Below are positions 1-43,189 of a DNA stretch of 43,189 bases, one piece after another. This DNA comes from a virus. The DNA lies in the IMG/VR virus record IMGVR_UViG_3300029174_000003, positions 1 to 43,189 of that record. One strand, given 5' to 3'. The notes beneath the pieces are model-generated. The model ran no database searches. It worked only from the letters and a program-made list of their open reading frames with translations, and had not been told where the DNA came from. Positions within the stretch are counted from its first letter, which is position 1, and the number at the start of each line of letters is the position of its first letter. The translations under genes and the position numbers were made by a program.

Positions 1-99
1 CAGGAACTAAACAAATGAATGCACATGTACTTGACTATCTGATGAAAGTGTCTATTGACATGCGAATGAATCCTCATAAGTATTCCTACGAGGAGCTTG
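1..99. repeat. Window-terminal 99-bp direct repeat, identical to 43091..43189 (contig closes on itself)
   Basis: Read directly: caggaactaaacaaatgaatgcac...tacgaggagcttg occurs at both ends of the window. The unique genome length is therefore 43090 bp. Confidence 0.95.
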
Positions 100-134
100 G
101 TATGGTGTTGGTAAGACTTCAAGAGTTCAAATAA
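15..134 (+). CDS. Small early protein (39 aa), function unknown
   Basis: ATG at 15, TAA at 132-134, GGA about 9 nt upstream. It is below the 60-aa cutoff of the ORF track. It is the first ORF downstream of promoter 43042..43070. Its C-terminus (..LQEFK) resembles the end of the next small ORF (..IIEFQE). Confidence 0.4.
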   Translation: MNAHVLDYLMKVSIDMRMNPHKYSYEELGMVLVRLQEFK

Positions 135-143
135 TATTTATCC

Positions 144-180
144 ATAGAGTATTTACTTTCCTGATTAAGTACTCTATAAT
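144..180 (+). promoter_or_regulatory. Sigma70-type early promoter (TTTACT 152-157, 17-bp spacer, TATAAT 175-180) bracketed by the 8-bp inverted repeat ATAGAGTA/TACTCTAT
   Basis: Hexamers and spacing read directly. The inverted repeat lies at 144-151 and 170-177. The whole block is duplicated at 391..428. A second candidate promoter lies just upstream (TTGGTA 108-113, 18 bp, TAATAT 132-137). Confidence 0.55.
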
Positions 181-210
181 AAGTGTATACAAACTGATTA
201 GGTAACTAAT

Positions 211-381
211 ATGTTGACATTAAATATATCTGCAAACTTAGTACAAGGTTTCAAAGACTTCATGGAAGTCCATGGAGAAATGCAGTTAGAGCATGAAGAT
301 GGGTCTACCATGGAAGTGACTGAAGCTGTTGTTTATGTACTTGACCAACTTGGTAGTGACATAATAGAGTTCCAAGAATAA
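211..381 (+). CDS. Small, strongly acidic early protein (56 aa), function unknown
   Basis: ATG 211, TAA 379-381, AGGTAA upstream. Translation is MLTLNISANLVQGFKDFMEVHGEMQLEHEDGSTMEVTEAVVYVLDQLGSDIIEFQE, with 12 D/E and 1 K. It is below the track cutoff. Confidence 0.45.
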   Translation: MLTLNISANLVQGFKDFMEVHGEMQLEHEDGSTMEVTEAVVYVLDQLGSDIIEFQE

Positions 382-390
382 TATTTATCC

Positions 391-428
391 ATAGAGTATT
401 TACTTCTTGAACTAAGTACTCTATAATA
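391..428 (+). promoter_or_regulatory. Second copy of the early promoter/inverted-repeat block (TTTACT 399-404, 18-bp spacer, TATAAT 423-428)
   Basis: aataatatttatccatagagtatttact...taagtactctataataagtg is repeated from 131-186. The inverted repeat lies at 391-398 and 417-424. An upstream candidate promoter is GTGACA 356-361, 17 bp, TAATAT 379-384. Confidence 0.55.
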
Positions 429-489
429 AGTGTTATACCAACTGAGAGTTTTATGCTCTCCTATATTATCCTACTGGAGGATTTATATC

Positions 490-960
490 ATGACTATCAA
501 GAAACAATTTGAAGAAGTTTATGCTTTCCTGGAAGCTAATAAGAATAAGAAAGTCTCTACTGTATTTGATGACTTAGTTGCACTTATGAGCTCTAAGTCT
601 GGTGGTAGTGACATTGGTAAGACCTTCTTAAAAGATGCTGAAGGCAATGTCGTTGCAGTTTACTGCTACTACCATAAGAAATGGGAAGATGTCAGTGTAG
701 CAGAGTATGGTATCAAAACTAATACTGCAACTGGTCTGAATACTATGTGTAAGGAAGGTGTGAGCTCCTGGAGCAAGCAACAACGTGTTTATAAGAAGAC
801 TAATGAGGACTTACTTAAGCAAGTTGCTGCTGGTGAGCTGTCTCCTGAGGACTTACAGTCTAAGATGGATGAGGCAGAGGCTATCCGTAAGCAGATTGAA
901 GTGCGAAATGATGAGCATGGATTTGACACTGCTGAAGAGTTTATGTCTACCCAAGCATGA
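490..960 (+). CDS. Early protein (156 aa), AT-rich paralog of the 4481..4981 product; family not recognised
   Basis: Track ORF 430..960 trimmed to ATG 490, which is preceded by GGAGG (476-480). It aligns along its length with the 4481..4981 protein (shared GNVVAV.CYYH..W and G.N.M.K.G.S.W.KQ blocks). Confidence 0.8.
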   Translation: MTIKKQFEEVYAFLEANKNKKVSTVFDDLVALMSSKSGGSDIGKTFLKDAEGNVVAVYCYYHKKWEDVSVAEYGIKTNTATGLNTMCKEGVSSWSKQQRVYKKTNEDLLKQVAAGELSPEDLQSKMDEAEAIRKQIEVRNDEHGFDTAEEFMSTQA

Positions 961-1064
961 GTGCTTATATTGAGAGTGTTATGAGCACTCTCTAATAAGT
1001 ATTTATGTACTTTGCTAGGCTTTTTATACCTAATACTTATATGTAAGCGACTTAATATTATGGT

Positions 1065-1100
1065 AAAATGTCACAACACAATTCAAATCCTAAAAATCCT
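1065..1100 (-). repeat. Composite repeat copy A (inverted orientation): GTTGTGACA box plus tandem AGGATTT
   Basis: The reverse complement of 1065-1100 (aggatttttaggatttgaattgtgttgtgacatttt) matches copy B at 1151-1187 almost base for base. A and B form a roughly 36-bp inverted pair around a 50-bp AT-rich spacer. Confidence 0.75.
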
Positions 1101-1150
1101 ATTTTTATGTTGACGAATTTCAACCTATAAAATTACACCAATTTGAAAAC

Positions 1151-1187
1151 AGGATTTTCAGGATTTGAATTGCGTTGTGACAGATTT
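1151..1187 (+). repeat. Composite repeat copy B: aggattttcaggatttgaattgcgttgtgacagatttt
   Basis: Read directly. Tandem AGGATTT at 1151-1166 and the GTTGTGACA box at 1174-1182. By analogy with copy C it could carry a weak promoter (ATTGCG, 18 bp, GATAAG). Confidence 0.75.
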
Positions 1188-1237
1188 TGCCAGATAAGAT
1201 GTGAGATTTATACACAATCACTATGAGGTACTCGCAG

Positions 1238-1489
1238 ATGATTATCAGTGAACTAAAAGCATGCTATCCTAACAAACTCCTCCTACTGCGTTTATACGGG
1301 ATTGCTACGCTCTTATACGTGCCCGATACATGCTCTATACAAGTGTCTATCCTGTCTCCTGTGAGAGCTCGTGATGTCCTGGAGTTCGAATCTGACGAGT
1401 ACCTTGCCGAAGTGCTAAGCTACTTGCTTGACTTCTCCAGCGTCTCCTACGAATCTGCCCGAGTCAGAGGCTGTGTTGTGACAGATTAA
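1238..1489 (+). CDS. Hypothetical protein (83 aa) inside a visibly GC-richer insert
   Basis: An 88-codon open frame (track 1223..1489). I prefer the second ATG at 1238, which has GAGG 9 nt upstream. Codon usage differs from the AT-rich neighbours. No family recognised. The SD and start are complementary to 1390-1404 (see findings). Confidence 0.4.
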   Translation: MIISELKACYPNKLLLLRLYGIATLLYVPDTCSIQVSILSPVRARDVLEFESDEYLAEVLSYLLDFSSVSYESARVRGCVVTD

Positions 1490-1504
1490 ATTATCTATAT
1501 AAAA

Positions 1505-1541
1505 TCAGGATTTTCAGGATTTATATTTACGTTGTGACATT
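1505..1541 (+). repeat. Composite repeat copy C: aaaatcaggattttcaggatttatatttacgttgtgacattta
   Basis: Same orientation as copy B. Tandem AGGATTT at 1507-1522 and the GTTGTGACA box at 1531-1539. Confidence 0.75.
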
Positions 1542-1554
1542 TATACTATATAAT
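1526..1554 (+). promoter_or_regulatory. Sigma70-type promoter (TTTACG 1526-1531, 17 bp, TATAAT 1549-1554) with the GTTGTGACA box in its spacer
   Basis: Hexamers and spacing read directly. It lies about 30 nt upstream of the 1583 start codon. Confidence 0.6.
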
Positions 1555-1582
1555 ATCATTTATACAAAGTAAGGAACATTAT

Positions 1583-1765
1583 ATGAGTAAGTTTAAACCT
1601 AAATACAAAGTACATTATAACCGGTTGACAAAGCAACGCTCAGTAACTATAGGAGACAACCCACGTCACTATTATATTATGCCAGTTACACCAGCAGGTA
1701 CTACACGTACTCACTACATGTTACTGCCTAAACCCAATTCACTGGCATCTTATATCCAACAGTAA
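1583..1765 (+). CDS. Hypothetical early protein (60 aa)
   Basis: Track ORF with AAGGA about 8 nt upstream of the ATG, directly downstream of promoter 1526..1554. Confidence 0.6.
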   Translation: MSKFKPKYKVHYNRLTKQRSVTIGDNPRHYYIMPVTPAGTTRTHYMLLPKPNSLASYIQQ

Positions 1766-1808
1766 GAGATGCCATTTATGCCATAGCATACTCAAGAGGA
1801 GCTCTATA

Positions 1809-2228
1809 ATGTCTATTAACTATGAAGCACTTAAGCTGTGCCCTGTTTATAAGCACAAAGCAGAAGAAGAGTATAAGCATGTTGCACGCATGACTATATG
1901 TGATGCAGAACAGTTCTTAGCAGTAGACTTATACCTTTATACTCATACTATTGATGACGAGCGATTAGAGTATTTTGCTAAAGGAGTACTTACATCTCCT
2001 GAATATACTAAATGGTTAGAGAAGTATGGCGTAGTGTTTACTAGCTCTGCTACTATTATATCAGTAGAACGTGCACTACTAAATAAGTACTATGTAAATG
2101 TAAATGGTACTACCTTACGTCTGCTGGAGTTCGCTTATACTATTGAGCAGGCAATACATCAAGCTACTAAGAAAGTAGAAACTTATGTAGCAACTATACC
2201 AGACAGTTATTATGCGGAGAAACTATAA
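1809..2228 (+). CDS. Hypothetical early protein (139 aa)
   Basis: Track ORF with GAGGAG upstream of the ATG. No motif recognised. Confidence 0.75.
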   Translation: MSINYEALKLCPVYKHKAEEEYKHVARMTICDAEQFLAVDLYLYTHTIDDERLEYFAKGVLTSPEYTKWLEKYGVVFTSSATIISVERALLNKYYVNVNGTTLRLLEFAYTIEQAIHQATKKVETYVATIPDSYYAEKL

Positions 2229-2482
2229 TGCATACTGAACAATATTACCAGGGTTACATAGCTGGTGAGGCAGGCGCACGGTCAAGTAATAATCCTTATC
2301 AGCATGGCACAGAAGACCATCACCAATGGTTAGCTGGTTGGTCTGCAGCACAGGATGACTATTATAGTGAGCTATATAAAGCGGAGCATATTAATGATAC
2401 CTCAGTTATACTTATGCTTGTCGGTATTATATTAGCTTGTGCCTTTCTTTTAGCTAGTGTGTTAGGGTGGTTACCATGGTAG
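2228..2482 (+). CDS. Rmf/CrpP-like domain protein with C-terminal transmembrane anchor (84 aa)
   Basis: TAATG overlap with the upstream stop, GGAG upstream. QGYIAGEAGARSSNNPYQ-x7-QWLAGWSAA parallels E. coli RMF (RGYQAGIAGRSKEMCPYQ-x6-QWLGGWREA). The C-terminal VILMLVGIILACAFLLASVLGWLPW is hydrophobic and helix-length. Confidence 0.65.
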   Translation: MHTEQYYQGYIAGEAGARSSNNPYQHGTEDHHQWLAGWSAAQDDYYSELYKAEHINDTSVILMLVGIILACAFLLASVLGWLPW

Positions 2483-2652
2483 AACTAATACTTACAATGT
2501 GCATAAGTGCTACTACTTGCGACGCTTATGTATTAGATAAATTTGACACTCTTAAAGAGTGCATTGAAGACCGTGCTGCCTTTATAACAGACCGTAAGTT
2601 ACCATATGAGGAAGCTATTATGTTATCCTGTGAGGTGAAGAATGAGCTTTAA
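2476..2652 (+). CDS. Hypothetical small Cys-containing protein (58 aa)
   Basis: Track ORF 2467..2652 begins with GTG. The ATG at 2476 has AGGGTGG 5 nt upstream. Confidence 0.5.
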   Translation: MVELILTMCISATTCDAYVLDKFDTLKECIEDRAAFITDRKLPYEEAIMLSCEVKNEL

Positions 2653-2818
2653 ACCATTGAGAGATTCAAGACCTATGACAGAGCGACCAATAGCTATACA
2701 GTTAGAGGCTCAATTCTTTAAAACAATACAGCCATTATTAACTAAGAAGCAGCAAGGCAAAGTAATGGGTGCTTTTCGTGAAACACTTAAAAGCTTTATG
2801 GAGTCTACTAATGATTGA
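2642..2818 (+). CDS. Hypothetical small protein (58 aa)
   Basis: Not in the track (under 60 aa). ATG 2642 is preceded by GAGGTG. The frame stays open to TGA at 2816-2818 (MSFKPLRDSRPMTERPIAIQLEAQFF...SFMESTND). Confidence 0.5.
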   Translation: MSFKPLRDSRPMTERPIAIQLEAQFFKTIQPLLTKKQQGKVMGAFRETLKSFMESTND

Positions 2819-3293
2819 CTTTAGCAAAGAAGTGCTTGAGCTAACAAGAGGCAAGACGCCATTCAACCCGTCACGTAAAGCAACAGCTAGGGTCAGAAAT
2901 GTACTACCAATCCCTGTAGCATGTAACTTGTGCAGTGGACCTGTTGAAGTAATAACACATATTGAATTATACGGGCAGTTATATGGCGAGTGGCCATTTG
3001 CTTACAGATGTCAGGATTGTGGTGCTTATGTTGGCATGCATCCATTCACTAATATTCCATTAGGCACACTGGCAGATGCTGAGATTCGCGAGGCACGTAA
3101 GAAGTGCAAGCCTGCCTTTGATAAACTATGGAAGCATCGCCATGACTTTGACCGGTCATCAGCATATGAGTGGCTCGCTCATGAGATGGGTATACCAACA
3201 GAGCAATGCCACTTCGGTTGGTTCACAGCAGAACAATGCTACAAGGCTAAAGCTATATGTGAGAACGCCTGGTGGCTTGGGAGGAATAAATAA
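2811..3293 (+). CDS. Zinc-finger protein of the DUF3268-like phage family (160 aa)
   Basis: Start moved to ATG 2811, overlapping the previous stop. It has two Cys pairs (CNLCSG and CQDCGAYVGMHP), followed by LGTLADAEIREARKKCKPAFDKLW and EQCHFGWF. I recall this pattern from DUF3268-type proteins. Confidence 0.65.
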   Translation: MIDFSKEVLELTRGKTPFNPSRKATARVRNVLPIPVACNLCSGPVEVITHIELYGQLYGEWPFAYRCQDCGAYVGMHPFTNIPLGTLADAEIREARKKCKPAFDKLWKHRHDFDRSSAYEWLAHEMGIPTEQCHFGWFTAEQCYKAKAICENAWWLGRNK

Positions 3294-3490
3294 TGGCAAC
3301 TAAACGTTATACTAAAAAGACTATTGAGGGTGTGCTAGAACATTTTAAAGAACTAGGCTTAGCAGTATATGGTCCTAGTATGCAGGATAATTTAGAATTA
3401 CCAGCTTTAATGGACTATGATGCTAATGATATAATTAATCGTCGTAAGTGCATAGAAAATGATACTTTGGAGGTGTCAGATGACTGGTAG
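3293..3490 (+). CDS. Hypothetical protein (65 aa)
   Basis: Track ORF with TAATG coupling and GGGAGG upstream. Confidence 0.65.
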   Translation: MATKRYTKKTIEGVLEHFKELGLAVYGPSMQDNLELPALMDYDANDIINRRKCIENDTLEVSDDW

Positions 3491-4022
3491 CAAGTGGATT
3501 AAGTCAGATGGCACTGCTCAAAACATGGCAGACCTGGACACTTGTCATTTGTTCTATACTTTACGCCTGGTGTGGAACAGTATGATGCCACGTCCTTTAT
3601 CTATAGGCACATTCAAGTCTGTGCTGTTCAGACCTGACCTGTATACTTCTGAGTACTGGAGTAAGTGCTTACCAGCAATGTTTGAGGAGCTGCACTCACG
3701 CACAGATTTACCTGAGCGGTACAAAGAGCAGTTAGCTAACATTCAGTTAGAGGCTTTACTGGACCGCACAAGTGAAGCTAACTTAGATAGGGCTATCATG
3801 GACTTCCTTAACAGAGAGGACACTGAATACTTGCCAGAAGAGGCTATGAAAACTTGGAGTACTGAGAAGGGAATTGATTTGTCTAGCCATACATTAGTTT
3901 TATTTAGCAATAAAGGTAAAACTACTATGTGCCCAAGATGCCAAACTAAATTTCCTGGCAAGCATTATTATGATGAAGTTGGTGTAACTTGTCCTGTATG
4001 CACTAGTCAATATGATTATTAG
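3480..4022 (+). CDS. Hypothetical protein with C-terminal zinc ribbon (180 aa)
   Basis: Track ORF 3459..4022 trimmed to ATG 3480, preceded by GGAGG. The C-terminus is CPRCQTKF...CPVC. Confidence 0.7.
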   Translation: MTGSKWIKSDGTAQNMADLDTCHLFYTLRLVWNSMMPRPLSIGTFKSVLFRPDLYTSEYWSKCLPAMFEELHSRTDLPERYKEQLANIQLEALLDRTSEANLDRAIMDFLNREDTEYLPEEAMKTWSTEKGIDLSSHTLVLFSNKGKTTMCPRCQTKFPGKHYYDEVGVTCPVCTSQYDY

Positions 4023-4030
4023 GAGTTACT

Positions 4031-4309
4031 ATGAATCTTAACGACAAACAATTAAAAGCAGACATTGATGCAGTAACTAAAGCTGGCCGTCTGCTGACAC
4101 TTTCAGGTTTTACAATAGACCTGGATAAAGTCCTGTACTTGGACCATGCAAAGTCTTCAAAGGCTTTCTGGGTTGTCATGCAAGGCACATCGTGGAATAG
4201 CGATGGAGATTATTATGACAATGCGCCATATATAACAGGAGCAGACGCTTGTGATGCTTTTATCAGGCATGGGAGGCTTACATTAATAAGCCAGTTCAAG
4301 GTCCAGTAA
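4031..4309 (+). CDS. Hypothetical protein (92 aa)
   Basis: Track ORF with AGGAG upstream. Confidence 0.7.
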   Translation: MNLNDKQLKADIDAVTKAGRLLTLSGFTIDLDKVLYLDHAKSSKAFWVVMQGTSWNSDGDYYDNAPYITGADACDAFIRHGRLTLISQFKVQ

Positions 4310-4349
4310 TTATAACTAGTACAGGTGAGCCATGTCTAATTCCGCCATT

Positions 4350-4410
4350 CAAAATAACTTAAAATAATTTGAAATAAACCGTGTACAAAGAGAACGGAAT
4401 GAATTAATAT
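4350..4410 (+). promoter_or_regulatory. Strong sigma70-type promoter with an A-tract UP-like element (TGTACA 4382-4387, 17 bp, TAATAT 4405-4410)
   Basis: aaaataacttaaaataattt at 4351-4370 precedes the -35. The hexamers were read directly. The same architecture occurs at 11024..11073. Confidence 0.55.
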
Positions 4411-4480
4411 TAATCCATCGACCGACGCAAACAGTCGAAGACTGTGAGCCGGTCACATCCGATAAAATGAGGGTATAAAT

Positions 4481-4981
4481 ATGTCTGGTATCAAAAAAGC
4501 GTTTCTGCCAATCGTCGAAGCATTGCGTGCTGCAATGGAAGCTGACCCGAAAGTTAAAGTAGCATCTGTCCTGGGTGACATCGAAGCACTGGCATCTGCC
4601 AAGTCTGGTGCAGGCGGCGGTAAAGCAACCACTTTCCATCGTGACGAAGCTGGCAACGTTGTTGCTGTCAAGTGTTACTACCACGGTCTGTGGATGGACC
4701 CGCGCGTCGCTGAGTTCGGCGAGAAGAAATCCAGCGCTTCAGGTTTCAATAGCATGTCTAAAGACGGCATGTCTAAGTGGACTAAGCAGAACGCGGCTGC
4801 TAAGAAAGCTAAAGAAGAACTGCTGCTCAAAGTTCAGTCTGGTGAAATCGCCGCTGACCAAATCGCCGACCAGCTGGCCGCTATCGATGCAGAGCGTTCT
4901 GCAGTGATTGCCCGTGAAGACGGTTATGGCTTCGCAACTCTGGAAGAGTGCCTGCAGGACTCCCAGAACCGCGGTCTGTAA
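4481..4981 (+). CDS. Abundantly expressed early/middle protein (166 aa), GC-rich paralog of the 490..960 product; family not recognised
   Basis: GAGGG SD. Codon usage is enterobacterial high-expression type (ctg, cgt, ggt, gaa, aaa, atc). The gene is flanked by a strong promoter and a strong terminator. Confidence 0.9.
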   Translation: MSGIKKAFLPIVEALRAAMEADPKVKVASVLGDIEALASAKSGAGGGKATTFHRDEAGNVVAVKCYYHGLWMDPRVAEFGEKKSSASGFNSMSKDGMSKWTKQNAAAKKAKEELLLKVQSGEIAADQIADQLAAIDAERSAVIAREDGYGFATLEECLQDSQNRGL

Positions 4982-4988
4982 TTCAGTT

Positions 4989-5015
4989 AGCCCGCCACTT
5001 CGCGGGCTTTCTTTT
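4989..5015 (+). terminator. Rho-independent terminator
   Basis: Stem agcccgc (4989-4995) pairs with gcgggct (5002-5008), followed by tttctttt. Confidence 0.85.
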
Positions 5016-5024
5016 AACCGGAAC

Positions 5025-5034
5025 TGTCACAACA
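5025..5034 (-). promoter_or_regulatory. Isolated GTTGTGACA box (tgtcacaaca) abutting the start codon at 5036
   Basis: This is the same 9-mer found in repeats A, B and C and at 1475-1483, read directly. Confidence 0.45.
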
Positions 5035-5035
5035 T

Positions 5036-5716
5036 ATGCTGAACATTATAGAACTATGGAAGACAGGAGCATATACTGAAGACACCATTGTGCGAACTCT
5101 AGGATGTTCGTACCTGGAATTCAGGCAGGCCCTTATTGAAAGCAAGTTGCCCTTACCACCTGACTTAACTACTGGTCTCCACTTCGAGATTTACCGGGAG
5201 TTTATTTCAGGAGTGGATGAGCGGTATGAAGACCTTACATGGATAGCAAAGTCTTATGGTATACAGATATCAACAGCATCAAGATATCGCAGCATGGCAC
5301 CAGTCAATGCTAGACCTAACTTAGCTACTGACGACGATATCAAGCAATATATAGCTGTAGGCTTTGACCCTAAAACTATAGCTAACTTATTGAATTGTTC
5401 TGTTCGTAGAGTAACTAAGTTAAGAGGACCAAGAAGTAAAGCTATAGTAACAGAAGAGACTCGTGCAGCAATTGTGGCAGACATTAATGATGGCATGCTA
5501 CATCACACTATAGCTATTAAGTATGGTGTGTCAGAGAGTCTGGTATCTAAGTTAAACCCAAACAAAGTGGCAAAGCCTAAGCGTCCACCACTGGATGATA
5601 CTGAATGGGCTTTAGCTAAAGCATCATTAACACGCTACTCTATATCTGAGGTAGCACGCATGCACAATGTATCGAGGGCATATATCTATGGTAGGCTGGC
5701 TAAAGAAAAAGCTTAA
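5036..5716 (+). CDS. DNA-binding protein built of about five tandem helix-turn-helix units (226 aa); candidate transcription regulator
   Basis: Recurrent HTH-like segments: TIVRTLGCSYLEFRQAL, WIAKSYGIQISTASRYRS, TIANLLNCSVRRVTKLR, TIAIKYGVSESLVSKL and EVARMHNVSRAYIYGRL. There is no clear SD. Confidence 0.7.
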   Translation: MLNIIELWKTGAYTEDTIVRTLGCSYLEFRQALIESKLPLPPDLTTGLHFEIYREFISGVDERYEDLTWIAKSYGIQISTASRYRSMAPVNARPNLATDDDIKQYIAVGFDPKTIANLLNCSVRRVTKLRGPRSKAIVTEETRAAIVADINDGMLHHTIAIKYGVSESLVSKLNPNKVAKPKRPPLDDTEWALAKASLTRYSISEVARMHNVSRAYIYGRLAKEKA

Positions 5717-5972
5717 AAATTACTGGCAGCGTCAGGTAGAACAACATGTTACTCACGGTGACTATCGCAAACCTCGCTTTCGTTTATTAACTAAAGAAGA
5801 GAAGGCAGAAATACAGTCTAAGATTTCTACTCCGATTAAATGGTATCGCACTGACAATGCAAGAGGCTACTATATATTCCCTGGCTTCACTATTGACAAG
5901 GCTAAAGAAGTTACAGGACTCACTCTCAATTATCTCGGCGGCGAATGGTACGTGGTGACATATGAAGATTAA
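5688..5972 (+). CDS. Hypothetical protein (94 aa)
   Basis: Track ORF 5667..5972 trimmed to ATG 5688, with GAGGG 9 nt upstream. Confidence 0.6.
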   Translation: MVGWLKKKLKNYWQRQVEQHVTHGDYRKPRFRLLTKEEKAEIQSKISTPIKWYRTDNARGYYIFPGFTIDKAKEVTGLTLNYLGGEWYVVTYED

Positions 5973-6555
5973 ACTATATTCAGTAAGTATTGATGCGTTT
6001 AAAGCTGGTTATTCTTATTACAGTGAATACATCAAGCAAAGTAAAAAAGCAATTGAAGTAAATAAACTGCTTGAGCTAGGTTTTAATATAGAAGTACAAC
6101 CCGAACCTGAGCGCAATGCAGATGAACCGACTAAAGAAACCTACAGTAGTTGGTATGACTTTGTCCCTTCGTCAGAAGCAGTAATGTTAAATGCTGAGCA
6201 ACTAGTACTGCTTGCAGTTAATAATTACACTTTCAAAGTCAAACAGGAAGTTGCTGTTGAAGTGGCTGATGTCAATAAGACTTTTGAGTTCGTAGCAGGT
6301 AAAGCTCAGGAGCTGACTCAAACTAACAATACATATAATAACCGTTGTGAAGTGCACATGCCTGGTAATATGCTTGCATCATACAATGAAGTTATGTTAA
6401 TTGAAGACAGTTGCACTGACAAACTTCAGTCTGCTTTGTCTTCAGGTTGGCGCATGATTGCTGTATGTCCACAGCCAGACCAGCGCCGTCCTGACTATAT
6501 AATGGGCCGTTGGAACCCTAATAAAGAGCTTGATGACGGCGCTGAGCGAGGCTAA
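5962..6555 (+). CDS. Hypothetical protein (197 aa)
   Basis: Track ORF that overlaps the previous stop. No motif recognised. Confidence 0.75.
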   Translation: MKIKLYSVSIDAFKAGYSYYSEYIKQSKKAIEVNKLLELGFNIEVQPEPERNADEPTKETYSSWYDFVPSSEAVMLNAEQLVLLAVNNYTFKVKQEVAVEVADVNKTFEFVAGKAQELTQTNNTYNNRCEVHMPGNMLASYNEVMLIEDSCTDKLQSALSSGWRMIAVCPQPDQRRPDYIMGRWNPNKELDDGAERG

Positions 6556-6556
6556 C

Positions 6557-6916
6557 ATGATTAGACTCTGGGTTAATGAACAGTACAATGTACATTTCTG
6601 GTTCAATGATAACCTTAAAGAACATGAAGCTAAAGTGCAAGAAGACGACCCTGACTACGAAGTGGTTTATTCACGAGGGTTGACTACTACTTGGTATGAC
6701 AGCAAGAACAACATAAAGAAACTTGCAATATATGCTTGTAGTACAGCAACTTTAGCTCATGAATGTGTGCATGCTGCTAACGCTATTTGTAGGCAGATAG
6801 ATGCCAGGCCTGACCCTGACAATGATGAGTTCTTCTGTTACCTGGTAGAAGATATATTCCGCCAGTACTGCAAACGTATTAAACCTAACTGGAACAAAGA
6901 AGCATGGAGACAATAA
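6557..6916 (+). CDS. Small putative HExxH metallopeptidase-like protein (119 aa)
   Basis: Track ORF 6530..6916 trimmed to ATG 6557 (GAGG upstream). It contains LAHECVHAANA, an HExxH motif. Confidence 0.6.
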   Translation: MIRLWVNEQYNVHFWFNDNLKEHEAKVQEDDPDYEVVYSRGLTTTWYDSKNNIKKLAIYACSTATLAHECVHAANAICRQIDARPDPDNDEFFCYLVEDIFRQYCKRIKPNWNKEAWRQ

Positions 6917-9174
6917 AACCTTTCATCGATATGCAATGGCATACTGTACCGTTGCGCGGTGAGCTAGTTAGACTTGAAGATGGTAAGAAGTCTTTACCTA
7001 AGTTCGAGGAAAACTGGCGAGCTAAGTACCAGACTGAGTTTAATAAAACTGCCACTAAATTAGGTGGTACAATCACTGGAGAAGTGTCCGGTATTATTGC
7101 TATTGACTGTGATAATACGGAGACCTTCAAGTTGTTCCAGGCACTCGACCCTGACTATAAGTTCATCTTTGTCTCTCAAGGTAAGTTAGATAAAGATGGC
7201 AAGGAGAAAGACTGTGGAACTCTCATCTATAGGTATACAGATGCTATCGAAGATGGCTTTAGCATTAATGATGGTAGCATGGCTCTTGATGTATATTCAA
7301 ATCGTGGCTTCGTATACCTTCCTACCAGTGCGAATAAGACGAAAGTTGCGTGGAGCGATGATATCCCTGAGCTGCGCGAACTTCCTAATACTTCTCTCGT
7401 ATTACTTCAGCAATTAAAAAAGGCTGCGGATAATAAGCATGGAAGCTCAGCAACACCAGTTGTTATGAATATCATGACAGCTAACTGTTTAGCTCCGCTT
7501 GTTACTCAATATAATGCAGGCAATGGTAAGATGATGCCGGGCTTGTTCCGTATCATTACACCTAAGGACTTCCGGGACCTGCCAGGATACGTGAAAAATG
7601 GGTACCTACACCCTCAAGACGTGCCTGAAGGTCGCGGTAGTGAGTATCTTAGTAAAGTGTCTGCTATACTGGGTGCTGACATATCCATAGATGTTGATAC
7701 CTATACTGCGGCCATGCACAACATTAATGGCATGTTTGACGCACCAATGGATAAGCGCCGGTTAGACTCAACTATACTGGACCCAATGATAAGTGAGCGG
7801 GCCTCAGTCAATGGTGTGTCTATATGGAAGTATGATAAAGATTGGGAGAATTATCGTTTGGTTATGCCAACTAAGCGCCAGTCTAACATTGAGTTGTGCT
7901 TCGATGACTACCGTAATATTTATTATGCTGTTGATATGGCTAATGAACGCATGCGGTCTTTCCATCGTGATACTGACCTGATGTCGTACATCTCGGCTGC
8001 AGCAGTTAATCCACCTAAGAAGATGGACATCCTGAGGTCTATGCCTGTAGTCAACACACGTGTTGAACCTAACAGACCATTCGGGTTTAACCAGGGCGAC
8101 GACCCTACAGCCCGCACATTGAACACTTTCAGGCAGACACCAGAGTTAGCTATCATGTCTAGTCCTGAAGACTATGTTGGCTACTATAAGTTTCCATCTA
8201 CTACTCTTAAGTTCCTGGAGACACTAGTACCTGAGAAAGAGATGCGTGATTTCTTACTGGGATTCACTAAGCGTAAGCTAATGACTTTCGGTTATAGCCC
8301 GGTTATCCTGTACTTCTTGGGTGTTCATGGTTCTGGTAAAGATACATATGTCAAGATACTTGAAAAGATTATCGGCAATGTGTCTAGACCAACAACTAAA
8401 GAATTCCTTGATATGTTCAACGGTTATCTGTTGGACACATACTTTGTACAGCTTGATGAATATGGTAACCAGCTTACTCGTATCTCAGACCGTGAAGAAG
8501 CACTAGGTAAGCTAAAAGCATACACAGGTAAGCAGAACATTCAGATTCGCCAGATGCGAACTGATGGCTTCATGTATATGCACAATGCTACATTCATCAT
8601 GACAGCTAACAAAAACCCGCTGATGCTGGAAGATGGTGACCGTCGTGTGGCTCTGATGCCAACACCTAACGTGCTTAATGAAGTAGACTGGGTTACTGCA
8701 ATGGGTGGTCCTACAGTATTGCATGATAAGATACTGGATGAGACTAAAGACTTCGCGTATTATTTAGCTACAGAAGTTCCAATGCTGTCTGACCAGCTAT
8801 ATATGAAGCCACCTGAGTCTGCATCTAAACGTCGGTTGGTTGCTGACAGTATGTATGCTGCTCAACGTATTGCCTATGCCTTCAAACACGGCATGCATGA
8901 ATACTTGATTGAACTGTGTGAAGACTTCAACGTCACAGAAACACCTTCGGCAATCAAGCGTGGTCGTGTATATATTGAAGACCTGGAACCTTTGTACATG
9001 GCTTTAACTGAATTCAATGGAGATATGAAGTCCATGAATAAAGCTATGAGAAACAATGGCATCGACCTGATACCTAGTACTGTCAAAGGTAATAAGACGT
9101 ACTACTATCGTGTCGAATGGTTGACTGATAACGAAGAGGAGAAATGGGATGACATCTCAGGCGAGACGGATTAA
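6904..9174 (+). CDS. Bifunctional primase-polymerase / SF3 (D5-like) replicative helicase (756 aa)
   Basis: The N-terminal prim-pol signature is GGTITGEVSGIIAIDCDN. The C-terminal part has Walker A GVHGSGKDT and Walker B VQLDEYG. Confidence 0.85.
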   Translation: METIKPFIDMQWHTVPLRGELVRLEDGKKSLPKFEENWRAKYQTEFNKTATKLGGTITGEVSGIIAIDCDNTETFKLFQALDPDYKFIFVSQGKLDKDGKEKDCGTLIYRYTDAIEDGFSINDGSMALDVYSNRGFVYLPTSANKTKVAWSDDIPELRELPNTSLVLLQQLKKAADNKHGSSATPVVMNIMTANCLAPLVTQYNAGNGKMMPGLFRIITPKDFRDLPGYVKNGYLHPQDVPEGRGSEYLSKVSAILGADISIDVDTYTAAMHNINGMFDAPMDKRRLDSTILDPMISERASVNGVSIWKYDKDWENYRLVMPTKRQSNIELCFDDYRNIYYAVDMANERMRSFHRDTDLMSYISAAAVNPPKKMDILRSMPVVNTRVEPNRPFGFNQGDDPTARTLNTFRQTPELAIMSSPEDYVGYYKFPSTTLKFLETLVPEKEMRDFLLGFTKRKLMTFGYSPVILYFLGVHGSGKDTYVKILEKIIGNVSRPTTKEFLDMFNGYLLDTYFVQLDEYGNQLTRISDREEALGKLKAYTGKQNIQIRQMRTDGFMYMHNATFIMTANKNPLMLEDGDRRVALMPTPNVLNEVDWVTAMGGPTVLHDKILDETKDFAYYLATEVPMLSDQLYMKPPESASKRRLVADSMYAAQRIAYAFKHGMHEYLIELCEDFNVTETPSAIKRGRVYIEDLEPLYMALTEFNGDMKSMNKAMRNNGIDLIPSTVKGNKTYYYRVEWLTDNEEEKWDDISGETD

Positions 9175-9670
9175 TATAATTGTCGCTCGCAGCCTGAACA
9201 ATGTAATCGGTCTTGATGGCCGGTTACCTTGGAATGAGCCCGAGGATATGAAGTACTTCAAAGAACTAACTGAAGGCAGTACTGTAATAATGGGCCGCAG
9301 AACCTGGGAATCTTTACCAGGTGATGGGCCTTTACCTAACAGACGCAATATTGTTATTAGTTCACACAAAGGTCCGCACTTTGGAAAGCTACAAGCTCCA
9401 TGGCGGGTAGTACCACGCTTAGCTAAAGCCCTAGAAGTAGCACGTGGTACCACAATATTTATTATTGGTGGCGCACAACTATACGAAGAAGCTTTAAAGG
9501 TTGCTGATACTATGTATATTACAGTAGTTCGGCAGAAAGTACCGGAAGAAGGCGCAGTAATGTTTCCTGACTGGGACCCTAACCAATGGTCACTTGAGTA
9601 TAGCATTATGTCACCGTCACAAACTGTAATCTTTAAGAAGTATAACAGGAGGACTAATGGACGTTCTTAA
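9149..9670 (+). CDS. Dihydrofolate reductase (173 aa)
   Basis: IIVARSLNNVIGLDGRLPW...DMKYFKELTEGSTVIMGRRTWESLP...LPNRRNIVIS...IIGGAQLYEEAL is the classical DHFR pattern. Confidence 0.85.
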   Translation: MTSQARRINIIVARSLNNVIGLDGRLPWNEPEDMKYFKELTEGSTVIMGRRTWESLPGDGPLPNRRNIVISSHKGPHFGKLQAPWRVVPRLAKALEVARGTTIFIIGGAQLYEEALKVADTMYITVVRQKVPEEGAVMFPDWDPNQWSLEYSIMSPSQTVIFKKYNRRTNGRS

Positions 9671-11012
9671 CGTATTCAAGCAGTTCATGGCTGATAAAGA
9701 AGCCTGGGATATGTATGTAACCGGACCTGCTGGTACTGGTAAAACTACATGCATGAAAGATAGCGTGCAGTATTGCATTGATAATAACATCGACTATATT
9801 GTCTGCGCGTACACTCATAAAGCCTGCGACATTCTACGGTCTAAACTTCCTGAGGGAGCTAGTGTAGCCACACTACATTCGTTCCTTAAGAAGCGGCCAA
9901 CTATTAACCAGAATGCAACTGATAAGAAACGTCTTCAAATCAGCTCACAGTCTGGCACACCGGGTAAACCAGTAGTAATGTTCATTGATGAATATTCTAT
10001 GGTTGGCGAGCGTGACGGTATTGATATTGTAGCTCTTCAGGATGAGGAGTATGAAGGTGCACCTGTAATGAAAGTGTGCTGGTACGGGGATAAAAACCAA
10101 CTTGGTCCTGTTGGTGACATGCCATATGTAACTCCTTATGGTGACTACGTTGTCTCTCTAACTAAGATATGGCGTCAGGCTGGGGATAACCCAATCATGG
10201 ACACATTAACAGCTCTTGTGGGAATGATTGAAGGCACCAGTGACATGGCACCACTTCAGGCCCACAAGACATTTGTGCGTGGCATAGACATTGTTAAGCA
10301 CATCAAAGAGCTGACAACAGAAGCAGACAATGCTGATGTGTTAGACCATCTGGACTATGTATTATTAGCTTACACTAATAAACGAGTTGAAGAACTAAAT
10401 GCTGAAATTCAGGGTTATGACCAACCTTTTATTGATGATGAAGTGTTTAGCCCTACAACTAAGCAGAAGTACAAGTTCTTGCGTTGGGCAGACCCTGAAG
10501 GCATAACATATATCGACACACCATTCAATGGCGACGTGCATCTGGGTTCTAAATATCAGACACTGGAATATCTGATAAAGAGCAAGCACTGCAGGTTTGC
10601 TGAACTGGAAGATGGCGACGGTAATGTAATCACAAGTGCAGTTGTATTTGGTCACTACCAATATAAGTTGAAGAATGACGAGCTAAAAGCTGCTGCAGCA
10701 AAGTCTAATAAAGATATTGAGGTAGCCAATCCTCGGTATAAAGCTGCAGCCTGGGCTAAGCACAATTCTAAAACTAAATTAGCTCGTACCCGTGCAAAAG
10801 CCTGGCGTGATTTTCTTAGCTTTGATGAATGTGTCATGTGCATTGACTTCCCTCATGCAATGACAGTGCATAAAAGCCAGGGTAGTACATACGATACTGT
10901 GTATATCGACACTGAAGATTTGTACCAGTGTGCACGCACTAATGTACAACAGTATCTGCAGTTGATGTACGTTGCTATTTCTCGTACTTCAAATATGGTC
11001 TATACGAACTAG
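9657..11012 (+). CDS. SF1 Dda/RecD-like DNA helicase (451 aa)
   Basis: Walker A is GPAGTGKTT and Walker B is MFIDEYSM. The C-terminus TVHKSQGSTYDTVYID is motif V/VI-like. AGGAGG SD. Confidence 0.85.
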   Translation: MDVLNVFKQFMADKEAWDMYVTGPAGTGKTTCMKDSVQYCIDNNIDYIVCAYTHKACDILRSKLPEGASVATLHSFLKKRPTINQNATDKKRLQISSQSGTPGKPVVMFIDEYSMVGERDGIDIVALQDEEYEGAPVMKVCWYGDKNQLGPVGDMPYVTPYGDYVVSLTKIWRQAGDNPIMDTLTALVGMIEGTSDMAPLQAHKTFVRGIDIVKHIKELTTEADNADVLDHLDYVLLAYTNKRVEELNAEIQGYDQPFIDDEVFSPTTKQKYKFLRWADPEGITYIDTPFNGDVHLGSKYQTLEYLIKSKHCRFAELEDGDGNVITSAVVFGHYQYKLKNDELKAAAAKSNKDIEVANPRYKAAAWAKHNSKTKLARTRAKAWRDFLSFDECVMCIDFPHAMTVHKSQGSTYDTVYIDTEDLYQCARTNVQQYLQLMYVAISRTSNMVYTN

Positions 11013-11023
11013 CAGGAGTAAAC

Positions 11024-11073
11024 GAAAATAAATTTAAAATAACTATGTACATCTGAAATTGTCATGTTATAAT
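11024..11073 (+). promoter_or_regulatory. Strong sigma70-type promoter with an A-tract UP-like element (TGTACA 11046-11051, 16 bp, TGtTATAAT ending at 11073)
   Basis: aaaataaatttaaaataacta precedes the -35. The extended -10 TG is at 11065-11066. The leader begins TAATCCAT, as in the 4411 leader. Confidence 0.55.
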
Positions 11074-11141
11074 TAATCCATAGTCAAGCAAACAATGTTG
11101 GCTATGTAAATTTCAATATTAATCATACAGGAATCATAATC

Positions 11142-11825
11142 ATGTCTCAAGTAGTCGCATTCAAATCTCCAATCGGTGACCTGAAATGGGTAGTGTATAA
11201 CGGCGAAGGTAAAGAAAACCTTTCTGGCCGTATGAAATACCAGTCTGACCTGGTACTGCCAGTCGATAGCGAAGAGTGTAAAAACCTCAAAGCTGATATC
11301 GATGCATTCTGGGAAGACGGTCGTCCTGCTGGTTTGCCGGCTAAAAAACCTGCTAAGTCTTTAGGCTATCGCCTTGAGAAAGAGCCGGTGCTGGATGAAG
11401 ACGGCAACAAACAGTACGGTGATGATGGCAAAGTAGTAAGTAAAGAAACCGGTAACATGGTATTTACTTTCTCTACTGACACCACCTATCCGTCTGGTGA
11501 CCCGAAAATCATCAACATCTTTAACTCCAAAGGCAACAAAGTTGACCTGGGTGGTAAGAAAATCGGTAATGGTTCTCGCGGCCAGCTGTCTGGAGCCATG
11601 GGTATCTACACGGTTAAAGATGCCAAGGGCAAGACTGTTATTGACGGCGGTGTTACGCTCTATCTGAACAGCATTCGTCTGGTTAAATTCGTTGAGTTCT
11701 CTGGTGAAGAAGCCTGGGATGAAGCGGATGAAGAAGGCGGCTGGACTGGTGAAGGTGAGACTAATGACTGGAATGGTGAATCCGGCCAAGAGACCACTGG
11801 CGGTAAAGCTACTCCACGTCTGTAA
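11142..11825 (+). CDS. Putative single-stranded DNA-binding protein (227 aa)
   Basis: The call rests on position in the replication module, high-expression codon usage, a size similar to T7 gp2.5-type SSBs, and an acidic/aromatic C-terminal region (EEAWDEADEEGGW...NDW). I saw no diagnostic motif. Confidence 0.5.
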   Translation: MSQVVAFKSPIGDLKWVVYNGEGKENLSGRMKYQSDLVLPVDSEECKNLKADIDAFWEDGRPAGLPAKKPAKSLGYRLEKEPVLDEDGNKQYGDDGKVVSKETGNMVFTFSTDTTYPSGDPKIINIFNSKGNKVDLGGKKIGNGSRGQLSGAMGIYTVKDAKGKTVIDGGVTLYLNSIRLVKFVEFSGEEAWDEADEEGGWTGEGETNDWNGESGQETTGGKATPRL

Positions 11826-11851
11826 TGTCTAATAAGTATCCTCTTAGGAGG

Positions 11852-11993
11852 GTACTTCTAAGACTGCTGGCCACTGGTCTAGTGCTGTAGAAACAGTACC
11901 CTCTATGACCCGACAAGGCGGCGAGAGCGTATAAGGTAACAGCCAAAGAGTGTCCGGTTCTACTCCGCGGCGTGCCAGCAGTCTTAGAAGTAC
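11852..11993. repeat. 142-bp element closed by a perfect 20-bp inverted repeat (gtacttctaagactgctggc / gccagcagtcttagaagtac)
   Basis: Arms at 11852-11871 and 11974-11993, read directly. The interior is visibly GC-richer and contains a 7-bp hairpin (11882-11888 pairs with 11893-11899, loop AGAA). Confidence 0.85.
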
Positions 11994-12026
11994 ATAGCCC
12001 AAAACTAATCACATAGGAATACATAA

Positions 12027-12416
12027 ATGAACAAGAACAACGTAGCTATCGCAATGTTTGACAACGTAACTGCAGTGACCGTAACTTTCCCGGTGTCTGG
12101 TGGTAATTATACCTATATGTCGCTGGAAGCACTTGAAGTTGGCGACCTAGTGTTAGTTGACACACCTCGCGCAGGTCTGCAGGTTGTTGAAGTAACTAAA
12201 GTTGATGTTAGCTGGGATGTAGATGCTAAGTACGACTATAAGTTTATTGTTGGCAAAGTGGATATGGATAAGTATGCTAAAATCCAGGAAGCTGTTGCTG
12301 AAGTGCGTGAGACTATTGAAGCAGAACGTCGTAACCAGGCACGCAAAGCTATGGTAGAGCATCTAGGTCTTAAAGCTGCTACTGTTAGCAAGATTGCAAA
12401 ATTAACTAAGCTGTAA
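12027..12416 (+). CDS. Hypothetical protein (129 aa) preceding the DNA polymerase
   Basis: Track ORF with AGGA upstream. The N-terminal half looks beta-rich and the C-terminal part is a charged helix. No family recognised. Confidence 0.75.
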   Translation: MNKNNVAIAMFDNVTAVTVTFPVSGGNYTYMSLEALEVGDLVLVDTPRAGLQVVEVTKVDVSWDVDAKYDYKFIVGKVDMDKYAKIQEAVAEVRETIEAERRNQARKAMVEHLGLKAATVSKIAKLTKL

Positions 12417-12430
12417 ACCACCCGCGTCTT

Positions 12431-12457
12431 GGCCGCTCTTCGGAGCGGTCCTTTTTA
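12431..12457 (+). terminator. Rho-independent terminator
   Basis: ggccgctc ttcg gagcggtc, followed by cttttt. Confidence 0.85.
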
Positions 12458-12482
12458 CTTTGCGCTTGTCAACGGAGACATC

Positions 12483-14393
12483 ATGCAACGTACACCATTC
12501 AAAGCAATACTCAAAGATTTATCCCTTCCTGGCTTTGACCGTAATGAAGACTTGTTTGTCGATACCGAAACTATAGGGCTATATGGCAAGATTCGCCTGG
12601 CGCAGTTCTATCAGCGTGGTATGGACGAAGTTCTCATTGTTGAGTGGCCAGACCCGTATCAGTTAGCTGCGACCATGGACCAGTTCAATAATGTGGCGCA
12701 CAACGTTCACTATGAAATTACAGTTGTTCAACAGAACTCTGTAACACGCTGGTGTCCTGAGCGCATGGAAGACACTTTCCTACTAGCTCGTCTGGCTATG
12801 CCGCATCGTGAGTCTTTCTCATTAGATGATGTTATGGACTACTGCCTTGGCTATGACCCATATGCTAAGCAACGTCTTAAGAAAGCAGAGCTGCAAAAAT
12901 CTGACTGGGGTGCACCTATATTAAGTGACGACCAGTATGTCTATGCTGCAACTGACGTGTATTATCTGCCGGCGGTATATGACAAAGTAGTAAAAGCTAA
13001 AGACATGTTTAGCTACAAACTGGACATGCTCACTCTTCGCTACTGCGTAGACTTCCAGTGGAATGGCATGCCAATCGATAAAGAGCGGCTGTTCCTGGAG
13101 TGGGAGACTATTGAAGCCTTCCTAGCAAAAACAAAATGTCCGGTCAATGTGAACTCACCTAAACAAGTCAAGGAATGGCTTGGTGTGGATTCATCTGCGG
13201 ACCTTGAATTGGCTTATATCGAGCTTGACCCGACTAAGAACAAACTTTGTTACTGGGGTGTAAGTGAAGGTGTGCCACAGAACGAAGCAGCAGGTCTGGT
13301 ACGTAAGATTCGCAAGGCACGTAAGAAGTTAAGTTTCTTAGCTAAGTATGAAGAAACTGCGGTTGATGGTCTTATCTACGGTAAGTTTAAACCTTCAGCT
13401 CGCTCAGGCCGTTTAACATCTGACGACCAGAACCAACAGCAGCACCCTCGTTCTCTTAAACATATCTTTGGCTTTGAGAAAGATGGTAGTAAGATTATGG
13501 TGTACGCTGACTATGCTCAGATTGAACTGCGCCATATCTGTGCCATTGTAGAATGTAAGCTAATGGAGCAGCTGTTCCGTGAAGGTAAAGACTTACACAC
13601 CTTTACTGCTGACATGATATTCGGTAGCTTTGATAGTTTGTTTGAACCAGCATTTGAAGCAGCAGTTAAAACGCACTGTGAACGTAATGAACACGGTTTA
13701 ATTTCAGATGAAGATTATGCTCGCATAAAAGAAGGTGTTGAGCATGAGATTAAAGCTATATACAAGCGTAACCGTCAGATTAGTAAGACTTGTAACTTTA
13801 GCTTGTTGTATGGCGGCGGCATTCCAATGTTTATCTCTATATTGGTTAAGACTACTAACATCTGGTTGTCTGAGCCTGACGCCAACCGCGCACGAGCTAA
13901 GTGGCGTAACCTGTGGAAAGAGATTTACGCCTGGCAGGAACGCGGCATAGCGCAATGGCGTAAAGGTAAGCTTGGCTCTACTCCTCTTGGCCGTCAGTAT
14001 TCTGCTAAGATGATGACAGACCAGCTGAACATTGAAAACCAAGGCGGTGCAGCTGACGTTAATAAGTTAGCTATGCATTATCTTGTACCTAAACTGCGGG
14101 CATACAATGCTGAACATGGTACTACATATTGTATAGCTAATAACATACACGATAGCTTTATCTTGACAGGTGAAAATATACCAGAACATTATAAAGCTGT
14201 GGCACGTATCTTAGCTGAAGAAATGCAGCGTGCCTGGTTTGAGTGCTCCAAGAACTTACGTATCACTGACTTGCCTATGCCAGTTGATGTGAAATGCGGG
14301 TTTAACTGGGGTGATATTGAAAACGATGATATTGAGAATGCGTATGACTTCTCACTGGAACCATATGCAATGCTGGAGGCTGTAAATGCATAA
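12483..14393 (+). CDS. Family-A DNA polymerase with 3'-5' exonuclease domain (636 aa)
   Basis: Track ORF 12429..14393 would run through the terminator, so I trimmed it to ATG 12483 (GGAG upstream). Exo I is DTETIGLY, motif A is YADYAQIELRHI, motif B is RQISKTCNFSLLYGGG and motif C is NIHDSF. Confidence 0.9.
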   Translation: MQRTPFKAILKDLSLPGFDRNEDLFVDTETIGLYGKIRLAQFYQRGMDEVLIVEWPDPYQLAATMDQFNNVAHNVHYEITVVQQNSVTRWCPERMEDTFLLARLAMPHRESFSLDDVMDYCLGYDPYAKQRLKKAELQKSDWGAPILSDDQYVYAATDVYYLPAVYDKVVKAKDMFSYKLDMLTLRYCVDFQWNGMPIDKERLFLEWETIEAFLAKTKCPVNVNSPKQVKEWLGVDSSADLELAYIELDPTKNKLCYWGVSEGVPQNEAAGLVRKIRKARKKLSFLAKYEETAVDGLIYGKFKPSARSGRLTSDDQNQQQHPRSLKHIFGFEKDGSKIMVYADYAQIELRHICAIVECKLMEQLFREGKDLHTFTADMIFGSFDSLFEPAFEAAVKTHCERNEHGLISDEDYARIKEGVEHEIKAIYKRNRQISKTCNFSLLYGGGIPMFISILVKTTNIWLSEPDANRARAKWRNLWKEIYAWQERGIAQWRKGKLGSTPLGRQYSAKMMTDQLNIENQGGAADVNKLAMHYLVPKLRAYNAEHGTTYCIANNIHDSFILTGENIPEHYKAVARILAEEMQRAWFECSKNLRITDLPMPVDVKCGFNWGDIENDDIENAYDFSLEPYAMLEAVNA

Positions 14394-15186
14394 ATTTGAA
14401 CGCGATTACATTAGTCTTGTTACTAAAGTACTTCAACGTGGTGAGCGCAGACAAACACGCAACGGTGGCACCAGGTCATTATTTGCACAACAACTAGTTG
14501 TTGATATGTCTGATGGCTTATACTTCCCGTTACTTGTAGGTCGCCAGATGTTTTACAAAGGCGTGTTTGGCGAACTGGCAGCCATTCTTCGTGGTCCACA
14601 GACTATTGAAGACTTTAAGAAATGGGGTTGTAACTACTGGGATAAGTGGGCAAAACCTGACGGCAATTTAAATGTTGACTACGGCAATGCCTGGCATGAA
14701 GGTAGACAGTTTGAACATCTGAAAGAATGTTTAGCCAATAATCCTACAGACCGTCGTATGATTATTAATGGCTGGCGGCCAGAGCATTTGCCACATCTTG
14801 ACTTACCGTGCTGCCATTATGCATATCAGTTCTATGTGACGTCAGACCGTCGCCTGCACATGATGTGGCATCAGCGTAGTGTGGATGTCATGGTTGGATT
14901 ACCATCTGACGTGGTGTTTGCTGCAGCATGGCTTATTATGATAGCTAATGAGTTCAATCTGCATCCTGGTGTTATCACCATGACACTTGGCGATACCCAT
15001 ATCTACGAAGGCCACGTTGAAGGAGCTTACATTTATTTAAGACAAGCTAAGCAACATTTAGGTGATTCACCAGTATATAACTTAGCTGCTGAATCCGGCA
15101 AAGACTTTTTAACATTTGAGCCAACTGATATTGCTATCAGTAAATATAACCCAATGCCTAAAATAGGATTTGAACTATATGAATGA
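14386..15186 (+). CDS. Thymidylate-synthase-family (ThyA-like) pyrimidine C5-methylase/hydroxymethylase with Asp at the Asn177-equivalent position (266 aa)
   Basis: Conserved TS blocks: TRNGGTRSLF, YWDKWA, DYGNAW, DRRMIINGW, LPCCHYAYQFYV (catalytic Cys143), QRSVDVMVGLPSD and GDTHIY. E. coli ThyA has RSCDVFLGLPFN in the equivalent block, so Asn177 is replaced by Asp175 (GAC, 14908-14910). Confidence 0.85.
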   Translation: MHKFERDYISLVTKVLQRGERRQTRNGGTRSLFAQQLVVDMSDGLYFPLLVGRQMFYKGVFGELAAILRGPQTIEDFKKWGCNYWDKWAKPDGNLNVDYGNAWHEGRQFEHLKECLANNPTDRRMIINGWRPEHLPHLDLPCCHYAYQFYVTSDRRLHMMWHQRSVDVMVGLPSDVVFAAAWLIMIANEFNLHPGVITMTLGDTHIYEGHVEGAYIYLRQAKQHLGDSPVYNLAAESGKDFLTFEPTDIAISKYNPMPKIGFELYE

Positions 15187-15751
15187 CTTAACTGACGTTT
15201 ACATCCGTGTAGCAGCGTGGAACAGACAACGTTATGACCAGGTGTATAACCAGAACCTGGCAGTTGCTCTTCTGCGCGAAGAGTACAATGAATGGCGTAC
15301 AGACACAATCCCGGTTAAAAAGCTGGATGGTCTGTGTGATGTGGTATATGTAGCACTGGGCGTAGTATGGAAAGCTAATATTGACCCGGTAATGTTAGGC
15401 ATTGCGCAACAACGTAGTATGGCAACTACAGATGCGATTGTTAACGCATTTGAGTTGAACCCTGGTTACTTCATTAATTCTATCATCGATGTGCTTGAAA
15501 CAGAAGAAGACTACCCAGTAGAGCAAGCGATGATGAATATTATTGCATTAGCTACAGCTCAGGCATTAAGTATGGGTTTAACTTACGACCAATTCATTGA
15601 AGCATTATTAGTTGTATGTGACTCTAATGACAGTAAGTCTGTTAAGCGGGTTGCAGCAGACGTCAAAGCGAACGCCGGTGATAAAGGTAGTTTATTTGTA
15701 GCACCTGAACCACGGTTATCAGCAATCTTAGAGCAAACTAATAAGTTCTAG
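15170..15751 (+). CDS. All-alpha MazG/HisE-like nucleoside triphosphate pyrophosphohydrolase (193 aa)
   Basis: LLREEYNEW...DGLCDVVYVALG is the EExxE...D metal-binding helix pattern of MazG-like NTP-PPases. The gene overlaps the ThyA-like stop. An alternative start is ATG 15179. Confidence 0.65.
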   Translation: MNYMNDLTDVYIRVAAWNRQRYDQVYNQNLAVALLREEYNEWRTDTIPVKKLDGLCDVVYVALGVVWKANIDPVMLGIAQQRSMATTDAIVNAFELNPGYFINSIIDVLETEEDYPVEQAMMNIIALATAQALSMGLTYDQFIEALLVVCDSNDSKSVKRVAADVKANAGDKGSLFVAPEPRLSAILEQTNKF

Positions 15752-15756
15752 CAACA

Positions 15757-15785
15757 AGCCCGGATTATTTTGTCCGGGCTATTTA
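15757..15785 (+). terminator. Rho-independent terminator (moderate U-tract)
   Basis: agcccgga (15757-15764) pairs with tccgggct (15773-15780), followed by attt. Confidence 0.65.
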
Positions 15786-15815
15786 CATTATCATTATTCT
15801 ATGTATAATTATAAT
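15782..15815 (+). promoter_or_regulatory. Sigma70-type promoter (TTTACA 15782-15787, 16 bp, TATAAT 15804-15809; second TATAAT at 15810-15815)
   Basis: Read directly. The ATG at 15801 used by the ORF track lies inside this promoter. Confidence 0.6.
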
Positions 15816-15842
15816 GTAAATAACAACGTGAGATTGAAGCAA

Positions 15843-16436
15843 ATGACAAACAAAGAGATTATTAGCTATGTATTCAGCGAAGCAGCTAAGTCAAATATTG
15901 AAAAACGTAAAGTTGGTTGCGTAGTAGTTGACGGCAACAATGAAGTCATAGCTAAAGGCTACAACAGAAAGGGCTTTGATAATGCACCTGATGTGCATGC
16001 TGAAAAAGCCGCACTAGCTATGCTTACAGCAACTCCTGTAGGGCCTTGCACAGTCTACGTATCTCAGCCGCCTTGTCCAAACTGTGCTGAATACATCATG
16101 AAACGCTTAGGTTCAACTGTTAAGATTGAAGTTGTTAAAGAGTTCATGAAGTTTGACGGCGACAAATTGAGGTATGACCTGGTGCCACCTTCAGCTATCA
16201 AAGCTATGGCTGACGTATTGACTTTTGGTGCACGTAAGTATAAACCTAACAATTGGAAAGAGTGTGAAGAGCCAGAGCGTTACTTAGCTGCTCTGTACCG
16301 CCACCTGGAATTATGGCGTACAGGTGAAGTTAATGACCAAGACTCAGGCTTCCATCATTTAGCTCATGCTATGACAAACCTGGCATTCATGTTAGAGCTT
16401 AATTATAACCCAACAGAGTGGAGTAAAGAAGAATGA
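15843..16436 (+). CDS. Fusion protein: zinc cytidine/dCMP deaminase domain plus DUF5664 (dGTP_diPhyd_N-like) domain (197 aa)
   Basis: The N-terminal half has VHAEKAAL...PPCPNCAEYI (the HAE/PCxxC zinc site). The C-terminal half is DKLRYDLVPPSAIKAMADVLTFGARKYKPNNW...YLAALYRHLELW...GFHHLAHAMTNLAFMLEL. This matches the pattern I recall for the N-terminal domain of phage dATP/dGTP diphosphohydrolases. Confidence 0.75.
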   Translation: MTNKEIISYVFSEAAKSNIEKRKVGCVVVDGNNEVIAKGYNRKGFDNAPDVHAEKAALAMLTATPVGPCTVYVSQPPCPNCAEYIMKRLGSTVKIEVVKEFMKFDGDKLRYDLVPPSAIKAMADVLTFGARKYKPNNWKECEEPERYLAALYRHLELWRTGEVNDQDSGFHHLAHAMTNLAFMLELNYNPTEWSKEE

Positions 16437-16855
16437 ATCAAGTACCAATTGTAGTTGACTACTTCAGACTAGAAGCTGACTTTCAGCACTTCCTGGCTTA
16501 TTCAAATTATGGTGAGCTAACTGAAGAAGAGACTACTCGTTTGCGTAATGCTTATATGCACGGTGGTGACTACGATTCTGTATCACAGTTTGGTTATGAC
16601 CTTGCTGTGCGTGCTTTAAAGAATGGTCATAAAGTAGCACGTGAAGGTTGGAAGGGTAAAAATATGTTCTTGTTCCTTGTAAAAGAGCGTTCTAGCCGTG
16701 CTTATGAGTTTCCATTAAATACTATGGTAGAAGCAGGTGCTATTGTTAAACGTCGGGCTTACATTGCAATGCGAACAGCTGATGGTGAAGTAGTTCCATG
16801 GCATGCTACTCAATCTGATATGTTGGAACAAGACTGGTTCATCTTACAAAGCTGA
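16433..16855 (+). CDS. DUF2829 (Tad2-like) domain protein with a roughly 55-aa N-terminal extension (140 aa)
   Basis: ATGA coupling to the upstream gene. LAVRALKNGHKVAREGWKGKNMFLFL...RAYIAMRTADGEVVPWHATQSDMLEQDWFIL matches the DUF2829 signature (GW.GK, Y I.M.T..G...PW..SQ.D.L..DW). Confidence 0.75.
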   Translation: MNQVPIVVDYFRLEADFQHFLAYSNYGELTEEETTRLRNAYMHGGDYDSVSQFGYDLAVRALKNGHKVAREGWKGKNMFLFLVKERSSRAYEFPLNTMVEAGAIVKRRAYIAMRTADGEVVPWHATQSDMLEQDWFILQS

Positions 16856-16893
16856 AATCGGTCAGACGGTTGAGGCCAGTTTCAATTTAAATC

Positions 16894-16927
16894 AATCCGG
16901 CTTATATTTGTATAGGCCGGATTTTTT
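16894..16927 (+). terminator. Rho-independent terminator
   Basis: aatccggc (16894-16901) pairs with gccggatt (16916-16923), running into tttttt. Confidence 0.85.
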
Positions 16928-16976
16928 AACATTAAAACGACAGCAAAATTATTTAATTACTGTTTTCATTTTTCTG

Positions 16977-17005
16977 TGTACATAATTTAATAAATATATT
17001 AAAAT
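16977..17005 (+). promoter_or_regulatory. Sigma70-type promoter (TGTACA 16977-16982, 17 bp, TAAAAT 17000-17005)
   Basis: Read directly. It precedes the small ORF at 17036. Confidence 0.5.
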
Positions 17006-17035
17006 ATACATATCAAATGACATGAGGAACTAAGT

Positions 17036-17215
17036 ATGTTTCAACTTCTTGTTACAGTAAACCTTAAAGCTCCAACTGGTAGTGTAGCTATAAGTCAAGT
17101 AGTATTATCATTTACGTCTGTACAGTCTGCTAATACTGCTTATGAAGTTTTAACTTATAAAAGCTCTGCGCATAGAACTTTGTATAATGAACGTTCAGTA
17201 GAAAAACTTTATTAA
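17036..17215 (+). CDS. Hypothetical small protein (59 aa)
   Basis: Not in the track (under 60 aa). ATG 17036 has GAGGA upstream. The frame stays open to TAA at 17213-17215 (MFQLLVTVNLKAPTGSVAISQVV...SVEKLY). Confidence 0.5.
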   Translation: MFQLLVTVNLKAPTGSVAISQVVLSFTSVQSANTAYEVLTYKSSAHRTLYNERSVEKLY

Positions 17216-17241
17216 TAAACCAATTCAAAAGTGAGCTAACA

Positions 17242-18081
17242 ATGACTATCAAAATTAATAATGAAAGTATCCGTATACGTCCGTCTGCTGTAGACACATT
17301 CTACGGTTGTGCATATCAATGGGGTAAGTCATTCCTTGAAGGTGTTACGTCTATCCCTAATAGTCGTGCAGCAATCGGTACTGCAATTCATGCTGGTATT
17401 GAAGCAAGCTGGCGTGACGCAATGACTCACGGCAAAGCAAGTCATAACATCAGTGCAATGACTGATGCAGCTATGGAGTCCTGGAAAGAAGAGACACATG
17501 ATGGTGTGTCTTTCGGTGATGATGAAACGTCTGGCACCTGTGCTAGTGAGATTGTAGGTGGCATCAGTGCCTGGGTAGAAGACATCGCACCTTTTGTACC
17601 GGTGCCAAAAGCAGTTGAAACTTTCTTTAAAGTTGACATCGATAACCCGATTGTCACGGAGCTTGGTGGTACTATTGACTACCTGGGTAATGGTACAATT
17701 GATGATGTGAAAACGTCAAAGCGCAAAGTTACAACAGGCAGCTATGACACACAGCAAGGCATCTATAAGTACCTGGCTGAAGCTAATGGTGAAGTTGTAA
17801 AACACTCCAGACTGCAGAACGTTGTACTAACTAAAAATCCTAATGGTCAGATTCTTACTATTGAACCTGATATCGAAAAAGCTAAAGGCTTAGTTAATGG
17901 TATTCTTGACACCATGACTATCGTAGCTAAAGATATCGTGCCTATCGAACTGCTGTTACGTGGCAACCCTAAGTATGTCTTCTGCTCAGAAAAGTACTGC
18001 GCGCATTACGAGACTTGCCCTTGGGTACGTGGCACAGTGCCTGAACCACGCAAAGCAGACATCGCTCAGATCAAGTTATGA
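17242..18081 (+). CDS. PD-(D/E)XK exonuclease, Cas4/RecB-like, with a probable Fe-S cysteine cluster (279 aa)
   Basis: GGTIDYLGNGTIDDVKTSK is the D...DxK nuclease motif. An N-terminal Cys (FYGCAYQW) and the C-terminal CSEKYCAHYETC could form the cluster. Confidence 0.8.
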   Translation: MTIKINNESIRIRPSAVDTFYGCAYQWGKSFLEGVTSIPNSRAAIGTAIHAGIEASWRDAMTHGKASHNISAMTDAAMESWKEETHDGVSFGDDETSGTCASEIVGGISAWVEDIAPFVPVPKAVETFFKVDIDNPIVTELGGTIDYLGNGTIDDVKTSKRKVTTGSYDTQQGIYKYLAEANGEVVKHSRLQNVVLTKNPNGQILTIEPDIEKAKGLVNGILDTMTIVAKDIVPIELLLRGNPKYVFCSEKYCAHYETCPWVRGTVPEPRKADIAQIKL

Positions 18082-18323
18082 TTGACGAGCTTAATGACTT
18101 AACAGTCACCATAGGGCTAGCAATAGCCCTTAATCCTTTAGTTGAACCTAATGAGTTATTAAAAGTAACTTTAATCTGCATGATAGCAAGGTTCAAGAGT
18201 GTAAAATTGAAGTCATTGTTAACTCAGTGGCTTATGACTGGGAAACCGTATGACCACTACAGAACATTCACAGAAGCCCTTGCAGGCCACATCTCAACAA
18301 GTTGTGCTTATCCTGTTAAATAG
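18078..18323 (+). CDS. Hypothetical protein (81 aa)
   Basis: ATGA coupling to the nuclease gene. Its 3' 74 nt overlap the next ORF, so one of the two boundaries is uncertain. Confidence 0.5.
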   Translation: MIDELNDLTVTIGLAIALNPLVEPNELLKVTLICMIARFKSVKLKSLLTQWLMTGKPYDHYRTFTEALAGHISTSCAYPVK

Positions 18324-18474
18324 AGGTTTAACTAAGTATCGTATAGCGACCAGACTTGGTATGGTACCTGTGTCAGTTAATCAATGGTTAAAAGGTGTTA
18401 GAGTTAGCCAAGCTACAGCTAAGAAGATCAAGGACGAGTTTAATATTGAAGTAACTGATGCGTTCTCGAGGTAG
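18250..18474 (+). CDS. Small helix-turn-helix DNA-binding protein (74 aa)
   Basis: LTKYRIATRLGMVPVSVNQWLKG is a typical HTH. The SD is weak and the start is uncertain. Confidence 0.55.
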   Translation: MTTTEHSQKPLQATSQQVVLILLNRGLTKYRIATRLGMVPVSVNQWLKGVRVSQATAKKIKDEFNIEVTDAFSR

Positions 18475-18476
18475 CT

Positions 18477-19673
18477 ATGATAGTACCGTATAAACATCAA
18501 GACGAGGTAAGCGATGATGGTCTCGAAATTATTCGCGAGAATGCAATTGTATACCTGGCGATGGAAGAAAGAACGGGCAAGACTATTGGGGCCTTACTTA
18601 TTGCTGAGAAGTCTTCAGCTACGCGTATACTTGTTGTCACTAAGAAGAAAGCTGAAACAGACTGGAAGAAAGTTTTGGTAGACCCTTTGTGGACTAAGCA
18701 ATACACGCTGACTACTTATCATCAGTTACACAACTTAGCACCTCAACCATTTGACCTGGTGATATTGGACGAAAGTCACAACTATATTAGCTCCTTCCCT
18801 AAACCTGGTAAAATATGGAAGCAGCTAAAACCTATTTGTAAGGGCAAACCTATAGTGTATATAAGTGCTACACCACATGCACAAGGTTTACAAATGCTGT
18901 TTCATCAGTTTGCGCTTAGCTCATGGTCACCTTGGTATAAACACAGCAACTTTTACAGCTGGTTTAGCATGTACGGTAAACCTTATACTATCGAAATTAA
19001 CGGTATAAACGTACCTCAATATGATAAGTTAGTTGATAACAAAGTTGTTTATGACTGTGTTAAGCACTTATTCATAACTAAGACAAGGAATGAGCTAGGC
19101 TTTGAGCATGGGCCAGAAGACCAGTTGCACTGGGTTGAACTGGCTGACAACACCAAGCAAGTTTATAACATATTGCTTAAGGATGAGCTAATAGAGTTAA
19201 GTGTCGGCACATTAGTGTGTGACAACCGTTCTAAGATGCGTACGTCATTACATCAGTTAGAAGGCGGCACTATAAAGATAGACAATAACTACTTTGTATT
19301 AGCTAACGATGAGAAAGTGCAGTATATACTTAAGCACTTTGGCGACCGCGAAGACTTAGTTATAATGTACAACTTTAAAGCTGAGCTAATTAAACTTCAA
19401 GCGGTGTTTAAGAAAGCTCTTATACTTCAGGCTACTTCTTATGCCGAGGGTGTAGACTTACACAAATACTCTGATATTGTAATTTATTCTCAGGACTATT
19501 CTACAGCACGTCATACACAACGTCGTGCACGCCAATGTAACATGGAACGAGACACACCTATAGTTGTGCACTTCTTACTTATCAAAAAAGGCATAAGTGA
19601 ACAAGTGTATAAAACTGTGTCAGTCAACAAAAAGAACTACGTAGATTCTACATATAAGCGAGAATTCCTATGA
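18477..19673 (+). CDS. SF2 (DEAD/DExH, SNF2-like) helicase (398 aa)
   Basis: Motif I is EERTGKT, motif II is VILDESHN, and the C-terminal helicase block is TSYAEGVDL...HTQRRARQ. Confidence 0.85.
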   Translation: MIVPYKHQDEVSDDGLEIIRENAIVYLAMEERTGKTIGALLIAEKSSATRILVVTKKKAETDWKKVLVDPLWTKQYTLTTYHQLHNLAPQPFDLVILDESHNYISSFPKPGKIWKQLKPICKGKPIVYISATPHAQGLQMLFHQFALSSWSPWYKHSNFYSWFSMYGKPYTIEINGINVPQYDKLVDNKVVYDCVKHLFITKTRNELGFEHGPEDQLHWVELADNTKQVYNILLKDELIELSVGTLVCDNRSKMRTSLHQLEGGTIKIDNNYFVLANDEKVQYILKHFGDREDLVIMYNFKAELIKLQAVFKKALILQATSYAEGVDLHKYSDIVIYSQDYSTARHTQRRARQCNMERDTPIVVHFLLIKKGISEQVYKTVSVNKKNYVDSTYKREFL

Positions 19674-20539
19674 TTAATAACTTGATGCTGTCCTGCAATA
19701 CTATACCTAATATTGACAGAGACATCCGCTACCCTGTATTAGCTTCAGGTAAACTTGATGGTGTACGTGGTTGCGTGCAAGAGGGTAATCTATTAAGCCG
19801 TTCACTGAAAGGCCACACTCTTAACCGCCACGCAACTTCATACTTAAGCAAGGGTATATTTGAAGGGCTGGATGGCGAGTTGTGTCTTGCCGGTGACCAA
19901 TGGAATAACTTCAATGCTAACCAATCAGCATTCACAACTCAAGGTGGTGCACCCAACTTTATATGGCACGTATTTGATGACATTTCAAAGCCTTATGTTA
20001 CAGCTAAGAACCGCAAGGCAATGACACAAGAGCGAGTGCGAGTATTGTTTGACTTAGGTTATGACGTTACCTTCTGTGAGCAAAAATTAATTGACACCGC
20101 CCGTGACCTGCGTTATATGTACGATGAACATCGCGAAAGAGGCTATGAAGGCCTGATTGTTATGGACCCGAATGGTCTGTATAAACACGGACGGTCTACG
20201 CTAAGACAAGGAACCTCGTTAAAATTAAAACCAGAAAACGACAGCGAAGCTAAAATAATTGGTTACGAAGAGTTGATGCACAATCTTGATGCAGGTAACT
20301 CTAAGATGAAAGCTAACCTTGTACCTGGTGGTACACTTGGTGCTCTTATTGTTGACTGGAATGGTGTAGTGTTTAATATCGGTACAGGTTTTACTCATGC
20401 TCAACGTGACTATATATGGCAGCATCGTGTACAGTTACTTAACGAGTATGTAACTTTTAAATACATGGAAACGTTTCCAGATACTGGCACACCTCGTAGT
20501 CCAGTGTTTAAAGGCTTTCGCAGCAAGGTTGATATGTAA
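19670..20539 (+). CDS. ATP-dependent DNA ligase (289 aa)
   Basis: Motif I is ASGKLDGVRG (KxDG). Motif IV is EGLIVMDP and motif V is LKLKP. Confidence 0.85.
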   Translation: MINNLMLSCNTIPNIDRDIRYPVLASGKLDGVRGCVQEGNLLSRSLKGHTLNRHATSYLSKGIFEGLDGELCLAGDQWNNFNANQSAFTTQGGAPNFIWHVFDDISKPYVTAKNRKAMTQERVRVLFDLGYDVTFCEQKLIDTARDLRYMYDEHRERGYEGLIVMDPNGLYKHGRSTLRQGTSLKLKPENDSEAKIIGYEELMHNLDAGNSKMKANLVPGGTLGALIVDWNGVVFNIGTGFTHAQRDYIWQHRVQLLNEYVTFKYMETFPDTGTPRSPVFKGFRSKVDM

Positions 20540-20862
20540 TGGCGGGTGAGCAGAAGCTGCAGACTAAAATACTGGAATGGCTTAAAGACCATGGATTCTG
20601 GGCTATTAAAGTTATAGTGTCCAGTAGGACAGGCACACCAGATATTTTAGCTTGTTCGCCTAAAGGCAGATTTGTGGCTATTGAAGTAAAACATGGAGCT
20701 AACAAGCCTTCAGCCTTACAGTCATATAATGTGGCTGAGGTTGCTAAACGAGATGGTATAGCTTTCGTGGCCTGGGATTTACAGACAGTTATTTATAAAC
20801 TACAAGGTGAATTAAATGAGCAAACAGCAAAAGAAAAACGTGGCGGCAATTTCCTACTCTAG
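20539..20862 (+). CDS. VRR-NUC domain nuclease (107 aa)
   Basis: SRTGTPDILACSPKGRFVAIEVKHG is the VRR-NUC PD...E.K core. Confidence 0.8.
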   Translation: MAGEQKLQTKILEWLKDHGFWAIKVIVSSRTGTPDILACSPKGRFVAIEVKHGANKPSALQSYNVAEVAKRDGIAFVAWDLQTVIYKLQGELNEQTAKEKRGGNFLL

Positions 20863-21070
20863 TCTACATGAAAAACTAGGAAAGACAAATCGTGAGCTAA
20901 AGGAGTGCAAAGAAGAAATAGCTGAGTATTCAGAAGCACTTGACACCATGAAGTCTAAATATTATAGTTTGAAGAACTCTAATATAAGTACTATAAGTAA
21001 ATTACAAATTGCGCTAACAACATCAGTAATTATAAATATTGTACTACTGATGTTTACTTTAACTAAATAG
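20816..21070 (+). CDS. Lysis-cassette membrane protein: coiled-coil N-terminus with a C-terminal TM anchor (84 aa)
   Basis: AGGTGA SD. LQIALTTSVIINIVLLMFTL is the hydrophobic tail. The gene lies immediately upstream of the endolysin. Its role (antiholin or spanin-like) is unknown. Confidence 0.5.
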   Translation: MSKQQKKNVAAISYSSLHEKLGKTNRELKECKEEIAEYSEALDTMKSKYYSLKNSNISTISKLQIALTTSVIINIVLLMFTLTK

Positions 21071-21081
21071 TGGAGTATAAT

Positions 21082-21600
21082 ATGACGATGTTCGATAAAT
21101 CATTTGACCGCACAATCGGTCATGAAGGTGGTTACCAGGCTGACCCTAAAGACCGTGGTAACTGGACTACAGGCATTATTGGCAAAGGAGAACTTAAGGG
21201 AACTAAGTATGGCATTAGTGCAATGACTTATCCTAATGTTGACATTAAGAATCTGACTGTTGACCAGGCAAAGGCAATCTATAAGAAAGACTTCTGGGAT
21301 GCCTTAGGAATGGAACGTTTCCCGTCTGCTCTTCAATTCCAGCTTTTTGATGCAGCTATTAATCATAGCTGGCGACGTACTGTGCAAATACTGCAAAGAG
21401 CTGTTGGAGTAGCAGATGATGGTGTAATTGGTCCTAAGACTATTGCAGCAGCTAATGCTAAAGAGCTTAATGACCTGCTTATGCTTTTCTTAGCAGAACG
21501 TATCGAGTACTTTACTAAGCCCAGCACATTTCAAACCTATGGCAAAGGTTGGATGGTGCGTTGTGCCAACAACCTGAGGCTAGCAACTCAGGACAACTAA
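21082..21600 (+). CDS. Endolysin, glycoside hydrolase family 108 with a C-terminal peptidoglycan-binding domain (172 aa)
   Basis: The track start is GTG 21070. The ATG at 21082 has TGGAG 6 nt upstream. TIGHEGGYQADPKDRGNWTTG...GTKYGIS is the GH108 signature. GVADDGVIGPKT is PG_binding-like. Confidence 0.85.
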   Translation: MTMFDKSFDRTIGHEGGYQADPKDRGNWTTGIIGKGELKGTKYGISAMTYPNVDIKNLTVDQAKAIYKKDFWDALGMERFPSALQFQLFDAAINHSWRRTVQILQRAVGVADDGVIGPKTIAAANAKELNDLLMLFLAERIEYFTKPSTFQTYGKGWMVRCANNLRLATQDN

Positions 21601-22011
21601 ATGAGCGTATTCGCTTTCTTACCTATCATTGGTGATATATTAGACAAAGTATTGCCAGACAAAACAGCATCTGAGCAAGCTAAACTAAAGTTAGCAGAGA
21701 TGGCACAGCAAGGCAATTTAGCTGAGCTTAACGCCATGGTGGATTTAACTAAGGGTCAGACAGACACCAACATTGCTGAGGCTAACTCCGGCGATAAGTT
21801 TAAAGGCGGTTGGCGCCCTATGATTGGTTATGTGTGTGCTGCTTCATTAGCTTATAACTATATAGGTTATCCTATACTGCTATGGGCTACGGCAATTTGG
21901 TGGCCTGGGCACACTATACCACCATCGCCTGTTGACGACCATATGTGGGAGTTAATAATGGGCATGCTTGGTTTAGGCTTTGCAAGAAGCTGGGAGAAAA
22001 GAAAGCAGTAA
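21601..22011 (+). CDS. Holin, 3-TM (GTA-holin-like) family (136 aa)
   Basis: IIGDILDKVLPD...AE...FKGGWRPMIGYVCAASLAYNY is followed by further hydrophobic segments. The gene follows the endolysin. Confidence 0.7.
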   Translation: MSVFAFLPIIGDILDKVLPDKTASEQAKLKLAEMAQQGNLAELNAMVDLTKGQTDTNIAEANSGDKFKGGWRPMIGYVCAASLAYNYIGYPILLWATAIWWPGHTIPPSPVDDHMWELIMGMLGLGFARSWEKRKQ

Positions 22012-22044
22012 AAAGAAGGCCCTCACATAGAGGGCCTTATATTT
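22012..22044. terminator. Bidirectional rho-independent terminator between convergent blocks
   Basis: A 9-bp stem: aaggccctc (22016-22024) pairs with gagggcctt (22030-22038). T-runs flank it on both strands. Confidence 0.8.
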
Positions 22045-24478
22045 AGAAGGTGATAACTAAACCATCTAGCGAGATCTGCGTAGATGCAGGGTTGTTATGA
22101 ACAGCTACTGTACCATCCGTGTTAACCACAGTAGGAATACTGCCAGTGTTACCCCACTGAATAAAGTAGCGTGGGGTAGTCGCTGGACGAATACCTTCAG
22201 GAATAGTAAATATAGTGCCAGTAAGCGCAGCTGCCGCTTCTAACTTACCACGTAATTCTACACCTTCCTTAGTATAACGATACTGAGCTGTACCTGTTAC
22301 TCCTGCGGAGAATGTCGTGAATGACACCCAGTCAGTCGGTGATTTTACCACCGGACAAAGCTGAGCAGCAATACCACGGGCAATCTCATAGCCATACATG
22401 CGATATGCATATGCAGTAGGATGCATGTTATCACGGAGTATAGCATCTGCAAAGGTAGAGCTAAGATAACCAGGGTCTACGGGGCCCGTAAACGCTGTCA
22501 TATCAATTAACTGTAAACCAACATCTGCGGCAGTACGACCTATAGCTGCACGGATGTCACCACCTTTACTAGAGTTAGTAGTAGAACCACCACCGCCGCC
22601 TGCTGTATCAGTTTTCAGATACCACTGCGGAGGTATAACTAATACTACTGCACGGCCTTGAGACTTAAGCGTGTTTATCAAGTTAGTTAATGATGTCTGG
22701 AAGGCAGACAAAGAGTTGCCACCTTGGATATCATTAGTACCAATAAACACAGCTACAACCGAAGCATTAACAAACGGATTAGAAGCTAAGTTAGCAATCT
22801 GTTGGTCCAAGGTCTGACCTGAGATAGCTCTGTTTTCAACTGTGTTAATGCGTATGCCCAATGAACCGTCCAGAGCTTCTGCAGCCCAGATAGGCCATGC
22901 GCCGTGGACAGAACCATCAGAGATACTGTCACCAATGATGCCGAGCGTCTGAGAACGTACACCCACTGCAACCCGGAATGACTGCTTAAACCAGCCAGTA
23001 AAGTTTGCACCGCTAGTCGCCGAGATACTGGTAGAACCAACACCCATCCATTGAATAGCACCAGATGTAAGTTGGAAGTCCACTACAGTTACACCGTTAA
23101 CCATAAACTGTGCACGAATAGGACTAATACTACGAACAGTCAACAAGTTGTTACCTGCAGAATAAGTCGCAATATTAACTGGAGCAACCACGCCTTGTGT
23201 AGTAGAAGGTTGTCCAATATACTTAACGGTCAAAGACCAAGCTGTGGAACCAGGTTGACCACGTAGCACAGCGTAACCAGTATTAGCTATAATACCTACA
23301 GCGATTTCACCACCATTATCCGGGATGTTATTCACGCCAACCTTTAGCTCTGTACCAGGGATAGCCTGAATAACACCGAGCTGTGTGTTGCCGCCAGACG
23401 GAGGCTGCAAGAACAAAGAACTTGCTGAACGACCAGCAGGACTAACAGTAGTTACAGTGTCACCTACACCCAGTGTAAACTGTTTAACAGGGATAGCACT
23501 GGCCATAACAGCTAACGGTTGATTATCAGGGATATCTAAAGTATTAAGCCATAAAGACTTATTAGCTCCCTTACTACCAATGTGATAGTTAGCACGAATA
23601 TCAACGTAGTAATCTTTAGGGTCGCCACCGTTAAAGTACACTCTGTAGTCATTGTCTGTTACAATGCTGGACACTGCCATGCCTGGAGTAGCAGGGCCGA
23701 TAATTGTAACACCGTTATCTGGTCTTACAACAATACCTGAGAAGTCAGGAAAGCCAGTAGGGAAGTTGTAGTTACCAGTGCTATTTCTAGGCAAGTAAAC
23801 AGAACCGCCAAGACCCGCAGCAGCCTTAGCTAAGTTAAAGGCAGCAAGGTTATCCAGTACAGACTCACCACCACCGAAGTCAGTAATCTTAACTTCTGTC
23901 GCTAGGCGAGCACCAACAGTAGTCTGGCGGAACCCGGACAAATAAGAGCCAGTGCTCAGACTTAAGTCATTGCGCAGACTTGCATCGCCTTTATTTACCC
24001 ATGCACCAGGACCAATACCGCCTGTAGATGCAGGAGTAGAGCCTGCAGGTACTACCTTAGGCAGTACGCCTTCCCACTGGTAATAGTCACCAGATGATTC
24101 TAGCAATAACACATCATTAGCATACGTGAGAGTATTACCAGCTTCAAATGAAACTAAGCGGTTGTAAGACGATGGGTCAGCATTGCCCAGCCTTATAACT
24201 TCCCATACACCAATGCCATCATAAGAACTAATGCCTGTAGCACCAGCTCTGGTAGTGTACTGATAGTAAGTTGTAAGTAAGTCTTTAACCACGACGCCAA
24301 GGGTGAACTTACTTGGGTCTAAGTTAGCTAATGCATTCTCAGTTGACACTGGCACAAACAAGTGCAGTCTATGGATGTCGACAACTGTGCCAGCACGGTT
24401 TTGCTGAGTTGTACCTACACCTATTGACATGTCTTCCATACCAGCTAAGCTTTTAGTAACTACTTTAGTATCTGCCAT
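22043..24478 (-). CDS. Tailspike/tail fibre with an embedded SGNH (GDSL) esterase domain (811 aa)
   Basis: The track start is TTG 24508. The ATG at 24478 has GGAG 7 nt upstream. SGNH block I is IIGDSISDGS, block III is VFIGTNDIQGG and block V is DNMHPT. Confidence 0.85.
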   Translation of the reverse strand: MADTKVVTKSLAGMEDMSIGVGTTQQNRAGTVVDIHRLHLFVPVSTENALANLDPSKFTLGVVVKDLLTTYYQYTTRAGATGISSYDGIGVWEVIRLGNADPSSYNRLVSFEAGNTLTYANDVLLLESSGDYYQWEGVLPKVVPAGSTPASTGGIGPGAWVNKGDASLRNDLSLSTGSYLSGFRQTTVGARLATEVKITDFGGGESVLDNLAAFNLAKAAAGLGGSVYLPRNSTGNYNFPTGFPDFSGIVVRPDNGVTIIGPATPGMAVSSIVTDNDYRVYFNGGDPKDYYVDIRANYHIGSKGANKSLWLNTLDIPDNQPLAVMASAIPVKQFTLGVGDTVTTVSPAGRSASSLFLQPPSGGNTQLGVIQAIPGTELKVGVNNIPDNGGEIAVGIIANTGYAVLRGQPGSTAWSLTVKYIGQPSTTQGVVAPVNIATYSAGNNLLTVRSISPIRAQFMVNGVTVVDFQLTSGAIQWMGVGSTSISATSGANFTGWFKQSFRVAVGVRSQTLGIIGDSISDGSVHGAWPIWAAEALDGSLGIRINTVENRAISGQTLDQQIANLASNPFVNASVVAVFIGTNDIQGGNSLSAFQTSLTNLINTLKSQGRAVVLVIPPQWYLKTDTAGGGGGSTTNSSKGGDIRAAIGRTAADVGLQLIDMTAFTGPVDPGYLSSTFADAILRDNMHPTAYAYRMYGYEIARGIAAQLCPVVKSPTDWVSFTTFSAGVTGTAQYRYTKEGVELRGKLEAAAALTGTIFTIPEGIRPATTPRYFIQWGNTGSIPTVVNTDGTVAVHNNPASTQISLDGLVITF

Positions 24479-24479
24479 T

Positions 24480-24563
24480 CTACGCTCCAATAATTTTGTA
24501 ACAGTCAATGATGTATAGGCCTAATAAGAGACCAACTAATAAACCGTATTTGAAGTTGCTCAT
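24480..24563 (-). CDS. Possible micro-ORF encoding a 27-aa hydrophobic peptide
   Basis: ATGA overlap with the upstream stop. Its TAG lies 1 nt before the tailspike ATG. Translation is MSNFKYGLLVGLLLGLYIIDCYKIIGA. The only evidence is the coupling geometry. Confidence 0.25.
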   Translation of the reverse strand: MSNFKYGLLVGLLLGLYIIDCYKIIGA

Positions 24564-24760
24564 AAGAATTTACCTATTAGCTTTTCAAGCCCTACTTCTT
24601 TAAGTATCAGCCCTACGCCAATACCTACGCCTAAATGCCAGAAGCGGAGTATGTCGCGAGCTAACCGCTGTATCATACCCTCTTGCTTCTCCTGCTCTTC
24701 TTCAACTTTGTCTATACGCTTATTGACACGCTCAAACTCTTTCTCGGTATCACGTTCCAT
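24560..24760 (-). CDS. Small coiled-coil protein with a C-terminal hydrophobic segment (66 aa)
   Basis: Track ORF with TAATG coupling to the 1015-aa gene. Confidence 0.55.
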   Translation of the reverse strand: MERDTEKEFERVNKRIDKVEEEQEKQEGMIQRLARDILRFWHLGVGIGVGLILKEVGLEKLIGKFL

Positions 24761-27700
24761 TATTGGCCCTTTAGCACACGTACTCTGTCAGTACCTTGCT
24801 GAACGCCTTTGAAGCCATAAGAAGATAAAATACCATCCAACAATTTGGTATCTGTCGGATTAACCCCCTCTGCTGTCGCAATACGTGCAGCTTCGTTTAT
24901 AGAGGCGATACGGTGTAAGGGAATCGTTTGCTCAGCTCCACTGCCTGCCTTGGTGCTAAGTACCGAGCCATTACCATAAAGCTTAACTCTAGGCATTGTA
25001 ACATCTTTGCCTTGAGCTGCAGCTCGTGCAGACTCTTGTTGCAACTTAAGAATTGAAGGTTGCACATCAACCTTACCAGCAGTTTCCTCCATTAGTTCAC
25101 GCATAGACTTAGCGTTAAGTGGATTTTCAAGAAGCTTTGATGTCTTACGCACAAGGGCCAGAGTAGTCTGGTCTTTGTTAGGTAAAAGAGTTTTAACATA
25201 ATTGAACATCTTGGACGCAATCTCGTATTTAGCACGCACTATTGGGTCTGCTGTTAAATAACTCTGAAACTTAGGAATCTGAATAGACCCAGTAATCTGA
25301 GACAGTGGCACGTCATTTTTAAACACATCAGCTAATTCATTTATCGCAGCTTTCATCTGACGAGCTTGTGGCGTAGTCATTGTTACAGACTCAAGTTCTT
25401 TAGCTAATAATGGGAAGTTAGTAGCACGAAGACCTTCACCAACACCAGCAGTGTACTTATTAGCTAAAGTATCGACCACGGAGTTTTCTACCCGTTGACG
25501 CATAGCCATTGGAAGCTTAGTCATCAGGTCATTGAATGTACCATCAAGAGCTGGAATATAACGAGCTAAGTTACGCGTCACATCAGCTTCATTGATACCA
25601 GGTTTATTAAGAGCTTTATACATCACATTCTCTTCAACCTGTTTCATTTTGGCGTAGTCAAGACGAGCCTGACCATAACTTTTAAGCCACTCATCAGGTT
25701 TATCTAAAGCAAAATGCGCACCACGAGTAATCTCTTGGTCAATGTTCTTTATAATGCCATTCAGCGCATCAAAGTCTGCAGTCTTAGTAATCTTCTTGTT
25801 GAACTTAAACTCGTTAACTAACTGTCTCAGCTCAAGTAAGTCAGTAAAAGTCCTGCTATCAGACATATCACGTATGTGCTGTGCCTGAAGAGAGTAGCGT
25901 TCAAGAACCGCGGGGTCCATGATATTTTTCTGCAGCTTATCAATAATAGGCTGGATAGCCAACTTATCATAATCAAAGCGGAAGTTACTGCTACGAGGTG
26001 ACTGAGCGGCAACTCGCTTAACCTCAGCATATTGGTTTTTAACATCAGCGACATAGTTACCTAAGTCCTCACGAAGAATCTTACCTAAGTTTTCACCAGA
26101 TGCTTCGTTAGTTACACGAAGCAAGTCTTTAGCACGGTCGTCGATAGCTTGTGCCACAGCGCGACCAACTTTTGGGTCAACAGAAGCTGCAGCTTTAACA
26201 AGACCCTCTGTACCAGGCTTTGTTAAGTTAGCCGCAATAATAGCTCGTTCTTCAAAGGACTTGGCAGCGACGTCAAGGCCAGCACCTGGAGCTGATATGC
26301 GTTGTAATTGGTTAACTAATTGTGCAGCCTGGTCGTCAGACATAAACTCAACGTCTTTAAGCGCTTTATAAGCACCAGCTGTGTTACCATCCAGTACGAA
26401 GTCTTTAACACGCTTCATAACCTTCATGGTTGCACCGCCGCCCTTAACAACACCAAGACCAACAACATCACCAATGACAGACATTTCTGCGGCCGTAAGA
26501 GCCTTATGGGCCATCACAGAGCCTTCCATATCTTCCTGAAGTTTAATGGCCTCATACATATAATCGAACTGAGAACCTACAGCAGCGCCTACAGCAGCGC
26601 CACCCAGAGAACCAACAACACCACCAATGCCAGTACCCCAGGGCCCAAAAGCACTGCCAGCAGTAGCACCACCTTTAGCACCAAGTATAGCACCAGCAAC
26701 ACCGCCAGTAATCTCACCTTTAGTACTCCAAATGTCAGACCAGATACTTTCATTAATTGGCACCTGACCATTAGCTGTATTAGCTAAGAAAGACCCAGTA
26801 GTATCATCCCATTCAAGTTCTAAACCGCGGTCAGCAGCCATCTTGATGATTTTAGAGCGGCTAGCCATTAGGCCAGCTTCAGACTTACGTGCAGCTTCTT
26901 CGTTACCAAAGAAGCCAGCTGTGCGAGTAGACATGGAAGCCATGTTAGGTGCTAGCACTTTCATGCTAGTTAACAAGTCTTCTGCAGACATCTCATTCTC
27001 AGAAGTCAGGCGGTCATACATTGCACTCTTAATATCAATGTTAACACCAGGAGTCATACCAGCAGGCAGATTAGGTTGTTGGCCAGCACTATGCGCCGCA
27101 ACTAAACCTCTGCCCATTGCTGATGCTGCCCACTGACCTGCTGGGTCTTCTTCCTTAGTGCTCTCCAGCGGTTGCTTCTTAACTTCATTAACTTTAGTTT
27201 GCTTAGTCTTAAGGAACCCTTCAATCTCTTCATCGCCATAACCTGCATCACGAGCGCTAATGATATTGTTAGACTGCGCGACAATGTTAGCTACTTGAGC
27301 TTCATCATAGCCTTGTTTAGATAAGAACTCGGTAACCTCAGCTGGTTTGTAACCCTGTTTAATAGCATCAGCTGTTTTAAACGAAGCATCAACAGGGTTG
27401 AGAGCTGTTGTTGTGCCAGGTACCATAACAGCGTAACGTTGCCCTTCTTGTTCTATCTCACCATATGCCGCACCATTATTTTGTGCTACACGACGAAATT
27501 GAACAGCTTGAGTATCATCGGCAATAGGTGTAACTAATTGAGTACGACCTGAGTTTTCCATATCCTTTAGCTCAGACTCAATACCAGTATTAATATAGTC
27601 AGGCAAGTTAGCTAACTCATCTTCGCCAATGTTAACAGACATATCAGTAATGACACGACTCTTAACACCTTGGAATTCCTGGTCTTCGGAGTTCAGGTTC

Positions 27701-27807
27701 ATAGTGCCAGGACCACTGTTATAATCAATGGTCTTCTGAGTTGCTGTTGGATTTGGGCCATCAGTCCTTGTAAACAACCATGACGGATTAAACTTTTTTT
27801 CAGCCAT
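24760..27807 (-). CDS. Large internal virion/ejection-type protein (1015 aa)
   Basis: The call rests on size, its position next to the portal, and a Gly/Ala-rich hydrophobic segment (GGVAGAILGAKGGATAGSAFGPWGTGIGGVVGSLGGAAVGAAVGS). I saw no catalytic motif. Confidence 0.6.
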   Translation of the reverse strand: MAEKKFNPSWLFTRTDGPNPTATQKTIDYNSGPGTMNLNSEDQEFQGVKSRVITDMSVNIGEDELANLPDYINTGIESELKDMENSGRTQLVTPIADDTQAVQFRRVAQNNGAAYGEIEQEGQRYAVMVPGTTTALNPVDASFKTADAIKQGYKPAEVTEFLSKQGYDEAQVANIVAQSNNIISARDAGYGDEEIEGFLKTKQTKVNEVKKQPLESTKEEDPAGQWAASAMGRGLVAAHSAGQQPNLPAGMTPGVNIDIKSAMYDRLTSENEMSAEDLLTSMKVLAPNMASMSTRTAGFFGNEEAARKSEAGLMASRSKIIKMAADRGLELEWDDTTGSFLANTANGQVPINESIWSDIWSTKGEITGGVAGAILGAKGGATAGSAFGPWGTGIGGVVGSLGGAAVGAAVGSQFDYMYEAIKLQEDMEGSVMAHKALTAAEMSVIGDVVGLGVVKGGGATMKVMKRVKDFVLDGNTAGAYKALKDVEFMSDDQAAQLVNQLQRISAPGAGLDVAAKSFEERAIIAANLTKPGTEGLVKAAASVDPKVGRAVAQAIDDRAKDLLRVTNEASGENLGKILREDLGNYVADVKNQYAEVKRVAAQSPRSSNFRFDYDKLAIQPIIDKLQKNIMDPAVLERYSLQAQHIRDMSDSRTFTDLLELRQLVNEFKFNKKITKTADFDALNGIIKNIDQEITRGAHFALDKPDEWLKSYGQARLDYAKMKQVEENVMYKALNKPGINEADVTRNLARYIPALDGTFNDLMTKLPMAMRQRVENSVVDTLANKYTAGVGEGLRATNFPLLAKELESVTMTTPQARQMKAAINELADVFKNDVPLSQITGSIQIPKFQSYLTADPIVRAKYEIASKMFNYVKTLLPNKDQTTLALVRKTSKLLENPLNAKSMRELMEETAGKVDVQPSILKLQQESARAAAQGKDVTMPRVKLYGNGSVLSTKAGSGAEQTIPLHRIASINEAARIATAEGVNPTDTKLLDGILSSYGFKGVQQGTDRVRVLKGQ

Positions 27808-29657
27808 TATAATTCACCTTGTTGACCCGGAGTAGGGATACCTAAAGTTTCGCTCTGTGGTTGTGAAGCAAAACCTTGTTGTGTACCTTGGTTAGCTTGA
27901 GCAATCTGCTGGTTCATAGCAGGGTTTCCACCAAGCATCATAGCTGTTTGATTCAGTGCATCAGCAATCTCAGGAGAGTAGCGTGACTTCATATTACGAA
28001 TGCTAAGACTTGCCATTTTAAAGAATCCCGCAGGGTTAACCTGCATCATCATCTGACCAATAGCACCAGACATTACTGTCTCTACTAACAACTGACTACG
28101 CTCATCATCGTCGTTATAAGCAGAAGAGTCAATACGGATTTCAAACTTAGTGAATTCAAAGTCTGATTCTTCCGTAGCAACAGGAGCTAATACAATATTG
28201 CCATTTTCATCTTCTACAAAATCGCCATTAGCTGGGTTAGTCTCAGGTAACAGTACAGGCCTTTGCTGAGGCAAGCCAGTCATTGGGTCAATCTGACCTG
28301 TGAACTCCATAATAGGTTGGTTCAGTTCTACCCAACGGTCTCCAGTCAATTCATCAGTAATACTTAGCACCTGATGAGCTTTATAATACTGCTGACTTAG
28401 TTTGGCAACATCATAAGCAAGCAATTCATAAAATGACTCAATACGGGCTGTGATGTAACGGAGAGACATAATAGTTGCGTTCTGTTGCAACTTAACTTTT
28501 CGTCCAGAGTCTGATGCAAAGGCCATCCCCAAAAAACTGTCATTAATGCCTAGCACCTGTTTGATACGGCTAAGAGCCTGGTCAATAATAAGGTATTGCT
28601 GCTGCACATCAATAGATGACTGCTTATCCTGAATACCACCTAACTTCAATACAGGTATAACTCCTGTAACTCTGTTATAGGCAGTTTCAAAGTCAGCTAA
28701 ATTGTCTACTGCACCATCTTCAACAAAGCATTTATTACTATTAACTAATAGTTGAATCTTCAGTACAGCCTGGTTAAGGGCGTGCTGAGATTGTATAACT
28801 TCACGGAATATACCATAGTACTCAGTTTTATCTGAGCTATGAATACGTTCAACACGGTAAGGCCAACGCACTTCTTTAAACGTGATTTCTTCTTTCTTAA
28901 GAATTACTTCGTCATTCCAGAAAATAGACCAACGTTTACCATCTTCGTCATCCATTACCGTGTGCACAACTAAGTAGTTATCATGCACACGATACTTGCC
29001 TACGAAACGGTCTTTATACATCCACTCGAAGTCAGCTTCTTTGGCTTCTGTAAAGTTATAGTATTCTTCAAGTTTAGCTGTGATCTCTTTGCCAAAGAGC
29101 TTTTCCATAGCTTCTTTTGGCATCCACTTATAACGATGTAAGTAGCGGCCATCAGAATAGTCATCTGCACGACTCATTGGGTCAAGCAATACTTCTGAGT
29201 CAGGTACATGACTAACTATGATACGGTTAATGGTGCGGCCAAACTCATCTTTTTCTTCTGTCGGTACTACATCAACAAAACTAACTAATAGTCCTGATAC
29301 CATGGCACTTAGCTTAATCTTGTCACCTTCAACTGTGTTAATGCGGTTATCATTGAAAGTATAGTCAATGATATCGTTAAGCACACAAGCAGTAGTAACA
29401 TCACGAGGCCAACGAGGTTTAACAACAGCAGTATTAACTACTGTTGAATAATAACCAACTAACATGCGTGCAAACATCTTAATGACGTTAAATGTTTCTG
29501 CTGGCTGCCCGCGATTAGCTAATACATGAAGCTGGTCACGAGTGTAGTGTCTGTTATGATACAGATTCCACACTTCATCAGCTTCATTGCGTGACTCTTC
29601 AAAAGCCTCATAGCTAATTTTAAATGTATCTTGCAGGTCTTCAATAACAGGTTTCAT
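27807..29657 (-). CDS. Portal protein (616 aa)
   Basis: The call rests on size, and on the N-terminal pattern NLYHNRHYTRDQLHVLANRGQPAETFNVIKMFARMLVGYY, which is typical of podovirus portals. The tail is acidic and Gln-rich. Confidence 0.7.
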   Translation of the reverse strand: MKPVIEDLQDTFKISYEAFEESRNEADEVWNLYHNRHYTRDQLHVLANRGQPAETFNVIKMFARMLVGYYSTVVNTAVVKPRWPRDVTTACVLNDIIDYTFNDNRINTVEGDKIKLSAMVSGLLVSFVDVVPTEEKDEFGRTINRIIVSHVPDSEVLLDPMSRADDYSDGRYLHRYKWMPKEAMEKLFGKEITAKLEEYYNFTEAKEADFEWMYKDRFVGKYRVHDNYLVVHTVMDDEDGKRWSIFWNDEVILKKEEITFKEVRWPYRVERIHSSDKTEYYGIFREVIQSQHALNQAVLKIQLLVNSNKCFVEDGAVDNLADFETAYNRVTGVIPVLKLGGIQDKQSSIDVQQQYLIIDQALSRIKQVLGINDSFLGMAFASDSGRKVKLQQNATIMSLRYITARIESFYELLAYDVAKLSQQYYKAHQVLSITDELTGDRWVELNQPIMEFTGQIDPMTGLPQQRPVLLPETNPANGDFVEDENGNIVLAPVATEESDFEFTKFEIRIDSSAYNDDDERSQLLVETVMSGAIGQMMMQVNPAGFFKMASLSIRNMKSRYSPEIADALNQTAMMLGGNPAMNQQIAQANQGTQQGFASQPQSETLGIPTPGQQGEL

Positions 29658-31396
29658 TGCTGACCTCCAAAGATAGCATCGAGTGATGGGCGCTCGCCAG
29701 ACACAGATGCAGCAGGCGCGCCATTAGCATTCGGCGTAACGCGCACTTTGATACCACTATTAGTTGCACCACCAGCAGGACCGCTTGTATTACCGCGACT
29801 TATGAGGTCAATGCGCTCATCAAGACCATTAACAATCTTATCAAGACCTTCTAATGTAGTGCCATAACGTACTTTAGCTACATACGGGTCACCTAAGTCA
29901 GCTGCAGCAGCAATGTCATCACGCATAAGCTGCAGCTGTTGCTTCATTGAAGCTAATACAGGACCAGTCTGTTCGCCTAAGCTTGCTACCGCTTTATTAA
30001 ATGCTTTATAGTCAGCAGATGATACTTGACTACCGAACAAAGCATTACGGCCCAGTGCACGCAAGTTCTCATACGCAATAGTGCCATCTTTACCTGGTAC
30101 ATTATTAGATACATAGCTTTTAACCTGACGCAGAGTAGAGTCAATAAGACCAGTCTGATCATCAGTAAGTTTAGTAGCAGCCGTACCAGCTGTGTTAATT
30201 AGTTTACGAATAGCTCGGGCATTCTTCTTCTCTTCTGCGGATAATTCAAGACCACCAACTTGCTCTATGCGATTAATGTTTTTATTAACTACACGAGTCT
30301 GCTCTGGTGTCAGATTGTTAAGGTCAGCATTAAGGAAGTCACCGCCAAATGCCTCATCAAGCTCTGTAGCAGCTTGTTCAGCGTATTCAATGTTCTTCTG
30401 CGGAGCTGTGCGCTTGTCTTTACCAGTAGTACGATAAGCAGCTAAAGCTTCTTCATACGTGGCATCAGGATTATTAGCCTGATAGTCCTGAATAAAACGA
30501 CTTTCATTAGTGCCGCCACCTTGACCACCACGCTGACGTGAGGTCAGTGCAACAGCTTGCTGAAGAGAATCACGAAGAGTCATCTCCGGGTCAGCTTGGC
30601 GAAGTTGAGCAGCAATACGTTCAATAGCAGAACCACCGCCGCCACTTGATGCTCGTGCAGTTTTAGGCACATAGTCAAGTCCAGCTACTGGGTCTGGCTG
30701 AAGCATCTTATACACGTCTGCACGACTCATACCGGTGGCTTCAGCTACTTGACCTACAATGGCAGAGTCAGCTTGAATACCGCGAAGGTTAGCGCCTTGG
30801 CGCAATTGACCAATAACAGCAGCATTTTTAGTTAAATCTTGTAACTGTTTATCTGTTACTTGTTGCGCATAGCCAGTAACAGCATACATGCGGTTCATAT
30901 CAACTAACTGTTGACCACCATTTGCCATAGTACCTACAACAAAGTTCTTTGTAAGATTGGGGTCAGAGAAGAATCCATCAATATCAGTAATGCCAGCAGC
31001 ACGAACTAATTTTTCTGTTTCTGGCGTACGAGATAAACGGTCCATACGAGCCATGTCAGAAGTCAAGTTCTTTGCTACCGGGTTAGACTTAGACTGTTCA
31101 AGCCACTGATTCAAATGCTTAGGGTCACCATCAGCATTGTAGCGTGTGAAAGAGTCATAAGTCTGCTGCTTAGCTAATGCAGAGTTGGTTTGATAGAGCT
31201 GTGCTGTAAGAGCTGCAACTTCAGTATCGCGAGCAGCATCACGCACAGGCGCATCCTGCTGATATGTCTGCAGTTGTTCCTCTGACATCTTAGCTCTGGC
31301 TTGTGCTTCACGCAATCGTGCAGTGCGGAAAGGCGCTTGTTCAGCTCCTGTCGCAAGTCCTGCACCAAAGCTTGCCATAGTCAACGGGTCAGCCAT
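29654..31396 (-). CDS. Virion-associated protein (580 aa), function unknown
   Basis: Track ORF, translationally coupled on both sides within the structural operon. Confidence 0.7.
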   Translation of the reverse strand: MADPLTMASFGAGLATGAEQAPFRTARLREAQARAKMSEEQLQTYQQDAPVRDAARDTEVAALTAQLYQTNSALAKQQTYDSFTRYNADGDPKHLNQWLEQSKSNPVAKNLTSDMARMDRLSRTPETEKLVRAAGITDIDGFFSDPNLTKNFVVGTMANGGQQLVDMNRMYAVTGYAQQVTDKQLQDLTKNAAVIGQLRQGANLRGIQADSAIVGQVAEATGMSRADVYKMLQPDPVAGLDYVPKTARASSGGGGSAIERIAAQLRQADPEMTLRDSLQQAVALTSRQRGGQGGGTNESRFIQDYQANNPDATYEEALAAYRTTGKDKRTAPQKNIEYAEQAATELDEAFGGDFLNADLNNLTPEQTRVVNKNINRIEQVGGLELSAEEKKNARAIRKLINTAGTAATKLTDDQTGLIDSTLRQVKSYVSNNVPGKDGTIAYENLRALGRNALFGSQVSSADYKAFNKAVASLGEQTGPVLASMKQQLQLMRDDIAAAADLGDPYVAKVRYGTTLEGLDKIVNGLDERIDLISRGNTSGPAGGATNSGIKVRVTPNANGAPAASVSGERPSLDAIFGGQQ

Positions 31397-31998
31397 TATT
31401 TACTATCTCCAAAGTAAGAGCTCAAGCCAGTTTCTACCAATGAACCTACAGACTGTGCAGCGGAATTCCAGGCTTGGCCAGACGCAGAAGCAGCAGTGTT
31501 AGCTCGTTGACGAGCGCCAGCAGCTTGGTCGGACAAGGTCTTAGAAACGCTTGGAGCCGGGTTCGCATTCATACCTACAGCTAAGAAATTCATCTTATCT
31601 GTAGCAACCTGCTGAGGCGCTTGACGACGAATTTGAGCCCTTGTAGTAGCAGCACCCAAGTCAGCCTCAGAACGAATCTGTGAAGCAATGCCACTGTCAG
31701 AGATACCGCGCTGAGCTAAAGAAGTTTCAATTTGGTCCATAGCGCTATTACGCTCTAGTTCAAAAGCTTCAAGACCCAGAGTCTCATAATAGTCTGGAGT
31801 CAAACTAGAATAGTACGAAGACAAGTTATCTTGTACTGGACCATATACGCTTTTCCAGTCATCATACTGTTTCTGGTTAAACTCTAAAGTAGCTTTGTCA
31901 GCAGAAGACGCAGACTTAGACGCTTTTTTAGAAGCATTGCTGCTTATTAAGCTACCAGCAACAGATGCACCTGCTACAGCTACTGCACCCCAAGACAT
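31396..31998 (-). CDS. Virion-module protein, paralog 2 (200 aa)
   Basis: GAGGAGG SD. It is collinear and highly similar to the 32474..33079 product (shared YDDWK.VYGPVQDNLSSYYS.L.PDYYETLGLE.FELERNSAMDQ and LVETGLSSYFGD). Confidence 0.8.
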   Translation of the reverse strand: MSWGAVAVAGASVAGSLISSNASKKASKSASSADKATLEFNQKQYDDWKSVYGPVQDNLSSYYSSLTPDYYETLGLEAFELERNSAMDQIETSLAQRGISDSGIASQIRSEADLGAATTRAQIRRQAPQQVATDKMNFLAVGMNANPAPSVSKTLSDQAAGARQRANTAASASGQAWNSAAQSVGSLVETGLSSYFGDSK

Positions 31999-32477
31999 AA
32001 AGCCTCCTCAATAGCTATTAAACGTGGGTCATTAAAATCTTTAGCTATAATTTGTTCTCTGATTGTCTCTGGGTCTTTCTCATTAGTAGCAGATACTGTA
32101 ACCCATACTACATCAGTTATAGCATAGCCAGCACGTTTAGTGCCGGGGCCTGTTACTACAATCTGTGGTGCAGTTAAAGTCTTGACACCGTCATCTGTAG
32201 TAACACGAATAGTTCCTTTAAGCAGAAAGTTAATCTGCCCTTGAAGGTGTATATGTCCAATTAGCACAGTATCAGCAGGGATACGAAGCTCTCTGGCATA
32301 TAGACCATCTGAAAAGTGGTGATGAACATCGCCGTCTGAAGTATCAGCACCAGGCATAGCTAACATTGCAGCTTCAAGACGCAGAATGCTTTCTTTATCA
32401 CACAGATGATTAAGAGTCGGCATATTAGTGCTTACTACATCACCATTAATAGAGCAGCTATATTTACCGAGTTTCAT
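31980..32477 (-). CDS. Cupin-fold protein (165 aa) inserted between the two paralogs
   Basis: DVHHHFSDGLYARELRIPADTVLIGHIH...FLLKGTIRV has a His-rich beta-barrel (cupin-like) pattern. There is ATGA coupling upstream. Confidence 0.55.
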   Translation of the reverse strand: MKLGKYSCSINGDVVSTNMPTLNHLCDKESILRLEAAMLAMPGADTSDGDVHHHFSDGLYARELRIPADTVLIGHIHLQGQINFLLKGTIRVTTDDGVKTLTAPQIVVTGPGTKRAGYAITDVVWVTVSATNEKDPETIREQIIAKDFNDPRLIAIEEALCLGVQ

Positions 32478-33079
32478 TTGTCGTCTCCAAAATAAGAGCT
32501 TAAACCTGTCTCAACAACAGAACCAACTGACTGAACAGCTGAGTTCCAGGCTTGACCAGAAGCAGAAGCCGCGGCATTAGCTCTTGAACGTGCACCAGCA
32601 GCTTGATCAGCTAAAGTCTGCGACACTTGCGGTGCTGGGCTAGCATTCATGCCTATAGACAAGAAGTTCATCTTGTCAGTAGCTGCTTGCACAGGAGCAT
32701 TACGACGAATCTTAGCTCTTTCAGATGCAGCAGACAAGTCAGCAGTAGAACGTAATTGAGTAGCAATACCGCTATCACTAAGACCTTGCTGAGCTAAATA
32801 CGTATTCAACTGGTCCATGGCACTATTGCGCTCTAATTCAAAGTTCTCCAGCCCAAGAGTCTCGTAGTAATCTGGACTAAGATTAGAGTAGTATGAAGAT
32901 AAGTTGTCCTGCACAGGACCATAAACATTCTTCCAGTCTTCATACTGCTGTTTAGCAAAGTCAAGTTGAGCTTGTTCGGCTTTAGAAGCTGACTTGGAGG
33001 CAGAACTAGATGCAGAGCTACCTAGCACTCCACCTACAATGCCACCAACAGCTTTAGTTATACCACCGAACAAGCCCAT
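32474..33079 (-). CDS. Virion-module protein, paralog 1 (201 aa)
   Basis: AGGAG SD. See 31396..31998. Confidence 0.8.
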   Translation of the reverse strand: MGLFGGITKAVGGIVGGVLGSSASSSASKSASKAEQAQLDFAKQQYEDWKNVYGPVQDNLSSYYSNLSPDYYETLGLENFELERNSAMDQLNTYLAQQGLSDSGIATQLRSTADLSAASERAKIRRNAPVQAATDKMNFLSIGMNASPAPQVSQTLADQAAGARSRANAAASASGQAWNSAVQSVGSVVETGLSSYFGDDK

Positions 33080-33088
33080 AAACTACTC

Positions 33089-33649
33089 CTAGTTATTCAG
33101 TTTGACCCATGAACTATTAACACCAATACGCATGAACACGTTTAAACCGCCACTATCTATACATACATACTGCCATACTGAATTATTAGTTTTTGTACTA
33201 TCAATATAGATATTGTATGTGTTTAGTGGTGACACAGTCATTGGTGGGTTCACCAAGTCAGAGCCCAAAGCCTGGAACTCTGAACGACCTTGTAATGTGT
33301 TCCAGGCAGAAGCATTAAAATCTTTATATACTGCTGAATCAATTATAGCTGTTGTCAGTATAGTATTCAGCTTATCAACTTCTTCTTGCATGTCTACAAG
33401 CTGGTCTGAATGGTCAGCTATTGCTTTTTCAACACCATCAAGAGCCTCTGTATTACTATTAGTTTGCTCCGTAGCTTCAGCAAGACTTGTTCCTTGCTCC
33501 TGAAAGTCTTTGTCAGTGACATATTTATTATCACCTTTATAACCAAGTACTTCGTCAAGGTTGTCTACCAACTCCCTTAAGAAACGCTTAAGGGAGTCTG
33601 GGTCTGCCAAGTCATAAGGTAACTGCACAATGGTTTGTGTGTTAGCCAC
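33089..33649 (-). CDS. Structural-module protein (186 aa), GTG start
   Basis: Track ORF. The start codon is GTG with GGAG 9 nt upstream, and there is no early in-frame ATG. The N-terminal half is acidic and helical. Confidence 0.6.
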   Translation of the reverse strand: MANTQTIVQLPYDLADPDSLKRFLRELVDNLDEVLGYKGDNKYVTDKDFQEQGTSLAEATEQTNSNTEALDGVEKAIADHSDQLVDMQEEVDKLNTILTTAIIDSAVYKDFNASAWNTLQGRSEFQALGSDLVNPPMTVSPLNTYNIYIDSTKTNNSVWQYVCIDSGGLNVFMRIGVNSSWVKLNN

Positions 33650-35531
33650 TGGACTGGTCTCCTATGACATACTCAAGTTCTGATACTTCACCAGTTCCCT
33701 CTAACTGAAACTGAATGTAGAAACCACGCTGTAATTCCTGAGGTACTTGAATAGTGAAAGAGTCTTCACCATTTAGTTCCTTAGTCTGCACAATTACGTC
33801 ATTTATTAATATATTTATTATAACATGTCCGCGCGAATAGAGAAATATTTTTTTATACGTCTTATTAGCAGTGAACTTACCTTCAGTAAAGCGCGCAGAC
33901 GTGAAATTAAAGCTAGCAGGCGTAGAGCCTGTAAAGAACTCCCACAACTTACCATCGCGATAACCGAACAATGAATCATTAGCTATAGCCAGTGAACTAA
34001 CATTCAAATCATACCTAGCTATAATACCGCCTTTGTAGCTAAGTATCTTATTGTTTGCCTCCATCAGGTAGTAGGCTTCATCGTATATAACTGAGTCAAT
34101 CGGGTTGAGGGTAATTTTACCGAGCTTGTCTTTAGTTATAACGATTGGCCTATTGCCTGATGAAGAGCAAAGTCCGTCAGTTGATGCCCACACAGCCTCT
34201 GTTGCTATCAACTGAACTGATTCGTAGGCAATACAACCCTGGTCACTACTCAATAAATATTGAGACAGTGAAGTAGGGCCAGTGCCAGTAACAATATAAG
34301 TACGATACTTTGTAAATACTAATATGCCATTAGCGACAGGGGCTATGCCTGTTAATGGTGCATCAAATTGCAGATAATAACTATCAGGCCATTGGTCTGG
34401 TTTACCTACCGGAGTAAACCTCAAGTAGGTATCTATAGCACCAAACAGCATAGCATAAGCTTCTTGCAGGTATTTAAGACCTTGCGGTGCAGGGAAAGCT
34501 ATAGTTGTATCTAATATATGCCCTTGTACAGCTGTATCTTTTATATTGTCAATAAACGAAGTAGTACCATTAGCTAATTGAGTCACTTGTGTAAACTCAC
34601 CAAGTAACCCACCTACCCTGTACAGCCGTTTATGTGTTACCTGAGGGTCTGCAGATACAGGAATATTACTTATAGCCGCATAACCGCCGTCAGACAAATC
34701 ATACTCTGCTGACACGTCTGATGGAGCAGACTCTGCACCATCATTGTTATTCAGGTAAGTAAGTACGTAAGTATACACACCAGACAGTCTACCAAATAAG
34801 TCATAGTTCAGCTGTTCATTCATACTGATGTCTTCAGTAGCATCAGTTATAGTAGAAGTAAACAGTCCAACTAAGTAGAACTTACCAGCGTACTGGCGAA
34901 AGAGCTTGAAGCCGACAGACCCAGCAGTAACACCTTTGATATTTGACACACGCACTTGACGTTTAGCAGAGCTAGTAGAACTGCTATCAATCTTCTGGCG
35001 AATCTCAGGGTTATTAGTTGCTGCAGCAATAGTTGTCACACGATCACGAGTATCAACTTGAAAATGAAAAGCGTTAGAATAGCCGTTAGACCCTTGGTTA
35101 ATCAGCAAATAGTACTGAGTTTCCATAGGCAAGCCAGCCGGTTGGCTTAGCGGCTCAATCTTAACGTCTTCAACTGTAGCAGGGTTAACAGTTAATTGTA
35201 CCGTTTCTAGTTTAGGTGGCTTGTCTATGCCAAGACCTGTTTGAGTACCACCTGGTGTAAGCTTCTGTGGTCTGGTAACCCTGTCAGTCCAATATAAATT
35301 CTTTTGGAATTCTATATAGTCACGTGGTTCATCAGAATCAACCCAACGATTGCCAGCATTAAACCATTGATGATAACGTTTTATGCTTACATCTGTTTCT
35401 TTAGGCATGCTTATAGGAGCTAAAGAACCTACGTCATAGTCCAGATTCTCATAGACTACACCTTGATTTGCATCAATATACTGAGGTCTAAGCTTTGAGC
35501 TCTCCCCGCCATTGAACAACTGTAGTTTCAT
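33642..35531 (-). CDS. Putative tail tube/nozzle protein (629 aa)
   Basis: Track ORF trimmed to ATG 35531 (GAGGT upstream). The function is inferred only from size and its position after the capsid genes. Confidence 0.45.
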   Translation of the reverse strand: MKLQLFNGGESSKLRPQYIDANQGVVYENLDYDVGSLAPISMPKETDVSIKRYHQWFNAGNRWVDSDEPRDYIEFQKNLYWTDRVTRPQKLTPGGTQTGLGIDKPPKLETVQLTVNPATVEDVKIEPLSQPAGLPMETQYYLLINQGSNGYSNAFHFQVDTRDRVTTIAAATNNPEIRQKIDSSSTSSAKRQVRVSNIKGVTAGSVGFKLFRQYAGKFYLVGLFTSTITDATEDISMNEQLNYDLFGRLSGVYTYVLTYLNNNDGAESAPSDVSAEYDLSDGGYAAISNIPVSADPQVTHKRLYRVGGLLGEFTQVTQLANGTTSFIDNIKDTAVQGHILDTTIAFPAPQGLKYLQEAYAMLFGAIDTYLRFTPVGKPDQWPDSYYLQFDAPLTGIAPVANGILVFTKYRTYIVTGTGPTSLSQYLLSSDQGCIAYESVQLIATEAVWASTDGLCSSSGNRPIVITKDKLGKITLNPIDSVIYDEAYYLMEANNKILSYKGGIIARYDLNVSSLAIANDSLFGYRDGKLWEFFTGSTPASFNFTSARFTEGKFTANKTYKKIFLYSRGHVIINILINDVIVQTKELNGEDSFTIQVPQELQRGFYIQFQLEGTGEVSELEYVIGDQSSG

Positions 35532-35538
35532 ACTTACC

Positions 35539-36546
35539 TCAGTTTCCAAATGCGTTTATATAGTTAGGCGTGTACTGCGTAGCTCTTGTTCCATCAGTCT
35601 CATCAGTAGGATAGCCAACAGTTTGAAGCTCACGTTGGTACATAGCCATAGCATCACCTGCTCTAGCCTGATACTGAGAGTCTAAGTCATCAGAGTATGC
35701 CTGACCAACCACGTAGTATTTAAGCGCAGTATCAAAGATTGGCGATACTAAAAGCTCATCACTAACTAAGACTAAAGGAGCAGGGTCTTTAATATAGTTT
35801 ATATGTAGCAGACCAGTAGTAACAGTTATGCCTGTTACAACGCCAAATAAGTCTGTAAACTTAACCTCGCCTGGCCATGACTTATAGTCTGACTCAAGAG
35901 TTATACCAGTAACTACACCAAATATAGGCATAACTGCTATACCGTCTATAGAAGTTGTTACACCAAACAAAGACTCAGTAGTCTCTGGTACAACGTCTAT
36001 AATACCGCCTGCTGCTGTGTATATCTGAGCAAGAGGTAAAGGAAGCTGGATGTCAAGAATGCCTAATTGAGCTATTAGGTCATGAATAGTCTGAATCTGT
36101 TCAGCTGTTAAGCCATTAGGGTCCAGAACTAAAGGATTGTCAGACAGAAATACATAGCTCTCGATTGTATGTGTTTTATCAGGCCGAGGATAAATACGTA
36201 TCTCTTGGATATTACGCTTGTCATAGACAAGTGCTTCTACCTTATCGCCAAACCTGGTGAACCATGAGCAGTCCTTAGCATCCATTCTATCATATGACAT
36301 GAGTGGAATAGGAAGGTTATCGAAGCTGGCACGGGTTATCAACCACAAGTCTGAAGGCAGATTGTAGATAGGCTGAGCCAAGTCAAGAACAATGTCTAAC
36401 TCAGCTTTAAGAAGACGGGTCTGGCGAGCAATATCTCGTTGACCTTCACTTACTGCATCTAACAGACGTGCATCAGAGTAGCGTTCTTTATTAGGGTCTG
36501 CTAGTGAATAGCGAGCTTTCTGCAGAATACTCTCTATACGTGTCAT
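35539..36546 (-). CDS. Putative head-tail adaptor/tail protein (335 aa)
   Basis: The track ORF (to 36609) runs through a terminator, so I trimmed it to ATG 36546 (AGGAG upstream). The N-terminal pattern is ARYSLADPNKERYSDARLLDAVSEGQRDIA. The function is positional inference. Confidence 0.45.
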   Translation of the reverse strand: MTRIESILQKARYSLADPNKERYSDARLLDAVSEGQRDIARQTRLLKAELDIVLDLAQPIYNLPSDLWLITRASFDNLPIPLMSYDRMDAKDCSWFTRFGDKVEALVYDKRNIQEIRIYPRPDKTHTIESYVFLSDNPLVLDPNGLTAEQIQTIHDLIAQLGILDIQLPLPLAQIYTAAGGIIDVVPETTESLFGVTTSIDGIAVMPIFGVVTGITLESDYKSWPGEVKFTDLFGVVTGITVTTGLLHINYIKDPAPLVLVSDELLVSPIFDTALKYYVVGQAYSDDLDSQYQARAGDAMAMYQRELQTVGYPTDETDGTRATQYTPNYINAFGN

Positions 36547-36560
36547 TAGTATGCTCCTAA

Positions 36561-36592
36561 GCAAAAAGCCCTCCTCCAGTGAAGGAGGAGGG
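36561..36592 (-). terminator. Rho-independent terminator after the decoration-like gene
   Basis: On the minus strand, ccctcctcc ttcact ggaggaggg (a 9-bp stem) is followed by cttttt. Confidence 0.85.
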
Positions 36593-36609
36593 TTAGCACA
36601 AGCACCCAA

Positions 36610-37059
36610 TTAGAATTGAGTGTATTCCCCGGACGTTTTACGGAATTCGCAGTACTCAACAACCACGGTAAAGCTACCATAGTTGGTGGTAGCGCCAGTA
36701 TACACGAGGGTCATGTACACAGGCATGCCTGTACCGGTTTTCAGTTTGCCTACCAGAGTGCCAGATACACCAACAGCAGTCTTGATGTCCACTGCAGCCA
36801 TAATCTGAGCACCGCCTTCAGCAGTACCTAGTGCGACAGTTGCAGCCGTGGCTGCGTTAGATACTCCGTCGATAACGACATAAGCATCAGTAATAACTGC
36901 GTCCTGCGGCAAGTTAGCAACATAATAGTTGCCTGCCGGAGTTGCAGCGCCGAGTGCGGCAGCTTGAGCGCGGAAGTCGTCACCTACATGCACTGACAGT
37001 ACACGTTTGACTTTCTTCTGAGCCAGCGTACCAACAGTTGTTACTTTGGTATTAGCCAT
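36610..37059 (-). CDS. Putative capsid decoration/auxiliary head protein (149 aa)
   Basis: Track ORF trimmed to ATG 37059 (MANTKV...). It has high-expression codon usage and lies immediately after the major capsid gene. It is Gly/Ala/Thr-rich and looks beta-type. Confidence 0.5.
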   Translation of the reverse strand: MANTKVTTVGTLAQKKVKRVLSVHVGDDFRAQAAALGAATPAGNYYVANLPQDAVITDAYVVIDGVSNAATAATVALGTAEGGAQIMAAVDIKTAVGVSGTLVGKLKTGTGMPVYMTLVYTGATTNYGSFTVVVEYCEFRKTSGEYTQF

Positions 37060-37080
37060 GCTATTTAGCCCCTTGAAAGA

Positions 37081-37106
37081 AATTAACAAACGGGTGTTGC
37101 CACCCG
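37081..37106 (-). terminator. Leaky rho-independent terminator after the major capsid gene
   Basis: On the minus strand, cgggtg gcaa cacccg is followed by tttgttaatt. Confidence 0.7.
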
Positions 37107-37118
37107 ACTGTCGTTAAA

Positions 37119-38261
37119 TTATGGTGATACCTTCACGTCCAGAGCAATAACGCCCCAGTCGATACCGGTGACTTTGGCCTGTTTGTAATCGGTGTCTTCA
37201 GCCTGCAGGAAGGACTTACGGAAGTCACACCATACTTCAAGGCAAGACTCTGACTTAATTGCAAAGTCTTCAGACTCTTGTACTTTATAGTCAGGTTGTT
37301 TGCCCCAGGCAGTCATCAGAGCGCCGGCACCCAGAATCAGGTTGCGAGAATATAGGTTAGCTGCAGCATAGCTGAAGCCTGCCTGACCAGTCCACGCACC
37401 GTTAGTCTTATCCCACTGACGCAGACCAGACATTTCAACAGTGGTATCTTGCAAGCCCCAGCCGGTAGCTGCTGTGCCAGAAGTTTCACCGAAGAAGTTA
37501 GGCGCACAGACAACCAGCAGAGCGCCAACACGCTTGATTTCGCCAGACAGAGTACGGTTACCATTACCACGAGGGTCGGCAACAGCAACAATGCTGGTCC
37601 AGCGCTGGTCTTTACGCAGTTTAGCTGCAGTGGAAGCGTCCAGGATTACCAGCCACACCGGGTCAGACTCGTTCAGGTTCCACGGTTTCAACGGGCGACG
37701 CACGCCACCAGTAGTAAAGCCCTGGGAAGTACGCAGAGTGGTTTCGATGTCAATCAGCGTGTCGTAAGTGAACGTGGTCACATCGATTGTGTGAGTCGCT
37801 GCCTGACGGCCGCTTGTTACAGTCTGCAGGTTACCCTGCGCAGCATCAAAGATGCCCTGGTCTTTCCAGCGAATGAAAAGGTCTGCCAGTTTATTACGAG
37901 AATCGGAGTGCTCGTTAATAGACAGGTCACCAATGTCAACGCCATCAAACTTATCGCCGTTGTCAACGACCAGACGGAAACGCTCGACTGTTACTTTGTC
38001 AGAGAATTTCTTTTTCTGCTCGCCCTTACCAAAGGCAGTGTCTTTGCCTTTGATAGCTTTACCAGCCAGGTTGCCATCATAGTCAAACACAACAGTGTGA
38101 CCAGAAGCAGCTGATTCGTTTTTAGCCTGGAACACAACGCCATTAGCGTTATTGGCAGTCATGCCGTTCCAGAATGATTTACTTGCCGCTTGCACCAGCC
38201 CTTCACGCATCCACGCTTTACGCTTCAGGTCAGAGCCCGGGCGAACTACGCCTGTACCCAT
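37119..38261 (-). CDS. Major capsid protein (380 aa)
   Basis: It has the strongest codon bias in the window and follows the scaffold gene. The N-terminal LKRKAWMREGLVQAASKSFW pattern resembles N4-gp56-type (HK97-fold) capsid proteins as I recall them. Confidence 0.85.
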   Translation of the reverse strand: MGTGVVRPGSDLKRKAWMREGLVQAASKSFWNGMTANNANGVVFQAKNESAASGHTVVFDYDGNLAGKAIKGKDTAFGKGEQKKKFSDKVTVERFRLVVDNGDKFDGVDIGDLSINEHSDSRNKLADLFIRWKDQGIFDAAQGNLQTVTSGRQAATHTIDVTTFTYDTLIDIETTLRTSQGFTTGGVRRPLKPWNLNESDPVWLVILDASTAAKLRKDQRWTSIVAVADPRGNGNRTLSGEIKRVGALLVVCAPNFFGETSGTAATGWGLQDTTVEMSGLRQWDKTNGAWTGQAGFSYAAANLYSRNLILGAGALMTAWGKQPDYKVQESEDFAIKSESCLEVWCDFRKSFLQAEDTDYKQAKVTGIDWGVIALDVKVSP

Positions 38262-38328
38262 GATTATATCCTCTGTTAGTTTATGGTTGATTATGCTAGT
38301 CAGAGATTCCGGGCTGGAGTCTGAAGGT

Positions 38329-38373
38329 GTTCAGCAACTTATAGCATGTATACATGGATATTAGTTGCTGAAC
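38329..38373 (-). promoter_or_regulatory. 45-bp nested palindrome at the 5' end of the capsid transcript (operator or 5' stem-loop)
   Basis: An 11-bp perfect stem: gttcagcaact (38329-38339) pairs with agttgctgaac (38363-38373). The loop contains the 12-bp palindrome catgtatacatg (38345-38356). Confidence 0.7.
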
Positions 38374-38385
38374 TTGCATAATAAA

Positions 38386-38414
38386 ATTATGACACATTAT
38401 TAAACGAAAGTAAA
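38386..38414 (-). promoter_or_regulatory. Sigma70-type promoter for the capsid gene (TTTACT, 17 bp, TGtCATAAT on the minus strand)
   Basis: On the plus strand the -35 is agtaaa at 38409-38414 and the -10 is attatg at 38386-38391. Confidence 0.55.
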
Positions 38415-38433
38415 CTTATTAATATTAATATTT

Positions 38434-38982
38434 TTAAGTCTGGTTAACAATCCGCTGAACCAGTATCCTTAAAGCAGTAATGGTGATAGTTTGACCACTA
38501 TCATTGAAGATGCCTAACTGAATACCAGTTACTGAAAACGGGTCAGTGACACCATCAGTGAATGTAACTAATGAAGTGTCTCGGTTTGAAATATCGTTTG
38601 CTATCAGGCCAATTTTTACGTCACATTCTGACCCTACAATAGTAGTACCATCAGTACGTCTGGTTTGAGTGTACCACTCACGAGCTAAACCTAGTCCACC
38701 AGTAATAGTACCAGTAATACGAACAGTAAATACTACACCGGTTTTCTTGGCGATAGCTGGAAATAAGATTGCATTAGATGCAATGCTTGTTCCCGCAGTT
38801 CCACCAGCTGTCTTGGTTAGTGCAGCTAATGAAGCTAGGTTAAAATATACACCAGGTGCAGTACCTGCAATATTCTGCGTACCAGTCCAGGTAAAAATAT
38901 CATGCAGATAGTTATCTTGTACAGTGCCTGGAGGAACAACTACTGTTGGTTCTTGACCTGTCTGTGGGCTTTGAACTAACAT
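38434..38982 (-). CDS. Structural-module protein (182 aa), function unknown
   Basis: Track ORF trimmed to ATG 38982 (AGGAGG upstream). It is Thr/Gly-rich and looks beta-type. Confidence 0.7.
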   Translation of the reverse strand: MLVQSPQTGQEPTVVVPPGTVQDNYLHDIFTWTGTQNIAGTAPGVYFNLASLAALTKTAGGTAGTSIASNAILFPAIAKKTGVVFTVRITGTITGGLGLAREWYTQTRRTDGTTIVGSECDVKIGLIANDISNRDTSLVTFTDGVTDPFSVTGIQLGIFNDSGQTITITALRILVQRIVNQT

Positions 38983-38983
38983 G

Positions 38984-39232
38984 TTAGCCTCCTGACACAA
39001 CTAAAGTTGCAGAAGAGCCTACTGCACGCGCCCATACGACAGAAGGAGGAGTTGCTACCCAAGCCAAATCACCTTGCTGAACCAGGTGCCCTGTAAAATC
39101 AGCTGTAGGTTGCGCAGTGCTATCAGCCAGACTAACATCGCCATCAAAGACTGTAATAGTCTTAGTCGTTGTACCATCAGTAATCTGGGTCCAGGCTCGT
39201 GTCAGTTTAGTGTTAACAGTTGTCTGTGGCAT
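38984..39232 (-). CDS. Structural-module protein (82 aa), function unknown
   Basis: Track ORF with AGGAGG upstream. Confidence 0.65.
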   Translation of the reverse strand: MPQTTVNTKLTRAWTQITDGTTTKTITVFDGDVSLADSTAQPTADFTGHLVQQGDLAWVATPPSVVWARAVGSSATLVVSGG

Positions 39233-39247
39233 AACTCCTCCTATCTG

Positions 39248-39976
39248 TTAATAGATTTCGTCGATGTACTGCGTTTTAGACGCCTCAGCAATAGCACTAC
39301 CATCAGGTAGGCTACCACCAGGCGCCTTGCTTAAGTCAATACCACCGTTTGGTTTCTCTTCAGTCGGCTTAACAACACGACCTTTAGTCATATACTCAGC
39401 AACCTTAGCTAAGAAATCACCAAAGTTAATTTCACCAGATTCAAGTTGCTTAGTAATGCGAGGCGGGATGTCATTCTGGATAACGTCGTCAGTGAGTTTC
39501 AAGTCGGGGTGTGCTTCACTGAACTCTTGCAGAGCGCGCTGACGGTATTCTACTTCAGACTCACCAACAGATTTCTGCTGAATAGTCTTACGCGTTTCAT
39601 TGAAGGCGGTCTGACGGGCATTCTCAAGCTCATTTAGCTTAATGCGCCATGCTTCAGGGTCTGTTACCTTAAGTTCTTCCAGTTCAGCCTGTTGTTCAGT
39701 GGTCAGAGAAGAAGCAAAGTCTTTCTGCCAGCCTTCAGCTAAGTGTTTGTTCTCAGCTTCCAGCCGCGCTTTCTCTTGAGCAGTGCGGGTGTATGCTGCT
39801 TGAGTGTCACGACGACGCTTTTCTGCGTTGACTGCATATAACAGTGCTTCGTTGTTCTTGTCAACACTTTCAGGTAAAATCCATTTGCCATCTTCGCCTT
39901 TAGTCATTTGACCCACAACTTCGTTAACTGTATCAGCAAATGATTTAGTCTGAGTGTCTTGGTCTGGAGTACTCAT
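39248..39976 (-). CDS. Putative scaffolding protein (242 aa)
   Basis: It is the first gene of the structural operon, upstream of the capsid gene. It is highly charged, with long coiled-coil-like helices (RRRDTQAAYTRTAQEKARLEAENKHLAEGW...). Confidence 0.6.
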   Translation of the reverse strand: MSTPDQDTQTKSFADTVNEVVGQMTKGEDGKWILPESVDKNNEALLYAVNAEKRRRDTQAAYTRTAQEKARLEAENKHLAEGWQKDFASSLTTEQQAELEELKVTDPEAWRIKLNELENARQTAFNETRKTIQQKSVGESEVEYRQRALQEFSEAHPDLKLTDDVIQNDIPPRITKQLESGEINFGDFLAKVAEYMTKGRVVKPTEEKPNGGIDLSKAPGGSLPDGSAIAEASKTQYIDEIY

Positions 39977-40008
39977 TTTGTAGTTCCTGTTTAGTGGATT
40001 GTGATTAA

Positions 40009-40037
40009 ATTATACATCAGATATGTACAAACGTAAA
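40009..40037 (-). promoter_or_regulatory. Sigma70-type promoter of the structural operon (TTTACG, 17 bp, TATAAT on the minus strand)
   Basis: On the plus strand cgtaaa lies at 40032-40037 and attata at 40009-40014. It overlaps the divergent plus-strand promoter. Confidence 0.55.
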
Positions 40038-40052
40038 CATACGGATTATAAT
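40024..40052 (+). promoter_or_regulatory. Sigma70-type promoter of the terminase operon (TGTACA 40024-40029, 17 bp, TATAAT 40047-40052)
   Basis: Read directly. Confidence 0.55.
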
Positions 40053-40080
40053 ATTTTTATTAAGAAACGAGGAGCTAAAT

Positions 40081-40242
40081 ATGGCAGTCTACACATTCTC
40101 AACTAAAACTAAAAAACCCGAAGATGATGAAGTTGTTCAACAAGTAAAGAAGTATTGCGAGGACCGCAACATCAACTTCAGTGCCATTGTAGTGGAACAG
40201 CTCCGTAAGTTTCAGGAGGACGTAGTCCATGGCAATATCTGA
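40081..40242 (+). CDS. Small ribbon-helix-helix-like protein (53 aa)
   Basis: Not in the track. ATG 40081 has GAGGAG upstream. MAVYTFSTKTKKPEDDEVVQQVKKYCEDRNINFSAIVVEQLRKF has a beta-strand/helix/helix layout typical of CopG/Arc proteins. Confidence 0.5.
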   Translation: MAVYTFSTKTKKPEDDEVVQQVKKYCEDRNINFSAIVVEQLRKFQEDVVHGNI

Positions 40243-40765
40243 CGAGAAGAAATTCTATACAGCAGTCACACGTATGGAAGCAGGTGTTGAACCGCAGAAA
40301 GTTGCAGACGACCTGGACATCAGTTATGCAACAGCCTTACGCTGGCGCCGTGAATATATGGCAGCTAAGGAGCAAGGCAAACTTGGAGAGCTACTTGACC
40401 TGGATAAACTAGCTCTGACAGTGACATTTGAGGCTGCAGCAGGCACAGCGGCTCTGCAGGGTGAAGTATTAAAGCCAGCAATTGATACCTTAGCTAAGGG
40501 TGTTAGTGGCCTGCAGGCCTTGCAAGAGCAGTTTCAGAGCACAGCTGTGTTCCTTAACCAGCAAATCAAAAGCCGTGCCGCCAGTGTAGACCACATATCT
40601 GAGCTAGTTGAGCTAACAACAGCCTTGTGCTCCTTGCAAAACGCTTTCTTTAATAAGAACTCTACCCAAGTTAACGTACAAAATAACTTTGGTGGTGACA
40701 ATAGTAAGCCATATGGCAACTTTTTGAGTGATGTGCCTACTGAAAAGCCGGAGGCATTACAGTGA
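40229..40765 (+). CDS. terS: Terminase small subunit (178 aa)
   Basis: It lies directly upstream of and is coupled to the large terminase. It has an N-terminal HTH (VADDLDISYATALRWRREY). Confidence 0.65.
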   Translation: MAISDEKKFYTAVTRMEAGVEPQKVADDLDISYATALRWRREYMAAKEQGKLGELLDLDKLALTVTFEAAAGTAALQGEVLKPAIDTLAKGVSGLQALQEQFQSTAVFLNQQIKSRAASVDHISELVELTTALCSLQNAFFNKNSTQVNVQNNFGGDNSKPYGNFLSDVPTEKPEALQ

Positions 40766-42432
40766 TTAAATACGGATTACTCATAGATGAAGAAACATTC
40801 AACGAGTTATACCCTGATTTAATTGGGTATTACTCATTTTTCAACAGCCCGCCTCCTGTTGGTATCAGTCCGCAGGAGTTTGAACGCCGTTATCTAAGTA
40901 ATAAGCTTTGGCGTCTTAACCATGTATACACGATTACTGATAAAGAAGGTAGTCCTGTGCAATTTAAGATGAAGCATGCACAGCATGTTGTATACGCGCG
41001 TGCACGCAGGCACCCACGTGTGATAGTATTGAAGAGCCGGCAGCAAGGCATAAGCACATTATGGCTTGTTAGTTACTTTGATGATGCTGTATTCCAGCCA
41101 TTACTAAATATCGGGATGATGGCACAAGGTGTTGATGAGGCATCTACTCTTCTTGAGCGCTCCAAATTTCTGTGGGACCAGTTAGATAGCAGTGTTAAGA
41201 GCTTTATTGGTGTTACATTGGACAAAGATAATGCCAAAGAGTTCTCGTTTAGCAACGGGTCTAAGATTATCATCCGTGTATCCTTCCGTTCCAGCACATT
41301 ACAGCGTTTACATGTGTCTGAGATGGGTAAAATAGCTAATAACTTCCCAATCCGAGCTAAAGAAGTTAAGACTGGTACCCTGCAGGCGCTAGCCCGTGGT
41401 AACACAGGCATAATTGAGAGCACTGCTGAAGGTATGAACATGTTTAAGGACATGTGGGACCAGGCGGAGTTGGCTTTATACTCAGACTCTATGTCAGCCA
41501 AGGACTTTTATCCTGTGTTCCTGTCCTGGGTAGTGGACCCTGACTGCCTGGAGCCAGTAGACCAGCCTGTAGACTCTGACGCCGAGAAGTATTTTGAGAA
41601 ACTGGAAGAAGAATATACAGCTTATCGTCGCAAGTTCGAACCTGAATATAGCGGCTTACAGCTAACTAAAGAGCAGAAGAACTTCTGGATAGTCCAACGC
41701 CGTGAGTTAGGCGGCGATGTGCATCAGGAATACCCTGGTACGCCTGAAGAAGCCTTTACAGCCAGCCGTGATGGCACCTACTGGAGCCGCCAGTTCCAGG
41801 AAGAAGTTGTTCGCCGTGGCAATGTGCAGACTGACGTGTATGACCCTAACCTGTTAGTTGATGTCTACCTTGATATCGGCGTTGAAGACTATGGTGTGCT
41901 GGTCTTCAAGCAATGGTTCCGCGGTGAGTATCGTATCATTGATGAGTACTTCAACCAGAACTATGATATGGCACACTACATGGATGAAGCCATGGGCCGT
42001 GGGTATAAGGTCAGAGCTATACGCTTCCCCCATGATGCCATGGTGCGCGAGTACGCAGGTGGAAACACTGGTGCAGGTGGTCGGTCGCGTAGTCGACTAG
42101 ACATCGCCCGTGAGAAGGCACGCCTTGAGGGTTGGGATATCATCATTGATGTGGTAGCTAAAGATAGCATAGCTAATGGTGTTGAAGCCGTGCGCCGTAT
42201 GATACCTAAACTAATAATAGATAAGAAGTGTGGGTACATTATCAAATGCTTCCAGCGATACTCTAAGGAGTGGGATGAGAAGTTATCAGCCTGGAAGAAG
42301 ACTGAAAAGCACGATGAATGGTCGCACGGTGCTGCAGCTCTGCGGTACGTTGCTAATGACAGTCTGGAACACGCTTCGGATAGTATGCGTGTGGAACCTA
42401 CTAGACGCCGAAGGACTGGATACGCTGTGTGA
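40762..42432 (+). CDS. terL: Terminase large subunit (556 aa), GTG start
   Basis: GTG overlaps the upstream TGA, with GGAGG 7 nt upstream. The ATPase block is VLKSRQQGISTLW, and there is a C-terminal nuclease-type region. The size is typical. Confidence 0.9.
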   Translation: MIKYGLLIDEETFNELYPDLIGYYSFFNSPPPVGISPQEFERRYLSNKLWRLNHVYTITDKEGSPVQFKMKHAQHVVYARARRHPRVIVLKSRQQGISTLWLVSYFDDAVFQPLLNIGMMAQGVDEASTLLERSKFLWDQLDSSVKSFIGVTLDKDNAKEFSFSNGSKIIIRVSFRSSTLQRLHVSEMGKIANNFPIRAKEVKTGTLQALARGNTGIIESTAEGMNMFKDMWDQAELALYSDSMSAKDFYPVFLSWVVDPDCLEPVDQPVDSDAEKYFEKLEEEYTAYRRKFEPEYSGLQLTKEQKNFWIVQRRELGGDVHQEYPGTPEEAFTASRDGTYWSRQFQEEVVRRGNVQTDVYDPNLLVDVYLDIGVEDYGVLVFKQWFRGEYRIIDEYFNQNYDMAHYMDEAMGRGYKVRAIRFPHDAMVREYAGGNTGAGGRSRSRLDIAREKARLEGWDIIIDVVAKDSIANGVEAVRRMIPKLIIDKKCGYIIKCFQRYSKEWDEKLSAWKKTEKHDEWSHGAAALRYVANDSLEHASDSMRVEPTRRRRTGYAV

Positions 42433-42444
42433 AGAACAGGTAGG

Positions 42445-42475
42445 CCGGGTTACTGTATAGACCCGGTTTATTTTT
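42445..42475 (+). terminator. Rho-independent terminator
   Basis: ccgggt (42445-42450) pairs with acccgg (42461-42466), followed by tttattttt. Confidence 0.8.
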
Positions 42476-42530
42476 AAGTAGTACTTTAATAAATTTAATA
42501 TGTTACTGTAATAGCACTTTAATAATTATC

Positions 42531-42557
42531 AACCTGTTAGGTTAATAAATTTATTAA
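42531..42557. repeat. Adjacent palindromes: aacct-gtt-aggtt and the 16-bp perfect palindrome ttaataaatttattaa
   Basis: Read directly at 42531-42543 and 42542-42557. They are preceded by two actttaataa direct repeats (42483-42492 and 42516-42525). Confidence 0.7.
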
Positions 42558-42639
42558 GTCACTATAGCCTATGCAATTTTAACCGGAGGTCCTGAGGCAA
42601 AGGGAGCGCCGGGCATTCTACCCTGGGCGGGTGAAGTAG

Positions 42640-42900
42640 TTACAGAGCGAAGTAGTAAGGAGCAGAGTAATCACATAGCGTTACTACATTATTCCATATA
42701 ATCACGTAAGAAGTAACAAGGCAGGCAACTACTCAATGCCATATAGTAGCATACAGTGATAGTAACATTGTCAATAGCTTTCAGAGTAATAATAACAATG
42801 GTAACTACTCCAATCAAAGTAATAACCAAGGTATTAGTTAGCCGGATAATAGTTCTCTAAGTAATTACTAACAGAGTAATGATGGCATTAGTGACAATAA
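42640..42900. repeat. Array of short degenerate AGTAAY/RTTACT repeats, including the exact 9-mer CAGAGTAAT three times
   Basis: By eye I counted 10 GTAA and 3 TTAC cores in about 260 bp. CAGAGTAAT occurs at 42663-42671, 42782-42790 and 42872-42880. There is no ORF. Confidence 0.65.
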
Positions 42901-42958
42901 CTATTAGAACGCAAAGATTTGTAAATGTGATGTACAAACTAAATAAACTAAGATATTC

Positions 42959-42970
42959 GCGTGCGCACGC
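42959..42970. promoter_or_regulatory. 12-bp perfect GC-rich palindrome gcgtgcgcacgc
   Basis: Read directly. It lies just downstream of a weak TGTACA (42931-42936) promoter-like sequence in otherwise AT-rich DNA. Confidence 0.5.
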
Positions 42971-43041
42971 ACATAATAAATAGAAGGATATTACTCAGGA
43001 ATCTCGAGCAAATCATTCAGGAAATTAGTTGAAAATAATTG

Positions 43042-43070
43042 TGTACTTTCTTCCTCAAGAGTATTATTAT
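43042..43070 (+). promoter_or_regulatory. Sigma70-type promoter upstream of the first early ORF (TGTACT 43042-43047, 17 bp, TATTAT 43065-43070)
   Basis: Read directly. The ORF starting at 43105 (equivalent to 15) follows. Confidence 0.5.
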
Positions 43071-43090
43071 TTAGTTATTGAAACAAACAA

Positions 43091-43189
43091 CAGGAACTAA
43101 ACAAATGAATGCACATGTACTTGACTATCTGATGAAAGTGTCTATTGACATGCGAATGAATCCTCATAAGTATTCCTACGAGGAGCTTG
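43091..43189. repeat. Second copy of the 99-bp window-terminal repeat
   Basis: Identical to 1..99. It contains the 5' part of the 15..134 ORF. Confidence 0.95.

Follow-up and report, generated by a model that had tools for sequence, protein, structure and literature searches.

Does the single thymidylate synthase (TS)-family gene of a Kafunavirus-like podophage produce dTMP, or does it act on dCMP and thereby supply a modified cytosine to the phage DNA? The question is raised by a sequence-only reading of the window, the whole stretch of 43,189 nucleotides that was analysed, which predicted a dCMP-specific enzyme because of one residue in its active site. The genome is complete (approximately 43 kb, 43% GC). 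A tblastn search and a motif scan of the complete genome revealed no second ThyA and no ThyX, as that reading had also stated.

The TS-family protein is full-length and retains the catalytic residues

The gene and the three codons that are central to the analysis are as follows.

14386..15186, + strand: ThyA-family enzyme, predicted dCMP C5-methyltransferase (5-methyl-dCMP, or 5mdCMP, synthase), 266 aa (Pfam PF00303, 3.3e-60; PHROG 160, 7e-73)
14803..14805, + strand: Leu140 (E. coli Leu143), TTA codon, bulky hydrophobic residue kept
14812..14814, + strand: Cys143, catalytic nucleophile (E. coli Cys146), TGC codon, located by HMMER and MAFFT alignment
14908..14910, + strand: Asp175 (E. coli Asn177), which determines the pyrimidine substrate, GAC codon read directly

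The TS homolog is full-length and its TS fold is intact. Residues 7–263 cover positions 2–263 of the 266 positions of the PF00303 profile with a score of 203.9 bits, for a cut-off of 24.3. The AlphaFold2 model of the protein had a pLDDT of 94.6, and the 50 top Foldseek matches were all canonical TS aligned over their whole length (TM 0.86–0.92). Of the known systems compared, canonical ThyA was the closest by both sequence and structure (31–32% identity, TM 0.88–0.92 for the whole chain). Among the NCBIfam thymidylate synthase models, TIGR03284 was matched above its cut-off (144.5 vs 108.35 bits); the seven other models scored below theirs, the six PRK-derived ones far below (e.g. 166.8 vs 327).

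The TS motifs DYG (position 98), DRRM (122), LPCCH (140–144), QRSVD (163), LPSD (172–175), and GDTH (202) were located in the translation, and the alignments placed Cys143 within LPCCH, as had been read from the letters. Equivalents of E. coli R21, E58, W80, W83, Y94, R126/R127, C146, H147, R166, S167, D169, H207, and Y209 are all present. This set includes the phosphate-binding arginines (R21, R126', R127', and R166) and the catalytic Cys. His144, which directly follows Cys143, pairs with His147, and both residues are invariant in the alignment of homologs. In comparison to ThyA from E. coli, M. tuberculosis, and human, the query keeps all catalytic and folate-closing elements (Leu143, Trp80, Trp83, Tyr94, His147, and the tail), and Asn177, Phe176, Ile79, and Val93 are replaced by Asp, Ser, Tyr, and Asp, respectively.

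An aspartate occupies the substrate-specificity position

HMMER alignment to solved TS structures paired the segment qrsvdvmvglpsdv with QRSADIFLGVPFNI in the absence of any gap. In MAFFT alignments with E. coli ThyA, T4 gp42, and Xp12 gp59, the same column contained Asn in E. coli and Asp in T4 gp42, Xp12, and the query. The two methods agree, in accordance with the equivalence of Asp175 and E. coli Asn177 proposed in the sequence-only reading. The profile and structural comparison that it had suggested as a check thus returned PF00303, canonical TS folds, and an Asp in the specificity column. Asp was found at position 177 in 120 of the 120 best homologs and in 50 of the 55 representatives of the surrounding clade. 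In addition, the identical TS protein was encoded by independent assemblies (Logan SRR4039769, 43,120 bp, and JGI 3300029179, 43,193 bp). Because of this identity and of the Asp in homologs, Asp175 is neither due to chance nor to an assembly error. The changes Phe176 to Ser, Ile79 to Tyr, and Val93 to Asp co-vary with Asp177 clade-wide, and Asn177 variants nest within the Asp-type clade.

A single substitution at this position (N177D in the E. coli enzyme, N229D in that of L. casei) makes TS methylate dCMP, as cited in PMC8670742, and Asp177 is the top residue in a statistical association with cytosine-modified metavirome contigs (PMC8670742). The latter association and the conservation of Asp in the best homologs support dCMP as the predicted substrate.

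Residues that distinguish methyl from hydroxymethyl transfer

The dCMP hydroxymethylase (dCH) of T4 has Asp145 and Val85 at positions 143 and 83 and is devoid of the C-terminal tail (PMC6400193; PMC13326640). More generally, an acidic residue (Asp or Glu) at position 143 marks hydroxymethylases and hydroxylases (PMC13326640; PMC6400193). These T4-type signatures are absent from the TS homolog, which has a Leu at 143 and not Asp or Glu, a Trp at 83 (Trp88) and not Val, and a C-terminal tail of the same length as that of E. coli ThyA. Leu is present at position 143 in all 120 homologs and in 146 of 150 representatives, and T4 dCH was not found among the 50 top structural matches. The retained Leu143, Trp83, and TS-length tail support a methyl over a hydroxymethyl product, as predicted from these residues. 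The sequence-only reading had also preferred reductive methyl transfer, without using any of the three.

Two observations qualify this comparison. Xp12 has an Asn or a Val, depending on the alignment, and no Leu at or near position 143, so the rule for this position is not strict. Asp98, at the position of E. coli Val93, is a polar residue that does not vary within the clade; its equivalent in T4 dCH, Ser94, holds a catalytic water, and Asp98 could favor water chemistry.

A flavin-dependent 5-hydroxy-dCMP synthase of the RB69 gp48 or DLP3 gp80 type was also considered. The rule for this activity is N177D plus L143E (PMC13326640), and the Leu at 143 does not fit it.

Neighboring genes form an overlapping unit

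Four other genes are relevant to nucleotide metabolism or DNA synthesis.

9149..9670, + strand: dihydrofolate reductase (DHFR; Pfam DHFR_1, 3.5e-43; PHROG 316, 1e-43)
12483..14393, + strand: family A DNA polymerase with a 3'-5' exonuclease, 636 aa (Pfam DNA_pol_A, 4.7e-31; DNA_pol_A_exo1, 1e-10)
15179..15751, + strand: MazG/PRA-PH-like all-alpha NTP pyrophosphohydrolase, 190 aa (PHROG 671, 9e-12)
15801..16436, + strand: CDA-fold zinc deaminase fused to a PF18909 domain (Pfam dCMP_cyt_deam_1, 1.1e-15; MafB19-deam, 2.7e-12; dGTP_diPhyd_N, 4.3e-31; deaminase matches in the PDB)

The polymerase gene (polA) is the first of an overlapping polA-TS-pyrophosphatase unit. It overlaps the TS gene in ATGCATAA at positions 14386–14393, and the real start of the pyrophosphatase gene, an ATG at 15179, overlaps the TS stop in ATGAATGA. 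Together with the deaminase gene, these three genes make up an operon. The polA-TS synteny was the same across all relatives examined. The DHFR and the coupled MazG-like NTPase had both been recognized in the sequence-only reading, which overlooked the deaminase located directly downstream, a part of a known module.

The pyrophosphatase of the window itself had no Pfam or PDB sequence match. PF01503 (PRA-PH) was matched by its orthologs (KF-1, 49% identical; VPMS1, Amaethon, and Kolga), by Xp12 gp60, and by PaMx74 gp53, and the translation contains an EEYNE...DGLCD metal-binding-like motif. The pyrophosphatase gene came next after the Asp-type TS gene in 10 of the 10 clade genomes examined. 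An Asn177 revertant of the clade (P0129, locus L017) lacks the pyrophosphatase and has a different gene in the neighboring slot.

The deaminase domain spans approximately residues 19–110 (HAE...PCPNC) and the PF18909 domain residues 117–205; an alternative start, ATG 15843, is possible, in line with the 197-aa protein called by JGI. KF-1 and Amaethon carry the same fusion (58–65% identity), and two clade members, VPMS1 and L016, have no deaminase in this slot. DHFR genes lie at separate sites in the genomes of two clade lineages, represented by the query and L016, and the regions inspected in several relatives yielded no DHFR. Since each is missing from the examined regions of some relatives, the deaminase and DHFR do not look like core components.

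In Pfam scans of all real-looking ORFs of at least 90 aa, neither a dNMP kinase nor a glycosyltransferase nor a DNA methyltransferase was detected. The same three activities were not detected by PHROG scans of ten unannotated early ORFs, eight of which had no Pfam match. These scans agree with the earlier statement that neither a dNMP kinase nor a glucosyltransferase was seen.

Comparison with known systems

In Xp12, a phage in which all cytosines are 5-methylcytosine, a cluster encodes a PRA-PH hydrolase (gp60), an Asp-type TS (gp59), a deaminase (gp58), and a DHFR (gp57), and the same four functions are found here. The Xp12-type four-function cluster is also carried by AXL1 and PaMx74, and the Xp12 module is common to DLP4 and Bosa. 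Both Xp12 and the query phage have a single TS-family gene and a family A DNA polymerase among their replication genes, and in both TS homologs position 177 is Asp, position 143 is not acidic, and the C-terminal tail ends in Glu. DHFR always adjoins the Asp-type TS in Xp12-type 5-methylcytosine phages (PMC9206674). This linkage and the occurrence of DHFR at two positions in the clade strengthen the argument, already made from the letters, that a phage DHFR fits reductive methyl transfer. However, the query is only 27–31% identical to Xp12 gp59 and belongs to a separate clade in a neighbor-joining tree; the link to Xp12 is one of residues and context and not of close homology. Xp12 gp59 further differs by Pro for His at 147, Phe for Trp at 83, and an insertion of 20–50 residues. 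The gene order is pyrophosphatase-TS-deaminase-DHFR in Xp12, a 64-kb siphophage with 67% GC, whereas it is DHFR...polA-TS-pyrophosphatase-deaminase in the 43-kb podophage, whose deaminase has the extra PF18909 domain.

By domain neighborhood, the locus resembles cytosine-modified contigs identified by MetaGPA (Yang et al., 2021, eLife), which have the same domains (DNA_pol_A_exo1/DNA_pol_A, Thymidylat_synt with Asp177, PRA-PH, and dCMP_cyt_deam_1/MafB19-deam) within 3 kb. A 2024 preprint on the mSCD deaminases reported that deaminases in modified contigs co-localize with Thymidylat_synt, PRA-PH, DNA_pol_A, and DNA_pol_A_exo1 (bioRxiv 10.1101/2024.12.05.627091). In the same work, 5mdC was made in E. 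coli by five of seven such TS homologs and by Xp12 TS, two of the seven giving none, in an assay that co-expressed T4 gp1, and one partner deaminase was selective for 5mdCTP (bioRxiv 10.1101/2024.12.05.627091). The same product, 5mdCMP, and the same deaminase role, from 5mdCTP to dTTP, are predicted for the MetaGPA systems and the query. The polA/TS(Asp)/PRA-PH/deaminase architecture is thus already described and partly validated experimentally, and its novelty had been overrated in the sequence-only reading. For the clade isolates KF-1, IW-1, ETP-1, Amaethon, VPMS1, and PH1, no biochemical or DNA-composition data were found in the searchable literature.

The query and T4 gp42 share the TS-family fold, the catalytic Cys, and the specificity-determining Asp, and dCMP is the substrate of T4 gp42 and the predicted substrate of the query. 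They differ (20% identity) by Asp145, Val85, and a Thr in T4 gp42 where the query keeps Leu, Trp, and His, and by the tail. T4 also encodes a separate td, the dNMP kinase gp1, the dCTPase gp56, and glucosyltransferases; of these, only a possible analog of the dCTPase was found in the query phage.

A proposed pathway to 5-methylcytosine and its alternatives

We consider it likely that the gene encodes a folate-dependent 5mdCMP synthase and that 5-methylcytosine replaces most or all of the cytosine in virion DNA. In the proposed pathway, the pyrophosphatase would hydrolyze dCTP to dCMP and PPi, a role that we infer would both keep dCTP out of phage DNA and feed the TS homolog. Judging from conserved residues and characterized relatives, Cys143 would attack C6 of dCMP, Asp175 would read and protonate N3 and the 4-amino group, and C5 would receive the methylene of CH2-THF. 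With the active site sealed by Leu140, Trp88, and the TS-length tail, the intermediate would be resolved by the folate hydride and not by water, yielding 5-methyl-dCMP and dihydrofolate, which the phage DHFR would recycle to tetrahydrofolate. Host kinases or an unrecognized phage kinase would then convert 5mdCMP to 5mdCTP for incorporation by the family A polymerase, which would need to accept the modified dNTP. By analogy with known systems, the deaminase fusion probably turns part of the pool of 5-methyl-dC nucleotides into thymidine nucleotides; a dUMP-specific TS would then be dispensable for the phage, which would explain the absence of a second TS. According to Xp12 enzymology from 1978, the folate C6 hydrogen is reportedly not transferred, an observation that, if correct, weakens the argument based on DHFR.

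It is improbable that the enzyme is instead a dCMP hydroxymethylase, in which Asp175 would select dCMP and water would capture the exocyclic methylene intermediate to give 5hmdCMP and 5-hydroxymethylcytosine DNA. The query does share Asp at 177 with T4 gp42, and its clade-invariant Asp98 lies where Ser94 coordinates a catalytic water in T4 dCH, but the three other T4 dCH signatures are missing and the protein is closer to E. coli ThyA (31% identity) than to T4 gp42 (20%). Two of the seven tested Asp-type homologs gave no 5mdC, in keeping with this activity, and mSCD-type deaminases also accept 5hmdCTP; from such a substrate, however, the partner deaminase would yield 5hmdUTP, a non-canonical nucleotide. 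Hydroxymethylases liberate THF and have no requirement for DHFR (PMC5175136; PMC6400193), which would leave the phage DHFR without a role, and no glycosyltransferase or other hydroxyl-using enzyme was found by the Pfam and PHROG scans.

An ordinary or dual-specificity TS, making mainly dTMP from dUMP that the neighboring dCMP deaminase would provide, as in the T4 cd-td-frd system, and leaving the DNA unmodified, is very improbable. Closeness to canonical TS, the TIGR03284 match, and the textbook dTMP set formed by a deaminase, a TS, and a DHFR would fit such an enzyme, and the nested Asn177 variants show that the scaffold can serve dUMP. These observations are opposed by the strict conservation of Asp, the substrate switch caused by N177D and N229D, the tie between Asp177 and modified contigs, the production of 5mdC in vivo by deaminase-adjacent Asp-type TS homologs, and the scores far under the cut-offs of the six PRK-derived equivalog models; moreover, the Asn revertant has another gene next to it in place of the pyrophosphatase. 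The least probable of the three alternatives is that 5mdCMP is only an intermediate (dCMP to 5mdCMP to dTMP via the deaminase), the MazG-like pyrophosphatase clearing 5mdCTP and virion cytosine being canonical. The mammalian MazG-like enzyme DCTPP1 hydrolyzes 5-methyl-dCTP, in favor of this scheme. It would also accommodate the adjacency of the deaminase gene, the absence of a dNMP kinase for 5mdCMP from the Pfam and PHROG results, and the finding that labeled cytosine reaches thymine in Xp12 (cited in bioRxiv 10.1101/2024.12.05.627091). However, VPMS1 and L016 keep the TS(Asp)-pyrophosphatase pair without a deaminase in the slot, so in these two members 5mdCMP would lead nowhere; contigs with modified cytosine in the DNA itself show an enrichment of Asp177 TS genes (PMC8670742); and the sole characterized partner deaminase acts on triphosphates, implying a 5mdCTP pool.

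Implications for the Kafunavirus-like phages

Returning to the 5mdCMP synthase, this enzyme most likely evolved from the scaffold of thymidylate synthase and forms the center of a module that rewires pyrimidine metabolism. A broader scheme, which is possible but doubtful, is that the Kafunavirus-like Asp-type enzymes form a second dCMP methylase lineage that arose from canonical TS independently of Xp12, with a folate and water site of its own (Tyr for Ile79, Ser or Ala for Phe176, and Asp for Val93). PF18909 might then dock the deaminase onto the MazG-like pyrophosphatase in a physically coupled complex, a single TS-family enzyme might be the source of 5-methylcytosine as well as thymine in the genome, and the repeated Asp/Asn switches within the clade might toggle the phages between modified and unmodified DNA.

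Identification of the thymidylate synthase homolog and assignment of Asp175

The phage genome in the window is complete and circularly permuted. Megablast of positions 12000-17000 against 50,697 phage records returned no match: no sequenced isolate is close to this phage, and its kinship is visible at the protein level only. The relatives detected in this way were Edwardsiella phage KF-1 (genus Kafunavirus), Dickeya phage Amaethon, Vibrio phage VPMS1 and Pseudoalteromonas phage PH1; Pelagibacter phage Kolga is a more distant relative. The following features make up the module analyzed here and its downstream neighbor.

Genes of the module and the Tad2-like neighbor in the window, in genome order
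Family A DNA polymerase, first gene of the unit; its stop overlaps the start of the thymidylate synthase (TS) homolog in ATGCATAA
14386..15186, + strand, TS homolog, 266 aa; Pfam Thymidylat_synt, 3.3e-60; PHROG 160, 7e-73
14908-14910, + strand, GAC codon of Asp175, equivalent of Asn177 of E. coli ThyA
Start ATG at 15179, NTP pyrophosphatase, 190 aa; overlaps the TS stop in ATGAATGA
15801-16436, deaminase fusion, 211 aa; zinc cytidine/dCMP-deaminase-fold domain (HAE...PCPNC; Pfam 1.1e-15) and PF18909
16433-16855, + strand, Tad2-like (Thoeris anti-defence 2) protein, 140 aa; Pfam 9e-22

The TS homolog, which is 60% identical to its KF-1 counterpart, covered the Pfam profile almost end to end. 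Every TS motif listed in the sequence-only reading was present at the position given, and Cys143, the second cysteine of LPCCH, aligns with the catalytic residue of the E. coli enzyme, ThyA Cys146. An AlphaFold2 model of the protein (pLDDT 94.6) was aligned over the full chain to its best 50 PDB matches, all of which were canonical thymidylate synthases (TM 0.86-0.92).

The proposal that Asp175 sits at the position of ThyA Asn177 was upheld, since HMMER comparison of the homolog with solved TS structures paired 'qrsvdvmvglpsdv' and 'QRSADIFLGVPFNI' without gaps and the residue fell in the same column of three MAFFT alignments that included E. coli ThyA, T4 gp42 and gp59 of Xanthomonas phage Xp12. 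The identical protein was encoded on independent assemblies of ~43.1 kb, and Asp was present at this position in 120 of the 120 closest database homologs. Thus, the Asp is neither an error nor a chance variant.

Residues discriminating between methyl and non-methyl products

The residue at position 177 (E. coli ThyA numbering, used hereafter) selects the substrate, Asn specifying dUMP and Asp specifying dCMP (PMC8670742; PMC6400193). The dCMP hydroxymethylase of phage T4 (T4 dCH) is devoid of the C-terminal tail by which TS enzymes close off their active site, contains Val85 in place of Trp83, and contains Asp145 in place of Leu143, the Asp residue activating the water molecule that attacks the methylene intermediate (PMC6400193). 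The combination of N177D and L143D/E is used by the Weigele group as the mark of enzymes generating non-methyl products, including flavin-dependent 5-hydroxy-dCMP synthases (PMC13326640). The TS homolog of the window harbors Asp at position 177, yet Leu143, Trp80, Trp83, Tyr94, and His147 are kept, and its C-terminal tail has exactly the same length as that of the E. coli enzyme. By the published residue rules, the protein is predicted to be a dCMP methylase because Asp177 is combined with Leu143, Trp83, and a tail of E. coli length. Two points temper this prediction. The position-143 rule is soft, since the validated Xp12 enzyme has Asn or Val, depending on the alignment, rather than Leu at or near this position. 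In addition, the clade of the window protein invariably has Asp at the position of Val93, where T4 dCH has Ser94, which binds a catalytic water (PMC6400193).

The 5-hydroxy-dCMP synthase reading was dropped, as this type of enzyme needs Glu at position 143 (PMC13326640) and the window protein has Leu. No weight was given to the label 'Pyrimidine hmase' attached to the relative MW202665, whose protein likewise carries Leu143; the label was probably taken over from TS_Pyrimidine_HMase, the CDD superfamily name given for the VPMS1 ortholog.

Gene organization

The TS homolog lies in the middle of a unit of tightly overlapping genes, preceded by the family A DNA polymerase and followed by the NTP pyrophosphatase. 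The latter protein had no significant Pfam match (only a chance-level match to NNH6, E = 0.066) and no PDB sequence match. Its orthologs in the clade (49% identity for that of KF-1), gp60 of Xp12, and gp53 of PaMx74, a phage carrying the same cluster, match PRA-PH (MazG-like). We infer that the window protein is a pyrophosphatase from its assignment to PHROG 671 and from the PRA-PH matches of its orthologs. A gene for DHFR is located about 5 kb upstream of the TS homolog, between those for a primase-helicase and a Dda-like helicase.

The deaminase gene was absent from the sequence-only reading. Residues 117-205 of its product form the PF18909 domain (dGTP_diPhyd_N, 4.3e-31), and the same fusion is found in KF-1, Amaethon, and PH1. 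The usual place of PF18909 is on the N-terminal side of dATP/dGTP pyrophosphohydrolases (DUF550/PF04447), clade member L016 encodes the domain by itself with no deaminase, and the pyrophosphatase ortholog of Amaethon has a faint PF04447 match. These observations raise the possibility that the deaminase might dock onto the neighboring pyrophosphatase via PF18909. Directly downstream, the Tad2-like gene overlaps the deaminase stop codon; through its product, a second anti-defence function, independent of the first, would lie beside the DNA-modification module.

tblastn searches of the window with ThyA, T4 gp42, the Xp12 TS, and ThyX, together with a ThyX motif scan, revealed a single gene, in keeping with the earlier statement that a second ThyA-family gene or ThyX is lacking. 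Likewise, no dNMP kinase or glycosyltransferase, both already reported missing (the latter as a glucosyltransferase), and no DNA methyltransferase or TET/JBP enzyme were found by scanning against Pfam all real-looking ORFs of at least 90 aa, many small ORFs remaining without annotation, and against PHROG the five module genes plus ten unannotated early ORFs.

Elsewhere in the window, two paralogous early genes (430-960 and 4481-4981, + strand) matched PHROG 10459, of unknown function (1e-61 and 7e-65). The tail spike (22043-24508, - strand) associates Tail_spike_N (Pfam 3.9e-19) with a GDSL/SGNH esterase domain (2.6e-17), a combination that points to receptor modification of the deacetylase type and away from a glycanase. 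A DUF3268 zinc-finger protein is encoded at 2769-3293 (+ strand; Pfam 2.8e-33); in AXL1, a putatively 5-methylcytosine (5mC)-containing close relative of Xp12, an annotated DUF3268 protein (gp71) adjoins the DNA polymerase. Other accessory proteins common to the replication modules of both groups are a Gp2.5-like SSB (PaMx74 gp67), a PD-(D/E)XK/Cas4-like nuclease (AXL1 gp79), and a primase-polymerase (AXL1 gp83).

Distribution of Asp177 and of its gene context in the family

The 150 nearest sequences were retrieved from a search of 1.84 billion cluster representatives. Position 177 was Asp in 81 and Asn in 69 of these, and Leu143 was present in 146 of the 150. Tyr or Phe at position 79 and Ser or Ala at position 176 were both present in 62 of the 81 Asp177 sequences, neither change being found in 59 of the 69 Asn177 sequences (typically Ile79 and Phe176), although these counts are confounded by shared ancestry. 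Positions 79 and 176 contact the PABA ring of the folate in E. coli TS (PMC6400193). Across the clade of the window protein, replacements of Ile79 by Tyr or Phe, of Phe176 by Ser or Ala, and of Val93 by Asp travel with Asp177, the Asp at position 93 being invariant in the close clade; the corresponding window residues are Tyr84, Ser174, and Asp98.

In a neighbor-joining tree, this clade comprised 55 leaves, 50 with Asp and five nested leaves with Asn, and excluded Xp12 and PaMx74; the tree and the associated Fitch count (about 11 Asp/Asn changes) are crude and were used only for the separation from Xp12 and for the nested Asn variants. All ten clade genomes examined had the pyrophosphatase gene after that of the Asp-type TS. 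P0129 (L017, 6001-7583, on the JGI 3300056621 contig; 43% identity with the window protein), the one Asn revertant nested in the Asp clade whose gene context could be inspected, retains the order polA, TS, x, deaminase, with a 252-aa P-loop, kinase-like protein (VVGETGHGKD start, ending in a TKPTVAPKA repeat) replacing the MazG-like pyrophosphatase. This P-loop protein is reminiscent of the dNMP kinase gp1 of T4. Thus, gene context tracks residue 177 within the clade. DHFR is encoded by some clade members only, and its two different genome positions suggest repeated recruitment alongside the Asp-type TS.

In Kolga, the Asp-type TS gene is immediately preceded by gp36 (L010, 3544-3996), which has a sub-threshold match (E 4e-4, 21.0 bits versus a cut-off of 25) to DUF1599, 'nucleotide modification associated domain 1', and followed by gp34, a PRA-PH pyrophosphatase (4e-9).

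Comparison with validated systems

In Xp12, all cytosine is replaced by 5mC, and the TS homolog of this phage led to the formation of 5-methyl-deoxycytidine (5mdC) in E. coli (bioRxiv 10.1101/2024.12.05.627091). In Xp12, AXL1, and PaMx74, the Asp-type TS belongs to a cluster comprising a PRA-PH hydrolase, the TS, a deaminase, and DHFR, the same four functions as in the window. No residue is more strongly associated with cytosine-modified contigs than Asp177 (PMC8670742; bioRxiv 10.1101/2024.12.05.627091). On modified contigs, 70% of the deaminase genes are less than 3 kb from a TS gene (MetaGPA study and bioRxiv 10.1101/2024.12.05.627091), and the top domains co-localized with these deaminases are Thymidylat_synt, MafB19-deam, PRA-PH, DNA_pol_A, and DNA_pol_A_exo1 (bioRxiv 10.1101/2024.12.05.627091). 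The architecture of the window corresponds to this list, that of Xp12 less so, the AXL1 polymerase being more than 5 kb from the deaminase, and we infer that phages of the window type were among the modified contigs. Five of the seven Asp-type TS homologs tested produced 5mdC, and one partner deaminase was selective for 5mdCTP; the authors propose that it makes dTTP and thereby renders a second TS unnecessary (bioRxiv 10.1101/2024.12.05.627091).

Proposed pathway and alternatives

The sequence-only reading was correct in its observation, and its interpretation, synthesis of 5mdCMP for 5mC-containing DNA, is supported and in our judgment probable. In this pathway, the MazG-like pyrophosphatase would convert dCTP to dCMP, the Asp175 enzyme would convert dCMP and CH2-THF to 5mdCMP and DHF, as predicted from its residues and relatives, and the phage DHFR would regenerate THF. 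Kinases would then have to phosphorylate 5mdCMP to 5mdCTP, no dNMP kinase being found in the scans described above. The phage polymerase would incorporate 5mdCTP, and the deaminase fusion, by analogy, would divert part of the 5-methyl-dC nucleotide pool to thymidine nucleotides.

Three other readings were weighed. That the enzyme is a hydroxymethylase appears unlikely. The retained Trp83 and full-length tail argue for methylation, and DHFR would serve no purpose beside a hydroxymethylase, as such enzymes release THF (PMC5175136; PMC6400193). Together with the two genome positions of DHFR in the clade, this supports the earlier argument that DHFR points to reductive methyl transfer. An ordinary or dual-specificity TS would be compatible with the canonical fold of the model, and Asp177 makes it very doubtful. 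Least probable of all is that 5mdCMP serves as a thymidylate intermediate only, the DNA being unmodified; the deaminase could furnish this route, and it is missing from this slot in VPMS1 and L016.

Significance

The principle itself is established, with prior publications on the Asn-to-Asp rule, on the enzyme of Xp12, and on the association seen in metaviromes. Knowledge of the Asn-to-Asp switch goes back to 1992 and that of dCMP methylation by Xp12 to the 1970s; the link with metavirome contigs was reported in 2021 and 2024 (PMC8670742; bioRxiv 10.1101/2024.12.05.627091). The assignment of the pathway to the Kafunavirus-like phages, the clade-specific residue pattern, and the deaminase-PF18909 fusion may be new. 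The searchable literature did not mention modified bases or resistance to restriction in any of the isolates KF-1, ETP-1, Amaethon, VPMS1, and PH1.

Annotation of a phage as encoding 'thymidylate synthase, dCMP deaminase, and DHFR' can hide a cytosine-replacement pathway. If 5mdCMP is synthesized for incorporation, methylome sequencing could draw on the deaminases as candidate methylation-selective enzymes, and the DNA would show altered behavior in sequencing and cloning. A whole group of podophages of about 42 kb, with cultured members infecting Edwardsiella, Dickeya, Vibrio, and Pseudoalteromonas, some of them considered for biocontrol in aquaculture or crops, and with many metagenomic relatives, would then have genomes containing 5mC in place of cytosine. 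Their host range would be affected, since many restriction enzymes would not cut DNA of this kind, and systems of the McrBC and Mrr types would attack it.

Follow-up and report, generated by a model that had tools for sequence, protein, structure and literature searches.

Known Sponges and Their Fusions

Tad2 sponges are small, acidic, phage-encoded proteins, and the family counters Thoeris types I, II and IV, CBASS and Pycsar. The Tad2 fold comprises an N-terminal helix, an antiparallel β-sheet and a loop helix. Two V-shaped dimers make up its homotetramer, the pockets lying between protomers, and these pockets are known to change specificity without loss of function. Fusions of sponge domains have been established as well: Acb4-Tad2 (Pasteurella phage Pm86), Tad2-Sequestin and Sequestin-Acb4 (PMC12265669), where Acb4 corresponds to PF13876 (PMC11722364) and Sequestin to PF21825 (crAss001_48-related; Y16Q of T4). 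Another type of extension, an N-terminal ‘YIGTK’ domain preceding DUF2829, is encoded by Klebsiella phage KP8, Escherichia phage PE007 and thousands of metagenomic sequences.

The gene considered here occupies positions 16433..16855 (+) of the window, i.e., the whole stretch of 43,189 nucleotides of IMG/VR virus record IMGVR_UViG_3300029174_000003. Its product is likely to be a two-module phage counter-defence protein, a Tad2-family sponge joined to a possible new anti-defence module.

Gene Layout and Coupling to the Upstream Gene

The features of the locus are as follows (all on the + strand):

15757..15809, +, terminator-like hairpin (15757-15780), then sigma-70-like promoter (15782-15809, 11/12 matches; consensus scan)
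15801..16436, +, deaminase-fusion gene, dCMP-deaminase plus PF18909 (Pfam PF00383, E 1e-15; PF18909, E 4e-31)
16420..16423, +, Shine-Dalgarno-like GGAG, 9 nt 5′ of the ATG, within the end of the upstream gene (sequence)
16433..16855, +, Tad2-like gene, ATG start, stop included, 140 aa (ORF list, PF11195, four full-length homologues with 63-86% identity)
16433..16855, +, two modules in the 140-aa product, FxHFL at the N-terminus and Tad2 at the C-terminus, with a linker in between
16433..16465, +, leader MNQVPIVVDYF, residues 1-11, nearly invariant across five homologues (alignments)
16466..16567, +, two-helix module ‘FxHFL...AYEHG’, residues 12-45, RLEADFQHFLAYSNYGELTEEETTRLRNAYMHGG (profile search, alignment, custom HMM, AF2)
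16568..16594, +, inter-module linker, residues 46-54 (low AF2 confidence)
16595..16852, +, Tad2-like (DUF2829) domain, residues 55-140 (PF11195, PDB matches, AF2, Foldseek)
16652..16654, +, Lys74 codon AAG at the phosphate-contacting Asn position of the GW-N-GK motif (sequence, alignments to solved Tad2 chains)
16894..16928, +, 13-bp hairpin, then U-run (RNA fold of 16856-16940: -25.1 kcal/mol, z = -3.8 vs shuffles)

An earlier note on this DNA had described the 140-aa ORF exactly in this position, and the peptide strings which it quoted are present in the translation. The ATGA coupling that it reported was likewise found: the ATG (16433-16435) overlaps the TGA (16434-16436) of ORF 15801..16436 in a four-base ATGA, and the upstream gene carries PF00383 and PF18909. 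The true start of the deaminase-fusion gene is probably ATG 15843, since its homologues are 196-201 aa long and the promoter-like -10 box extends to 15809.

The hairpin and promoter at 15757..15809 precede the deaminase/Tad2-like gene pair. By their sequence, these elements could act as terminator and promoter, and GGAG 16420..16423 could serve as the ribosome-binding site of the Tad2-like gene. The hairpin at 16894..16928 is a probable intrinsic terminator closing the two-gene unit. The deaminase-fusion gene and the Tad2-like gene are probably transcribed as one unit and coupled in translation.

Tad2 Domain

The earlier note proposed a DUF2829 signature at residues ~56-140. Residues 55-137 are recognised by the Pfam HMM PF11195 (‘Tad2-like’) at E 9e-22, scoring 77.8 bits vs a cut-off of 25, with profile positions 3-72 of 73 covered. 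Sequence matches in PDB are ModTad2 (9eib, 4e-14), Tad2 (8v3e), HgmTad2/AcrIIA7 (8kbi), SptTad2 (8wjd) and SPO1 Tad2 (8sme, 2.6e-10). The family match is far above chance.

In the AF2 monomer, residues 51-140 are predicted with pLDDT of ~86-96, a helix at 55-63 being followed by strands; the model has the N-terminal helix, antiparallel β-sheet and loop helix of the Tad2 fold. All 24 Foldseek matches to PDB with E<=0.001 are Tad2 chains (best E 1.5e-9, TM 0.82 normalised to ModTad2), and the top structures are ModTad2-His-ADPR, SptTad2-cGG, HgmTad2-cADPR and SPO1 Tad2-gcADPR. Identity to solved chains (SPO1 gp34.65, ModTad2, HgmTad2/AcrIIA7, SptTad2) in structural alignments is 29-37%. Structure matches in BFVD are Tad2-like proteins too. 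PADLOC gave zero matches for the Tad2-like gene product, as is to be expected if the gene counters defence and is not itself part of it.

The product resembles the Tad2 family in the HMM match, in helix α1 followed by the antiparallel sheet and in being phage-encoded, small and acidic. It differs in the replacement of a pocket Asn by Lys and in a 54-residue N-terminal addition of a different module. From sequence and model, it is best read as a Tad2-family sponge for immune signalling nucleotides, as the earlier note had suggested; HMM, solved-structure match and fold uphold the membership, and gcADPR as the ligand became less certain.

Ligand Pocket and Lys74

The reference pocket for ADPR-based signals comprises W25, N26, T65, D67, W73, S76, T78 and D79 in SPO1 Tad2, and W21, N22, G23, W87, S90, T92 and D93 in HgmTad2. 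The residues aligned to solved Tad2 are the following:

W73, equivalent to W25
G75, equivalent to G23 (HgmTad2 numbering)
T115, equivalent to T65
D117, equivalent to D67
W123, equivalent to W73
T126, equivalent to S76
S128, equivalent to T78
D129, equivalent to D79

Of the eight ADPR-signal pocket residues, seven are kept or conservatively replaced (the family pattern W, G, T, D, W, S/T, S/T, D is retained), the exception being SPO1 N26/HgmTad2 N22, which is aligned to K74. This Asn contacts the diphosphate or hydroxyls of the ligand, and the HgmTad2 double mutant W21A/N22A lost gcADPR binding. Among the best 120 homologues, the position is occupied by N in 118, by K in one and by D in one, and K74 is unique among the 120 homologues; all four closest homologues have Asn. 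The binding of gcADPR by the 16433..16855 product is less certain because this pocket residue is Lys74.

The earlier note also considered cyclic-nucleotide signals as ligands, which is unsupported for the HgmTad2-type pocket. In proteins of the HgmTad2/SptTad2 type, β2 and β5 are separated by an insertion of 35-41 aa, and R31, S47, F70 and N85 form the cGG/cGAMP pocket. The insertion in the product (residues 84-109) is ~26 aa vs 24 aa in SPO1 Tad2 and 41 aa in HgmTad2, a short β2-β3 insertion being shared with SPO1 Tad2 and ModTad2. In the alignment, R31, S47, F70 and N85 lack equivalents: V83 and R107 are aligned to pocket positions of this type, with deletions at S47 and N85. Unlike HgmTad2/SptTad2, the product has neither the long insertion nor the cyclic-dinucleotide-pocket residues.

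N-Terminal Module

The extra segment of ~55 aa, which the earlier note had left unassigned, proved to be real and to contain a rare, distinct module; an extension as such is common, a YIGTK N-terminal domain being present on 99 of the 120 best homologues. The segment is kept in four homologues (63-86% identity) with a mean column identity of 87%. The sole internal Met, M42, is not conserved. On this sequence evidence, the N-terminal segment is genuine and translated. Its pN is 0.07-0.20 vs 0.17-0.29 in the Tad2 domain, pS being 0.6-0.8, near saturation. The Tad2 domain itself is under purifying selection (dN/dS 0.16-0.28 vs relatives), and purifying selection is stronger on the N-terminal module.

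The module (residues ~12-45) has the motif F.HFL.Y…L..EE..RLR.AYEHG. Its alignment of 38 columns is gapless with 10 invariant positions, and a custom module HMM matches the product with E 3.8e-20. Two helices, 8-23 and 31-44, are predicted with pLDDT of 78-90 (AF2 model 2, mixed alignment), together with a short strand at leader residues 2-5 in the same model. The linker has pLDDT <50 at residues 44-50 (AF2 model 1) or 46-52 (AF2 model 2). Leader residues 1-11 are clade-specific and lie outside the module as found elsewhere. The module itself is very small, with an acidic composition overall.

Pfam, PHROG, NCBIfam and PDB gave no match to the module, its profile finding nothing in PDB below E 0.38. 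No credible match in cultured phages was obtained when two module sequences were compared by tblastn with 50,697 phage records.

Several assignments of the module were rejected. Kinship with Lockin was discarded, as no HMM match was obtained and Lockin is β-rich; Acb5 gave no HMM match either and is an enzyme. A diverged ‘YIGTK’ N-domain was hinted at by a loose MAFFT/BLAST alignment, but hhalign of the module against the YIGTK...SWSPKE.FE.AY domain gave a probability of 0.15% in the first test and 0.06-0.4% with larger profiles (39 vs 115 sequences). The YIGTK-extended proteins are similar in architecture (an N-domain of 50-75 aa plus Tad2, 138-181 aa in total); their N-domains are not detectably homologous to the module (hhalign <1%, two tests).

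Distribution of the Module and Its Sponge Partners

In a profile search of 1.84 billion proteins, standalone relatives of the module were found as tiny phage proteins of 44-64 aa. Viral contigs were also scanned with a module DNA pattern validated on the source sequence and the loci. The fusion of the FxHFL module to Tad2 is seen only in a five-member clade including the 16433..16855 product. In two further loci (L016 and L017) the module is fused C-terminally to Acb4 (PF13876, E 2e-14; module HMM, E 2e-14 to 2e-15), and in L018 the module gene is immediately upstream of the Acb4 gene. No sponge gene is located near the module in 7 of 10 lineages with usable context. A putative Acb4-module fusion in Salmonella phage epsilon15 (tblastn coverage 97%) was dismissed, since the alignment overran the stop codon and the annotated gene comprises Acb4 only. 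An AcrVA2-like neighbour of the module gene in L013 was a weak match, not reproduced at E<=0.1.

The product is comparable to the multi-sponge fusions (PMC12265669) in combining Tad2, a linker and a small helical module which is mostly standalone in phages and is fused to Acb4 too. The difference is that the partner module is not PF21825, PF13876 or another described family (hmmscan, E<=1).

Sequestin is a parallel in behaviour: it is short, predicted to be all-helical, phage-restricted, mostly standalone and recurrently fused to Tad2 and Acb4, as is the module. The module differs in its core of ~35-40 aa vs 60-80 aa and in its own motif (F.HFL.Y / RLR.AYEHG), and a relationship is not detectable by HMM. 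PF21825 gave no match at E<=1 in the 16433..16855 product, in 10 standalone module proteins or in the module proteins of L015, L016 and L018. The model was present in the searched library, as follows from the match of an L040 protein at E 1e-16. Membership in Sequestin was thus rejected, the resemblance being one of behaviour.

The FxHFL module could, tentatively, represent a new phage anti-defence family, either a minimal sponge or an inhibitor of an immune signal or immune protein. This reading draws by analogy on its being mostly standalone, fused to the unrelated Tad2 and Acb4, and adjoining Acb4 in L018 and L002. Being acidic and very small, the module might serve as a tag for oligomerisation or protein binding and not bind a ligand.

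Genomic Position

Relatives of the source phage infect Vibrio, Edwardsiella and Dickeya. The Tad2-like gene closes a pol-thyA-MazG-deaminase string of genes which is conserved in relatives. In KF-1, VPMS1 and Amaethon, the deaminase fusion and the downstream nuclease are conserved, and the Tad2-like gene is absent. Where present in relatives, it is more diverged than its neighbours (63-75% identity vs 91% for the nuclease). In a close relative (L002), an Acb4/PF13876 gene (E 1.3e-9) lies immediately upstream of the Tad2-like gene and separates the deaminase fusion from it. In N4-like phage KP8, the Tad2 gene adjoins Acb4 and Sequestin-like genes. Judging by these comparisons, the locus is a variable accessory slot and not a metabolic partnership. 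Metabolic coupling to the deaminase fusion, to which the earlier note's remark on the unusual context might point, was not borne out, given the three phages lacking the Tad2-like gene and the intervening Acb4 gene in L002.

Proposed Function and Alternatives

In the proposed scheme, the Tad2 domain (residues ~55-140) would form a homotetramer by analogy with solved Tad2 proteins. Its inter-protomer pockets could sequester a TIR-made ADP-ribose-based signal of the Thoeris type (3′cADPR/gcADPR, His-ADPR or N7-cADPR), and a Thoeris-type effector would never be switched on because its signal is sequestered. The N-terminal module (residues ~12-45), a separately evolving two-helix hairpin on a flexible linker, most likely contributes either another anti-defence activity or an additional surface for oligomerisation or binding. 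The gene is read as cargo in a variable slot that terminates the nucleotide-metabolism operon.

The replacement of Asn by Lys could also retarget or disable the Tad2 domain, which would then bind another phosphate-rich small molecule or nothing, the N-terminal module carrying the real function. The uniqueness of K74 among 120 homologues at a ligand-contacting position fits this, as do the stronger constraint on the N-terminal half and the estimate of Li et al. that the gcADPR site is non-functional in ~1% of Tad2 homologues. We regard it as unlikely: the remaining pocket residues are all retained, purifying selection acts on the Tad2 domain (dN/dS 0.16-0.28), Lys is also able to contact phosphates, and Tad2 pockets are known to shift specificity with function intact.

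A part in nucleotide metabolism, in which the product would bind nucleotides and serve the deaminase-PF18909/MazG-like/thymidylate-synthase module as a regulatory or accessory subunit, is suggested by the ATGA overlap, the location at the end of the conserved string and the probably shared promoter and terminator. It seems improbable, since KF-1, Amaethon and VPMS1 have the same module without the Tad2-like gene, the L002 gene is coupled to the inserted Acb4 gene instead, and Tad2 genes elsewhere occur in unrelated contexts, e.g., in KP8 beside Acb4 and a Sequestin-like gene. Least credible is an AcrIIA7-like anti-CRISPR acting against type II-A Cas9. Type II-A CRISPR is not known to be typical of Vibrio, Edwardsiella and Dickeya, which counts against it. 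Sequence similarity to AcrIIA7/HgmTad2 (8kbi, E 7e-13; 9kzr, E 8e-12) and the label ‘anti-CRISPR protein’ on database records of some homologues speak for such a function; according to the literature, AcrIIA7 was never demonstrated to bind Cas9, and its family has been reinterpreted as signal sponges. The two-module counter-defence protein is the preferred reading.

Implications

Since Tad2 sponges are already known, finding a Tad2 domain would by itself be routine, and its interest is limited to the natural replacement of Asn by Lys at a residue that contacts the ligand. The added value is the N-terminal module, which is compact (~40 residues), strongly constrained and so far undescribed, and which accompanies two unrelated families of sponges besides occurring alone. 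It is a cheap and concrete anti-defence candidate, since the Sequestin family was recently recognised by its fusion to known sponges. In Kafunavirus-like podoviruses, the slot bounded by the deaminase fusion and the PD-(D/E)XK nuclease appears to gather counter-defence cargo and may aid in finding more of it. If the module is indeed a new anti-defence family, one polypeptide would neutralise two signals or systems.

The ORF and its apparent transcription unit

The ATG of the Tad2-like gene (16433–16435) overlaps the TGA (16434–16436) of the upstream ORF, and GGAG is located 9 nt 5' of this start. The following features surround the pair:

15757–15780, +, terminator-like hairpin 5' of the deaminase gene
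ending at 15809, +, strong promoter-like site TTTACA-16-TATAAT (11 of 12 consensus matches) ahead of the deaminase gene
15801–16436, +, upstream gene, dCMP-deaminase domain (PF00383, E 1e-15) fused to PF18909 (E 4e-31; 'dATP/dGTP diphosphohydrolase N-terminal')
16433–16855, +, Tad2-like gene, ATG start, 140 aa, from the ORF list
3' of the Tad2-like gene, +, 13-bp hairpin followed by a U-run (−25.1 kcal/mol, z −3.8)

The promoter-like site and the hairpins around them suggest that the deaminase fusion and the Tad2-like gene form a single short transcription unit. The start of the fusion gene at 15801 is probably wrong; ATG 15843 (MTNKEIIS...) is likelier, since the promoter-like site ends at 15809 and the homologues are 196–201 aa long. 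This fusion is conserved in Kafunavirus-like phages (57–88% identity), and its gene neighbours a thymidylate-synthase homologue and a MazG-like pyrophosphohydrolase.

Tad2 domain and its pockets

The earlier note placed a DUF2829 protein at 16433–16855, and the PF11195 ('Tad2-like') HMM bears this out far beyond chance with a match at residues 55–137 (E 9e-22, 77.8 bits against a cut-off of 25). In the PDB, phmmer finds ModTad2 (9eib, 4e-14), HgmTad2/AcrIIA7 (8kbi, 7e-13), SPO1 Tad2 (8sme, 2.6e-10), Tad2 of M. odoratus (8v3e) and SptTad2 (8wjd). The AlphaFold2 model, built from a 45-homologue alignment, has a pLDDT of ~86–96 at residues 51–140 and the helix-then-β-sheet topology expected for Tad2. 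All 24 Foldseek matches to the PDB at E ≤ 0.001 are Tad2 chains, headed by ModTad2 with His-ADPR (E 1.5e-9, TM 0.82 normalised to the target); matches in BFVD are Tad2-like phage proteins of 75–270 aa. PHROGs gives matches only to families of unknown function, at the C-terminal end of longer profiles, and a PADLOC search with the protein gave no match. The family is a known one, to which this Tad2 domain adds a new member.

Ligand contacts are described for SPO1 Tad2 (W25, N26, W73, D79, T78, I63 and T65, with water-mediated contacts by D67, H71 and S76; bioRxiv 10.1101/2023.05.01.538930) and for HgmTad2 (W21, N22, G23, M76, A78, T82, V84, W87, S90, T92 and D93; bioRxiv 10.1101/2023.11.15.567273). 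They were mapped onto the window protein via HMMER alignments to the PDB Tad2 chains.

Pocket residues of the window protein and their counterparts (SPO1 / HgmTad2; a single entry belongs to the protein named)
W73: W25 / W21, kept
K74: N26 / N22, replaced
G75: G23 (HgmTad2), kept
M113: I63 / M76, kept
T115: T65 (SPO1), kept
D117: D67 (SPO1), kept
V121: V84 (HgmTad2), kept
W123: W73 / W87, kept
T126: S76 / S90, conservative
S128: T78 / T92, conservative
D129: D79 / D93, kept

The replaced position (codon AAG, 16652–16654) is occupied in solved Tad2 proteins by an Asn contacting the diphosphate. This Asn is found in all four close homologues and in 118 of 120 homologues, the remaining two being Lys (the window protein) and Asp. 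Lys74 may either fine-tune specificity or make the binding of gcADPR weaker.

A second pocket, for cyclic dinucleotides, is present in HgmTad2 and SptTad2 and needs an insertion of 35–41 residues together with R31, S47, F70 and N85. The insertion in the window protein is ~26 residues, near the 24 of SPO1, and the four positions correspond to V83, R107 and two deletions, so a pocket of the HgmTad2 type is absent; for cyclic-dinucleotide binding of this kind, the earlier note's suggestion is not borne out.

A variable cargo slot

The DNA polymerase of the phage is 63–66% identical to those of Edwardsiella phage KF-1 (Kafunavirus), Vibrio phage VPMS1 and Dickeya phage Amaethon; no near-identical DNA was found among 50,697 phage records. 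Four metagenomic relatives carry the Tad2-like gene at the same position, in the order polA, thymidylate synthase, MazG-like, deaminase-PF18909, Tad2-like, PD-(D/E)XK nuclease. The three cultured relatives keep the flanks (deaminase fusion 57–65% identical in KF-1 and Amaethon, nuclease 71–80% identical in all three) and have no Tad2 gene between them; Amaethon has two small ORFs of no known family instead. In one relative (L002), a 91-aa gene of the Acb4 anti-CBASS sponge family (PF13876, E 1.3e-9; PMC11722364; PMC12265669) forms an insertion precisely at the junction of the deaminase fusion and the Tad2-like gene, its start and stop codons overlapping those of its neighbours on either side. 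Between relatives the Tad2-like gene is 63–75% identical, against 91% for the nuclease and 82–89% for the MazG-like gene. Thus, the deaminase fusion and the nuclease flank a variable cargo position that holds sponge genes. The ATGA overlap singled out in the earlier note does exist, but its proposed significance falls, since cultured relatives keep both flanks without the Tad2 gene: the coupling is tight packing, not metabolic partnership.

Variation extends to the stretch from the Tad2-like gene to the nuclease (window 16856–17241), where the window has a 59-aa ORF (17036–17215), two relatives have unrelated ORFs of 79 aa (L001:6589–6828) and 63 aa (L002:6587–6778), and Amaethon has another two small ORFs (L006:10130–10470). 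None of these small ORFs has a Pfam match; they may be further accessory cargo. Elsewhere, L001 carries between a Dda-like helicase and a 226-aa gene an extra 133-aa gene (L001:44–445), lacking in the window, which weakly matches the custom HMM for the YIGTK domain described below (E 4.6e-5, residues 47–77). The early region of the window encodes a DUF3268 zinc-finger-containing domain protein (2769–3293; PF11672, E 3e-33), and most other early-region ORFs tested there gave no family match.

The FxHFL module

The extra N-terminal segment of ~55 aa reported earlier is present, though that account was incomplete: residues ~12–46 belong to a separate small family. A profile of residues 1–54 from the five clade members, searched against 1.84 billion representative proteins, yielded 12 credible proteins matching positions ~12–46 (one TPR-repeat protein was rejected as a false positive), and a word-indexed search extended the matches to 32 at E ≤ 0.01. 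An ungapped alignment of the members spans 38 columns (consensus H.L..DF.HFLAY.NY..LP.EE..RLR.AYEHG); its invariant residues are F, H, F, L, E, R, L, A, Y and G. Most are proteins of 44–64 aa with little besides the module; in others it lies at one end of 77–254 aa proteins, one of them with DUF551. The members have no match in Pfam, PHROGs or NCBIfam, nor does the module among PDB sequences. AlphaFold2, given an alignment that includes the module sequences, predicts helices at 8–23 and 31–44 (pLDDT 78–90) and a low-confidence linker at 46–52 ahead of the Tad2 domain. Within the window clade, pN is 0.07–0.20 for the extension versus 0.17–0.29 for the Tad2 domain, with pS near-saturated; therefore, the extension is translated and under tighter constraint than the sponge domain. 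In a subfamily of the standalone proteins (P0127, P0130, P0132, P0140, P0148, P0149 and P0151), a conserved Cys-rich lead-in, C.GC......H..(D/E)C.F.HFL, lies just N-terminal to the module and suggests a small metal-binding knuckle.

Standalone module genes sit among small genes without known function in phages and prophages: beside YqaJ/SSB and integrase (L011), before a large-terminase-sized ORF and a P22-type portal (L012), near Dam (L014), and, in lambdoid-type contigs, upstream of a NinB-like gene. Fusions of the module were surveyed in IMG/VR and protein databases; IMG/VR scans, analysed with custom HMMs for the module, Acb4 and Tad2 and checked against Pfam, revealed two arrangements with Acb4. 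Two loci (L016, L017) encode a 148-aa protein with Acb4 at residues 21–100 (PF13876, E 2e-14) followed by the module at ~108–145, and in L018 the ORF directly upstream of a PF13876 gene (E 9e-16) encodes 254 aa that include the module. Physical links thus join the module to two unrelated sponge families, in three arrangements, besides the Acb4 neighbour in L002; a sponge link occurs in three of ~10 module lineages with usable context. Tad2 has 2,783 non-redundant homologues in IMG/VR and Acb4 has 1,331 in Pfam/InterPro (PMC11722364); by a rough estimate, chance adjacency of module and sponge genes would be well below 1%.

The YIGTK domain

N-terminal extensions on Tad2 domains are common. Among 7,907 DUF2829 proteins found by profile search, the best 120 are mostly 138–181 aa long, and 99 of these 120 start with a conserved 'YIGTK…GYLVEY.DG..SWSPKE.FE.AY' domain. 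The window extension is not this domain (hhalign probabilities 0.06–0.4%). Most long DUF2829 proteins have the YIGTK domain, for which Pfam has no model, ahead of Tad2; like the FxHFL module, it is uncharacterised and travels with sponge domains. A 252-aa Schitoviridae protein of Rhizobium phage RHph_X3_15 (L040:1498–2256) carries YIGTK (custom HMM, E 4.5e-31) between Acb4 (PF13876, E 2e-27) and Sequestin (PF21825, E 1e-16), with no Tad2 domain. Small sponge islands are found in the N4-like Klebsiella phage KP8 (L009:3253–4536) and Escherichia phage PE007 (L010:3349–4375), where the YIGTK-Tad2 gene (L009:3830–4324, L010:3662–4375) closely follows an Acb4 gene; in KP8, a 67-aa Sequestin-like ORF (phmmer E 1e-4 against one Sequestin sequence) lies just downstream.

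Proposed function

By family membership, the C-terminal domain would tetramerise and sequester an ADP-ribose-derived TIR signal, so that the cognate effector would stay off. Ligands across different Tad2 members include 3'cADPR, His-ADPR, N7-cADPR, cyclic dinucleotides and cUMP/cCMP; the nearest solved relative is the His-ADPR binder ModTad2, though by small margins over the other Tad2 proteins, and no ligand is assigned here. The N-terminal module, tethered by the flexible linker, probably supplies another activity or additional surface for oligomerisation or binding. Speculatively, the His, Tyr, Glu, Arg and His that are invariant in it besides the hydrophobic core residues hint at a binding site.

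Alternatively, the Tad2 domain could be disabled or retargeted; apart from Lys74, the pocket residues tabulated are kept or conservatively replaced. A role in nucleotide metabolism, next to the deaminase fusion, is contradicted by relatives having the same metabolic module without the gene. Anti-CRISPR activity, as named for AcrIIA7, could also be considered, but for AcrIIA7 itself this activity has never been shown mechanistically and is reinterpreted in the literature. The sponge role, likely by analogy, is preferred; on this role and on the Tad2 assignment (PF11195, PDB, Foldseek), the first reading was largely right.

Tal et al. found Sequestin sponges (PF21825) as a short, helical, mostly standalone phage family recurrently fused to Tad2 and Acb4, and showed that a fusion of Acb4 to Tad2 acts against Thoeris as well as CBASS (PMC12265669). 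The FxHFL module is likewise short, predicted helical, mostly standalone and fused to both. It is not PF21825, which matches none of the module proteins tested and is detected by the same library in L040. This linkage pattern matters because Sequestin sponges were found through the same fusion pattern. With its N-terminal fusion partner undescribed, the window protein is a variation on the multi-module sponge theme; a further possibility, on balance doubtful, is that the FxHFL module constitutes a new anti-defence family in its own right.
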